A DNA stretch of 64,000 nucleotides, from the NCBI RefSeq assembly GCF_006345805.1, contig NC_043005.1, forward strand, positions 87,296,001-87,360,000, written 5' to 3'. Below, in pieces: positions 1 to 64,000 of this stretch (positions within the stretch are counted from its first letter, which is position 1; every line of letters begins with the position of its first letter). The notes under the pieces are model-generated. The model did not search any database and was not told the origin of the DNA. It saw only the letters and a list, made by a program, of their open reading frames with translations. The DNA is from Octopus sinensis (taxonomy: Eukaryota). Both the position numbers and the translations under genes were made by a program.

Positions 1-150
1 TTTTCGTAACGCAGTAGCGTGTGATTTAATTTATTTCTAGCAGATAGTATTACTCCTGTTGCGAGTTGAAATAGTACCAGTGATACACACTCCTAGTTTT
101 TGACTCACATCTATTCATATGTGAAGAAAGACCTGACAGGCACTCCGTCA

Positions 151-406
151 GTTAAGTTAGGTTTATTTTTTGGCTCAAAAAGCAAAAAGCAAGGCCATGT
201 AGGGGGACATGGAGTTATGTACAGGGTGGTGTTCAGGCAAAGAGTTCAGGCCATTTCTGGTCAAAAGAGACTTTGAACCGAGCGGTTGTCGGCATCTTCA
301 CTATCTCGTCCGGCAGTTTATTCCACGGATCCGCAACCCGGACGGAGAAAGCCCCTCTCCTTCGATTGAGATGAAATCGTCGCAGATAGAGCTTTTCGGA
401 GTGACC
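151..406 (-). mobile_element. CR1-like LINE, 3'-terminal fragment with (TAAC)n-like tail, nested in a SINE tail
   Basis: Minus strand reads GHSEKLYLRRFHLNRRRGAFSVRVADPWNKLPDEIVKMPTTARFK, a CR1 ORF2 C-terminus. Near-identical to 28335-28587. SINE-3 tail sequence lies on both sides (140-154 and about 411-475). Confidence 0.85.
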
Positions 407-584
407 GAAATTACATTCACGACTGTACTAGTTGACCTGGTCAATTCAACAGCATGTTCGTGAAATGAATACGCACGTATCTCACACACACAGCAACACA
501 CACACACACACATACACACACACATTCTCGCACACACATACATACACACACATCATATATACACACTTATATACATGCATACAT

Positions 585-825
585 ATCTGTAATTATTGGG
601 GCCCTGGGACATGTAACACACTGCCCAAATACCAATCTTGAGAAATTAGGCTTCTTAAAACCAGAAAGGAGAAAACTAATTCGAAGGTAACAGAGACAAG
701 CCATCACTGGAACAGTAAAAATCTGTAAAACTTTCCATAAGTTTATCATTTAAACATATATGATCATGTCTTGATATGAAAATATATGCATGAGAAAACA
801 TATATACAAATCTGCTCATATACAA

Positions 826-858
<33 letters not shown>

Positions 859-1077
859 CATACATACATATAAATATGCACATACATACATACATATATA
901 TACATACATACATACATACATACATACATACATACATACATACATACATACATACATACATACAAAAATACCCTGTTGTTGATGTTGAAATTCCAATAAA
1001 GGAGCATTGGATCAATGTTAGAGACCGGCTCTTACTCTATTGGCAAAAAATCGTGAAATAAAATTGAACAATAACAT
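585..1077 (+). mobile_element. 3' end of a non-LTR retrotransposon with restriction-like endonuclease, plus 3' UTR containing (CATA)n
   Basis: Reads IIGALGHVTHCPNTNLEKLGF...RRKLIRR*QRQAITGTVKICKTFHKFII*, matching the IIGALG...LQ...G C-terminus of RLE-type elements. One internal stop. Confidence 0.6.
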
Positions 1078-1139
1078 GCATACATACATACGTACATACA
1101 TGCACACACACTCACACATATATACACTCCAACAACACG

Positions 1140-1342
1140 CACACTATTAACGTAGGTCTCAGGAAGATTGAACGTGGTACAAAACGTGCCAGGGTTGTCC
1201 TTTCGAATTACAGGTACAATTCATATTCTCCATCTGATTGGACGGAAGTAACGTGAAATAAATTGTCAACGCGTCACCAGGAATCAAACACACGTCCGCA
1301 TGATCGTAAGCGGATACCTTAAACTCTAAGTCACACGCCTTC
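1140..1342 (-). mobile_element. tRNA-derived SINE family 3, degenerate
   Basis: Similar to 49260-49576 and 24705-24965 (TTTcGAAtTACAGGTACAA...AACGTGAAATAAA...GGAATCaAAC). Confidence 0.65.
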
Positions 1343-2070
1343 ACAATTACGAAAGAACCGACATAATATATCTTCTATATATACCACAGGCGAAAAATAA
1401 GATAACGTAAACAACATTTTCTCTTGTGATATATAAATGGTATAAACGTGGGAGACATTGTGTGTTTATTTTCTTTGTGCTTCAAAACCTTGCAGAAAAT
1501 AAATTTGTCAATACTGGATGCAGAATAAAATCGCCTTACGTAAAAGACAACCTGCGTGTTTTCCTGTGTTAATTGTCTTTTGTGTGCGTTGTGTATATTT
1601 CATGTGAATCTTTCTGAAGATGGCGGTCCACAAATATCTATGTTATCCTTATTAACTCAACTCTTTTTCCGGCCTTGAATATACATGCAATTTTTATTTT
1701 GTGTTGTAAGTAAAAAGAACTTTCATAATTGCGTAGTCGTATATGTTCACCATGTTTGTTATAATGAAAATACATTTATTTGTTACCTGCTTCTGAATAA
1801 TACATATGTCACTGCTTGCCTTCCATATATTTCATTCTTTTATAGCCTGCTTCAGTGTAACGGAGCAGCGCTTATTAACTGCTGTTTGCTTCAGCTATTG
1901 TGTATCCTTACGTAGCACTTGGTATCTAACGTATTATGTCAAACATACAAACACACACTCACAAACACAGACCTACAGACACACATACATTCATAGAAAC
2001 CGCATATATACATGCGCACCTACATACATATATGTATATGTGCGTACATATTTGTGTGTGTGAGCATAAA

Positions 2071-2143
<73 letters not shown>

Positions 2144-2163
2144 CTCTATATATATATATGTAT

Positions 2164-2194
<31 letters not shown>

Positions 2195-2255
2195 CACACA
2201 TATATATAGGTGTGTGTGTATAAATATATATCCATGCATGCGTATATATACATTC

Positions 2256-2290
<35 letters not shown>

Positions 2291-2727
2291 CATACAAACT
2301 TACATACATACATTTGAAGACAATATCACAAGGTGTCCTCGCCTGAAACGAATATTTAACAACTATATGTAACAAAAACAAGTTTGAGAAAGATAAAGAA
2401 ATGAAGCTAACTCGCAATGAAGCTAAGAGTTGCTGTAATAATTACGTGGTAAAACTTGTTCACAAAATTTTCGTTTTGTATTCTATAGCTTTATGCCAAT
2501 ATCCTGTAAAAAGAAGCCTTGCGCGTCTAGAGGGATAGTGTCGCTGAGTAACTTGTATAAAGGTTCTCATATTTATTTCTATTCAAAGAATAATGTTCTG
2601 TATTATGTCTTGAGAAAAGACCTAGCTTTTATCAACATCGACTGTATTTTCTCAATTGAAAGTCATTTTAGAGAAACCAAATGAAGAATAACATTTTGTT
2701 CTGTCATGGTGTCTTATGATTTGGTAC

Positions 2728-2945
2728 CGCAGTTCGTCGGTTCCGACGTGGAGGGACCCAGTTGATGCTTTCAACGGAAAGGCCTGCTCGTGAAGTTAAT
2801 GGGCAAGTGGCGTGGAGGAGTCCACAGGAATGCGTACGATTAACCTAATCCTCTGGGGTGTTCCCTGTGACTTTTGAAATACTGGTACGTAATCGAACTC
2901 ACAACTTTACGATTGTAAGACAAGTAACCTAACCAGTAAGCGATA
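2728..2945 (-). mobile_element. SINE family 3, degenerate and internally deleted
   Basis: CGTCGGTTcCGACG...CCAGTTGAT...AACGGAAaGCCTGCTCGTGAAgTTAA, and the B-box complement AATCGAACTC. Confidence 0.65.
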
Positions 2946-3077
2946 CACACACAAACACTCATACACACGCACGCATACACATAAAAGCACACTCGCACGC
3001 GAAGGCATACACATATGCAGACACATGCAGACACATGCATATACATACATACACACACATATATATGCATATGTAAA

Positions 3078-3951
3078 TACGTGATCTGATGAATAAGTGT
3101 CCGGACTGTTGCCATAGTAACGAAGCTAAAACACGGAGAGTAAAACGGCATGGCATAGATTGACCTTGAACTCTGTTGTATATGTGCAATACGTTTTAAC
3201 GTTTTAGGTCACTTCCGCTGTTTACAGCAGTGCTTGGCAGGAAGGTGTGTAGCTTGTGATCGTCGCATTGACCACGACAGAGGAAGTTCATTAGAAAATC
3301 TCTCAAATTTTACCAAAATCTTGGCGATACTTGTTCAGAGACCAATGCAAAGTTTTCAAAAAGTCTTCATCGTTTTCGACGAAATCAAGGAGATCTTGTG
3401 CAACCTAAACCCGAGCGTCTTGTAGGTCAGCTGAAAGCAGTTTCGGCACAAACTTGGCAAGCAAGAGTCTCACACCCGAAATCCTCAGTGATAATCAACT
3501 CAACTGAACCGTAACTAATCTGCAAATCCTCTGATAACTCACGGATGGTGATTTCACGTTTTCCCCCCGAGCTGTACGCACATCTGCAGCTTGTGGGTCA
3601 CCCAGTTACATTCGTCAATATCGGCATTTTTTCTATAATCTTAGAAACGTCTGCACGACTCGTACACTTGTGTCCGACTCAAACACTCCTCATCATACAC
3701 TTTCTGCAACTTTTGTACGCCTCTGAGCAGATACCTCCATGACAATTTTTTCTGTCATGTCAATCACACACTACACACCTTCCTTCTAAGTACTGCTGTA
3801 AACAGCGGAAGTGAGCAAGAACTTTAAAACTTAGTTGGCATGCACAACAGAGTTCAAGTTCAAACTTTGCCAAGAGACATTACTCTGCGCGCTTTAGCTT
3901 CGTTTTCGTTGCTATGGTAACAGTCCGGATACTTATTGATCGGACCCCGTA
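3078..3951 (-). mobile_element. Mariner-type DNA transposon deletion derivative with about 180-bp imperfect TIRs
   Basis: 3078-3260 is the inverted counterpart of 3765-3951, with TA at both ends. The interior (minus) retains an N-terminal transposase: VYDEECLSRTQVYE..RRF, ENREITIRELSEDLQISYGSVELIITEDFG and KFVPKLLSADLQDARV (WVPxxL-type motif). No catalytic domain. Confidence 0.85.
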
Positions 3952-4069
3952 TATATTGATATATACATATGAATTTTTGTATGTATGGTGCAACGATTTA
4001 AAAAGAAACAGCACGAACGGAATGAGGTTTGGAATATAATGCACTCTTTTAACGCCGCAGTAGAAGAGG

Positions 4070-4105
4070 TCTTAATGTTTCGCTTGTTAGACGTTCATCA
4101 GAAGA
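4070..4105 (-). ncRNA. Degenerate minimal type I hammerhead ribozyme motif
   Basis: Minus strand TCTT-CTGATGA-ACGTCTAACAAGC-GAAAC-ATT-AAGA. Stem I and core intact; stems II and III eroded. Flank resembles 37251-37284. Confidence 0.5.
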
Positions 4106-5419
4106 AAGGAAAGGTGAAGACCAGAAGGAGTGAGAACGTGAAATATGAGTGGCAAGAAAAGGCAAGTAATCACGAAGCCGACTTGCATATCATTTTGCGG
4201 AAGACGTTTATATATTAGAGATGAAAGGGCTAAGTGTGCAGATACAATAATGTATATCTCTCTGGAAGTGAGCATAAGATTGGGTGGTGCGAATGTATGT
4301 TAGTATGGAGGGCGTATGTGTATAGAGGTGTGAATTTGTGGCGTTGGGTAGCCAGGGTGTGGAGTGTTATTGTGTATGTGTGATGGGTGATGGGTGGGAA
4401 AGAGTCTGAATGAGAAGGTATGATTGGGTACGAGCATAACAGACTAAAGATATTGGAGTAGCCCGTGGATGAGCAATAGCAATGTAGAAGCTGTTATTCA
4501 TGTGAGTACTAGTGTATAACATGTACGTAGAGGGAAGCTTCAAACAATTATTTAAAAGATAGTGTGATAGAGAGAGAGAGAGGCAGAGAGGGAGACACAA
4601 TGTGTGTGTATGTGAGGGAGAAATATATGAAATTTGTGAATGAAGAAGTCGAAGAAATATACGAATGTAACCCATAATGGCAAACATACGGCAGGTTTGG
4701 TAGAGTATCTAGAGTACTGGATGAAGTTGGTATAAATTAACGTAGAAGTATGAATTATGGTGAACAGAGCAAAAACCTGACGTGAAGTACCTGGTGTAAA
4801 AAGAGAAAATTCTAATGTAGTTAGTATAGGTAGGGAAGTAGCAGTAGGGAATACACAGTCACACAAACACACACTCACAGAAATGTGTGTGTGAGAGAGA
4901 GAGAGTGTGTGTGTGTGAGATAGAGAGGGAGAGAGAGAGAGAGTATGTTTGTGTGTGTGTGTAGTCACAAATTACAGAGATATAGTTTGATGAAATTTTA
5001 TTAACAATACGAAAATTCTAATCTCACAAATTGTTTCGTAACTTAAAAACATGTAAATAATTTATATTATGATATTTAATAACAAATAAATTACTTGCAT
5101 GCCTGCGTGAATGCAAAATGCAAGAAATCTCTGAAACTAATGCAGAATTTAAGCTACGTCCTCAGGCGAAAGAAATTCTTTGTTTAATCGTAAATTCTCT
5201 ATGTTCCTATAGGAAAGCAAAGTAAAAAATGTTAAAATATTATGGAAGACGATAATAATAAAATTGATATAAATAAATAAGATTTTCTAAGAAATAGAAT
5301 GAAATTTTCGTAATGTAATTTAAAAAGTAACTTGTAGATATTATTCGTAAAATAAAAGAAAAGATATATATTTATTACTGAAAGTATTAAAGATAAAAGA
5401 TCATAAACGCAGAGAAAAA

Positions 5420-5453
5420 ATATAATAATAATAATATTATTGTTATTATTATC

Positions 5454-5507
<54 letters not shown>

Positions 5508-6031
5508 GAGTGAGAGATCAGTGCATACCATCAAAGTGACACTGGGGTAAAATATACGAAGCCCAGTATACCCGTCATGACTACCCGTCTGATAAAGGTA
5601 CACCAGGCACATGCATCACAACCATATGTGCGCAACATGGTGATCTCATATCAAGATAAACAGCACATGACCTTGCAGGTGGGGCCCACTTAGAATTTTC
5701 TTCAGGTCGAGTAATCCATCCTGCTCAAAAGGTCCTTGAATAAGGGTTGTTTAAATATGTTGAATGAAACACCCATGTTTCCAGAGGTGAATCATTCAAA
5801 CCCCAAAGAATCCCTCTCAACACATGGCTATGATGTTCCCCCACTACTTCAGCTCATGATCAGAGATGCACATATCGTCAGCCACTAAGGGACATGCTCA
5901 ACTGGTTAAGGTCAAACAACTGACAAGCAAATCTGTGGTATTGAGCTGAATATTTGCTGTAGCCCATCTTTTATACCAAGACAAAACAATGTACATGATA
6001 ACACTTCTAATCAGTTTCATTATTATTATTA

Positions 6032-6065
<34 letters not shown>

Positions 6066-6139
6066 ATTACTATTATTATTATTATTATTATTATTATTTT
6101 ATTATTATTATTATTATTATTATATTATTATTATTATTA

Positions 6140-6203
<64 letters not shown>
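5420..6203. mobile_element. About 510-bp interspersed repeat (5507-6017) embedded in (TTA)n microsatellite
   Basis: Complex sequence flanked on both sides by long (TTA)n tracts, next to an R4/Dong-like 3' end. Consistent with TAA-repeat-targeted retroposition; family assignment is inference. Confidence 0.55.
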
Positions 6204-6490
6204 GTCTTTGCACAGTTTCTAACGCTGGAGATGTATTACAGTGTCAGCTGTTCTCTACCAGTCAGCTAAGGTAACACCCTTATTTTTCGAGCACCATCCG
6301 GAGTATACGAGTGGTTCCAGCAATGTTGTTTTCTGCAAGTACTCTATCCTTATTGCAGCCCTTATTTGTTCCATGTAGTACTCAATATTTTTACTCACTG
6401 TTCCCAGGGCTCCAACAATTTTTGGTACAACTACCACTTTTTTCAGTGAGTACAAATGCTTAAATTCCCTAGCAACCTATCATATCTCTC
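6204..6490 (-). mobile_element. R4/Dong-like non-LTR retrotransposon 3' end
   Basis: ORF 6255-6455 VVVVPKIVGALGTVSK...LQKTTLL, then by frameshift GTARILR. Ends in (TAA)n on the minus strand. Confidence 0.8.
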
Positions 6491-6697
6491 GTATCGTTTG
6501 CTTCGCCCTGGCCGTGTTCTGCCCTTACCTTCGAAACACGCATTGAGTCGAATCAGGGGCAGCTGATGAAGGGGAATTTTCCTTGTATCGTTTGTCTTGT
6601 ACTCTGTTTTTTGTTGTTTTTTTAAAAAAGGCCGTTTCCTTGTTGATTTTATGTTTTCGTTTCTCGTTATGTTCTACGTTATGGGTGTGTCTGTACT

Positions 6698-6728
<31 letters not shown>

Positions 6729-6903
6729 ATAAATATTAGGGAATAAATCCAAATTTACAGGGAAAAAATCAGATTTAGGATTAAATCCAATTTTATAGTA
6801 AAATATTATAAAATATTATTAGAGACAAAACCACTATTTTGCAAAACAAACAAGGAAAGACTTAATCAATACATAAAATTTTAATAAATAGTCAAAAAAA
6901 CCG

Positions 6904-6946
6904 CCACTACAATCGTTTCTTGTCTTGATCGACAATCTTCAGGTGG
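6904..6946 (-). ncRNA. Minimal type I hammerhead ribozyme, intact core
   Basis: Minus strand CCAC-CTGAAGA-TTGTC-GATCAA-GACAA-GAAAC-GATT-GTA-GTGG: 4-bp stem I, 5-bp stem II, 2-bp stem III, GUA cleavage triplet. Confidence 0.8.
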
Positions 6947-9189
6947 ACTTCCAATCTAAAAATCAATATTTTAAAATATAAAATAATAATTTTAAAATAA
7001 TTAAAGTATGAATGAAAAAAATAAGTATATAATCCATATATAACCTATATATAATCCATATATAATCAATATATAACAATATATAAACTAAAAAAACCTA
7101 TCAACAATTAAATATAAACTATAAAATATAAAATATAAAATATAAAACAAAACAAAAAAATAATAATAATATAATAATAAACTATATATACACCCATACA
7201 CATATACCTAATTATATATAACCATATCTAACTACATACACTAAATCACACACCTATATATATATCCCTATACATACACATAAAAACGTCTAGGCAACTA
7301 TAAATAAATAAAATAGCTAAATACTTCAACACAATACTTATTCATACTCCCACGCACACACACATACAACCCACATTCACGCTCTAGAAAACGGACATCA
7401 CTCAAAACTATGAACGGAGAAATGGAATAAATGGAATTAAAAATTATATTCACTTGGTAAAACGAACACTACTTAAAAATTATGAATGAAACAATGCAAT
7501 AAAACAACAGACATCGCAAATAGACACAAATTACTACGAATTCCTTAACAACCTATCATGATAAACCAAAAACTCATAAAAACATATAATGATAAATCTC
7601 CCTTTACTAAACTCTATAACACAATATAGCAATCCCCCTACCCTAAACATTCACACACAAATACACACACGTAAACCACACACCCACGACATATACAAAT
7701 ACCCACACCACTTACACATACCAATACATACATATAAACCTCAACATATACTCCAAAAACCACTCAACCCCCACACAGACAAATAAACACAAAAATTATG
7801 AATGGATTCTTTTATAAAACTACCATGATAAGCTAAAACTCACAAAACAGAAATGATAAAACCTCCCAATACTAAACACTATAACATACTTATATAGCAA
7901 TCCCTTTAATCTATACATTCACACACAAAAACACACACGTAACCACACACCCATAACAAATACAAACACCCACCCCACTCACACACACCCACAAGTACAT
8001 ATAAGCCTCAACATATACACCAAACAAATTACTTTACCAAGGAACTTAACATATGTATAAAAAGTATAACCGCTCTAGAAACGAACATCTCTAAATTAAT
8101 GAATGGAGAAATGGAATAAATGGAATTAAAAATAATATTCACGTGGCAAAACGAACACCACTCAAAAATTATGAATGAAACAATGTAATAAAACAACCAA
8201 CATCGAAAATAGACAAATTACCACGAATTCCCTAAAAAAAACCATGATAAACCAAAACTCTTAAAAACATATAACGATAAAATCTCTCTTGCTAAACTTT
8301 ATAAACAAACCTATAATCATCCCCTAACCTAAACATTCACACACACAATACACACACGTAAACCACAGACCCACGACTTATACACATACCTATACTAACT
8401 TATAAACCTCAATATACACCAAAACCCACTCACTCCCACACAGACAAAATTACACATACATCCCAAAACCTAAATAACAAACCCATATACACATTCACAC
8501 ACAAACACACACACACGCAAAACCCACACACACAACGGATACATATACTCCCTCACATATACGCATATACATACTCACTAAACTCGATAATATAACAATA
8601 TTTACACACCCACACTCATACAGATAAATAAATTATACAACTAAAAACTCACACACAAACTCATATACATAAACACTCCTATAAAAACAACATTAAATAC
8701 ATCGTAATTACCAGATATCAAAAATAACAATATGACATAAGGATAAATAAAGACATACTTACAAGTCAGTTTCAAATTATGAAGTGAAATTAAATTCTTA
8801 GCCGTTAAAAAAATCAACCAAAATTACGTTACCATAGAAATAACTTATGTAAAAAAAGAATACGCGCCATGGAAAATAAACGTCATTTAAATTATGAATG
8901 GAGAAAAAGAATAAATGGAACTAGAAACTATATCCACGTGGCAAACCAACACTACTTAAAAAATTTTTATTATGAATGGATTCATTAAAAAACTATATTT
9001 TATATTTTATAGTTTATATTTAATTGTTGATAGGTTTTTTTTAGTTTATATATTGTTTATATATTGATTATATATGGATTATATATAGGTTATATATGGA
9101 TTATATACTTATATTTTTTCATTCATACTTTAATTATTTTAAAATTATTATTTTTATATTTTAAAATATTGATTTTTTAGATTGGAAGT

Positions 9190-9232
9190 CCACCTGCAGA
9201 TTGTCGATCAAGACAAGAAACGATTGTAGTGG
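9190..9232 (+). ncRNA. Hammerhead motif, inverted twin of 6904-6946 with a core mutation
   Basis: CCAC-CTGCAGA-TTGTC-GATCAA-GACAA-GAAAC-GATT-GTA-GTGG; A6 is changed to C at 9197. Confidence 0.7.
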
Positions 9233-9319
9233 CGGTTTTTTTGACTATTTATTAAAATTTATGTTTTGATTAAGTCTTTCCTTGTTTGTTTTGCAAAATA
9301 GTGTTTTGTCTCTAATAAA

Positions 9320-9350
<31 letters not shown>

Positions 9351-10265
9351 TGTATATATACATGTAGATGTAAGTATGTACATATATATATGTATACATG
9401 CATATATTTTATTTATTTATTATATTATTATATATATATATATATCTTATTTCCTATGTAGCTGAATGTACGTGTTTCAGCTGTCATCCAACCAATCAGA
9501 AAGCGATTTCTGTTATAATTTGAGTAAGGTATCTTCTTCCATCAAGATAATTAACGTTACCTGGATAAGGTTTCAATTCTTAATAAGGAATTAAAACCAC
9601 CGCTGCCAAAACGGAATAAAAGATACCAAAGGAGTGACGATAATTATTGCCATATTGGTGTCATCAGTGCTTCTAATATTAAAGAAAAATTATATGGAAC
9701 GTTGAAATAACCATCACATTAACCTTGAATTGACACCGCTATAAACTTATATCGATTTTTCCAATGTCTAGCCAGATGACCAATTTTTATAGCATGAAGT
9801 ATTAGCAGATTGAAATGGTGTTTGTATTGTAGTTCAATAGTAGCACTTTTCGAACGTTTTCCCTGCAAATATTGTTGCTACAAATATTAGTAAAATCGAT
9901 TGCGTTTCAATTTGAAGTTTATGTCTAAGTGATTATAACTAAATAGTTTATTGTATTTATTCTGACACGCAAAAGCCTGCACCTCCTCAAGTCACGATCT
10001 AACGCTCTGTAATAGTCTGTACATAATAGATTCAGCTGTTAAAAGTACATCTTATTATCTGACAATAGGAAGCACTCCATGTGTAGCCATCTGTTTACAA
10101 GACATCACGAAAAACTGAATTTAAATTAACCATGGTATCACGAAAAGCTAAAGTCAAATGAATCATGGTATTCTTTTGCAGATAGCATCTCTTGTGGTCA
10201 CAATGTGATAAATAGCGCGACATCCTAGCAGTAGAATGACAATCATCTGAAATCTGTCATGAGAA

Positions 10266-10308
10266 TGTTAGACCCGCATTTCTGCCCGGTTGCGCTTCGT
10301 CAGTCGCA
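10266..10308 (-). ncRNA. Degenerate type I hammerhead motif
   Basis: Minus strand TGCGA-CTGACGA-AGCGC-AACC-GGGCA-GAAAT-GCGG-GTC-TAACA. Core and GUC intact; stems I and II each have two mismatches. Confidence 0.55.
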
Positions 10309-10379
10309 CGCAGATGCCAGAGCGTACCGGCTACTGACAAAGTCTAAAAGGGCAAAAGTGCGCATCTCATATACTTACC

Positions 10380-10705
10380 ACCGCAGCAGGAGGATTTTGT
10401 CTATTGATGGTATATTTCTTTTCTGTTTAACACAGTGTGACCATAACAGGTCAAGTGTCAAGTACCGCATTACATTTGGCTTTCCTGATGTATTTGTATT
10501 AGTTACGGTAGTCAGACGTTAATCTAATTCTGTTTCTGTTGTGCATAAAGGATTTTGAGTTACCCGATTGGCTAATTGCAGCGTCAGTGATTTTCCTGTT
10601 TTTGTTTTTATACATCAGTGAAGCCCCGGGACATTCTCTTCTAATGAATCTGGAAAGGATCTTTTCAGAGGCCTCTTGCATGGTAACTGATTGACTTGGC
10701 ATAAA
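10380..10705 (-). pseudogene. Possible decayed Penelope GIY-YIG C-terminal region
   Basis: Reads KITDAAISQ..SFMH..YKYIRKAK...LC/CVKQK with stops and frameshifts, loosely like the PLE C-terminus (SAIAxH...LCxQK). Directly upstream of the hammerhead at 10266-10308. Confidence 0.35.
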
Positions 10706-10758
10706 GGAACAACAACGACGTTCACAGCAACAGCAACATATTAATGTTCTACCAAAAT

Positions 10759-10920
10759 AGGCGCAATTGTGGTCGTGTGGTGTGAAGCTTGCTTCCCAAC
10801 TACATGGTTCCAGGTTCAGTCCCTCTGCGTGACACCTTTGGCCGACCTAACTTTTGTGAGTGGATTTGGTAGACGGAAGCTGAAAGAAGCCCGTCGTATG
10901 TGTATGTGTGTGTGTGTGGT
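10759..10920 (+). mobile_element. tRNA-derived SINE family 2, 5' part
   Basis: GGCGCA..GTGG..GTGTGGT...GGTTCcaGGTTCAGTCCC head, then GTGAGTGGATTTGGTAGACGGAAgCTGAAAGAAGCCCGTCG. Confidence 0.8.
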
Positions 10921-10931
10921 TGCTGCATGTA

Positions 10932-12072
10932 CATAAACTACTATAAAATAACGACCATAGGACTACAAAAATATCTACTTCAGAAGGAAGGAAAACTGAT
11001 CCAGATAGCGGCAAAACACGAGCAAAACAAAAAACTGTTCTCAGTATTTAAGGAAGCTGACAAATACAAACAAGAAATCATACCACCTAAAAAACATGAA
11101 GAAGAAGAAGAAGAAGATGAAGAAACAACAAAAGCTATAAAACAAATGAAATCCAAACTAAAAATAGAACAGCAACGAACCATGATAAAACGATGGCAAG
11201 AAAAGCCCCTTCATGGTAAATACTGGACTAAACTAACGAAAAGAAATAGACAAAGAAACAATCCCAGCAATGGTTGAGAAGCTCAGGACTCAAAGCAAAA
11301 CAGAGGGATTTTTAATTGCAGCACAAGACCAAAGCCTCCCCACCAGAAATTACCAAAAACATGTAATGAAAAGAAATATTACAAGTAACTGCAGAATATG
11401 TGGAGATGTTCAAGAAACAATAAATCATATTATCTCTAGCTGCCCAGTCTTGGCTAAGAAGGAATATATTCACAGACATGACAGAGTTGAAACTACATAC
11501 ATTGGAAGCTATGCCAACATTATGGAATAACAACAGAAAAGATGGTATAGGCACACACCAGAAAAGGTCACAGAAAACGAGAAAGCAACCATACTCTGGG
11601 ATATGCCGATACATACAGATAGAGAAATTAAGGCAACAGACCAAGATATAGTTGTCAGAGATCATGAAGAAAAAAAATGCTTTCTAATTGATGTATCAAT
11701 ACCGGCTGATGACAACGTGTCTCTAAAAGAAATGGAGAAACTCTCAAAATACAAAGACCTGGAAATAGAGGTAACTAGAATGTGGAATCTGAAAACAGAA
11801 ACAATTCCTATCATAGTAGGTGCATTAGGCATGATAAAAAATATTCAGACAAATACATAACAAAAACACCAGGACTTACAACACATATAACATACAGAAC
11901 ATTGCACTACTAGGCACTGCACACATCCGACGCAGAACACTTTCCATACAATAACCATCAGAGCATCACAACAAATCACAGCACATACCCAAGGCACACA
12001 GAGCTGTGCTCGGTAGTGAAGTGAAAGCACGCTATAAAAATAAAACTACTGAATAATAATAATAATAATAAA
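10932..12072 (+). mobile_element. R4/Dong-clade non-LTR retrotransposon, 5'-truncated and frameshifted (zinc knuckle plus restriction-like endonuclease)
   Basis: ORFs 10900-11277, 11270-11530 and 11603-11860: WQEKPLHGKY, TEGFLIAAQDQSLPTRNY, CRICGDVQETINHIISSC (CCHC), RHD, DIVV...LIDVSIP...EKLSKYKDL, PIIVGALG. Ends in (TAA)n. Confidence 0.92.
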
Positions 12073-12134
12073 TAGTCCGTTACGTGCGTATTTGTCTTTT
12101 AAGAAGGGCAATGCACTAACTGGAATATTGTTAT

Positions 12135-12292
12135 AAAGATTATTTGCCAACATAATATGGCAGTCCTGGTTCGAAAATATAAGGACACAGATCATGTCGT
12201 ATCGCCAGCTGGAGACGATGTCTCCTGGTGCTAAATTACTGGAACATTCGTTCTAAACCAGGACTGTCATGTTATGCTGGAAAATAATCTTT
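12135..12292. repeat. Imperfect foldback (arms 12135-12176 / 12251-12292), same family as 51040-51195
   Basis: AAAGATTATTTGCCAACATAATATGGCAGTCCTGGTT vs AACCAGGACTGTCATGTTATGCTGGAAAATAATCTTT. The reverse complement of the interior recurs at 51100-51190. Confidence 0.7.
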
Positions 12293-12340
12293 ACTACAAA
12301 GTACTGTTGATGAATATCTCCCGTAGTAATATTTACAAAC

Positions 12341-12499
12341 AGTAATTTTCTGGATCTATTGGATTTTTCGTCACAGGTATATTGTGAAATGAAAGCAAGT
12401 ACAACATCGTTAATTATGAGAATATATTAGAGAAACGTAATTGCCTTTATACGTATGTATATATATATATATATATATATACGTAATTGCCTTTATATG

Positions 12500-12580
<81 letters not shown>

Positions 12581-12686
12581 TAGATAGATAGATAGAGAGA
12601 TAGATAGATATAGATATATATACATATGTATATATATACATATGTACATATATATAACATATATGTTTGTATATACATATATGTAT

Positions 12687-12766
<80 letters not shown>

Positions 12767-13383
12767 CATACATATATGCAAATAAGCATACACAGAATAT
12801 TACTATGTAAAAATAAATGTCTACGACTGCATCTGTTGAGTTACGCGCCACATAAATTATCATAAATTATCATAAATTATCATCTTTTAGTCTCCTTCCA
12901 GTAGAGATTTTTTTCTCCTGCTACGTTATTTCTTTATATTACTGATTATAACTTACAGAGCAAATGCAAGAAAGATTATGATAAACAGAATTTTTAAGCT
13001 ATTTTTCCCAGAAGTTTCACCCTTCAGGGTATTTACAGCCACTGCAGTCGATGATTCAAATGCAATTTTAGGCCGACTAAAACAAAAGCAGTTCCTTGTG
13101 AGGAACGCTTTATTACCTTTGAATACATGAATACAGATTTGCAGTGTATGTCTGTCAACAGATGTTCTTCCGCCATTTGAACCTATGACGCATTTTCTAC
13201 CTTCTCATTTCTAATTATTATTATAATTATACTATCTAATGAAAAAACCAACAAGCATACAAAATAAAACTTTACGTATAAAGGCAATTACGTTCTCTAT
13301 AATTCTCATAATTAACGATGTTGTACTTGCCTTCATTTCACAATATACCTGTGACGAAAAAATCCAATACATCCAGAAATTAC
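12341..13383. repeat. About 112-bp inverted repeat pair (12341-12455 / 13272-13383) enclosing microsatellite and unique spacer
   Basis: GTAATTTTCTGGATCTATTGGATTTTTCGTCACAGG...TTGCCTTTATACGTA is the reverse complement of TACGTATAAAGGCAATTACG...CCTGTGACGAAAAAATCCAATACATCCAGAAATTAC. Confidence 0.8.
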
Positions 13384-13425
13384 AATATATATTATATATA
13401 TATTATATATTATATTTATATATAC

Positions 13426-13516
<91 letters not shown>

Positions 13517-13517
<1 letters not shown>

Positions 13518-13970
13518 GCTTTTGATATATAGGACACTGACTGGGAGAACAATGCCTATCATCGCCACAGATGGAGGAAGCAGGTTAAGGGGGGATCGAC
13601 ACTTTTGAGAGAGCACGTATCCAGCATGAAGAACTTAAGCGAGCTGTGCGAAAGCGAGCTGCGCGAAAGCGAGCTGCGCGAAAGCGAGCTGCGCGAAAGC
13701 GAGCTGCGCGAAAGCGAGCTGCGCGAAAGCGAGCTGTGCGAAAGCGAGCTGCGCGAAAGCGAGCTGCGCGAAAGCGCACGGCTCGTATAGTGAATGGGGA
13801 AAGCTTGGTCTGCAATGTTTGCAGTCGTGTATGCTTGTCAAGAGCAGGGCTCATTAGCCACCAACGGAGCCGCAAATGCAAAATATAAGTTAGTCCTAGA
13901 GCGCACAATGTTCCTGAAGGTCGGCAATGGTCTTCCTCGGTCACGAGTGCACGGCCATCATCATCATCAT
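13517..13970 (+). mobile_element. RTE-clade LINE 3' end with C2H2-like finger and (CAT)n tail
   Basis: DWENNAYHRHRWRKQVKG...; LVCNVCSRVCLSRAGLISHQRS; tail CATCATCATCATCAT. Confidence 0.8.
13639..13773 (+). repeat. 15-bp GC-rich minisatellite (GCGAGCTGYGCGAAA) x9
   Basis: Nine contiguous units counted; units 1 and 7 carry T at position 9. Confidence 0.95.
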
Positions 13971-14159
13971 GTATGTATAAATATATATATATATATATAT
14001 ATATAATGTATATATATATATATATATACATACACATATATATACATACATATATGCATATATGTATATATATATATGTGTGAGTGTATATGTGTGTGTG
14101 TGTTTATGTATGTATGTAGTATATATTTATATATACCTATATACACAAATACATATTTA

Positions 14160-14555
14160 TTCTTTTGTCCTTTTATTTGTTTCAGTCATTTTACTGCGGT
14201 CATGCTGGAGCACTGCTTTTAGTCGAAAAATTGGACCCAGGACTTATTCTTTGTAAGTCTAGTACTTATTCTATCGGTCACTTTTGCAGAACCGCTAATT
14301 TACAGGAACATAAACACACCGGCATCGGTTATCAAGCGATGATGGGGAGAGACAAGCAGACACACAAACATACATACATACATACACACACACAGATATA
14401 TATACGACGGTGTTCTTTTAGTTTCCATCTACCAAATCCACTCACAGGGCTGTGGTCGGCCGAGGCAATAGTAGAAGAGACTTGCCCAAGATGCCATGCA
14501 GTGAGACTGAAACCCGGAACTATGTGGTTCGTAAGCAAGCCACTACCGCACATAC
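14160..14555 (-). mobile_element. SINE family 2, near full length
   Basis: Reverse complement of the family at 18739-19235 and 48398-48795: head, CA-rich middle, GTGCTCCAGCATGaCCGCAGT tail. Confidence 0.85.
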
Positions 14556-14619
14556 CTACATATGTACATATCCTGTCTATACATATGTATATATATATAT
14601 ATATATATTATATTCAAAA

Positions 14620-14755
14620 TGTGACGCGGTGGTGTACCGTTGGTGTGATTGTGTTCTCCGTCTTCCCTTCCTTCCTGAGCGTCCAATAATACTATATTTG
14701 TTCACGTCCTCGCCTGTTGCGTTTTCTCTTTGTTTTTCATGTTTGGATTAACTAT
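14620..14755 (+). repeat. Short repeat related to 37180-37390 but lacking its hammerhead segment
   Basis: Shares GTACCGTTGG and TTCCTGAGCGTCCAATAATACTATATTTGTT..ACGTCCTCGC...GTTTGGATTAAC. Confidence 0.7.
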
Positions 14756-14804
14756 ATATATATATATAATATATATTATATATATTATATATATATATAT
14801 ATAT

Positions 14805-14858
<54 letters not shown>

Positions 14859-15004
14859 ATATATATGTATATATAATATATATATATATATATATACATA
14901 TGTATATTAATGTATATATATGTATATATATATATATATATATATTACATATACATATATAATATATATACATATATATATATACATATATACATATATA
15001 TAAC

Positions 15005-15035
<31 letters not shown>

Positions 15036-15133
15036 ACATATATACATATATTATATATATTATATATATATATATATACATATATGTAATATAATTATAT
15101 ATATATATATTAAAATAGATAGATAGATAGAAT

Positions 15134-15165
<32 letters not shown>

Positions 15166-15166
15166 C

Positions 15167-15211
<45 letters not shown>

Positions 15212-15212
15212 T
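14752..15212. repeat. Compound (TA)n/(GATA)n microsatellite, representative of many in the window
   Basis: Direct inspection. Similar blocks at about 2070-2310, 12455-12780, 17165-17390, 29565-29710, 32190-32435, 33310-33445, 33720-33910, 35070-35562, 37655-37830 and 44245-44465. Confidence 0.95.
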
Positions 15213-16074
15213 GCAGTCGCTGGTCTTTGTGACTAATCTTTAAGTGATACCATGGGCATTATTAATAATTTAATACATGTGTACGAACATTGCACACTAG
15301 CATTTTGCAAATAAAGTTCACCTTTCCTCCGACCAGTTTCCCAGGCATTGAAACTTAAAGAGATGTTGGCATTGTTATTTACCACCCCTGACTCATAATT
15401 ATGTAGTATTGTAAGTGATATACTTTATAATTGCATCTTCTAATACATCAACGTCTTACTTAATTGTATCACATCATAACAATGGAATTATGTTGGTTTT
15501 AGTACAGAAGACAGACAGAAATGTTATAGTACCGGAATTTAGTTAATGATGTACATGGCAAAAGATGACATGTTACCCGTTCCTGTTGAAGTCGACGGTC
15601 GTGGCTTTCCGGCAAAATTAGCGAGTGGATTTGTGTGGATTCCAAACAACTGCAGAAAACAACAATGCAAATAGCCATGACAGTTGGGACCACCTCTCGA
15701 TGTTTATAGCCAACGACAGACAGCAAATGGAATCATTCGCTCTCCCACGCATGCGTAGCGGAAGCGCTAAGAAGTAGAACATTCGTGACTCTTAAGTATG
15801 TGCTGTTAATACAGTTATGTATAGAATGTAAGGAAGTGTTGCCAACTATATCTTAATCGATATCAAGAGATAGAACTTGTCCCACCTTTCAGATGCACCT
15901 GCAGTTTCTGCATGGAACATCGCATACCTGGGTATTCAGTCCTAATATTCAAACTTTCTGCTATGTTCGAACCAAATATGAAGATTGTTAAATGTTTGAC
16001 CCCGTTGTTTCAGTTGGATACTTTCAGAAACTTTGGCCGTGGTCAAAAATTATGTCATTACCTTAACGCAGTCA

Positions 16075-16295
16075 TCTGGCAAATTCGTTAGCGTAGTGGA
16101 CAACATATCTAGCATCATTTGTTTCGGCTCTTTCCGTTCTGGGTTTCAAATGCCACTGAGGTCGATCTTGCTTTCCATGTTTTCAGGGTCGATAAAATAA
16201 CGTACCAGCTGAGCACTGGGATATGTGTAATCGACTAATCCCTGCCCCTCCCTCGAATCCCTGGTGTATGTCAAAATTTGAAGCCATTTGGATTT
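16075..16295 (+). mobile_element. tRNA-derived SINE family 1, degenerate
   Basis: TTCAAATgCCaCtGAGGTCGAtcTTGCtTTcCAT..TTTCaGGGTCGATAAAATAAcGTACCAGcTGAGCACTGGG. Confidence 0.75.
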
Positions 16296-17180
16296 ACAAT
16301 CATAAGGCGAATCTTGTATGTGGCTAACATATGACGACCGTGTATTATCGAATTAAACTGGTGAGTTACGTTAAAAGAACAAATATACAAAACATCGGGG
16401 ATGATATATAAGTAGTTGGCAATATAATTCATCATTTCGTAAAAATCATAATTTTTCCTCTGCCAAAATTCTTCTCCTCTCCATGAAAAAAATCGTTTCC
16501 AAAGCGACAATCTATGATATTTGATATATATAAGTTCAACTTAAAACCTACAGCCCATATGTCAAGACATTTACATACTTAACAGCACTTTTTTCTCCCA
16601 TTCGAGTGACAGCAAGAAAATGCAACGTTAAATATCAGAACTTGTTCTCGCACACTTTAAAAGATTAATTTCATTTGATAAATATTTTACGAGAAAGTTT
16701 GGAATTTGCATTTGCAGCAGCACTTTGTCTTGAAAAGAATTAGAAATTTGACAGAAGCCAGCATGAAATCGTTGATTCTATTTATTTTTTTCAGCAAAAT
16801 ATTATCGTATTTTGTTAGGTTTAGTCTATGTTTTATATTCTTCGTTTCGTTGCTGTTGCATTGGAGCAGGTTATGTTTATGAAAACGAAAACAGCAGGAA
16901 GGTATATGTGATAAATCGTAGTTATAGCAGCAAAAACGAAATGAAAAAAAACAAAAGACAAAACGATTCGGTTCATAACTTAAAACTCTTTATCACACAC
17001 TCACACACGCGCGAGCGTATGTACCTGCGCGCGCGCGTAAGTGCATATGTGTGCGTATGTGCTTGCGTGTGTGTGTGTATATATATATACATATAAATGT
17101 ATATAGTTAGATAGCGGAGAGACAGAGATGCATATATACAACACATACGTACACCATACATACCTGTATATATATATATG

Positions 17181-17215
<35 letters not shown>

Positions 17216-17304
17216 TATTATATAACATAGGAGTAAAAACACATATATTATATATGTATATATATATATATATAATATCTATCTATATATATATGTATAT
17301 ATAT

Positions 17305-17356
<52 letters not shown>

Positions 17357-18738
17357 TATATATACATATAATACATACATATATACATGCATATCGTCTA
17401 ACAGGGAAAGTTTGAGAATATTGGTATCTGTACCAGTTGAAATGCTGGTTTAATCATGAAAACGCTATATAAATCGACTTTAGAAAGAAAAACATAAAAT
17501 GAGTCCGTATTGTAAAGAATCTACTAATATACTTGACATTTCGAAACATGAATTTTTACAACTGGACAGACAGCAATCCATCTTATAGCAACCAACATAT
17601 ACTGCTCACAATCGGCCTATATGTTTCAGACTAGCTGAAGTCAATGAACGATCGACCGCACGAACGAAACCTTAGTTTCGGCTTTTAGCTTCTCTTTCAC
17701 GCAACATAATTGCCGACTTTTTTTTCTCAGAATGTTTATAGTTTATCCGTCTCCCCTCTGTCTCTGGGAGTAATTACATGTTTGAAGATTTCTTTTGTTC
17801 TCTTATGTCTTTTCGGTTTTCAATCACGCCAGCTTCGGTGTGCGTATGTTATTTTCATAACATACATTTTAAACGCTGTGAGTTATGAGGGTAATAAAAA
17901 TCTTTAAGCTGTAAAGAATAGAATTTTTAATAAACTAAAAGAGAACCATCCGAAAATTCTCTGAAATGAATAATAGTGACGTTATTAAATAATGTTTTTG
18001 TTTTTTTTTTATATTTTTGTTTTGGAAAAGAAAACATGTAGAGAAATGGATGGAAAAGAGAAGTAGAAGTACGAAGTAACGTCTATCTTTACACAAACTA
18101 TATGAAAATATATTATTACAAAATTGAATGAGAAGACTTCGTTTTTTTTCCAGCTTGTTTGTTTGTTTTTAGCAATAAGAGAAGATGAGACGAAAGATTG
18201 TTACAACACGAGATGACAAAAAATTTCTCAGTCTTGTTAACAACTTGGAGAAGCTAATATTGAGAAGTAAACAGCGTAGAAAACTAAGAAATATAAGCGA
18301 TTAAAATGCATCATTACCATACTTACACATGTATTGGTGTTCGTCGGTTTAGTCGGGGAAAAGCCCATAGTTTTTGAAAGATGTATCAGACATTTCTCGA
18401 AGCAGATTTCTGTGGAACAGTGGTTCTAAGGAAAGTGTATGCAGGTCTCGAGTTTGAGAAAAAGTAGATATATATATATATATATATGTTTAGTATTGGT
18501 ATTGGGGGAATGAAGCTGATTGCATCAGACAGTATTGACTGGAGGTGGGGTGCTCCTTGCAAGTTTCCAGGAAGAATGTTTATCTGCAAGAAATGGAAGC
18601 GCTCTGTAGCATGATAAACCTGCAGGAAACCCTTAAGGGAATTGTAAGCGTTTCTTCTGATGGTGACTAAAAGTCATTGCAATGTCTCTAACTCTTCCGT
18701 AGCATCGGCGGATATCTCGTAAAGAAATAGTCAATAAC

Positions 18739-19235
18739 AGGCGTGGCTCTGTGATTAGAAATCTACTTCTCAACCACATGGTTCTGGGATCAGTCCTACT
18801 GCGTGGCACCTAACCCAAGTGTCTTCCATCGTAGCCTCGATCCGACAAAAACCTTTTGAGTGGGTTTGGTAGACAGTGTGTGTTTGTATGTATGTATGCA
18901 TGCATGCATGTATGTATGTATGTATGTATGTATGTATGTATGTATGTATGTATGCATGCATGTATGTATGTATGTGAGTGTGTGTGTATGTGTGTGTGGT
19001 GTGTGTGTGTGTGTGTAATCAGGTATGTGTGTTTGAGTGTTTGTCCCGCACCAACGCTCAACAATCGGTATCGTCGTGTTTATGGTTCCGTAACATAGTG
19101 TTTCGGGAAAACAGGCCAATAGAATGAACACCAGACTTTTACAAAATGTGTATTGCGGTTGATTCGTTAGAGTAAAATGGTTCGAGGCCGTGCTCCAACA
19201 TAGCTGTTGTCTTACGACTAAAATAAATAAAGCAA
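18739..19235 (+). mobile_element. SINE family 2 with expanded internal (TATG)n
   Basis: Head AACCACATGGTTCTGGGaTCAGTCC; tail GcCGTGCTCCAaCAT. Confidence 0.8.
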
Positions 19236-19744
19236 TAAACAACACAACGTAACAGGCAAAGCTACAAGGCAATACGAAAGCAAATGGAATACGATATATA
19301 TATTCTACACGTTGTAAAACAAAACAAAACATAAATAAGCACCATGAAGTAAATTCTCATTGACTCAAGAAGTTATAAACGTCTTATGAAGAGCAAAACA
19401 TGTGTTACAGCGAACCATGTTCGGTAGAAGCATTGCAAATGATCGATCAATAATGAAAGCTAACTCGCTCCGTATATCGGTGAGGCCAGAGTTTAACATT
19501 TATTCGATCTCGTGATTGAATTGCTAGCCGTGAAACTAACCTGTGAGTGACTGAAGAACTCATACAAACGTATCGGGTTGTTGCGTTTCATAGGCTGATT
19601 CATCGAGGAATTACATGAATTTGTTACGTATTCAGTTTATGCTATGTAGAGAGACACGAAATAATAGAGGAGAAGCGACATAGAGAAGGAGAAAAAGAAA
19701 TACAGAGAGAGGAAGACAGACAGAATTCAGTAGAGAAGTGTGCT

Positions 19745-19960
19745 TTCATACATTGATTTCAAACTTTGGCACAAAGTCAATAATTTCGGGTGAGGGTCAA
19801 GTCGATTACAGTGACAGCAGCGTTCAGCTGGTAATTATTTTGGTTACGCTAAAAGAAATGCAAAGTAGACCTCTGTAGAATTTGAACTCAGAAATTAAAG
19901 GTGGGTGTAATGCCTCGAGCCTTTTCCCGGTACACTAACGATTCTGCCACCTGACTGCCT
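19745..19960 (-). mobile_element. SINE family 1, degenerate
   Basis: GCAAAGTaGACCTCtGtaGAATTTGAACTCAGAA...CTAACGATTCTGCCA. Confidence 0.7.
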
Positions 19961-20466
19961 TATATGATGATACCGAAGGATGACCCGCAAAGCTCACTTG
20001 GAATTCAAAACGTACATAGCGGAAGCGAATGCCAAGAATTTTTGCCTTTGATCTTGCCGTCTGGCTTCCACACCAACGCCTGATTCTTAGTGTTTCTGGC
20101 TGAGTATTCCTTCGATTGGTGCATTCAAAACAGCATTTCCAAATAGAATCAGAATCACACAAACTAATTTCAGTCAAAAGTAGAATGAACACGCACACAC
20201 ACAAGTATACATTTATATGCGTGCCTACATATAAACATATATATACATATATTTATGCATGTAGCCATATATACATAAAGCACACATACATAAATACATA
20301 CACACATCGAGAATACACACGCAGTTACAGACATGAATTTTAATAGTCATAAAATTCACACGCTTCTGTATGGATGTTACACGGACATTTTCTACACGAA
20401 GGCAAGTTCATCCGTACGCATACATATGAATAGAAAGCACAAACACACACACACATACACACAATT

Positions 20467-20510
<44 letters not shown>

Positions 20511-20680
20511 TGTTTAAGTAGTTGAATGTATTATCCTAGTATGGATAATTCGGTTAACCGATACCCGGGTAGCAAATTTACGTCAGAAAGCACGGTTGAA
20601 ACTACATGCCAAGAGTAGAAATCACTATGGACTCTGTGTGGGCAGTCATCTAAAAGTTTTTGTTCGCATGATGCTGACAT

Positions 20681-20785
20681 AAGTTCCTTGTCTTTCCTGA
20701 TGAGAAGGCGGCACGATGCACCCTTTATTCCTTCGGAATTAAGAATATGCAGTCTTCGAAACATGTGTCGAAAATAAAGGAATTT
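20681..20785 (+). ncRNA. Type I hammerhead ribozyme, apparently intact, with extended stems I and II
   Basis: AAGTTCCTT-gtc-TTTC / CTGATGA (20697-20703) / GAAGGC...GTCTTC / GAAAC (20758-20762) / ATGT / GTC (20767-20769) / GAAA-ata-AAGGAATTT. Confidence 0.85.
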
Positions 20786-20915
20786 TGTTAAATCGTCGTT
20801 CGACTCTTTCATTTATATATATATATATATACTTATATATATATGTGTGTGTATGTAAGTATACATATATGTATATATGTATGTATATATATTATATATA
20901 TGTATACATATATAT

Positions 20916-20979
<64 letters not shown>

Positions 20980-21701
20980 CAGGTGATTGAAAAGTGACTC
21001 CCTATTTTAAAATACTTATAATATATTTATTAACTGTAATTTTTAAAAAAACACATATGTAAAGAAAGTGTATAGCATGGAATTTTATTTAAAATTTGAT
21101 ATAGGCATCAGCATTCACCAACAGCTTCTGAAGCCACCTGGGAACCACATCAACTGATTTCATCAGGAACTCTTGTGGAATGCAAGATATAACTTCTCGT
21201 ATTCATCCTTTCAGTTCTTCCAAAGTCATTGGTTTGGTAGAGAAGACTTCCACCTTTAACCAACCCCAAAGAAAACGGTCGCAGGGTGTTAAATCAGGGC
21301 TTCTGGCCAGCCAGTCATGCAGAACTTGATGGATTGAAAGGACGACCACTTAAAGTATCAGCTAAAAATCCTGTGGTCATGAATTTTGCATGGCAATTTT
21401 TGATTATCTTTGCATCAAGTTGAGCATGTCTTCCTCTAATGGTCCTCCACCATCTTGGCATGTGAACAACTGATCTCCAAACTTCGTAATGTGCAGCTAG
21501 GTGGGCATGCTCCTGCACAGTAGAACATCCAGCCATGTTTGTAGGGATTCTAAATTTCAAACAAAATAATCAACCTGAAAAAAGACATGGTATCAATTCC
21601 CATACATTAAAGAACATACACAACAAATTTGAGAACAAAATTATAGTTAATAAATAAATTATAAGCATTTTAAAATAAGAAGTTACTTTCCAATCACCCT
21701 G
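20980..21701 (-). mobile_element. Tc1/mariner-superfamily non-autonomous derivative with about 65-bp TIRs
   Basis: CAGGTGATTGAAAAGTGACT...TAACTGTAATTTT vs AAAATTATAGTTAA...AGTTACTTTCCAATCACCCTG, set in TA tracts. Interior (minus) reads WLARSPDLTPCDRFLWGWLKVEVFSTKPMTLEELK. Confidence 0.88.
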
Positions 21702-21743
21702 GATATATATATATATATATATATATTATATTATATATATATA

Positions 21744-21778
<35 letters not shown>

Positions 21779-22275
21779 CTTATATATTTATTTATTTATT
21801 TACATACTTAATATATATATATATAATATATATATATGCTTGTTTGAGTGTATGTGACGAGGGGTGTAGAACGCGCATACGTTTAAAGCTCTATCTGCTA
21901 TGATTGCGGTTACGTAATGATTAGATTATGCAAATGTTGTGCGTGGAAAATATTTCCGGTACGGGTTAACACTGCGAAAACATCTTGCAGTTTCTCAAAT
22001 TTGATTATTCTTGGTGCTTGGGCCAAAGGCAGAATTGTTCAACGATACCACTTTTGCGATCATTTCATTTCAAATTCAAATCTACCGAATACGGCAAGAG
22101 TTCGGATAAATGCGGCAAAGTCTTATATGAGTGACATTTCGATATTGTTTCGGTAAAATGAAGTACGGAGAAGAAAGCCTCTGTTTTTATTTGGAGATGG
22201 CTACTGAGGCGAAGGCCATATGAGCATGTACTCATGCGCACACACATGAAATACAAATACACACACGCACAATAA

Positions 22276-22319
<44 letters not shown>

Positions 22320-23047
22320 GCACATACACACACACACATTCATATTTATATATAAATGTGTGTGTGCGAAGTATGTTGATATACTCATCTAATCAGTAGC
22401 CAGGTCACCTCCAATAAAACCTGAGAATCTCTACTTTTCCTTATGGATGTGCTTGAACATCTCTCTCTCTTTCTCGCAAGTCATCTATCCATCCGTCTAT
22501 CTATCTGTATATACGTTTCCAATGGAGTCTTGGCATGATTTTGGCGCGGAATTTGAGACATAACTAAAAATGTAATTCGTTGGACCGCTCGTGTTTTTGA
22601 CGCTCGAATCGATCCAATTAATTGCATTTGAGACAAACTCTGCCGAAGATTTATAGATGTATGTGTAAGTAAAACTACATATTACATTAGTAATGAAACA
22701 ATTGAACAGGGTCAATCTATTTTATTCGTTGTATTTCACTTTCCTTCCGTTAGATGTATGTTGATTCTAGTTGGAAACAGATCTTCTGTGGTTGCTTCGG
22801 AGCTATTTTTAGCACTAGAGTTATCCACATAGTGGTTAACTCTCTAATAATTTATGTCATATATTATATATATACATATGCACACAGACATACAGCGTAT
22901 TGATATATACAATTAATTTGATTTACATCAAATTTCAATTAATCATTATCACAGTAATGCAATTATACATTTCGTGTTTATCTTAATGAAACAGTTGTTA
23001 AATATAACTAAAATATAAACAGTATATATTTAAGTGTGTTTGTGTAT

Positions 23048-23105
<58 letters not shown>

Positions 23106-23841
23106 ATGTATAAAGATATATTTATCTTTCTCTCTCTTTCTTTCTCCTTGTATATAATATATATGAATCCGTTTAGGTATTTCTCTTCTAAAGTTTGTTA
23201 TATTTCATTTCATTTTGTTTTATTTATTTATTTTAATTTTTTATTTTACTTTAGCCATGCTCATGTAAAGCTTCCTGTTTCAACAATGTTTAATAATATA
23301 ACAATGTTAACATTAACGTTTCTATGAAGTCTATAATTCCTGATACACTCTCATGCTACGAAGATATCTGTGTACATAGAATCATGTTCATAGACTTCAG
23401 ACAACTTTTAATAAACGTAATTAGCAAACACAAGTTAATGTTTTGTTTTGCTTTATTTAAAAAAAAATATATTAGAGAACACATATAAAAAAAAAACACA
23501 CAACAGGAAACAAAACAAGTGAAAGCAGAAACGAAACTCCTGCATGAAAAGTTTCTAGTTACAGTGGGTGAGCTTAAATAAACTACTCGCCTTTGGTTGA
23601 CTAACACGAGACAGAATATTTGCAACGGAAATATTGTTAGCTGCTACATTGAACCAGACCAAAGTATTTCGAGGCATCGCTTTTAAAAAAGCACACATTT
23701 TATTAGTGTTGTCACGTCACCGAAGACTGGGTTTTTCAATTGATTTGTGTCAAATATCCTTCCAGATAGGTTTCATATTCTAGTTAGTGTTAGAGCAGAT
23801 ATTTGTCTTCTTTATATCCTATTAGATTATGAAAGAAAAAT

Positions 23842-23912
<71 letters not shown>

Positions 23913-24263
23913 GAACAGCAACGAAACATTGCAAGTGAGAGATTTGAAGCTTTTCAAATTGCTAACACATATCACAGAACTGCCTGGAATAAATCTAAAA
24001 AAAAGTTTTACAAAAATGAAGTTTTGATTATTCGATAAATCACTTAGGTATATCTTCACATGCGAAAGCACATAGAATTAAGTTCTTATTCACACGCGTA
24101 AGTTCAACCAGAACTAAAAGTACATACACACATATGCGTGAGAGACATGTTTCTACAGAACTTCTTCCAGCGCACATCAAGCGACACTAATATTAACAAG
24201 TTAACACATATTAGCAATAGCAAAAACAAATGAAACAATATTATAGACACACATCCACACACA

Positions 24264-24295
<32 letters not shown>

Positions 24296-24340
24296 TACAT
24301 AAAGACACACGGACACACACACATATATGTGTATATATAT

Positions 24341-24488
24341 ATTATTATTTTTCTTAAACAACAATGTTATTGACAGTGAGTTCGAAGTTTTGATCAGTTA
24401 AGGCATAGTCGGGCTGCTTGATGATTGCTTAACTGGCCGAAACTTCGAAGTCCCAATCAATAATATTCTTGGTTAAGAAGAACAATAA
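24341..24488. repeat. Imperfect foldback containing a degenerate hammerhead-like motif (24411-24456, +)
   Basis: Arms about 24341-24405 / 24426-24488; motif tTGATGA-ttgcttaactggcc-GAAAC-TTCGAA-GTC. Confidence 0.6.
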
Positions 24489-24617
24489 ACGCGTTCTGTA
24501 AAAATGTATAGAGAAACCCGTCAGAATAATATAAGACTGTTTTTATTATATATTGTAAGTGAACACGAAACCAAACAACAACAGATATATATATGATTAA
24601 AGTATATATATATATCT

Positions 24618-24669
<52 letters not shown>

Positions 24670-24704
24670 GTTGTCAGTGTTTATTGAGAGAAAACACATA
24701 AATG

Positions 24705-24965
24705 CCCCACGCTGCTCCGGCGGTGGGTTATGGCAAACCCTGCTATACTGTTTCCCTACAACTTTCTCTCACTCTTACTTCCTGTTTCTCTTGTACCTAT
24801 ATTTCAAAGGGCCAGCCTTGTCGCGTCTTTGTCATGATGAATCTACCCGTAAACTGCGTTAAAGGTCACACACGTCTGTGGAGTTCTCAGCCGCTTTCAC
24901 GTTAATTTCACGACCTTGTTGTTCCATTAATTGGAACCCTCGTCGTCGTAACCGACGGAGTGACA
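24705..24965 (+). mobile_element. SINE family 3, 3' portion
   Basis: ACCTaTATTTCAAAGGGCCAGCCTTGTC...GTTAATTTCACGA...GGAACCCTCGTCGTCGTAACCGACGGAGTG. Confidence 0.8.
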
Positions 24966-25044
24966 CATGTATATATATACATACATACATATATATATAT
25001 AGTATATATATATTACATACATAATACATACATACATAAATACA

Positions 25045-25119
<75 letters not shown>

Positions 25120-25999
25120 AGATATCGTTAGATTATGTTCAACAACATACAGAGCATCAACATGAATCTTCTTAAGTGGGAGGCTGGTTAATTACTCAAT
25201 ATCAATACAGTTGTAGTTAATGAGCAAGGCTTTCGCATATTCAGGTTGTTAAAATTAAAATTAGAATTAAGATACACAAATAAATAGAACAAAAACACTT
25301 AAATAAATAAATAAATAAATACAACTTGTTTCAAAAATGCAGCCAACTATAAAATCTAATTAAATAAATAGAAACAACGAGAAAATTTCACTGAAAACAG
25401 CAGAAAAAAGAACAACAACAACAACACGATAATGCGAAACTACACTCGCCAAATTCATTTCAATAACAAGTATGTAAAGATTAAAAAAACAAAATTTTAA
25501 TGCATCGACAATGATAAAATATTTTCTCACCTAAAATATGGTCTGAGTATGTAGTGTTAAAGCTACAAATTTTTTTTGTTTCGGTACATTATTAGACACT
25601 TTCAGCTTTCATGTAATAATACTATTATTGCCTCCTAACTTTATTTGAAATTGTTGTATCTGTGAAAACCAGTGTAAAACGCAGTTAAACGTCCAAAAGT
25701 TTGCCGCTGTAATTTGTACGATAGAACCATTCCAGGAAGCTCGAACGTAGGAGTTCAAGATCAGTTTTCCCAATGGTTGTTTTATCTGTCTTTATATGTT
25801 TCACTCACTAGGCTGCGGCCATGCTGGGGACTTTCAGTCGAAATAATCGAGTCCAGTACTTTTATATATTTTGCAAAGCCTGATTCGTATTCTACAGGTT
25901 CTTTTGCCGAACTGCTAAGCTATAAGAGGAAAACACACTAGCATCAGTTCCCATGCGTTGGGACTGGACAAACACAGAATCAAAGATACGCGCACACAA

Positions 26000-26034
<35 letters not shown>

Positions 26035-26059
26035 ATACCCACATACACACACTCACATA

Positions 26060-26186
26060 ATTTATTAATGAAGCGGCAAAGACATCGCAAAAACTGTTAC
26101 ACAGAGTTTAACGTTCCAGTTCGTCGAACGGGAATGTGAAACTCTGAGTAACAGTTTTTGTCATGCCTTTGCAGCTTTATTAATAA
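26060..26186. repeat. Foldback hairpin with about 60-bp arms, each carrying the 3' half of a hammerhead
   Basis: TTATTAATgAAGCgGCAAAG..GCAAAAACTGTTAC.CAGAGTTT vs AAACTCTGAGTAACAGTTTTTG..CTTTGCAGCTTTATTAATAA. Right arm reads CGA-ACG-GGAA-TGT-GAAAC-TCTGA-GTA-ACAG. Confidence 0.75.
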
Positions 26187-26324
26187 AGCATATTAGTCTA
26201 CCTCCGGTAACCAAGTACTATTTTTCCCAACTTGTTCCACATTTTATGTGCTTACTCTGGTACACACAACACACACACACACACGCGCGCGCGCGCGCGC
26301 ACACACATATACACACACACACAT

Positions 26325-26366
<42 letters not shown>

Positions 26367-26551
26367 CGTTTTGGGATTTGGTTTGCAAGATTCTTTATAT
26401 GAGTTCGTCTGTTGAAGCATATTCTGTTGTGTCTGGGGAGGGTCATTTTCTTCTTGTGCCTTATAATGTAACACACTCACCGGTAAAATTTCCACTTTTT
26501 CTTATATTTATTTTCCTAAAATTTAATTTTAGTTACGTCTTGCAACCTTTT

Positions 26552-26611
<60 letters not shown>

Positions 26612-27197
26612 ACATATACATATATATGTCTATATATATGTGTGTATATGTATGTAGGAAGGAAGGAAGGTAGGTAGGTAAGCAAGCAGGTAGGTAGGTA
26701 CAACGGGCTCTTTCATTTTCCATGTATCAAATCTACTCACGAGCCAATAGGTGGTCCCAGTCTAGAGTAGAAGATATTTGCACAAAATGTCAGACAGTGG
26801 GACTGAATCCGTTACTGAGTGGTTGGTTGGAAAGCAAACTTCTTATCACAACAGCCACGCCTGTGCCTATCTGTTTATTTTCTTTGTACATTTTTGATAC
26901 AATCGTACAGTCTTGTAGTTCGCTGAGTTGACTGAGTTTCGCATGATCGTGATTTTGTCTCTCGAACCTAACGCTGCGTTGATTTATTGAGCAAAACAGT
27001 TCCTTTTCCTTTGCATCAGTACTGTAAATGAATAACAACGCAATGGAATGGCATCTCGTTTAGGAGCACTTTTGTGGCTTCGGTCACCTCTAAGTCACGA
27101 AAACGGAATAAACGACCTTATGAGTCTGAGTATTCAAGACAGTACTTACTTATATACGTGAACGTTGGGTTGTGAAGCGGTTAACACACAATAAATC

Positions 27198-27430
27198 TTA
27201 TTGCTTTATTGCCCGCAAGGGGCTAAACATAGAGGGGACAAAAAAGGACAGACAAATGGTTTAAGTCGATTACATCGACCCCAGTGCGAAACAAGTACTT
27301 AATTTATCGACCCCGAAAGGATGAGAGGCAAAGTCGACCTAGGCGGAATTTGAACTCAGAAGGTAGCGGCAGACGATATACCGCTAAGCATTTCGCCCGG
27401 CGTTCTAACGTTTCTGCCAGCTCGCGGCTT
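27198..27430 (-). mobile_element. SINE family 1, B-tail subtype, full length
   Basis: Reverse complement of head CTGGCAGAAACGTTAG..., body GTCGACTTTGCCTcTCATCCTTTCGGGGTCGATAAATT, tail GTTTAGCCCCTTGcGGGCAATAAAG. Confidence 0.9.
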
Positions 27431-27918
27431 TAAGTTTCTGCCAGCTTGCCGCCTTGTCACACAATAATTCTATTCACAAAACATTACAACTCTTAATACT
27501 CTATCGCGTATCATATAATCAGTTGCCGTAATCCCGTGCATAATAATCTATAAAATCACTTTCTTTTGTATCTAAGACTTCAAAATTTTATGCTGCATTT
27601 ATTTAGTGAAGTAAAGTGATTGTTAAAGTGCTATGTAAAACTATGTGAAAATCGCTATGTGAAAATCAGCATTTATGTAAAGAATCTGGTTCCACTTATT
27701 TTGCTCACCACAGCAGATGTCCCGCAATATGGACGAAAATTTGAAATATAAATGAAAGCAATCTGCCGAGAAATACATGAATGTATTATTTTTTTTATTG
27801 ATAGGCACACACCTCGCCTGTGTACATAGATATATCTATTTGTATCATATATCACATCTGTGGAAGTATATATGTAGTTTTGCACATACACAAACACTGC
27901 CGCCCCTCAATATATATT

Positions 27919-27950
<32 letters not shown>

Positions 27951-27964
27951 ATATATATATTCTA

Positions 27965-28165
27965 GTGGGGATGGGAGCAAAACACAGACACAAAAACAGA
28001 CACATAAATATATACATATATACACAACGGGCCTCTTTCAGTTTCCGTCTGTAAAATCCGCTCACAAAGATTTGGTCGGCCCGAAGCTACAGTGCACGCA
28101 GCAGGACTTAACCCCGAACCATGTGGGTAGGAAGCAAGCTTCTTACAACACAACCACGTCTGCAC
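27965..28165 (-). mobile_element. SINE family 2, 5' part
   Basis: TTTCAGTTTCCGTCT..AAATCC.CTCACAA...GGACTtAACCCcGAACCATGTGG. Confidence 0.75.
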
Positions 28166-28334
28166 CCCTCCCCCCCTCTCTCTCTCTGATATATATATAT
28201 ATTATATATATATATATAATATAATATATATATATAACATATATATATGATATTATATATGTATTGGCATCCTTTCTGTCTCGGGAGACAATGGAGTTGC
28301 GCATGAAGTAGTCTAGTCCGGATATATATATATG

Positions 28335-29564
28335 TTAGTTAGTTAGTTAATTTGGCTCAAAAGCAAATAGCAAGGCCATGTAGGGGGACATGGAGTTAAG
28401 TACAGGGTGGTGTTCATGTAAAGAGTTCAGGCCACTTGAGGTCCAGGGAGGCTTTGAACAAAGCGGTCGTCGGCATCTTCACCATCTCGTCTGGCAGCTT
28501 GTTCCACGGATCCGCAACCCGGACGGAGAAAGCTCCTCTCCTTCGATTGAGATGAAATCGTCGCAGGTAGAGCTTTTCGGAATGACCCCGCAGCCGACGC
28601 TCCGGAGCAGGAGTGAAGAACAGCTCTTTCGAGAGTTACACTTCCGCTTATGATGTTGTGGGCGAGAATGAGATCACACGGCGGCGGCGTTTTCAAGAGA
28701 ATAAAGGTCGAGCGTCCTCAGCCTTCTTCGTAGGACAAATTTTTGAGACCATGAACCATGCGGGTAGCCAGCCTCTGGACTCTTTCGAGATGCTGTATGT
28801 CTTTGAGGAGATAAGGAGAAGAGGCTTGAATCCCATACTCCAATATGGGTCTCACCAGCGTGACATAGAGTGGTAGGAATATGGCTGCTGTGAGCATTCC
28901 GAATGACCGTCGAATCAAAAACAGAATTCCGCGTGCTTTGTTGGCAGCATGGACGCACTGGGCCGAAGGCGAAAAGGAGGAATCCACCAAGATACCCAGG
29001 TCCTTTACCTGATCGGTCCTCTCCAGCAGCAGACGACCCGGCTCGAAATCAAGTTGAGTTGCAGGAGTAGAGCCGACAGGCAGATGACAGCACTTTGACA
29101 CGTTCAGACACAGGTCCCAATCGTTAGACCACTTCCAAATTTGGTGGAGGCATCGACGAAGATCCTCTATATACCGCGAGGAGCGACCAGTTTGATATCG
29201 TCGGCAAATAGAAGGGTGTGTTGCGTGAGGTCGTCGGGCAAGTCATTTATGAAGACTAAGAACAACAAGGGCCCAAGCACTGAACCTTGAGGCACGCCAC
29301 TGCTCGCACTGGAGACGTCGGACCGCGAACCATTAACTTGAATTGGAAGGAGCGATCTGAGAGGAAGGCACCAACTATCGTACAATATCCGGATGGATGG
29401 AAACTATATGGTGAAGCTTGACAAGTAGTAGGCGGTGGTTTACCGAGTCAAAAGCTTTGGCAAAGTCCAATAAAACGATGTCAACAGCATCACTATCATC
29501 GAGGATGCGCGTCACCAATTCTTCATTACTAGTAAGTTGGTCAAGCATGATCTCTTCGGCAAAA
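28335..29564 (-). mobile_element. CR1-clade LINE, 5'-truncated, frameshifted reverse transcriptase
   Basis: [93 protein letters not shown]; (TAAC)n tail. Confidence 0.95.
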
Positions 29565-29588
29565 TATATATATATGTATGTATAGATA

Positions 29589-29706
<118 letters not shown>

Positions 29707-29709
29707 TAT

Positions 29710-30262
29710 GGTGGTTGTCTCTTCCTTATACAGAGTTTGACCACCTCCTGTACCTACACCTTAGCACCATCATGCCATCTGTTGTGGCTTTTTAAACCAG
29801 ACAATGTTCTGAAAAGACACCCACATAGACTACACCTCCGATTTGGACCACCAGCAGCTGCAGATTAGGTCTGCTCTTTGTGGATTTTAAAATGTCTTTT
29901 GAGGCCTCTGTTGGATTTGGAAACATTCTGGCACATACTGCATTCAACATTGTGCAGAGGCATAATGAGCAGAATAGTTGGTGGAGGTTCGTTTTCCATA
30001 GGTTCGCAGATGAGATTTGAGGCCAGCAAAAGACAGGTATGGTCTGTCACAGACTGTGCACACACAAAGGTCATTGTCATTCACCTTCTCGATCGTTACA
30101 TTCTTCCTTCGATCTCTTCTGAGTCTTAGTTTTGTTTTTCTGGCCCCTACAAATATTTTACTCCACTTCACCCTTTTGTTCGCCATGCAACTTGATCGGA
30201 AGCAAGGGTTTCTATGTCTTCTGGAACCATTGCAAGTGACTTCATAGTAGTCCTTATGCCGT
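29710..30262 (-). mobile_element. RTE-like LINE 3' end with three tandem C2H2-like fingers, truncated by the assembly gap
   Basis: CTVCDRPYLSFAGLKSHLR, CSMCQNVSKSNRGLKRHFKIH and CSLCGCLFRTLSGLKSHNR, downstream of a basic RLRRDRRK segment typical of RTE C-termini. Confidence 0.65.
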
Positions 30263-30362
30263 NNNNNNNNNNNNNNNNNNNNNNNNNNNNNNNNNNNNNN
30301 NNNNNNNNNNNNNNNNNNNNNNNNNNNNNNNNNNNNNNNNNNNNNNNNNNNNNNNNNNNNNN
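30263..30362. other. Assembly gap (100 N)
   Basis: Run of exactly 100 n. Confidence 1.
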
Positions 30363-31100
30363 GCCTTACATTTGTTGCATTCTATCGTCATACTACATGT
30401 GTCCACTGGCACATACCTGTATCGCTGATAAGACAGTTAGTTAATGAGCATTGATTGTTGTCTCTGGATTGCTTTTTATTCAGGAATCTGCGCAGAGAGG
30501 GTCCGGAGTGTGCTACTTCGTAGATCCATACGCAGCGATGGTCTAGACATACAATTTATCGACCCCGCGAGTGATGTGAGCAAAGTCTACGGAAAAGCGC
30601 CTACTTGCGATAACGTGAACTTTCATTCAGTCAAGATACTCGTGGCCAGACGAGTAGTTTGCTATATACACCTAGCTTGGATATTTACAAGTCTGGGGTT
30701 CTGCTCGCTAAGAGACATATGTAGCCCGGATCTTATTTTCTTCATATCTTAACTTTTGTACATATATATATGTTTGTGTGTCTGTCTATGGTATGTATGT
30801 ATGTATGTATGTATGTATGTATGTATGTATGTATGTATTTATGTATATAATTTAATAACCAAACTTTGATAGATCTGATACACCCGAATGTGCCTGAACC
30901 ATATTCTAACGGGGTAATTTTTTTACAGAAATGTACATTCTTATTCACTAGTCATAGCAATACACATACACACACATATACATAATATATACGTATGTAT
31001 GTAAGTATGTATGTATGTAGACACATGTACCAACATATATCAGTGCGTTTACGTACGACTGCGAGTGTATGTACGAGTGCGTGTGTGTGTTTGTGTGTTT

Positions 31101-31137
<37 letters not shown>

Positions 31138-32064
31138 CGAATTTACGTATGCGTTTACATGAATGATTTTATTCCCCTCTAATTGTTCGGGATATTTCCA
31201 TTTCAATTACGTCAGCTTATTATTACATTTCTCAAGTCGCTACCGGCGTACATTTTGCTATAATTGTCTCGAGAATGCAAAATATTGTTAAACCGAACAG
31301 GAGATTGTGTATATAAATACTTATTGCTCTATCTGTTTCTTTGGTGGATATTTGGCATCTGACCATCTATGTATTCCAGTATTATATCTAAATATCATTT
31401 AATAGTTATGTGTTTCAGTATGTGCTTGTCTCTGTGCGTATGTGAGTGAGTCGTCAAGCGTTATACATGAAAATATATTTCCCGTTTATAACATATTAAT
31501 ATATCGTATTAATATTGAGTACTTCGCATTATTTATATCGAGTTGATATGAAAAATATATCATGCATCGTTAGGTATGGCAATATATTGACATTTTACGC
31601 GAAATTCATAGTCTGCTCTGGGGTGCAAGTGAGGCTGTTATATCGCTTTTGTATTTTACAATTTATAAAATACACAATAACAATAATAAAAATATATGAT
31701 AAAATATATGATGGCACGATATGATAGCAATATATATTAGAACACATAGCAAGATATGATAAAATGTATATAATAAATATATCTGGTGACAATATATGAT
31801 AAAATATTATGATAATAATATTATGATAAAATTTATGACAAATTAACATCGTAATGAGGATAATTATTAACAATATAAATACATAAAGACAACACACGAC
31901 ACACTAAGACAAACAGTCACTCACATAAATACGTATGTATGTATGTACTAATGTTTGCTAATATATAAAATTTTAATTAATTTTTGTTTTAATATATAAA
32001 ATTTTAATAAAGGCAATTTTACATTAACCTCAAGGATTATTCTAAACAATACTTTTTGTGTTAC

Positions 32065-32110
32065 CATTGACTTCGAAGTTACAGCCTGCTTAGCCTTCAT
32101 CGAGCAAATG
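32065..32110 (-). ncRNA. Degenerate hammerhead-like motif
   Basis: Minus strand CATT-tg-CTCGATGA-AGGCT-AAGC-AGGCT-GTAAC-TTCGAA-GTC-AATG. Same palindromic ACTTCGAAGT stem/loop III as 24411-24456. Confidence 0.45.
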
Positions 32111-32209
32111 AAGTTGGACGAGAATGAAGCCTTAGACGTCACTCTCAACACTATTCTTGTCAAAGAATTCAATGCACATATACACATATGTATATATGTG
32201 TGTGTGTGC

Positions 32210-32256
<47 letters not shown>

Positions 32257-32389
32257 TATATATACATAATATACACATATATATACATATATACATACAT
32301 ATACACATATATATATATACATATATACATACATATATTATACATTATACATACATATATACATAGATACACTCTCTCTATGTTATATA

Positions 32390-32434
<45 letters not shown>

Positions 32435-32729
32435 CATAGGGAGAGAACGAGAGGCAGAGAGAGAGTGATGGGTATATTGACGCCATCTTATATTTTTAAT
32501 TTTAGGCATGCACATTGATTCTCTTTGATTTTGTCGAGTACAAACTATAGTAGGTTCGGTTGGGCACCGTCTGCGAGGAAAATGGCACCGTGCGGTAATT
32601 CAGTCTGTCAGAATTTTCGAAACTATATGCTTTACCGCTTGGCATTCGCCCTGGAAACTTCATTATAAACATTTCAGAGTGTTTGGATGTCAATCTGAGG
32701 ACAGTGCAATCTGAGGACATGTACCGAGA

Positions 32730-33180
32730 GTGATAAAAATCAAAAATCAAACATCATTGTGTTTGAGTGATCACTAGTGACGACGACATTACGCCACTAT
32801 TCATCACATATAACAAGGGAGCCTATATCAAGAGCATGGAGGTGGTAGTGCTGGCCTGGGTCCAAGTGGATGGCTGCTGGAACACCCTATGTCTGACAAC
32901 AGGACTATGCATCATGCCACACAAGCATGAGAACCCAGTCATTAACGTGAGACAATTTCAGCAACCAGATCATCCCTAAAATCTGACCACATAATTCCCC
33001 AGACTGAAATCCCCTTACATATTATGTGTGGGGCGCAGTGGAGCGAGAGACCAACAAAACCCCTTGTGACACAAATGATGAACTTAAACAAGGAGACCGT
33101 CCAGAAGAGTTGGAGGAGATACGGAATTGGCTGGAGGCCATGATTTTATTGAACAGAGTTACCTTTTAAGATTACAAGGT
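32730..33180 (+). mobile_element. Tc1/mariner-superfamily transposase remnant (catalytic region)
   Basis: VITSDDD, PYV*QQDYASCHTS, I*PHNSPD*NPLTYYVWGAVERETNK. Same family as 37900-38520. Confidence 0.8.
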
Positions 33181-33308
33181 ATTCTTATCTATTTTTTGTA
33201 AATATATCTGTTAAACTGATATGTGAGTGTTATTTTCATTTTGGCCTTATTGAGACAATTTATTCGCCGCACCCTGCCTCCCTTTCTCACCCTCTCTTTC
33301 TCACTCGA

Positions 33309-33344
<36 letters not shown>

Positions 33345-33378
33345 TGTATGTATGTATGTATGTATGTATGTATGTACG

Positions 33379-33420
<42 letters not shown>

Positions 33421-33739
33421 AGTATGTATGTATGTATGTATATATAATGGAGATATAGCATTAATATATATTACCTGCAAAATATATTATAAAGAATTAC
33501 AATAAATGTTCCATCTCAATTTTCTGAATTTCCTTTTGAATATTCATAAAACAACATTGATATTTAGACCTATTATCATATGAATATTATCATTCACCAA
33601 AAATTATTAGGCAATGAAACAGTAATTCATTGTATATTACTATGCCTTAAGGGGAGGCTATTTTAACCTCTAATTGAACGTGTAAATATGTGTGTGTGAC
33701 ATGTGTGTGTGTACAAGTATATATATATATACATATTAT

Positions 33740-33799
<60 letters not shown>

Positions 33800-33842
33800 G
33801 AGAGAGATAGATATATAACTAAATAGATAGATAGATAGATAT

Positions 33843-33875
<33 letters not shown>

Positions 33876-35202
33876 GAGATAGATAGATTGATAGATAGAT
33901 AGAAAGAGAGCTATACGTATACATATTTGTATATAAACATGTACATAGGAAAAGAAGGAAACAAGCAGATAGAGAGAGAGGGAGGCAAATGTATTATACA
34001 TTCGTGTCTTTAAATATATACGCATGGTATTGTTATTGCATAATAGATTATATGCGATTATAATCTCAATAACTTCGATAATCCATATATTGACATCTCA
34101 AATATTTGTTCTTGCAACGTTCTAATGCTGCTGGTTCTGATATAACCGCCCACCCCTACTATTACTATTGATCCTGATAAAAAATTTTGTGCAGAACTCT
34201 CACCACAAAATGCTACTTTGACGGTCAACAGATCATGCTTCAAGTAGATTTGTGCGATATACTCATGAAGGTTACTCTTGCGTTTGCCACAGTAATGGAG
34301 ATATTCTTGCCTGCATATAGTGAATTCACAGACAGACCTGTATGTTTCATTTTGAAATTGCATTTATCGTTACCTGAAACCAAATCGACGCGTCGACAAA
34401 CGATACCTTATTCTTACCCACGATGATTTCATTACGCAGACGACACATCGGTATACAAATTCGATCATGTGACCATAAAGGAATAACTCGTTTATCATAG
34501 TAATCAACGATTTGATTTTACAGATGCATATCTCTCTGAAAGCTGAGGCGTTCACTACATGCAGCATCTCATGCAGTGTGGGTCAAATTTAATTTAATAT
34601 ACTGGTAATTCATGCGTTAATAATATGATTTCAGCATAAAACATCATATTGACAAATATGCTTGTATAAACGAATAAAGCTGTGCGATATAACCAAGATA
34701 CAGAATGGCAGAATATATGTTCGCTCCTGACATATGTTTGCTTATCAATGTGGAAATTTGTATGCATAAGTATCTATGCATAAATGCGTGAATGATTTTA
34801 TATATATATATATATATAAACATTAATAAAAGAGTAAAATTAATAATTTTTTTCTTTTGTTTCAGCTCAGAGCTGTGGCATTAATTAATTAATTTCTCAT
34901 TAATAATTTTACCAAGTAGTATTATATACCTAATTATAATTATATACAAGATCTGGGAGACCTTTATGATAGTAGAAAATGCATTTAGCTCCTATTTCTA
35001 AATCGTGAGTGACGAAGCCATTAGCTGACCTCTTGATTATAATTATGTATATAATTATAGAATATTTATATATATGTGTGTTTGTATATATGTATACACA
35101 CACACACATATATATACACACGCAAACGCACACACACACACACACGCACACACACACACCACACACACACATATATATATATATAATATATATATATATA
35201 TT

Positions 35203-35274
<72 letters not shown>

Positions 35275-35447
35275 CATATATATACATATATATATATATG
35301 TATATATGTATATGTACATACATATATATATACATATACATATATATACATACAAATATATGTATATATATATACTATATATATGTATATATATATACAT
35401 ATAGATACATACAGAGACATTCACACATACACACGCACACACACACA

Positions 35448-35960
<513 letters not shown>

Positions 35961-36081
35961 ACATGACCAATGAGATTTCAACGTAACTGAGATTTCAACG
36001 ACATTGCTTCACTGCTTGTTGAACAAACTCAGTCTAGTATAGATAGACAGACAGACATACAAATAGATAGATAGATAGATC

Positions 36082-36173
<92 letters not shown>

Positions 36174-37250
36174 TAGATGCAGATTTTCTCATTCCCACAC
36201 ATATATACATATACAGGGATGTATATATGTAAATACAAGCACAAGCATTCACTCATATCTATATCCATTTAAACACACACACAAACGCATATATATATAT
36301 ACACATGTGTGTCTGTGTGTGCTTATTAATGTAATTGATGAAGTAACTGAAGCATTTCCGACGTGGGATCGAACCCATGATGCATGTGTCTCTATTTTAA
36401 TGTACCTGCGCATCCGCTCTTTAACTCTCCACCCTATATTTCTTCAATAGTATGTCCCAAACACATCTAGCTAGGTATACGTAAATACATACGTACGATA
36501 CATACAGATATATGTATACATCAACGCATGCGTCTGTATGCTTCCGTACATGTGTACCCAAGCTTTAAATACCATGACATATGTAGAAAATAGACCGCAT
36601 ACAGATTTTGGTGAATAGAATGTTTTGTTACATATACCCTTTTATGTTGAAACGATCGGCAGATAATTAGACGTTCAGGTAATGCGTGTCATTCAATGAG
36701 AGTGACTGAAATGTCAATTTCAAAACTTAAGTGGTTCGAAAAGTTGCTTTCTTTGTACAGCTGAAAATATCAGACAGTTCTCTTGGTTCATATAATGTGG
36801 GACTTGTCACACATAGCTATTGCAGATGAAGGAGAAAAAGAAACGGGGGAAAAGAGAAGAAGAAGAAGAAGAAGAAAGAAGAAGAAGAAGAAGAAGAAGA
36901 AGAAGAAGAAGAGAAGAAGAAGAAAATGATAAGGAGGATGTCTCGGCAGGAGAAGCAAAACGAGAATATATATGCACAGACTTGAGTATATGACCAGACA
37001 TTTATTTATACAGATGCACATTTCTCTATTGCACTCACACTTCATATATAGACACACGCACATAGGCAGACGCACCACACGTACACAAATATGTGAGTGC
37101 TCATAAATACATAAATTACACACATACTACCAATCCGTATATACCCCCCGTATTTTGTGAGTATATATATATATATATGTATGACCTCGTGAGTACCGTT
37201 GGCGATTTTTTTCCTCTGTCTCCCCTTCTCGGGATCTTTTCTTCTCCTCT

Positions 37251-37284
37251 GTTTCCGACGAAGAGCTCCGCTAGAAACGTTAAA
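37251..37284 (+). ncRNA. Degenerate minimal hammerhead motif in a short repeat (37180-37390)
   Basis: GTTT-CCGACGA-AGAGC-TCC-GCTA-GAAAC-GTT-AAAC; U4 changed to C and one stem II mismatch. Confidence 0.55.
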
Positions 37285-37651
37285 CCCTCCTTCTTCCCTT
37301 CTTTCCTGAGCGTCCAATAATACTATATTTGTTCCACGTCCTCGCGTTGTTGTGTTTTTTGTTTTTTGTGTTTTCTTGTTTGGATTAACTTTATATATAT
37401 ATAAATATATATACATTTATACCACCATAATTTTGGTGTATATATATATATATATATATCCCCATAATTTGGGTATATATATATCCCCATATTTTGTGTA
37501 TGTGTGTATATATATATATGTATGCATGTATGTATATGTACATATATACATGTTATATCTCTTAATAGGTCTTACTAACGACCTCATTATTGGTGTTTTT
37601 AGCATTAATAATGCTTTCATTTAGTTGCTATATATTATATACCTATATCAA

Positions 37652-37723
<72 letters not shown>

Positions 37724-37899
37724 CATACATACATGCGTACATACATACATACATACGTACATACATACATACATATACATATATATATACATGTGTGTGT
37801 GTATGCATGAGTATGTGTGTGTATTTGTGTATACAAGCTTACGTCCGTATACACACCCACCTCATATCTAGATCCCACAGGTTGCCGTGTATGAATTGT

Positions 37900-38520
37900 C
37901 GTCTAATTTACGCAAAAATGAGAATAACACTGACATATCATTTAAACAGATATCATTTACCAAAAGTATATTAAAAAAATCTTGATATACTAAAGGTTAA
38001 ATATATTCAATAAAATCTCCATTGAATTGACTTCAACCACGGCCTCCAGATGACTTCGGAATCTCCTGCAAATCTTCTGAACAGTCTCCTTGTTTAAGGT
38101 GGTGAATGCTGCTACAAACCTTACTTTCAGTTCATCTTTGGTGTTACAAGGAATTTTGTTCGTCTCTCGCTCAACTGCGCTCCACACATAATAATGAAGG
38201 GGGTTGAATTCTGGGGAATTCTGCGGCCAGATGTTAGAGGTGATGTGGTCGCAGAACTTGCCTGACAACCATAAGTAGTTTCTTCTGCTTATGTGACATG
38301 GTGCTGAGTCATGATGTCAGACGTAGTGTGTTCCAGAAGCCACCCTCTTGACTCAGGGCAGCACTACCACCTCCATGCACTTCAAGTAGGCTACCTTCTT
38401 GTATGTGAGGCCATGTGGGAAGATTAATGGTGGTGTAACGTCGCCATCATTAGTGATCACTCAAGACACAATGTTGATTGGATGTTTGATTTTTATCACT
38501 CTCAGTAAATGTCATCAGAT
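37900..38520 (-). mobile_element. Tc1/mariner-superfamily transposase remnant
   Basis: ORF 37990-38268: NIWPQNSPEFNPLHYYVWSAVERETNKIPCNTKDELK...ICRRFRSHLEAVVE. Confidence 0.85.
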
Positions 38521-38794
38521 TGACCCACGCGAATGCCATGAAGTACAGCATATCGTTTCCAAATTTGTATCAGAGTGAATAGCATCACGGTGCTATTCTT
38601 CCACAAATGGTGCTCGACCGACCCGACTATTGTAGTCGGCAAAATCAAAAACAAATGATCAGCATGCGTAAAATTAGAAATATAAATCAGCGACAATTTA
38701 CCAACAGGCAACCTGTATATGAATACTAAAAGTGATAATAATGAATAATGATAAGACAATAACAATATCAATGTTACTCTTTTACTAAATATAG

Positions 38795-39015
38795 TGACAT
38801 AGTGGTTACGGCATTTGGCTCACGATCGCAAGGTTGTGAGGACAAACCCCGACGAAGCGTTGTGTCCGTCAGCAAGACACTTTAATACACGTGGCTGTAA
38901 TCCACTCAGGTGATAAAAATGAATAGTACCTGTATTTCTTGGGGTCAAACTCGTCATATTCTGTGTCACGCTGATTCTCCCTTAGAACTACGTTAAGGGT
39001 ACACGTGTCAGTGGA
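38795..39015 (+). mobile_element. SINE family 3
   Basis: TAGTGGTTAcGGCATTtGGCTCACGATCG head; TGTGTCC...AGCAAGACACTTTA; GAACTACGTTAAGGGTACACGTGTC. Confidence 0.8.
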
Positions 39016-42000
39016 TTTATGTTGACTTTTTCTGCGTCTCTCTATTTAACCTTCTCCCTTTCACTGTGTAATGTAAAACATAAATGGAGAAATGTACAGC
39101 CAACCAACGGCTATTCGTATACAAAGATAACTGTATACGAATTATTATAATTAATAACGGGAATTATAATAATTATAATAAATTAGTAGTGAATCGAATG
39201 CAAACTGGAAATCAAAACCACCCAGTAATGAGTGGAATTATCTATGTGCGGTTTCAGTTATTCAGTAGAAAGTTATTAAGATTAGATTCAAAGAAATGCA
39301 TCAACTGCAATATTTAAGAAAAAGAAAAGTGGGTATAAAAGCCAAATTGTGCTTCTTTACTTCGATTTTCGTGTTTATCCATCCTACGGTCACTAATGCT
39401 GGGTACAAAATCGAACGAGTACGAGCACCAAGACAAGTAGTCGGAATGAGGCTGCTCTGAAATATCTCCGGAGTAACGTTACTCGATGGAGAATATGTTT
39501 TGGAGATGAGGGAGACCTTCCAAGTGGAGCCCTGACTTCTTTGTACACAATTCCGGGGTGATCAGAATATCGCAAGTAGAGCCAACAGGCTGGAAACCTC
39601 GATATACAGGAAAAACAACACGGTTGGATAATACCTAAAATTTCAGTTAGCCAGGCTGAAAATTTCAGCCAAAACCTGTAATGATTGTTCCTTCTGATTG
39701 TACCCTAGGTGTGAGGTATTTCAGAACCCTACCCTGAAGATGCTTCAAGGAATTGTAGGTAAAGGAAACGAATGGCTAGTTGAATGGACATTCAAAGTGT
39801 ATGGCTGCGAACTCTGGAATTAAATTGTGTCTTGTTGCTTCGAGTATTTTTCGCTGTTTACTAAACTAATATTGGAATTTTACCGATTAATATTAGTAAA
39901 AATGTTCCAAAATAAGCAGACAAAAAATGGAATAAATAAATCTTAAGTAGAGAAGAAAAATACAATTTTATATTAATTTCAAACATTCATATTGATATTT
40001 TCTACGAAGAAAATATTTTATTAAGAAAGCATATGATGATTATAATGAAGAAGGAGGAAGGAAAAAATGAGAATGAGGATGGGGAAGAGGATGAAAGTTT
40101 GTTATTTATTTGAAGCTCTAGTAGAAATTTATGAAAATCACATACAAAATATTATCAAAGCTCGGGGCATGCAGTTAAAACACCATTACATTATGAATAT
40201 CAACTGTATTCTACACTTCACGCAAATGTACCATTGGCGGGAATGATGCTGTTGCCTTTGAGAGAAAATTTCTTCGTAGTCATGTTGTGAGACGAATGCC
40301 ATTTCACATTTCAGCAGAGACTCACGGAAACAGCACCGTATCATATATATTAAAATTTCAATCAAAGCCGTCGTCACGTGGTCTGCAATGCTCAGGAGTT
40401 TTTACCAGCCCACATTTTCTGTTGCCCAAATCCGTTGTAAATTATGCCAAACCAGGAAACGAATCGCATCCCTTGGTCCCTTATTTGCGTCCCTATCAGC
40501 ACGACTAACAATTTTCCCAGGTTAGAAGACACACTACAATATCTTTAGTATTATTCTGCTTCTCCGGGGTGTTCCTATGCTCGAGTATTACGTATTAACC
40601 TTGAATATGGAAAGCAATCAAAGATGGAGTCACAATCTTCAGCTAGCGTTATAAAACAACGTCGTGAAGAAATAGAAATTTATGCATCTCAACAGAAATA
40701 CGAAAATGTATAAAAGCTACAATCACCATAAGTCCCGCTAGTATTATATAAATATCTTAACACCATATACTTTGAAAGATCCATTAATCATCATCTTAGA
40801 TAAATGCATTGAACGGAAGAAGCACTACATCGAGTTTTATGTTCAAACTTCTAATGCATTTTGTTGCATTAAAAAATAAATCTAAAAGATATTGCGAGGA
40901 TTCTTAGCTTTAAAGCATCGTTGATTTATTAACGGAAAGCAATAGAGAATGTTAAAATTGAAACGTAGTCATCTGAAAGTTGGTTGGTTTGTTGATATAT
41001 ATCTATTGGTCAAGTAAAGTTTTGTTGTGTAAAAAAAGGAAAAAAAAAACGTTTATTGTCTTTTTATGTTTATTGCGGTTAAGATTGGTTTTTCGTAATA
41101 TATAACAATTTTTAACGGTCATGTTTGCATATTTTTTATTGTCTTACTGTTTGACTGTGATACTTTTATGACAATATTGTGAGTATTCGTTGCAAACATG
41201 ACATTCCCATTTACGGTACATCCTCCTCCCTGATGAACACTATAGAAAAAGCGCAAACCATCTGCGAGGTATCAAATAAATAAATAAACAGCTAAGATAA
41301 ATATTATTGCACAAATATCTAACTGCAGGAAATGAATAAAAACATTGTTGGCGTTTTAGGAAAAAGAAATTCATAACATTACAGACAACATGCCGAATAA
41401 GAACAGCTTTAACACCGATACAGGAACTTCGTCAAATGAACGGGTAGCTAATTCAAATCAAAGATCATCATTTATAATCATAATTTCAAAGACAAGGCCC
41501 GTGGGCATTAATATGTGGCTAAACGGACGTGGCATGGCAATAGTCTGGCCATGAGTCTTGTGCTTTCCTGATAGTATCTGTTACTCAGAGAAAATAAATG
41601 ATAGATGTATACCGTGCGACGGACAAAGGGACTGAACCTGGAACCATGTGGCTGGGATGCAAGCATCTTATGACACAGCAACATCTCTGTAAATATGAAA
41701 ATCCCTCTTCTTTGAGGCCGTATTCATTTTCCCAGAATTTAAAGCAAATACTGCCAGAAAGGGAGAGACCAATTTTCACAATTTACATTAAAATGACACA
41801 CTTCCTCGATGAGCAAACAAAAAACTGATCAACAAAGCAAATATTAAATGCAAGAAGACAGTTCCAAGAAATCTAGATTATGAGACTAAGGGAATCGCGC
41901 TACAGAAGCGATAATAGTCGGATCCCTGCTACAGCACTCATGTATTTTTTGAAGTTCACACTCAACCAATCGCACATAATTTCTTACTCCACTACTATAA

Positions 42001-42027
42001 ATTACTCATAAATTATAATGTAATAAA

Positions 42028-42119
42028 ATTGCAGCGTGGAAGGTGTTTATAAGCCATTTAAGAAACACGGTTTTTGAGTGTTTCTTAAATGGCTTATAAA
42101 CACCTTCCACGCGGCAATT
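42028..42119. repeat. Near-perfect hairpin with about 42-bp arms and a 9-nt loop
   Basis: AATTGCAGCGTGGAAGGTGTTTATAAGCCATTTAAGAAACAC-ggtttttga-GTGTTTCTTAAATGGCTTATAAACACCTTCCACGCGGCAATT, one mismatch. Confidence 0.95.
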
Positions 42120-42620
42120 GTTTTCGTTCCAGCACACGATCTCAGATCAAGTCACTCGCTATGCAATACATCTCTATAACGTAATATATATCATGTAATA
42201 TGGCTGTAGCAAAGAGACGAAGAGCAGTCGCAGGAGAGCATATTTTGCAATATAAAAATATGTGTATGCATGTATGTGTGTGTGGGGGCAAGTGTAACTT
42301 CATAACACTTTCAGCTTGATATGAGCAAGTTTCGCGAGCTTAGAGTACCAAACTGTCTTATAAGATATCAGAAGAAGAAGAATTGGTTTGTGAATAATTC
42401 AAGTTGACTTCTAGATGTTGGGCCATGTCGGAATAAAGCTATCGAAGGCCATGTGGTGATAAAGCTATCGAAGCAACACCAGTTCTTTTCTTTTCTCTCT
42501 GGTGTACAAGTTCAGAGAGGATACATTTAAGGGAGTTGTCACCACATTGGGGGGATACGTGTGCTAGGGTCTATACAGGCACAGTAGTTCATGGTTTTGA
42601 TACCCACACATTCATAGGGT

Positions 42621-42890
42621 AGGCTGTTCTCACGGGTTAGTAGCTGGGTCCCCGTTCAATGGATGCAGTATCAGACCTTACGCAGGAGGGACCTGATTTA
42701 ACGGTGTTAGACTAAAATTATGGTCAGATTTCGAACTCGGGCGGTACTGTGTTAGAGCAGGCTGTTCTCACGGGTTAATAACCGGGTCGCCGTTTACTCG
42801 ATGTAGCCGCAGACTTTACTTGGGAAGAAACATATTTGATGATGTTAGATTAAAATTAAGGCTGAATTTCTAACTCCGGCGGGGTCTCTG
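42621..42890. repeat. Two diverged tandem units of about 138 bp
   Basis: AGGCTGTTCTCACGGGTTA...GTTAGA.TAAAATTA...ATTTC.AACTC.GGCGG begins at 42621 and again at 42759. Confidence 0.8.
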
Positions 42891-42996
42891 ATTAAAATGG
42901 GCCGCGGTGTTTAAATAGCCTTACTTTGAGGGTGGAGCATCCAGGCCCAGGAGAGTGTGTCCGAATTGTCAGTTATCACGGACTTGAGCTCATTCC

Positions 42997-43242
42997 TCAT
43001 CCGTACTTATGATGGCGACAACAAGATACTTTTGTTTTTGACGGATACTGCAAGTTGATGCAGTACGCATGAACTTTTGCGGAGACGCAGTCTGCAGTAG
43101 CGATTCCAACGTGAAGAAGAACTGGGATTTCGATGATGCTGTATTTTATGTTGGGGAAGTCATTCTGATGGTCGCTGATTCTCCAACTAAAGCAGTACAA
43201 TGAAGTAGATTTTTCCCTATCCTTACTCCTGAAGTAATGCAT
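42997..43242 (-). pseudogene. Penelope-like element GIY-YIG endonuclease C-terminal remnant
   Basis: KSTSLYCFSWRISDHQNDFPNIKYSIIE, then frameshifted NRYCRLRL, then SCCRHHKY. Matches the PLE pattern STxLSxxxWxLK...IKWxI...CxLC...CRH..K. Confidence 0.7.
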
Positions 43243-43248
43243 ACGCTG

Positions 43249-43297
<49 letters not shown>

Positions 43298-43385
43298 CTG
43301 TAACTATATATATATATAAATAGTAAGGGTAAGACAACAAAAGAATGAAAGAGACCTCGATATTATGTAAATAGGCGAATTTGTT

Positions 43386-43549
43386 TGTAATATAATATGT
43401 GAAAATTATTGGGCTTCCATGATAAAACTCCGAGTTTCGGATGTCGGGGAGGAATCCAGCACCGGAATCTCTTCAGTTATCGAATTGCAGGTTTCCGCCC
43501 CGACCCCTGAAACTCGGAGTTTTATCATGGCAACCGAATAATTGTCAAC

Positions 43550-43560
<11 letters not shown>
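43386..43560. repeat. Foldback (arms about 43386-43448 / 43497-43560)
   Basis: TGTAATATAAT...CCATGATAAAACTCCGAGTTTC.G..GTCGGGG vs CCCCGAC..CTGAAACTCGGAGTTTTATCATGG...ATTATATTACA. Confidence 0.85.
43421..43481 (-). ncRNA. Type I hammerhead motif, near intact
   Basis: Minus strand GATAA-CTGAAGA-GATTCCGGTGCTGGATTCCTCCCCGACATCC-GAAAC-TCGGA-GTT-TTATC. Perfect 5-bp stem I, ACTC/GAGT stem III, GUU triplet; the base of stem II is off register by 1 nt. Confidence 0.7.
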
Positions 43561-43599
<39 letters not shown>

Positions 43600-43634
43600 A
43601 CACACACACACACAACACACACACACACACACAC

Positions 43635-43675
<41 letters not shown>

Positions 43676-44251
43676 TATATATGTTATATTTTTAGAAAAT
43701 AGAAATAATCAGTTTTTGACTGCTATTTCTAAATTTTCGGTATGTGGCTAAGCAACCCGTTGCTTACCTTATTTATTTATATTTTTGTAAAAGTTCCTAC
43801 CGATAATGGTTATATATATATATGTATGTTTACGCATGTAGATGTGTGTGTGTGTGTGTGTATGTGTGTGTGTGTGTATGTGTGTGTGTGTGTGAGAGAG
43901 AGAGAGTACATATAGATTGCGTAGTTGTAGAACTCACTTTTTCTTCCCTGGAAGCGACAGAGAGAATCTAAGAACGAAGACCACGAGCAGGAGCAGAAGG
44001 AAGAGGAGGAGGAGATGAGTAGGAGATGAGGAAGAGGAGGAGGGTGGGGTGGGATGAAGGTGAAGATGGATGGAGAAGAAGAAGAAGAACAAGAAGAAGA
44101 AGAACAAGAACAAGAAGAACAAGAAGAAGAAAAGGAGGAAATGTTTTAGAAAATATTTCTCATGCAGCAGTCTAACAATTAGTTTTGGGAAAAATCTAAG
44201 GAATAAATTGTTTGTGAAACATCTGCAAGATGTTTGTATGACTTCATACAT

Positions 44252-44332
<81 letters not shown>

Positions 44333-44337
44333 TATAA

Positions 44338-44375
<38 letters not shown>

Positions 44376-44381
44376 CATACG

Positions 44382-44413
<32 letters not shown>

Positions 44414-44416
44414 TAT

Positions 44417-44466
<50 letters not shown>

Positions 44467-44634
44467 TTATGTTGACAACCAACTGAATATACAGATGGTT
44501 GCCATGACCACTGTCTTGCGATGATACAGTGGTTTGATTTAGCTGTGTGGAGTCGATGATATTATTTATGAAAATTCTTTCTAGTTTTCAGTAAAATAAG
44601 AAAGTAAACATGCAAATGTGCATGTGTGTGTGTA

Positions 44635-44673
<39 letters not shown>

Positions 44674-44961
44674 ATGTTTGTAAAGGCATAAAAATAGGGA
44701 AGATGTGGATATAAGAAATATGCTTGCCTAGAAGTGATTAAGAGCTGGAGTGGTGGTGGTGGTGGTGGTGGTGATGGTGAGTTAGGAAGGTCTGAGTAGA
44801 ATGCAGCATTGAGATGACGCAAGAAATTAAATTTAAGGAAAAAATAATAGAGAAAAAAGGAAGAGAAGAAGGGTGAAGTGAATTTGAAAAGATGTGACGT
44901 GCAATACATAAAACGTGTTGGGAATGAAGTAGGGGTAGGTCACAATAAGAAGGGGATAGGA

Positions 44962-45500
44962 GGATTCAAATTCCGCCGAGGTCTACTTTACCTTTCATCC
45001 TTTCTAGGTCGATTAAATAAGTACCAGTTAGGCACTGGGGTCGATGCAATCAACTTAATCCGTTTGTGTGTCCTTGTTTGTCTCCTCTGTGTTTAGCCCC
45101 TTGTGGGTAGTAAAGAAATGGGTATTTCGTATGCCGCTACGTTCTGAGTTCAAATACCGGCGAGGTCGACTTTGCCTTTCATCCTTTCGGGTTCGATTAA
45201 ATAAGTACCAGTTACGCATTGGTGTCGATATACTCGACTTAATCCGTTTGTCTGTCCTTGTTTGTCTTCTCTATGTTTAGCCTCTTGTGGGCAATAAAGA
45301 AATAAGAAACCTTAGCATGCCTGGCGAAATTCTTAGCGGTATATCGTCTGTCTTTACGTTCTTAGTTAAAATTCCGTCGAGGTCGACCTCACCTTTCATC
45401 CTTTCCAGGTCGATAAGTTAAGTACCATTTACGTATTAGAGTCGATCTTATCCACACACCCACTGAACAAAAATTTCGGCCCTTATGCCTAGAATAAGAA
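44962..45500 (+). mobile_element. Tandem array of SINE family 1 (partial B unit, B unit, A-tail unit)
   Basis: Junctions AAAGAAATg|GGTATTTCG near 45120 and AAAGAAATA|AGAAAC near 45303. Confidence 0.9.
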
Positions 45501-45819
45501 AAATAAGAGAAATTTGTTTTATTTAATAGATACTTTTCTTTAGCAATATACTTTTGTATCAGCACCAAGGAATGTGATAAACGTTAAATTATAATTATCA
45601 CATTTCCTGATATTGCCTTTGGTGCTAAAGTCCATGTGTCCGTCATATGACGGATATTATATTGTCTAATCATTCTCAATAACAATTATTCTCATTCGAT
45701 CATGTCTTTTGCTTCTGCGGAATTTAGAACAGAAGAGAACAAAATCAAATTTAGGTTGAATTAAATTGAAGAGCATTCACATATAAATTGTAAAAATAAT
45801 TAATAACAGTATATGCGTC

Positions 45820-46050
45820 GTTCTCGAGCCCTGCCAGGCTCATAAGGGCCGGTTTCTTGGTTTCAGTGGTGTACATATTCCCCACCTGGATGAGACTCTG
45901 GTCCGTCAAGGATTAATTAGTTTTGTCAGCTAAGTAGACTAGAGCAAAGTGAAATGAAGGGTTTTGCTCAAGAGCAGAACGCATCGGTCGGTCTAGGAAT
46001 CGAAACCGCAATCTTAAGAGCATGAGTTCAACCCACTAAAACACTCGCCT
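45820..46050 (-). mobile_element. SINE sharing the family 3 head with a different 3' part
   Basis: GAGCAAaGTGAAATGAAG.GTTTTGCTCAAGA.CA.AACGCATCG...GGAATCGAAACC. Confidence 0.7.
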
Positions 46051-48397
46051 CTACTATAACAGCAACCTAAACAGTATTAATACCAAAAGATAACATTTAT
46101 CCCCACTTAAATGTGGATCTTGTATTGGAACACAGTATTCTGCGTTATTTATCATGAGAGAACCTTTCATATTAGCTTGTGGTGCCTATAAACACTCGTG
46201 TTTATATCGTTGGCGGGGTATAATCGCCTGCTACCAAAGATGCAACATCTAGATCTCGTACTTTCGGCCTTCTTTGACCTTGTGAATGAGAGACGTGCGC
46301 GGTTAGCCATAGCAACGCTTACCTTGCCAGTGATACACAGAGAATCTTAGTGTCTATTCAAACAGTAATGTCACGAATAGCCTTATTAAATAAATAATAG
46401 CGACACAAGCAATATTAATATCAAAAAATATTGTTTATCGGCACATAAAATTGGATGTTGTGTTAGAATAGAAAATACTGTGATGTTTATCAAAAGAGGA
46501 TCGCTCATATGTCTGATTTGCTTTAACCTGTCCACTGAATCTCTTTCATCTTAATCATCGTTTCGACTAAATATTGTTAACGAAATGATTTTGAATGTAG
46601 ATCATTGCTTATTAGTAATCCTTTGGACTAATTGAAGTTTAATCACTGACCACATTGATTAATCGCTCCGTTCTATAAGTCACTACTAATATTTACAAAA
46701 AGGATTTTAAAGCAATCTCGTATATCAGGAAACAATTTCATCTCCTTTGTATTTAGAGTTTCTCAAAATAACTATTTGCTTTCATTGACTTATACGCAAA
46801 GTATTGTTTCGCTGAAATGTCATTTTAATCATTATTCTGTTTTAATTAATCACATGACTTCATCGAGGACACAGATGCGCCTTTGACATTTTAAACCGGG
46901 TTGGGAATCCAAAAATAATTTCAACGACAAATATTGTCCGTACAGACAGACACTCACATACGCTCACACACACGCACACACACACACAGACACACACACA
47001 CACACACACACAAACGAAAGTGTATACTTTCGAATATTAATCAGAACATAGGATTTCTAAGACTTTGTTTCATAATAATTACAAAAGCAATATCGGTATA
47101 GATTCTAATCTTCTAATCTTTTCTTTTTGTCCTTCTCAATAGACACAATTTGGCTTAAGGAAACAATAGGATGGATTATTCGCCAGTGATGTATTTTATT
47201 GATTTCTATAATTTTTTGTTCTTAATCATTATTGTCCAATATACGTCACATTTTGCATTGTAAGAACAAGAAAGGCATATATTTAGATTTTATGAACAAC
47301 TATACCTTCAAAGTATGTTAGGAAAAAAATAGAGGCAATCTTTCCAAATCAGAAAGTTTCATTTGCCGACAGACAAATCTGTCATCTATAGCCTTAAGCA
47401 GCTTAAAGATAAACCCACATCATACTCTGGACACTATATCTCTCTCCTCTCTCTCTCTCCCCTTCTCCCTCTTTCCCTCTACCTTTCTTCTTTCTGTCTT
47501 ATCATGTGCAATTTTTCAAAGACCACCTAGGATTCTTTGAACTATAATAATTCTCCTTCTAGAAAGAAATCAGTCAAAATTACTGAAGCCACTTTAAATT
47601 CGCAGGGGTCTCAGAGAATTCATCGGTTCATTTGACGTTGGAAATGAAGAATCCAAAAGTTGCCTGGTTCTTGCCTTCATACGAATGAGGAAGCCAATGA
47701 AATTATCTTTACAATGAATGAAATGAGAAATAAGAAAAGTTTGTAACAATGCAGAAAGTCTTTTAAAAACCCTTATGCAAACTCCTATCATCAGAATAAT
47801 ACAGTCGAAGAAATGTGTATCTAAACAGATCCTGTCATTTTGGAAAACCCAGTGCTAGAGCTTGCAACCACAACTCCCTAAATTATGCTGCTGTTGATGT
47901 TGTAGTGGGTTGCACTGGGGTTGTTGCTGTTAAGGACGATAAAGAATGACTGTAGATTAGCAGCAGTGGTGATGAGGTCAGTTGTTCTTGGTCACCGCCA
48001 AGTAGGAAGTATTTGGTGATATATCTATACAAGCCACCGGCCCAACTCTGACCAATAATTGGTTTTGGGGTTAAGTTGTTGGATTAGTAAGGTAACCTTG
48101 ATACGGAGGTTTCCAGCATTCCTGTCCGAGGTCAAACGCTCTTCTAACTTTGTAATGTAATTTTTTGATACAAATGAAGAAATATATGTAAAAGGTGGAG
48201 TATAAAGAATAAAGAAAGACATAAATACAAAAAGAGAGAGAGATTGGGAGGGAGATTGAGAGGGAGCAAGATCGTGAGTGATAGAAATTTCGTTCACTTT
48301 GCTGTGAAAGTAGTAGGACAAAACTAGAAGTGAAATTGATCCTTCGGGTAGAAAGAAGAAAGGTCCGGGACAACGTGAAGTAAATGGAGTTTAAGTT

Positions 48398-48795
48398 GGC
48401 GCAAGTGTGGCTGTGTGGTAAGAAGTCTGCTTCCCAGCAATATGGTGCTCTTTTCAGTCCCTCTGTGTGACACCTTGGGCAAATACTTTCTACTATAGCC
48501 TCGTTCAGGTCGATTAAAGCCTTGTGAGTGGATTTGGTAGACGGAAACTGAAGGACGGCCAAGTGTGTGTGTGTGTCTTTATAGCTATTTTTTTCCCTCC
48601 AATGCTTGACAAGCGATTTTGGTGTGTTTACATCCACGTTACTTAGCGGTTTGTCAAAAGTAAACGATAAAATATATACCAGGCTTAAAAGAAATAACTA
48701 CTGTTATTGATTCATTCAACTAAATTTCTGCAAGGTGGTACTACGGCATGGCCGCAGTCTAATGACTGAAGCAAAGAAAAGATAAAACATAAAAT
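48398..48795 (+). mobile_element. SINE family 2, near full length
   Basis: GGCGCAAGTGTGGCTGTGTGGTAAGAAG head through GCATGGCCGCAGTCTAATGACTGAAgCAAA tail. Confidence 0.88.
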
Positions 48796-49259
48796 AAAGA
48801 GTAGAGGATAAATCTATAAACAAATATTCCAGGAAAAATCTATTTTGTAGACAATAATACAGAGAATGGTAGCGAGAGAATGGTAGCCATTCTCTGAGTT
48901 ATGTCAAAGACGATAATGAGGGCTAAGGTATTCAACTTCTAATTCTATTATGACAACTTACTGATTGTCCCATACTATATATATATAAATATTATTGTTT
49001 TATTATTATTAAAAATATATATATGTATATATATATAATTTTGAATTTAGCTCACAGACTCCCAATACTGCTTTTGCGAACATCCAGGGGTCCACGGACT
49101 CCAGATTGGACACCCCTGGGTTAGAATTATTCCATTGACTTAAAGTACAAAGACTAGAAATTCACATGTGGGTATACAGATATTTTTGATTCACAATAAA
49201 GAATTTTGATATTTCATCTCTGTATAGATGTTGCTTGGTTGATTGGTCGGATGATTCCT

Positions 49260-49576
49260 GTCACTCAATCGGTTACGACGACGAAGATTCCAGTTGATTC
49301 GATCAGCGGAAAGACCAGCTCGTGAAACTAACTTACTTGTGGGTGAGTGCTCCACAGACACCAGTACTCTTCACGTCGTTCTCAGGGAGATTCAGAGTGA
49401 CGGAATGTAGCAAGGCTGGCCTCTTTGCATTACACGCACAACAAATTTTTCCAGCTGAGTGAACCGGAGCAGCGTGAAATAAATTATCTTGCTCAAGGAC
49501 ACAAGGCGCTGTCGGGAATCGAACTTACAACATTATGATCATGAACCGAACACGCTAACCGGTAAGCCCTACACCT
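49260..49576 (-). mobile_element. SINE family 3, near full length
   Basis: TCGGTTACGACGACGA...GCTCAAGGACACAA...GGGAATCGAACT...CTAACC. Confidence 0.88.
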
Positions 49577-49680
49577 TTGCAGTTCGTTGATTCCTCCAGT
49601 CTCATTTTACATCGGATAGGCAGAAGAGGAGAGTAGGTAACGGGGAGATACGGAGGGAAAGAGAAAACAAAAGAGACGAA

Positions 49681-50232
49681 TGTCCTTGTTTGTCCCCTCT
49701 GTTGGTAATAAAGAAATAGGTATTTCGTCTGCCGTTACGTTCTGAGTTCAAATTCCGCCGAGGTCGACTTTGCCTTTCATCTTTTCGGGGTCGATAAATT
49801 AAGTACCAGTTACACACTGGGGTCGATTTAATCGACTTAATCCCTTTGTCTGCCCTTGTTTGTCCCCTCTATGTTTAGCCCCTTGTGGGCAATAAAGAAA
49901 TAAGAAACCTTAGCATGCCTCGCGAAATTCTTAGCAGTATATCGTCTGTCTTTACGTTCTGAGTTCAAATTCCACCGAGGTCGACATCGCCTTCCATCCT
50001 TTCGAGGTCGATAATACAGAAAATAATGTATACTGAAAATAATGTAACGATACTAATTCCAGAAGGAGGTGAGCTGGCAGAACCGTTAACACGCCGATTT
50101 CAAATTCTGTCGGGGCCGACTCTATCTTTCATCCTTTCGGTGTCGATAAGTATCAGTTAAATAATGGGATCGATATCATCGGCTTACCCCTTCCTCGAAA
50201 TTGCTGGCCCCGTATCAAAATGTGAAACCAAT
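49681..50232 (+). mobile_element. SINE family 1 cluster (B tail, B unit, truncated unit, separate degenerate copy at 50064-50232)
   Basis: Junctions AAAGAAATA|GGTATTTCG at 49718/49719 and AAAGAAATA|AGAAAC at 49902/49903. Confidence 0.88.
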
Positions 50233-51227
50233 ATTATAGTTCCATGACCACAATTTACAAGACTACAGATTCGTATAGGATACATTTTCAAGTAAACAAA
50301 TGGCTCATCATTTAGTATTTCATCGTGTTATTTTGTCATTTGACATGGGTTATAATTCCATGTAATGCTATTCACCTTATCTAGTGTTATCATACAATTC
50401 GATCAACTCTCATTATACATTTATTAAATTGCATATCATTAGACCTAATACATTCGTTCTTATTTCCAATTTGATTACGTTTAAACAAACTTTGTTTGCT
50501 TGCATGAATAAATACATAAATACATTTATAAAAGTTTATCATCTTTTTACAAAATTTCACATATATTTCACTTCAAGTTTTAAATTTTAACTCATTTCAT
50601 TTCACGTGAACCAGAATATTGAATTTCATTTCTTTTGAGGATGTCTATTGTCCTGTTAAATTTCTTTAGTATTGCTTCAAAAATCTCCATATTGTGCAAG
50701 GTCAATGCAACACAAGAGAGTTTAAGGTTTCTTCCAGACCTATCCATATTAGAAACACTCTATGAAACGTACCAGTTTTTCCTGCCCATCTTATTGCGCA
50801 TCAAATGAGGATGTTTTTTCTCGTATCATTGTAATACATTTCTTAGGAACTGTCTCTGTTTTAGAGCTTCTTTGATTCGTGGTCACATTTACAAACCCTC
50901 GTGAAGACGTTGCTTTTTGCGCATCTTGCTGTAATACTTCATCTGGGTTATTCCTTTTTCACAACCATTTCGTTTTACTACATCTTTTATTTTCAATATC
51001 TTTTAAGATTAGAAAATTACTATTTTTAAATCTCACAACGTGAGATATTCAGCAACAGTACTTTTTAGTAAAGACTGTTTGCCAACATAGCATGGCAGTC
51101 CTTGTTTAGGACTAATGTTGCTGTAATTTAGCCCCAGGGGACATCGTCTCCAGCTGGCTATACGACACGATGTGTGTCCTTATATTTTCAAACAAGGGAA
51201 TCTGGCACCCCCATTCAGCTCAAAACA

Positions 51228-51272
51228 TCTGTGTATAGCGATTTCTGGGTTATTTCTCTTCATCAGCACAGA
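51228..51272 (-). ncRNA. Minimal type I hammerhead motif with AUA triplet
   Basis: Minus strand TCTGTG-CTGATGA-AGAGAAATAACCCA-GAAAT-CGCT-ATA-CACAGA. Perfect 6-bp stem I, compensatory U15.2-A16.2 pair, weak stem II. Confidence 0.65.
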
Positions 51273-52747
51273 ATAATTTAAGATGTCTAGAGAATTCTAG
51301 TTTAAAAGCGATTGCCTAATTCTGTAATGTTTTATAGAAGATATATTTGCTTTTTTGTTATCCATGTGTAACTCAGATTTACTAATGTGTAAAGAAAACA
51401 TAGTCAGACAAATTCAGAGTAACTCTCATAAATCAAGAGCATTTTGAAGGCAGCCTTCCATAACGCTTGCACTGTCTCAACCTGCCGAGTAAAATAAGTA
51501 CATCCTATTTTACGGAGTATATTACATGCATTTATAATTGTAAATAATATTTATAATTACTAGGCAGAGAGATAAGAATTCGTATGAATGTCTGTATAGA
51601 ATATATCTCAAGATAATCTAGCGTGGTAAAGACATCATTTTCACCTTAGAAGACACAGACATATATCTTTAAAGTACTTAACTTTAATATGCATGATTAC
51701 AATCTTAATTAATTGGTTCTAAATATGCTACTTTGTTTCTTTTTCTTATCAAATTTCTCTAAGTTTTCTCTCTTTTCATCATTCTATTTCGCTACTTTAC
51801 TCATTACTCACTAAAAAAGAGCTCCAGTATCTCTTCAAAAGTTTAAGATACAGAAATACACCGAGCGTAAATGTTGTGTTCTTAGTTACGATAATTCGTT
51901 TTCCGTCATTGTTGGTTGAGATAAATAATTATAATTATGATTTTATCTCTGATCTTCTGTATATATCTCCTGTACATATGGAATATATCGGATATATTCA
52001 GGAACTAATTAACAACATACTTTCTTTTACGTTAAAACAAAACCATTAAGTAAAATTCTAGAAGCTGATTAAAGTATCCAATATATTCAATGTTTTGTTA
52101 AATCTACAATTATATACAAGCCAAAAATATTTCAAAATAAAAATGTGAAATTGTCTTTGAAATGTATAATTTCAACATTTAGGAAGCCAAAACAAAGAAA
52201 TTTCGTCGTCACTCGGAAGCGAGTACGTCGTGATATATTAGTTTCTTTCGAGATTTTTCGTATTGTTTTCAGTCCCTATGTTGTGGTGAGAAGAGAAGAC
52301 ATAGACACGATGTCTGCCCTCCCAACCATGTAAAAGCTGAAAATCCAGGGTATAACCGTAGCACGGTGATGGAAATGGCTTTCAGTTAAATAGAATGGGA
52401 GCAATGTGCAACGATGTGCCCAAACCAAGGACAAAATATTCGTTCGACCCAGGAATCGTACCAACGACCTTTATGATCGTGAGTCGAGCGATGTAACTTA
52501 CAAGCAATTCGACTTTATTTTTAAATATTCCATAACAAAATCACAGGTCGTTATCTTTGATCTATTATTCGTATCATTCATCGGCCAAGGTGAAACTTAT
52601 TGGGGCTAAACAAGATCCATGCGGCTAGGTTGCAAACTTGTTACCACACAGCTACTCATGAGCCAAGGTTTAATACTTATGCATAATATTTACAATTTGT
52701 CTGACGTAAATATTAAACACACGATATGTTTATTATTTAACCGCGAA

Positions 52748-53521
52748 AGGCGGCGAGCAAGCAGAAACGTTAGCACGCCGGGCGAAATCCATAGCCTTAT
52801 TTCGTCTGCCGTTACGTTGAGTTAAAATTCCGCCGAGGTGGACTTTGCCTTTCATACTTCGGGGTCGATAAATTAAGTACCACTTACGCACTGGGGTCGA
52901 TATAATCGACTTAATCTGTTTGTCTGTCCTTGTTTGTCCTCTCTGTGTGTAGCCCCTTGTGGGTTGTAAAGAAATAGGTATTTCGTCTGCCGCTACGTTT
53001 TGAGTTCAAATTCCGCCAAGGTCGATTTTGCCTTTCATCCTTTCGGGGTCGATTAAATAAGTACCATTTACGCACTGGGGTCGATATAATCGACTTAATC
53101 CGTTTGTCTGTCCTTGTTTGTCCTCTCTGCGTGTAGCCCTTTGTGGGTAGTAAAGAAATAGGTATTTCGTCTGCCGCTACGTTTTGAGTTCAAATTCCGC
53201 CAATTTGCCTTTCATCCTTTCGGGGTCGATTAAATAAGTACCATTTACGCACTGGGGTCGATATAATCGACTTAATCCGTTTGTCTGTCCTTGTTTGTCC
53301 TCTCTGTGTTTAGCCCCTTGTGGGTAGTAAAGAAATAGGTATTTCGTCTGCCATTACGTTCTGAGTTTAAATTCCGCCGAGGTCGACTTTGCCTTTCATC
53401 CTTTCAGGTTCGCTTAAATAAGTACCAGTTACGCACTGAGGTCGATATAATCGACGTAATCCGTTTGTCTGTCCTTGTTTGTCTTCTCTGTGTTTATCCC
53501 CTTGTGGGTAGTAAAGAAATA
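52748..53521 (+). mobile_element. Head-to-tail array of four SINE family 1 B-tail units (one head, then bodies of about 177-184 bp)
   Basis: Units restart at GGTATTTCGTCTGCC at 52977, 53161 and 53338; each ends GTAAAGAAATA. Confidence 0.95.
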
Positions 53522-53531
53522 GGTATTTCGT

Positions 53532-53871
53532 GATTGCTGGAGAAGAGATGTCTGTCGGAGTGTACGTTCCAAAAGAGAAGGAAGCATGTTGCACGAGTGT
53601 TGTGCGTGAAAGGAATCGTGTGAATATACCGGAGAAAAAAAGGAAAAAAAAAAGGTTCCAGTGGTAGATTGGGACTTGTGGGGTCGGAGCGTGGCCTCAT
53701 CATCGCTTCATTTGTATTGTCTTTCTATTGTTAATTCCATTCGATTTTTGTTTTATATATTTTATTTAAATTTTTAAAGTCACATTATATGTAAAATCAT
53801 ATCGCTTTACTGGTCCCATCAGTTGTTCTGTCCATTTCTATGTTTGGTTCCCGGTGGACAATAAAGAAATT
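53532..53871 (+). mobile_element. Tx1/L1-like LINE 3' fragment with 10-bp target-site duplication
   Basis: Homologous to 61600-61931 (LEKRCLSECTFQK...HVARVLCV). Flanked by GGTATTTCGT (53522-53531) and GGTATCTCGT (53872-53881). Confidence 0.88.
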
Positions 53872-54040
53872 GGTATCTCGTCTGTTTTTACGTTCTTAGT
53901 TTCAATTCCGCTTTGGTCGACTTTGCTTTTCGCCCTTTCGGGGTCGATAAATTAAGTACCAGTTGCGTAGTGTATTCATCCAATCCACTGGCCTCCTCCT
54001 CCAAAATGTTGGGCTTTGTGCCTAGAGTAGAAAAGGATAT
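53872..54040 (+). mobile_element. SINE family 1 A-tail body, distal part of the target SINE
   Basis: GGTATcTCGTCTG...GGGGTCGATAAATTAAGTACCAG...TTGTGCCTAGAGTAGAAAAG. Confidence 0.85.
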
Positions 54041-54228
54041 TTAACATTCCTAGGTGGGTCATTGCTGTCCAACCACATGGTTCTGGGTTTGGTGGCAACT
54101 TGGGTAAGTGTGACTTGTACTATAGCCGCAGGCTGACAAAAGCATTCGGAAGACAGAATCTAAAACAAACCCGTCATCGTTAGCTCCTACACGCATTTTT
54201 TTTTCTCTCCTTGTTTTTTCTTCTGTGT

Positions 54229-54268
54229 GTCTTTCTGTCGAAGAACGTAGGCTCGAAACGTAAAAGAC
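54229..54268 (+). ncRNA. Hammerhead-like motif with non-canonical core
   Basis: GTCTTT-CTGTCGA-AGAAC-GTAG-GCTC-GAAAC-GTA-AAAGAC. Perfect 6-bp stem I, A6 changed to U, loopless palindromic ACGT stem III. Confidence 0.6.
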
Positions 54269-54375
54269 TTTTTCTATTCCTGAGCGCTATACTAATACAT
54301 TTGTTTGTTTGTACTCCACCTGCCTTCGTCTTTTGTTTATTTTCGTAAACGTTCCCTTTATATATATATATATAT

Positions 54376-54409
<34 letters not shown>

Positions 54410-54420
54410 ATATATATAAT

Positions 54421-54924
54421 GATGTTTTCGATCTAATTTGGATTCTTTGCAATCAATTTGAAGTTTTCAATTGGTGCTCAAGCCTTGACAAAAAAAGGAG
54501 AGTTAAACTATATCAGCCGTAAGGGGATACATGTCTATCTTATCTAACTCGTCCAATAGAGCCCACCAGTTGGTATCTGAAAAGTTCGATGAAATAACTC
54601 ATCAACACTGCAATAGCTTCTACCAAAAGATGCTCCATTATGTCGACAGGTCTGAACAAGGGGACATAATAGAAAAAGAATCATTCGTTTATTATCTCCC
54701 CTCGTTCAGAATCTATCGCAGTGTCCATGAGTTATTTCATCGAACTTTTCAGATATCAATTGGTGGGCTCTACTGGACGAGTTAGATAAGATGGACATGT
54801 ATTCCCTTACGGCTGATGTAGTTTAACTCTCCTTTTTTCAAGGCTTGAGCACCAATTGAAGAATTCAAATTTGATTGCAAAGATTTCAAATCTGATGGCA
54901 AAGAATCCAAATTAGATCGGATAC

Positions 54925-54926
<2 letters not shown>
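54421..54926. mobile_element. MITE-like foldback element, copy 1 (about 195-bp imperfect TIRs plus an inner 20-bp inverted repeat) in (TA)n
   Basis: 54422-54616 mirrors 54714-54926; TCTGAACAAGGGGACATAAT pairs with ATTATCTCCCCTCGTTCAGA. Confidence 0.8.
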
Positions 54927-54999
<73 letters not shown>

Positions 55000-55504
55000 G
55001 ATGTTTTCGATCTAATTTGGATTCTTTGCAATCAAATTTGAAGTTTTCAATTGGTGCTCAAGCCTTGACAAAAAAAGGAGAGTTAAACTATATCAGCCGT
55101 AAGGGGATACATGTCTATCTTATCTAACTCGTCCAATAGAGCCCACCAGTTGGTATCTGAAAAGTTCGATGAAATAACTCATCAACACTGCAATAGCTTC
55201 TACCAAAAGATGCTCCATTATGTCGACAGGTCTGAACAAGGGGACATAATAGAAAAAGAATCATTCGTTCATTATCTCCCCTCGTTCAGAATCTATCGCA
55301 GTGTCCATGAGTTATTTCATCGAACTTTTCAGATATCAATTGGTGGGCTCTACTGGACGAGTTAGATAAGATGGACATGTATTCCCTTACGGCTGATGTA
55401 GTTTAACTCTCCTTTTTTCAAGGCTTGAGCACCAATTGAAGAATTCAAATTTGATTGCAAAGATTTCAAATCTGATGGCAAAGAATCCAAATTAGATCGG
55501 ATAC

Positions 55505-55506
<2 letters not shown>
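55000..55506. mobile_element. MITE-like foldback element, copy 2 (tandem duplicate, 580-bp period)
   Basis: Nearly identical to 54421-54926; ORFs at 54531 and 55111 differ by one residue. Confidence 0.8.
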
Positions 55507-55552
<46 letters not shown>

Positions 55553-55934
55553 AAGAGAGAGAGAGAGAGAGAGAAATAATTATATGTATTTCTCTAAGTT
55601 CTCCACTACAGTTCGACAACCAGTTTTATTGTGTTAACGTTTCTGGAACTTAGCGATTCTGCACAAGAAACCGATAGAATAAGTACCAGGCAAAGAATGA
55701 AACAAATAATAAGCAAAGGTTTCGAGTCATTCGACTAAAATTCTTTAAGGCGGTGCCCCAGCATGACCGCAGTCGAATAACTGAAACGAGTAAAAGAAGG
55801 AAGAGTCTTTCAGCCGGAGAGTAAATCGCAGTAATTTCTTGGATTGTGCCGATCAGAACAATAATAATGTCTGTGAAAATGGAAACTAGTTAGGAATAAC
55901 GGGGACACATATTTGCATGAACTACCATAATACC

Positions 55935-56397
55935 TTTTCTACTATAGGCACAAAGCCTGAAATTTTGTTTTGTTGGACTAGCCGATTACATTGACCCTAG
56001 TGAAGGTGGCGAGGTGGCAGAAACGCTAGCACGCCGGGCGAAATGCGTAGTCGTATTTCGTCTGCCATTACATTCTGAGTTCAAATTCAGCCGAGATCGA
56101 CTTTGCCTTTTATCCTTTGGGGTTCGATTAAATGAGTACCGGTTACGCACTGGAGTCAATATAACCGACTTAATCCATTTGTGTGTCCTTGTTTGCCCCC
56201 TCTTTTTTTAGCCTCTTGTAGGTAGTAAAGAAATATACATTGACCCTAATGTTTCACTGGTGCTTAATTTATCGACCCCTCGAAAGGATGAAAGGCAAAA
56301 TCAACCTTTGTCAAATTTGAACTCAGAACGTAGCAGCGAATGAAATACTGCTAAATATTTCGCCCGGTGTGATAACGATTCTTCCAGCTCGCCACCT
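55935..56397. mobile_element. SINE-1 B copy (56003-56235, +) nested in a SINE-1 A copy (-) with 16-bp target-site duplication
   Basis: TACATTGACCCTAGTG (55987-56002) and TACATTGACCCTAATG (56236-56251) flank the insert. Confidence 0.88.
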
Positions 56398-56404
56398 TAT
56401 GAAC

Positions 56405-56710
56405 TACCATAATATGTTGGCTGGTTTAAATATGACAAAGTATGGTATTATTATTTATTGTGTTGAGTCAAATGTTTTTCGTTATTCTGGTTACTTATTT
56501 GCTGTATTCTTCAAATAGCAAGAAAAGCAGCCAACCGTTCAAGGTAGAGGCCATTGTGTTGAACCGTCTGAAGACACTTTTCTTCCAGTTCTTTAATGCC
56601 GCCCTGATACCAGTTCTTTTCTTTTCCATCGAGGTGAAGAATTCTTTCACTGAAGCTTGCACCACCTCTCGGTTGATGAAACGTCTCGAGCGTAGGAGGT
56701 GAGCGCAAAT
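56405..56710 (-). mobile_element. Mariner transposase C-terminal remnant
   Basis: HLLRSRRFINREVVQASVKEFF, then frameshifted KEKNWYQGGIKELEEKCLQTVQHNGLYLE, like the mariner F...GI..L..RW..V...G.Y end. Confidence 0.75.
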
Positions 56711-56711
56711 A

Positions 56712-56927
56712 TTCTCTTCTACTCCAGGCAAAAGGCCCGAAATTTTGCGGGAGAGCGCCAGTCGGTTAGATGGACACCAGTATGTAACTAGTACTTAATT
56801 TATCGACTCCGAAAAGATGAAAAGCAAAGTCGACCTCGGTGGAATTCGAACTCATGACGTAAAGACAGACGAAACACCGCTAAGCATTTCGACCGGCGTG
56901 CAAACGTTTCTGCCAGCTCGCCGCCTT
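56712..56927 (-). mobile_element. SINE family 1 A-tail, full length
   Basis: TTCTACTCcAGGCAaAAGGCCCGAAATTTT...CAAAGTCGACCTCGG...TTCTGCCAGCTCGCCGCCTT. Confidence 0.9.
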
Positions 56928-57581
56928 GAAGGAAACTTCACCGCTCGTCCCTTTGAATTCTATAAAAACATTCTCAGTTGAGCACTGAGGTCGATGTGAT
57001 CGAATTAGCCCCTCCCCCGATTGCTCGTCTTTTTTTGCTAGAATTTGAAACTGTTATGCTAATGTTATGAATTATGTCAGTTCACGGGGCCTGTTTTAGG
57101 GTCCCCGAAATTTGTGAGAAGGACAGTATTTTCAAATGGAAAATCTGGCTTGAATGCTTGCTACCGAGTAGACTAATCTAAAGGACCTTAATCATCATGC
57201 CGGTCAGAAGATCAGGCTTATGGGTGCATTCAATCTAGCCTCTCACCACCATCATTTAGGCCATGGTGAGATTCGAACTCTTAACACAAAGCGCGTAAAT
57301 ATATTACGCTAGGAAACCAATCCAATGTTCTTACAATTCCATCAATTCTCTGCCTCGAATTGGCGTGTTTGTTGTGCTGCAGAACGATGAAATTGAGTGT
57401 CTGTCTCGGCAGGACTCGAGCTGAGAGCACGGGAAGTCGGAAGAAAATTCGCGAAGCATTCAGACAGACGCTTGGACGACTGTGGTGACTCGACACTTAT
57501 AGATGAATGCTCATTAAAGTAATTATCGTTCTCCTCGGAAAGGCAAAGACAAGTTCATAACTATACACACACATATATAGT

Positions 57582-57753
57582 TATTCTTTTCTACTCTAGA
57601 CAAAAGGCCCGAAATTTTGGGGGAGGTGGCCAGTCGATTACATCGACCCCAGTACGAAACTGGTATTTAATTTATCAACCCCGAAAGGATGAAAGGCAAA
57701 GTCGACTTCGGTGGAAATTGAACTCAGAACGTAACGACAGACGAAATACCGCT

Positions 57754-57811
<58 letters not shown>

Positions 57812-57995
57812 CTTTACTACCCACAAGGGGCTAAACACAGAGGGGACAAACAAGGACAGACAAATGGATTAAGTCGATTAAATCGACCCCAGTGCGTAAC
57901 TGGTACTTAATTTATCGACTCGGAAAGGCCGAAAGGCAAAGTCGTCCTCGGCGGAATTTGAACTCAGAACGCAACGACAGACGAAATACCGCTAC
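57582..57995 (-). mobile_element. Two headless SINE-1 copies (A-tail 57582-57754, B-tail 57808-57995) separated by (CA)n(TA)n
   Basis: Both end at GACAGACGAAATACCGCTA on the + strand. Confidence 0.88.
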
Positions 57996-58154
57996 ACACA
58001 TACATAGTTATTAGTAAAGTCACTAGAGATCAAACGAAATGTGTTTGCAGTATTTATTCATTTTTTTTTCGTTTGTTTTTGAGGTGAAATTCTACGTTTA
58101 AATCCAGCCGAGTTCAAAACAGATCATTCATACTTCTCTTCCGTTCACTAAGTG

Positions 58155-58365
58155 GTTTCAAATTTTGGCTCAAAGCCAGTAATATTGGGGCGGTGATAAA
58201 TCAATGACATCGACTCCCCAATGCTCAACTGGTACTTATTTTGTTGACACCGAAAGGATGAAAGGCAAAGTGGATTCGGCGTAAATGGAATTCTGAACTT
58301 AAAGACGAACAAAATGCCTTTAAGCTTTTTTTCCACTGCGCTAACGAGTCCGCCAGCTCACCGTC
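58155..58365 (-). mobile_element. SINE family 1, degenerate
   Basis: CTGGTACTTATTTT..TGACaCCGAAAGGATGAAAGGCAAAGT...CTAACGA.TC.GCCAGCTC. Confidence 0.8.
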
Positions 58366-59054
58366 TTTTTAGATTAAAGTACGAATATAGGGAGGTAGGT
58401 TAGGGGAATTTTGATAATGTTATGCGTCATGCGTGGCTGCATTTATTTTGATTCCTAGTAATCTGTGTCCAAATCGCTGTTAGCTTAATTGGTTAACCCA
58501 TCGCTGGATTAAGAAGACCACTTAGCCCGTAAGCGATTGTAAAAGAGTCATCGCTTTTCCAGGCTTGTGACCAAGATCTTTCATTCAACCATACTTCCGG
58601 ATTCTTGCGATACAATATCTCAATTCTGAAAGAAGCAACAAGGTGTAGAAATATTTATCCAGTTAACCCTGATGTCCGCTGAAAATCGATTCTTCTGGGG
58701 GAAGGAAAAGAACCCGAAATGAAGTGCTTTGCTAAAAGACATTCAAATCGAACTCACAGCAGTGAGTTCAAATCGAACTCAGGAGCCCAATACGTAAACT
58801 GTTTGGGAAGAGGCCTTCAGGTACGCACTCACACATGCATAGGTGCAACCCAAGGTAATTTGAAAATCGATTACGTTTTTACAATTTTCAATCTACGGTG
58901 AAATATCTCAATTAACCGCCTCTATATATCCACTATATAGGTCACATACATACACACACACATATATATATATAATATATACATACACACATATAAACAA
59001 ATATATACGCAAACATACACACATGCACACACACATACATATACATACATACAT

Positions 59055-59101
<47 letters not shown>

Positions 59102-59468
59102 TATTCAGATGCATATATCAGTAGTGCGCATTCTTGTCTAAGAAATATATGATTATACCAAAAAACATGAAACGGTTTGCTGAACTAATTTATCACAGCG
59201 ACATTATATATATGTTCATCTCGTTCTTATCCCGCTGTTGTCAACAACTCGTATATCAAAATAGCAGGCCATGCATCAGCGAGATATAACTGAGAAGCGT
59301 TTGACTTCGACGTCTTACAAACCATGCTATGTAATGTCAAGTTCGTACATGACTTTTTTAACATCTCTTGGTTTTACGTTTTGATAGATACAAGCTAAAA
59401 ACAAAAACAAACAAAAAGAAACACAAAGAGAGGTGATAGGTAAAGATTTTTAATATATCCGTATTGAT

Positions 59469-59747
59469 AAGGTAGCAAGCTGGCAGAAACGCTAGCACGC
59501 CGGGCGAAATGCGTAGCGGTATTTCGTCTGCCGTTACAGTCTGAGTTCAAATTCCGCCGAGGTCGACTTTGCCTTTCATCCTTTCGGGGTCGATTAAATA
59601 AGTACCAGCTACGCACTGGGGTCGATATAATCGACTTAATCCGTTTGTCTGTCCTTTTTTGTCCTCTCTGTGTTTAGCCCCTTGTGGGTCGTAAAGAAAT
59701 AGGTATTTCCTCTGCCGCTACGTTCTGAGTTCAAATTCCGCCGAGGT
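59469..59747 (+). mobile_element. SINE-1 full B unit plus a 46-bp restart, directly 5' of the Tx1-like LINE
   Basis: Head at 59469, tail AAAGAAATA to 59701, then GGTATTTCcTCTG...CCGAGGT (59702-59747). Confidence 0.9.
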
Positions 59748-61931
59748 ATGTATGCCAGACTTGTTCGGGCAGCTACTGCATAACGTGTACACGAACTGAC
59801 AATAGAATGGGTTTATCCCCAGATCTGATTATTCCCAGATCGCCGGGGCGTGGTGATCAGAAAGGACCGGACAAGCGGGATGTTTTAGATAATTTCAGGG
59901 CCATCATTCTGTTAAACGCTGAAAGACGAATTTGGCCAAGGTTTTCGCAGAAAGGTTGGGGCGTGTCACGAGAGGCATAGCCGGGGAGGCACACACATGG
60001 GCCATCTCAGGCAGAACCATTCAGGATAATCTCCATCTTATGCGCTATACCACAGAGATGGTTGGTGATAACTCTGGCAAAGGTGGGGCATTGGGGCATT
60101 TATACCAATCTAAAGCTTTTGATAGGGTCGAACTTCGATACCTGGCGAATGTTCTTGCGATCTTTGGCCTGGACTTTGGATTCCTCAGGTGGTTTATCGC
60201 TCTGTATCATATGACTCGATAATTCGGATGAATGGTTTCCTTTTGAAGCCGTTCTGCATCAGATGCTTGGTTCCTAAAGGATGTCTGCTCTCACCACTTT
60301 TGTATGTGGTGGCTCTTGAGCACCTACTGCGAAAGTTGAGTGACATCTCGTGACAACCAGGTTTAGAGGAGTTTGTTTCGGCTTCCGCGTACGTTATCAT
60401 TATCAGCGTTACCACAGTATAACGCCTAGGTGAAGTGAGTAAGGCTGTTGAGGTTTACGAGACGGTGGCAGGAGATCAACCGGGAAAAGTCGGTCATCTT
60501 GCAGCTCGGCACCTGGGTTGGCAAGTCGATGCCGTCAAACAGCGTTGTTGGGCACTGGGCGGAGGGACCGGTTGAATTGCTGGTAGTCTGGTTGGACTAG
60601 GCCTCCAGATAGAGAAGGACTAGACGGAGGTTTCGAACAGGGTGGCTGCAATAGTCGAGACCTGGTCTTGGCGGTGGCTATCCCTGAAAGTGTGAGCGGA
60701 GGTGGCCAATATGTTTATCGCATCGGCCATTACCTACCGTCTGACCGTCGTGCTCTGTTTGGATTCGTGTGTGATCAGGTTGGAGAAGGAGCTCTTTCAC
60801 GTAGTCAGAAGCCGTTAACGGGAGGTTTAGGGATGCCTTGGTTAATGATGCGCAGGTATACGTTGAGATTGAGGCATCTCTGGATCCTCCTGGATGGTGA
60901 ACGGGTGTGGTCTCTGCTAGCCAGACAAATGTTCCCCGAGTTCAAATTGTTTTTGCGAACAGGAAGCCCGGTGTTCTTGTAGACCGAGGTCGAGTAAGCA
61001 GCATATGGAGTGTCGTAAGGCCCTCTTGCTATTCCGGCGGTCGGGCAACGCCAGCGGTGGGGGGTTCTACACGTTTTTTATATAGTGGGTTGGTAGAGTT
61101 TAAATGGGACGATGGCCTGGGAGCGACTCTAGGTCTCGGGCATGTTCAACTTGACAGCCTGTTCCACCGCACATTCTGCTTGAGAATGTTAGACAATTTC
61201 CAAAAGTCCTTGACCTGGCAATGTTACAGGGGCGCCTTGTCCGTTTGGGATAAACTCGCAAGACATGGAATGTCTTACTCTCCGACCTGTCCAAGATGGA
61301 GGGGAGCAGGGATACCATCCCTCACGCTACCGTCCAGTGCCCGGGGATATCTGAAATATGAGTTTATACTGAACACCTTTTGTCCGGCGAAGGAAGAGTA
61401 CAGCTGTCGACTGGGTCAATTATAAAAATTAACCCACCGGAATTTTTAACAAATGAAGGTAAGAATTGCTTTCTCACTGTTGTAGCAATAGCGAAAGAGG
61501 TAGTATGGAAGTCTAGGATAAAATGGATTAAGACAGGTAACTTTATCTCCGGCCAGGAGTTAAGATCGTTCTTCACTTTTCACTTGAGAAGGAAAGTGTG
61601 GCTGGAGGAGAGATGCCTGTCGGAGAATATGTTAAAAAAAAGATGGAAGCATCTTGCAATAGTGCTGTGCGTGCAAGAAACCACGTGAATAGGCGATTGA
61701 AGAAAAACAAGAGATGAAAGAAGTACCAGCGATAGATTGGGGCTTAAGGGGTCAGAGCGCGGCCTGATCATCGCTACATTCGTGTTGTCTGTATTGTTAA
61801 TTTCATTCGATTTTTTTATATTTTATATAATTTTCATATTCATATTTATGTAATATCATAACGTGTTACTGACCCCAATCAGTTGTTTTGTCCCATTCTT
61901 TGTGTAGCCCCCTGTGGGTAATAAAGGAATT
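59748..61931 (+). mobile_element. Tx1/L1-clade LINE, 5'-truncated ORF2 pseudogene (RT, C-terminal zinc knuckle, 3' UTR)
   Basis: DNFRAIILLNAE, AKVFAERL, GRTIQDNLHLMRY, QSKAFDRV, KGCLLSPLLYVVALEHLL, GGLGMP, PTCPRW...HATVQC, VAIAKEVVWKSR. Many stops and frameshifts. Confidence 0.92.
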
Positions 61932-62095
61932 GGTATTTCGTCTGTTTTTTATGCTCTGAGTTCACATCCTGCACAGGTCGATATTGCGTTTCATCTGTTC
62001 GGGATCGATAGTACCAGTTGCGTACTGGAGTCGGTCTAATCGACTGGAACCCTCCCTCAAATTTTCGGGCCTTGTGTCTAGAGTAGAAAAGAATA
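61932..62095 (+). mobile_element. SINE-1 A-tail body, distal part of the target SINE, diverged
   Basis: Starts GGTATTTCGTCTG immediately after the LINE tail; ends CCTTGTGtCTAGAGTAGAAAAGAAT. Confidence 0.85.
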
Positions 62096-62319
62096 TTTCA
62101 GTATAGATTCTTGTTTTTCTTTCTTTTTGCCTATTATGTACTCCGGAATGGAAATGTTACTGTTTGTCTGTCGCGGATTTTCGTTTGCATCGTCCTCTTA
62201 AATTAAAATAGGGTTTGATGTTGGTCTGAAGAAATGCTACTCAAATGTTTAAAATACAAATTTTACGCAATTTTTCACTTGGGGCATTGAAAGCAGAGTT
62301 TGTACAGAAACAATTCTTT

Positions 62320-62570
62320 TATATTTAATCTGTTACTTTCCTCACTCATTGGACTGCGGCCATGCTGGGACACAGTCGACAAGAATATTTTAGTCGAATG
62401 TATCGACACCAGGACATATTTTTAACGCCTGGTACTTATTATATCGGTCTACTCTGCCGACCCGCTAATTTACGGGGACGTAAACACACCAGCACTGGTT
62501 GTCAAGCGGTGGTGCGGGCGGGGAGGTGGGGGACAAACGCAGACAGAAAGACACAAACACACGAAGGACT
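62320..62570 (-). mobile_element. SINE family 2, 3' part
   Basis: GACTGCGGCCATGCTGG...TACGGGGACGTAAACACACCAGCA.TGGTTGTCAAGCG. Confidence 0.8.
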
Positions 62571-64000
62571 TCATTCTGATCAGAGCAGTTTTGGGCTCTA
62601 AACAAGACCAACATCTTTATTGCTGTGGCCATTGTACAATATATAATCTTTTCGTCTCCGATCGCCACCACAACAGCCATAGAAATGAGAGTTGTAACAT
62701 AAAAATAAGCTATTTGCACTGCAGCCAGTGTGTGTATGTGCATGTGTGGGGACGTTGGCAGCTTCTTTCTGAAGTTTCTAACATGGCGTTGTATGTGTTT
62801 CGATGGGAAGTATTGGCAATCCGCCATTTCGTCTCTCGTTAAGGTAACTGTCAATATCGAAGGCGGTGATGTTGACTCTAATAATGTTGTTTATATTGAT
62901 CATAATGTTGCTGAAAGTCATGATGAAAATGATTGCTATGGTCACTGTAACGATGATGATCATGAATATAAGGTAATGTAACCGTTGCTGACTTTTTCTA
63001 TTTCTAGTGAGCATGCGTAGGATGTGTCTTTATAAAGATCATTGGTTTCTATCATGAGTTTGCCAAGAGAAACTTATCAAGAATATTATTCTACAAAACT
63101 CAAGATTTTGCTTCGTATTGCTTACCTTCGAATGTACTATTTATGTCTCAAGTGACAGCTGCCTAAAGACAAGTTTGTCGAATGATATTGCTTAAACAAC
63201 GATATTTATCCACGACTAAGTTGTACGTGTATTTCAAAGTCAGAACGACTCTGACGTTACTTTGTTTCAAAGGAAAACTTGGAAAATTGATAAGAAGTCG
63301 AGAAATCTCATAAGGCCTCATATGTGTACTGGCTTTTAACAGTTCTTCCAGTTTATGGCATTTACATAAAATTAATTACATTTACCTTGATTAGAAAATG
63401 GTAAGTAGAGTTATTAGGAATATATTGTGTTGCTGCGGAGAAATAATGTCGTTAATTACGTCACTATAAGGAATGGCTACTGATGGAATGCTTAAGTGAT
63501 CTGCTTCAAATGTTACCGCAATTTTAATTAATGATTTCAAACTCTGAACAAGCCACTACTACGCTACCTTTAGGCTAGGTAGATAATCAGGTTGTATTAG
63601 TAGATGTGAGTAAGATATATGTCTAACTGTAGACCATAATTTCATTCAAGCTCTTAACAACCTAACTTCAGACGATGTAAACGATATTCTACGAAACGCT
63701 TGTTCCAAAAATTACTATACACACTTTGAAATTCAATTATTTAATTCAAGTTAACTTGAAATAAATACATTTCCAGAGGAAATAAATGATGACTTGGAAT
63801 GTTCTATGTTGATATAGAAGAGTTCTTGGAAAACTAAAGGTGTCACGCATGGCCCACTCCCCTAATAACCTGCATCGTGCCGCTTCAGCTTATTCAAACA
63901 TTACTATCTTTCAATATTATCTTTAAATAATAACTACGGATTGAATAACACACAGATCACTCACAGACACCTAACATTGGTCCATAGATGTGCTGGCTTA

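What the first reader, a model, noticed from the sequence alone, without database searches (positions are those of the whole stretch)
52748..62095. Self-targeting SINE-LINE system: a Tx1-like LINE and a SINE with a shared tail insert at one site inside the SINE head
Seen: both Tx1-like copies (53532-53871 and 59748-61931) end immediately before GGTAT(T/C)TCGTCTG, a sequence between the A- and B-box regions of SINE family 1. The short copy has a 10-bp duplication of this site. The last ~45 nt of the LINE (GTTTTGTCCCATTCTTTGTGTAGCCCCCTGTGGGTAATAAAGGAAT) match the B-type SINE tail (GTTTGTCCTCTCTGTGTTTAGCCCCTTGTGGGTAGTAAAGAAAT). B tails also end before GGTATTTC at about 45120, 49719, 52977, 53161, 53338, 53522 and 59702. 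Established: Tx1-clade LINEs are often target-specific (snRNA, tRNA arrays, other transposons), and SINEs often borrow the 3' end of their partner LINE. Inference: the LINE uses an abundant SINE as its target, and a SINE subfamily captured the LINE tail, so it is inserted into copies of itself and each insertion regenerates a target. I cannot tell whether this has been described.
Basis: partly seen in the sequence, partly recalled or inferred. Interest (0 to 1): 0.82.

Follow-up and report, generated by a model that had tools for sequence, protein, structure and literature searches.

The report
LINE and SINE targeting one SINE
In this cephalopod genome a recently active LINE retrotransposon sits almost always at one fixed site inside an abundant SINE, and a SINE subfamily carrying a LINE-type tail piles up at that same site in its own relatives, likely by retrotransposing into them, forming headless tandem arrays that then likely grow by local duplication.

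Summary
Confirmed and extended. The two window fragments are decayed copies (81-84%) of a 5.35-kb two-ORF LINE (ORF1 zinc knuckle; ORF2 APE endonuclease, RT, zinc finger). A young subfamily has intact ORFs and 99.5-99.8% identical copies. LINE 3' ends lie at SINE position 45 in 30 of 30 old and 28 of 28 young loci. All 29 young full-length copies sit between a SINE head and body that are only about 87% alike between loci, with a roughly 13-bp duplication, so the SINE is the target, not part of the LINE. Donor-derived bases in the 5' duplicate imply homology-joined 5' ends, as in R2. About 29% of B1 SINE tails abut the same site; B2 tails use position 12 instead. Array units share rare variants along their whole length, so arrays are founded by insertion but grow locally. 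The young LINE never used tail-side 'regenerated' sites (0 of 29), and the tail is shared with sister LINEs that have other targets, so the SINE's partner is not pinned down. A new variant of the Tx1-Mar/SINEU arrangement; Repbase and Dfam could not be checked.

The parts
52748..52976 (+). B1 SINE with head (first unit of array)
   Evidence: 90% to the B copy at 59474-59701, positions 2-228; subtype B1
52977..53521 (+). three headless B1 units (SINE positions 45-228): 52977-53160, 53161-53337, 53338-53521
   Evidence: adjacent identities along the four units 91.7, 97.6, 92.1%
53522..53531 (+). upstream copy of the target (10 nt)
   Evidence: sequence
53532..53871 (+). 5'-truncated LINE: end of ORF2 and 3' UTR
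   Evidence: 53536-53871 aligns to positions 5020-5360 of young copy L282 at 83.6%
53872..54042 (+). A-type SINE body from position 45 (the interrupted host)
59469..59701 (+). B1 SINE with head; 59474-59701 used as numbering reference (A-box-like 8-18, target 45-57, B-box-like 72-82, LINE-like tail 184-228)
   Evidence: box motifs recalled and read by eye; no tRNA call in the window
59702..59747 (+). SINE positions 45-90 directly upstream of the long LINE fragment
   Evidence: 91% to reference 45-90
59748..61931 (+). decayed, 5'-truncated LINE: RT region to 3' end
   Evidence: 81.6% to young copy L282 positions 3118-5360; frames broken
61887..61931 (+). LINE 3' tail shared with B SINEs and with sister LINEs
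61932..62098 (+). A-type SINE body from position 45 (the interrupted host)
56000..56235 (+). full B SINE inserted off-site, next to an antisense SINE copy, flanked by a 13-bp duplication (55987-55999 and 56236-56248)
44965..45455 (+). array: B unit, headless B unit, then a host SINE entered at position 12
49719..50012 (+). headless B unit followed by a host SINE entered at position 12

Best explanation
A 5.35-kb APE/RT LINE lies at one fixed site (position 45, between the A-box-like and B-box-like motifs) of an abundant SINE, likely because its endonuclease nicks there and primes reverse transcription, and B1 SINEs with a LINE-type tail likely enter the same site of their own relatives, after which the arrays likely grow by local unequal exchange. 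Step 1 (shown): site-specific insertion with a duplication of about 13 bp into unrelated SINE copies. Step 2 (shown as a sequence pattern; mechanism inferred): the LINE RNA carries some upstream SINE sequence from its donor locus, so the cDNA anneals to the target's top strand and the 5' junction is made by homology. Step 3 (inferred): a B SINE RNA contains the whole target head, so the same homologous join leaves one head followed by a 184-bp headless unit. Step 4 (inferred from shared variants): the resulting direct repeat expands and homogenises locally. Step 5 (inferred): the LINE separates the host's two promoter boxes by 5 kb and silences it, whereas a B1 insertion leaves an intact head plus body, so B1 gains a copy at the host's expense.
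For: LINE 3' ends on target: 30 of 30 old loci found with a query holding no target sequence (one after an internal insertion), 28 of 28 young loci found by protein, and 96 of the first 100 listed of 142 exact young tails within two mismatches (counted by eye). Ten young copies are 99.5/99.8% identical at their ends, while their flanking heads and bodies average 87.6/87.5%. In 29 young full-length loci the two target copies never differ at positions 1-7 and share the non-reference first base in 17 of 17 cases. Donor-derived 5' bases: two loci share both a position-8 variant seen only in the upstream copy and a LINE SNP private to them; at positions 15-16 the upstream copy is constant while the downstream copy differs in 5 and 10 of 29. 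EN, RT, zf-RVT and zf-CCHC domains. B1 tail followed by target: 20,513 of 70,250 exact matches; 21-24 of 74 tails in 800 kb of evenly spaced samples. 9 of 13 two-unit arrays have units no more alike than unrelated loci (84.6-90.6% against a 90.1% background). B1 units just upstream of old LINEs are unrelated to each other (80 of 2607 rare variants shared) and to the downstream host (6 of 106). B2 is only ever the last unit (5 of 5 arrays holding it). Array heads carry G at position 45 in 19 of 39 cases but junctions in 94 of 96, as expected if the donor head replaces the target head. Local growth: adjacent units share 22-42% of rare variants in every bin against 2-4% between loci; middle pairs average 96.1%.
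Against: No biochemical or cell data. The young LINE used no tail-preceded site (0 of 29) though these are 23 of 84 sites in the random sample, whereas old subfamily 1 has a B tail upstream in 20 of 28; the order of events at those loci cannot be read. Two of 13 dimers are 99.4-100% identical, which a single unrelated insertion does not explain. About 70% of B tails are not at position 45. Sister LINEs (71-73% ORF2 identity) share the tail but insert elsewhere, so B1's partner is uncertain. Most 5'-truncated old copies lack a SINE head upstream, and 16 of 20 old 5' ends had no 3' end within about 8 kb; I read this as decay but did not test it. The donor-derived-base argument inside positions 8-12 rests on few loci, and two loci keep target variants at positions 9 and 13 on both sides. 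The target hairpin is no more stable than shuffles (z = -1.3).
Confidence: 0.7

Rival explanations
1. B1 arrays are made at the RNA level: Pol III reads through existing arrays, and whole multimers (or the same RNA re-primed at the fresh site) are reverse transcribed in one event, so related units arrive together.
For: 126 of 179 units lack a T4 run (Pol III termination at T4 is established knowledge). Several arrays are flanked as a whole by one outer duplication (L035, L169, L176, L177). L035 has two 100% identical units.
Against: Outer duplications are equally expected from the host's own insertion. No pair of loci shared more than 3 rare variants, and only 41 of 15,606 between-locus pairs reach 97%, though 33 arrays is a small sample. 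It still needs a first self-insertion to make the junction.
Confidence: 0.2
2. Target choice for the SINEs is set by different partner LINEs: B1 and B2 were moved by different sister families whose endonucleases prefer GGTAT-like and AGAAA-like sites, and self-insertion is a by-product of the SINE holding such motifs.
For: Sister families share the tail and have flanks starting GGTAGT, GGCATG or AGAAAT. Old LINE junctions start with G in 28 of 30 and never C, like B1 junctions (20,513 G against 1,392 non-G), while the young LINE uses C in 17 of 29.
Against: A loose 5-bp preference does not by itself give 29% at one site. Sister flanks come from only 10 loci. This account is compatible with the best explanation and mostly changes who the partner is.
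Confidence: 0.45
3. Arrays need no insertion into a SINE: a solo B1 in a GGTAT site duplicates its body by microhomology between position 45 and its own downstream duplication.
For: B tails with T at position 216 have outer duplications starting GG in 10 of 20 cases; two near-identical dimers exist; PMC11481361 (passages) names unequal recombination between target duplications as a source of SINE arrays.
Against: Cannot give B1 upstream of a B2 or A host, unrelated dimers (9 of 13), arrays whose outer flank lacks GGTAT (L168, L177), or B1 units upstream of a LINE that are unrelated to the host body.
Confidence: 0.07
4. The SINE head and body are fixed parts of the LINE transcript and move with it.
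For: The LINE carries a few donor-derived SINE bases at its 5' junction; outer duplications flank head and body at some loci, e.g. L306, L307, L310.
Against: Flanks are 87% alike and of mixed subtypes while the LINE is 99.5-99.8% alike; inner duplications carry locus-specific variants; truncated young copy L325 is joined directly to a head.
Confidence: 0.01

Closest known systems
Tx1-Mar LINEs and SINEU elements of crocodilians (PMC4494074; abstract, passages, sections 14 and 15 read; supplements not seen)
   Same: Tx1-type LINEs and partner SINEs share a preference for another repeat; tandem SINE copies sandwich a duplication; the SINEs are less strict than the best families (13-90% flanked).
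   Different: The target there is a Mariner DNA transposon, not a SINE and not the SINE's own family, and no homologous loss of the head is reported in the parts I read.
Xenopus Tx1L inserting in Tx1D; Keno in U2 snRNA; Kibi/Koshi in microsatellites (as summarised in passages of PMC4494074)
   Same: APE-type LINE with one fixed site in a multicopy sequence.
   Different: No SINE target is named in those passages, and no self-inserting non-autonomous partner.
R1/R2 elements and their SIDEs (PMC3414825, PMC6895275; passages)
   Same: Non-autonomous partners at the LINE's site; tandem R1/SIDE arrays separated by a 14-bp duplication; R2 RNA keeps upstream target sequence that is proposed to pair with the target at the 5' junction.
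   Different: The target is the 28S gene; SIDEs are deleted LINEs, not SINEs carrying their own target; R2 uses a restriction-like endonuclease.
SINE-derived satellites of squamates and Dip/B1 multimers of jerboa (PMC10702118, passages); tandem SINEs of bivalves (PMC11481361, passages)
   Same: Tandem units made from part of a SINE, locally homogenised; up to 4-15 units in one bivalve.
   Different: No fixed endonuclease site or partner LINE is invoked as the seed; jerboa multimers are full-length SINEs.
Zepp of Chlorella (recalled; seen only in a search listing and a table)
   Same: A retrotransposon that nests into copies of itself.
   Different: An autonomous LINE nesting in itself, not a SINE nesting through a partner.

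Membership tests
Tx1 clade (L1 group) target-specific LINEs | ORF2 with APE endonuclease, RT and C-terminal zinc finger | tested here: met
   Pfam Exo_endo_phos, RVT_1, zf-RVT above curated cut-offs; best solved relatives are L1 endonuclease and ORF2p
Tx1 clade (L1 group) target-specific LINEs | separate ORF1 with zinc knuckle (feature recalled) | tested here: met
   520-aa frame with zf-CCHC, 22.9 bits against a cut-off of 20.8
Tx1 clade (L1 group) target-specific LINEs | insertion at a fixed site in a multicopy sequence with a target duplication | tested here: met
Tx1 clade (L1 group) target-specific LINEs | RT groups with authenticated Tx1L/Keno rather than other L1 lineages | tested here: inconclusive
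   No authenticated references were available. The only TX1-named hit is an automatic annotation at 31% identity; the quick tree leaves deep forks open
SINE with a stringent LINE partner | shared 3' tail | tested here: met
   80-86% over 44-45 nt
SINE with a stringent LINE partner | tail points to one partner family | tested here: not met
   the tail is shared with four sister copies from other families; parts of B2 match a sister better
SINE with a stringent LINE partner | mobilisation by the partner's ORF2 | not testable with these tools
   needs a cell assay
tRNA-derived SINE | tRNA-like head with A and B boxes | tested here: inconclusive
   box-like motifs by eye against recalled consensus; no ARAGORN gene in the window, no tRNA match in Rfam for 52500-62400
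Deu/Nin or CORE SINE superfamily | conserved central domain | not tested
   a resemblance of the body to the Deu/Nin domain is recalled only; PMC8967140 (passages) names tRNA-Core and tRNA-Deu as the main octopus SINEs
SINE-derived satellites | tandem units from part of a SINE with local homogenisation | tested here: met
   184-bp units, up to 10 seen; shared rare variants
SINE-derived satellites | long arrays | tested here: inconclusive
   random sample: 43, 6, 2 and 3 loci with 1, 2, 3 and 4 tailed units; no genome-wide size census

The most novel reading that the evidence does not exclude
The SINE steers its own insertions with its RNA. Read-through past the tail copies whatever site the parent sits in (GGTAT for B1, AGAAA for B2), that extension pairs with the nicked DNA, and homology with the whole head completes the 5' join. 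Target choice would then be inherited with the RNA: a self-reinforcing loop in which one SINE subfamily overwrites the heads of its relatives and seeds tens of thousands of minisatellites. B1 and B2 differ by a few bases yet use disjoint self-sites (94 of 125 against 0 of 26 at position 45; 0 of 125 against 6 of 26 at position 12), and their sites in unique DNA split the same way (GG-start in 10 of 20 against 0 of 9).
Probability: 0.25. Interest if true: 0.85.

Novelty: new variant of a known kind. Interest (0 to 1): 0.66.

Why it matters
It would add SINEs to the list of safe-harbour targets for site-specific LINEs and give a concrete seeding route from dispersed SINEs to tandem repeats, in genomes where SINEs are about 12% of the DNA (O. 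vulgaris, PMC13282606 passages). At least 20,513 exact tail-target junctions exist here. The genome also holds natural intact-frame ORF2 copies of the SINE-targeting family and of sister families 71-73% identical with other targets, which is a ready comparison for how APE endonucleases change specificity. The donor-derived bases at 5' junctions are rare natural evidence on the poorly understood second half of APE-LINE integration.

Tried and rejected
Independent-draw model of arrays (sharing confined to positions 45-57): rejected, sharing is even across the unit. Co-mobilised B1 as the old LINE's 5' extension: rejected. A 23-bp tail pattern gave only 9 on-target hits of 48; of 20 off-target hits fetched, 16 were SINEs, 4 were other unidentified elements and none was this LINE, so the pattern is not LINE-specific; 19 off-target hits were not fetched. 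Rfam and ARAGORN found no tRNA. Folding of head and tails was not better than shuffles. A single-sequence model of the endonuclease had pLDDT 40 and was not used. The careful tree did not finish, and the quick tree lacks true Tx1 references. Run search: no RNA holder listed. Empty-site alleles in other samples remain untested. Earlier scan notes: nothing found. Ten paper searches found no description of a SINE-targeting LINE or self-inserting SINE in cephalopods; PMC13282606 has no passage with 'target' or 'nested'. Repbase, Dfam, subscription papers (the 1994 octopus SINE paper, the 2004 Tx1 target survey) and all supplements were not seen and may hold the observation.
Full report
Setting. 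The window lies at G000:C9:87296001-87360000 of a 2.72-Gb genome. The closest named ORF2 relative is from Argonauta hians (53-58% identity), so the host is likely a cephalopod, probably an octopus. I number the SINE by the natural copy at 59474-59701: head 1-44, target 45-57, shared body to about 163, then either an A-type end or a B-type end whose last 45 nt are LINE-like.

Observation. The window's LINE pieces are old: 81.6% and 83.6% to a young copy, with broken frames.

What the LINE is. A search with an RT fragment found a young subfamily with 1134-aa open frames. Full copies are 5.35 kb, with a 520-aa ORF1 frame bearing a zinc knuckle and an ORF2 with endonuclease, RT and zinc-finger domains. 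Best solved relatives are human L1 proteins. Many copies have only 1-5 private changes, so the family was active very recently; there are 142 exact tails under a pattern that also excludes A at flank position 12. Two older subfamilies with different 5' ends exist. Tx1 membership is likely from architecture and behaviour but is not settled: the only TX1-named hit is an automatic name at 31%, and my tree lacks authenticated references.

Target specificity. A 3'-UTR query without target sequence gave loci followed by SINE position 45 in 30 of 30 examined (of 42 matches). Young loci found by protein gave 28 of 28, and 96 of the first 100 listed exact tails match within two mismatches, with three borderline and one clearly off (by eye). 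At 5' ends, 8 of 8 near-full old copies, 28 of 28 old subfamily-1 5' ends that were reached (of 30 loci; 27 with a target copy) and 29 of 29 young copies (30 fetched, L313 dropped as a duplicate of L285) follow SINE sequence. The element is 99.5-99.8% identical among ten young loci while the flanking heads and bodies are about 87.5% alike, and hosts are of mixed A and B type. This refutes the idea that the SINE is part of the LINE. Against a tidy picture: most truncated old copies have no head upstream, and 16 of 20 old 5' ends have lost their 3' part. I attribute this to decay without having tested it; the one truncated young copy seen, L325, does follow a head.

The 5' junction. In 29 young loci the two target copies agree at positions 1-7, including the non-reference C in 17 loci. 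From position 8 they sometimes differ. L284 and L305 share an upstream-only variant and a LINE SNP private to them, L289 and L303 share another upstream-only variant, and positions 15-16 upstream are constant whatever the host has. Two loci keep host variants at positions 9 and 13 on both sides. The simplest reading is that the LINE RNA begins inside the donor's upstream SINE and its cDNA anneals to the target overhang, with mismatches resolved either way. R2Bm is proposed to do the same with 27 nt of rRNA (PMC6895275, passages). This step is inferred.

The SINE side. Exact B1 tails number 70,250, of which 20,513 run straight into the target; evenly spaced samples give 21-24 of 74. B SINEs also insert elsewhere with their head and with duplications mostly 13-22 bp as scored, so they are far less strict than the LINE. 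Two subfamilies behave differently: B1 tails are at position 45 in 94 of 125 and never at position 12; B2 tails are at position 45 in 0 of 26 and at position 12 in 6 of 26 (28 mixed tails set aside; the set is enriched for arrays). B2 is always last in an array (5 of 5), and last units are more diverged than first units (21 against 11 arrays, p = 0.009).

How arrays arise. If every unit were a fresh insertion, neighbours would share variants only at 45-57. They share 22-42% of rare variants in every bin against 2-4% between loci (179 units, 33 arrays, 20 loci chosen for exact junctions). So arrays grow or homogenise locally. Yet 9 of 13 two-unit arrays are at background identity, and B1 units upstream of old LINEs are unrelated to each other and to the host, so the first step is an insertion of an outside copy. 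Array heads have G at position 45 in 19 of 39 cases but junctions in 94 of 96 (genome-wide 20,513 G against 1,392 other). That fits B1 choosing G-type hosts and replacing the host head with its own through homology, which also explains why added units are headless. Two near-identical dimers leave room for RNA-level multimers or microhomology duplication.

Regenerated targets. Tail-preceded sites are 23 of 84 sites in the random sample. The young LINE used none (0 of 29; about 1e-4 by my binomial arithmetic), so it seems to need the head context. Old subfamily 1 has a B tail upstream in 20 of 28 (p = 8e-5); either it preferred tail junctions or B1 later entered the head-plus-duplication left upstream of it. 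Both orders give the same structure.

Partner. The tail is common to a group of LINEs. Sister families at 71-73% ORF2 identity share it but are followed by ORF1-like LINE sequence, by other LINE copies in tandem or by other sequence (10 loci). Old copies of the SINE-targeting LINE match B1 in needing G at position 45, which makes them the best candidates, but this is not shown.

Comparison and novelty. It works like the Tx1-Mar/SINEU pair (PMC4494074) and like R1 with its SIDEs (PMC3414825). What differs is that the target is a SINE and that the passenger carries its own target. Tandem SINEs are known in bivalves, squamates and jerboa without such a seed. Ten paper searches found no report for cephalopods, but Repbase, Dfam, subscription papers and supplements were out of reach, so prior annotation is quite possible. 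Verdict: new variant of a known kind, interest 0.66. LINE targeting is near certain; self-insertion plus local growth is likely; RNA-steered target choice is the bold reading at about 0.25.

Noticed in passing
L291-L300: Sister LINE families (1131-1132-aa frames, 71-73% ORF2 identity) share the tail but have other 3' flanks: L299/L300 run into ORF1-like sequence of a related LINE, L297/L298 into another copy's 5' end, L291/L294 and L295/L296 into shared non-SINE repeats.
   Followed up: partly
window 45305 and 49903; L103, L150, L091, L036, L318: A second self-site at head position 12, inside the A-box-like motif, used by B2-type tails. The two window cases share an unusual head variant and may be a local duplicate.
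   Followed up: partly
L105, L106, L108: Another element with a related tail ends directly in (TATC)n microsatellite in 4 of 4 cases seen, suggesting a microsatellite-targeting relative.
   Followed up: no
L181, L187, L191, L198: Four elements with the same last 23 nt that are neither this SINE nor this LINE upstream; two end before the same GTTGTTA flank.
   Followed up: no
window 54417-55505: Two tandem, near-identical copies (about 580 bp apart) of a long inverted-repeat element between (TA)n runs, MITE-like.
   Followed up: no
window 57575-58000 (minus strand): Two SINE bodies whose heads are replaced by (TG)n running into the last bases before the target, separated by a B tail and (TA)n.
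   Followed up: no
L285 and L313: The same LINE insertion and upstream flank on a chromosome and on a small contig: probably an uncollapsed haplotype in the assembly.
   Followed up: yes
L036:1873-1895; L282 5' end of LINE: The first bases of the LINE 5' ends loosely resemble a B-box at about the spacing of the displaced one; whether the host head still promotes transcription into the LINE was not tested.
   Followed up: no
window 59702-59747; L050:4390-4494: Two truncated old LINEs are preceded by 46 and about 65 nt of SINE body beyond the cut site rather than 13; long duplication or later deletion.
   Followed up: no
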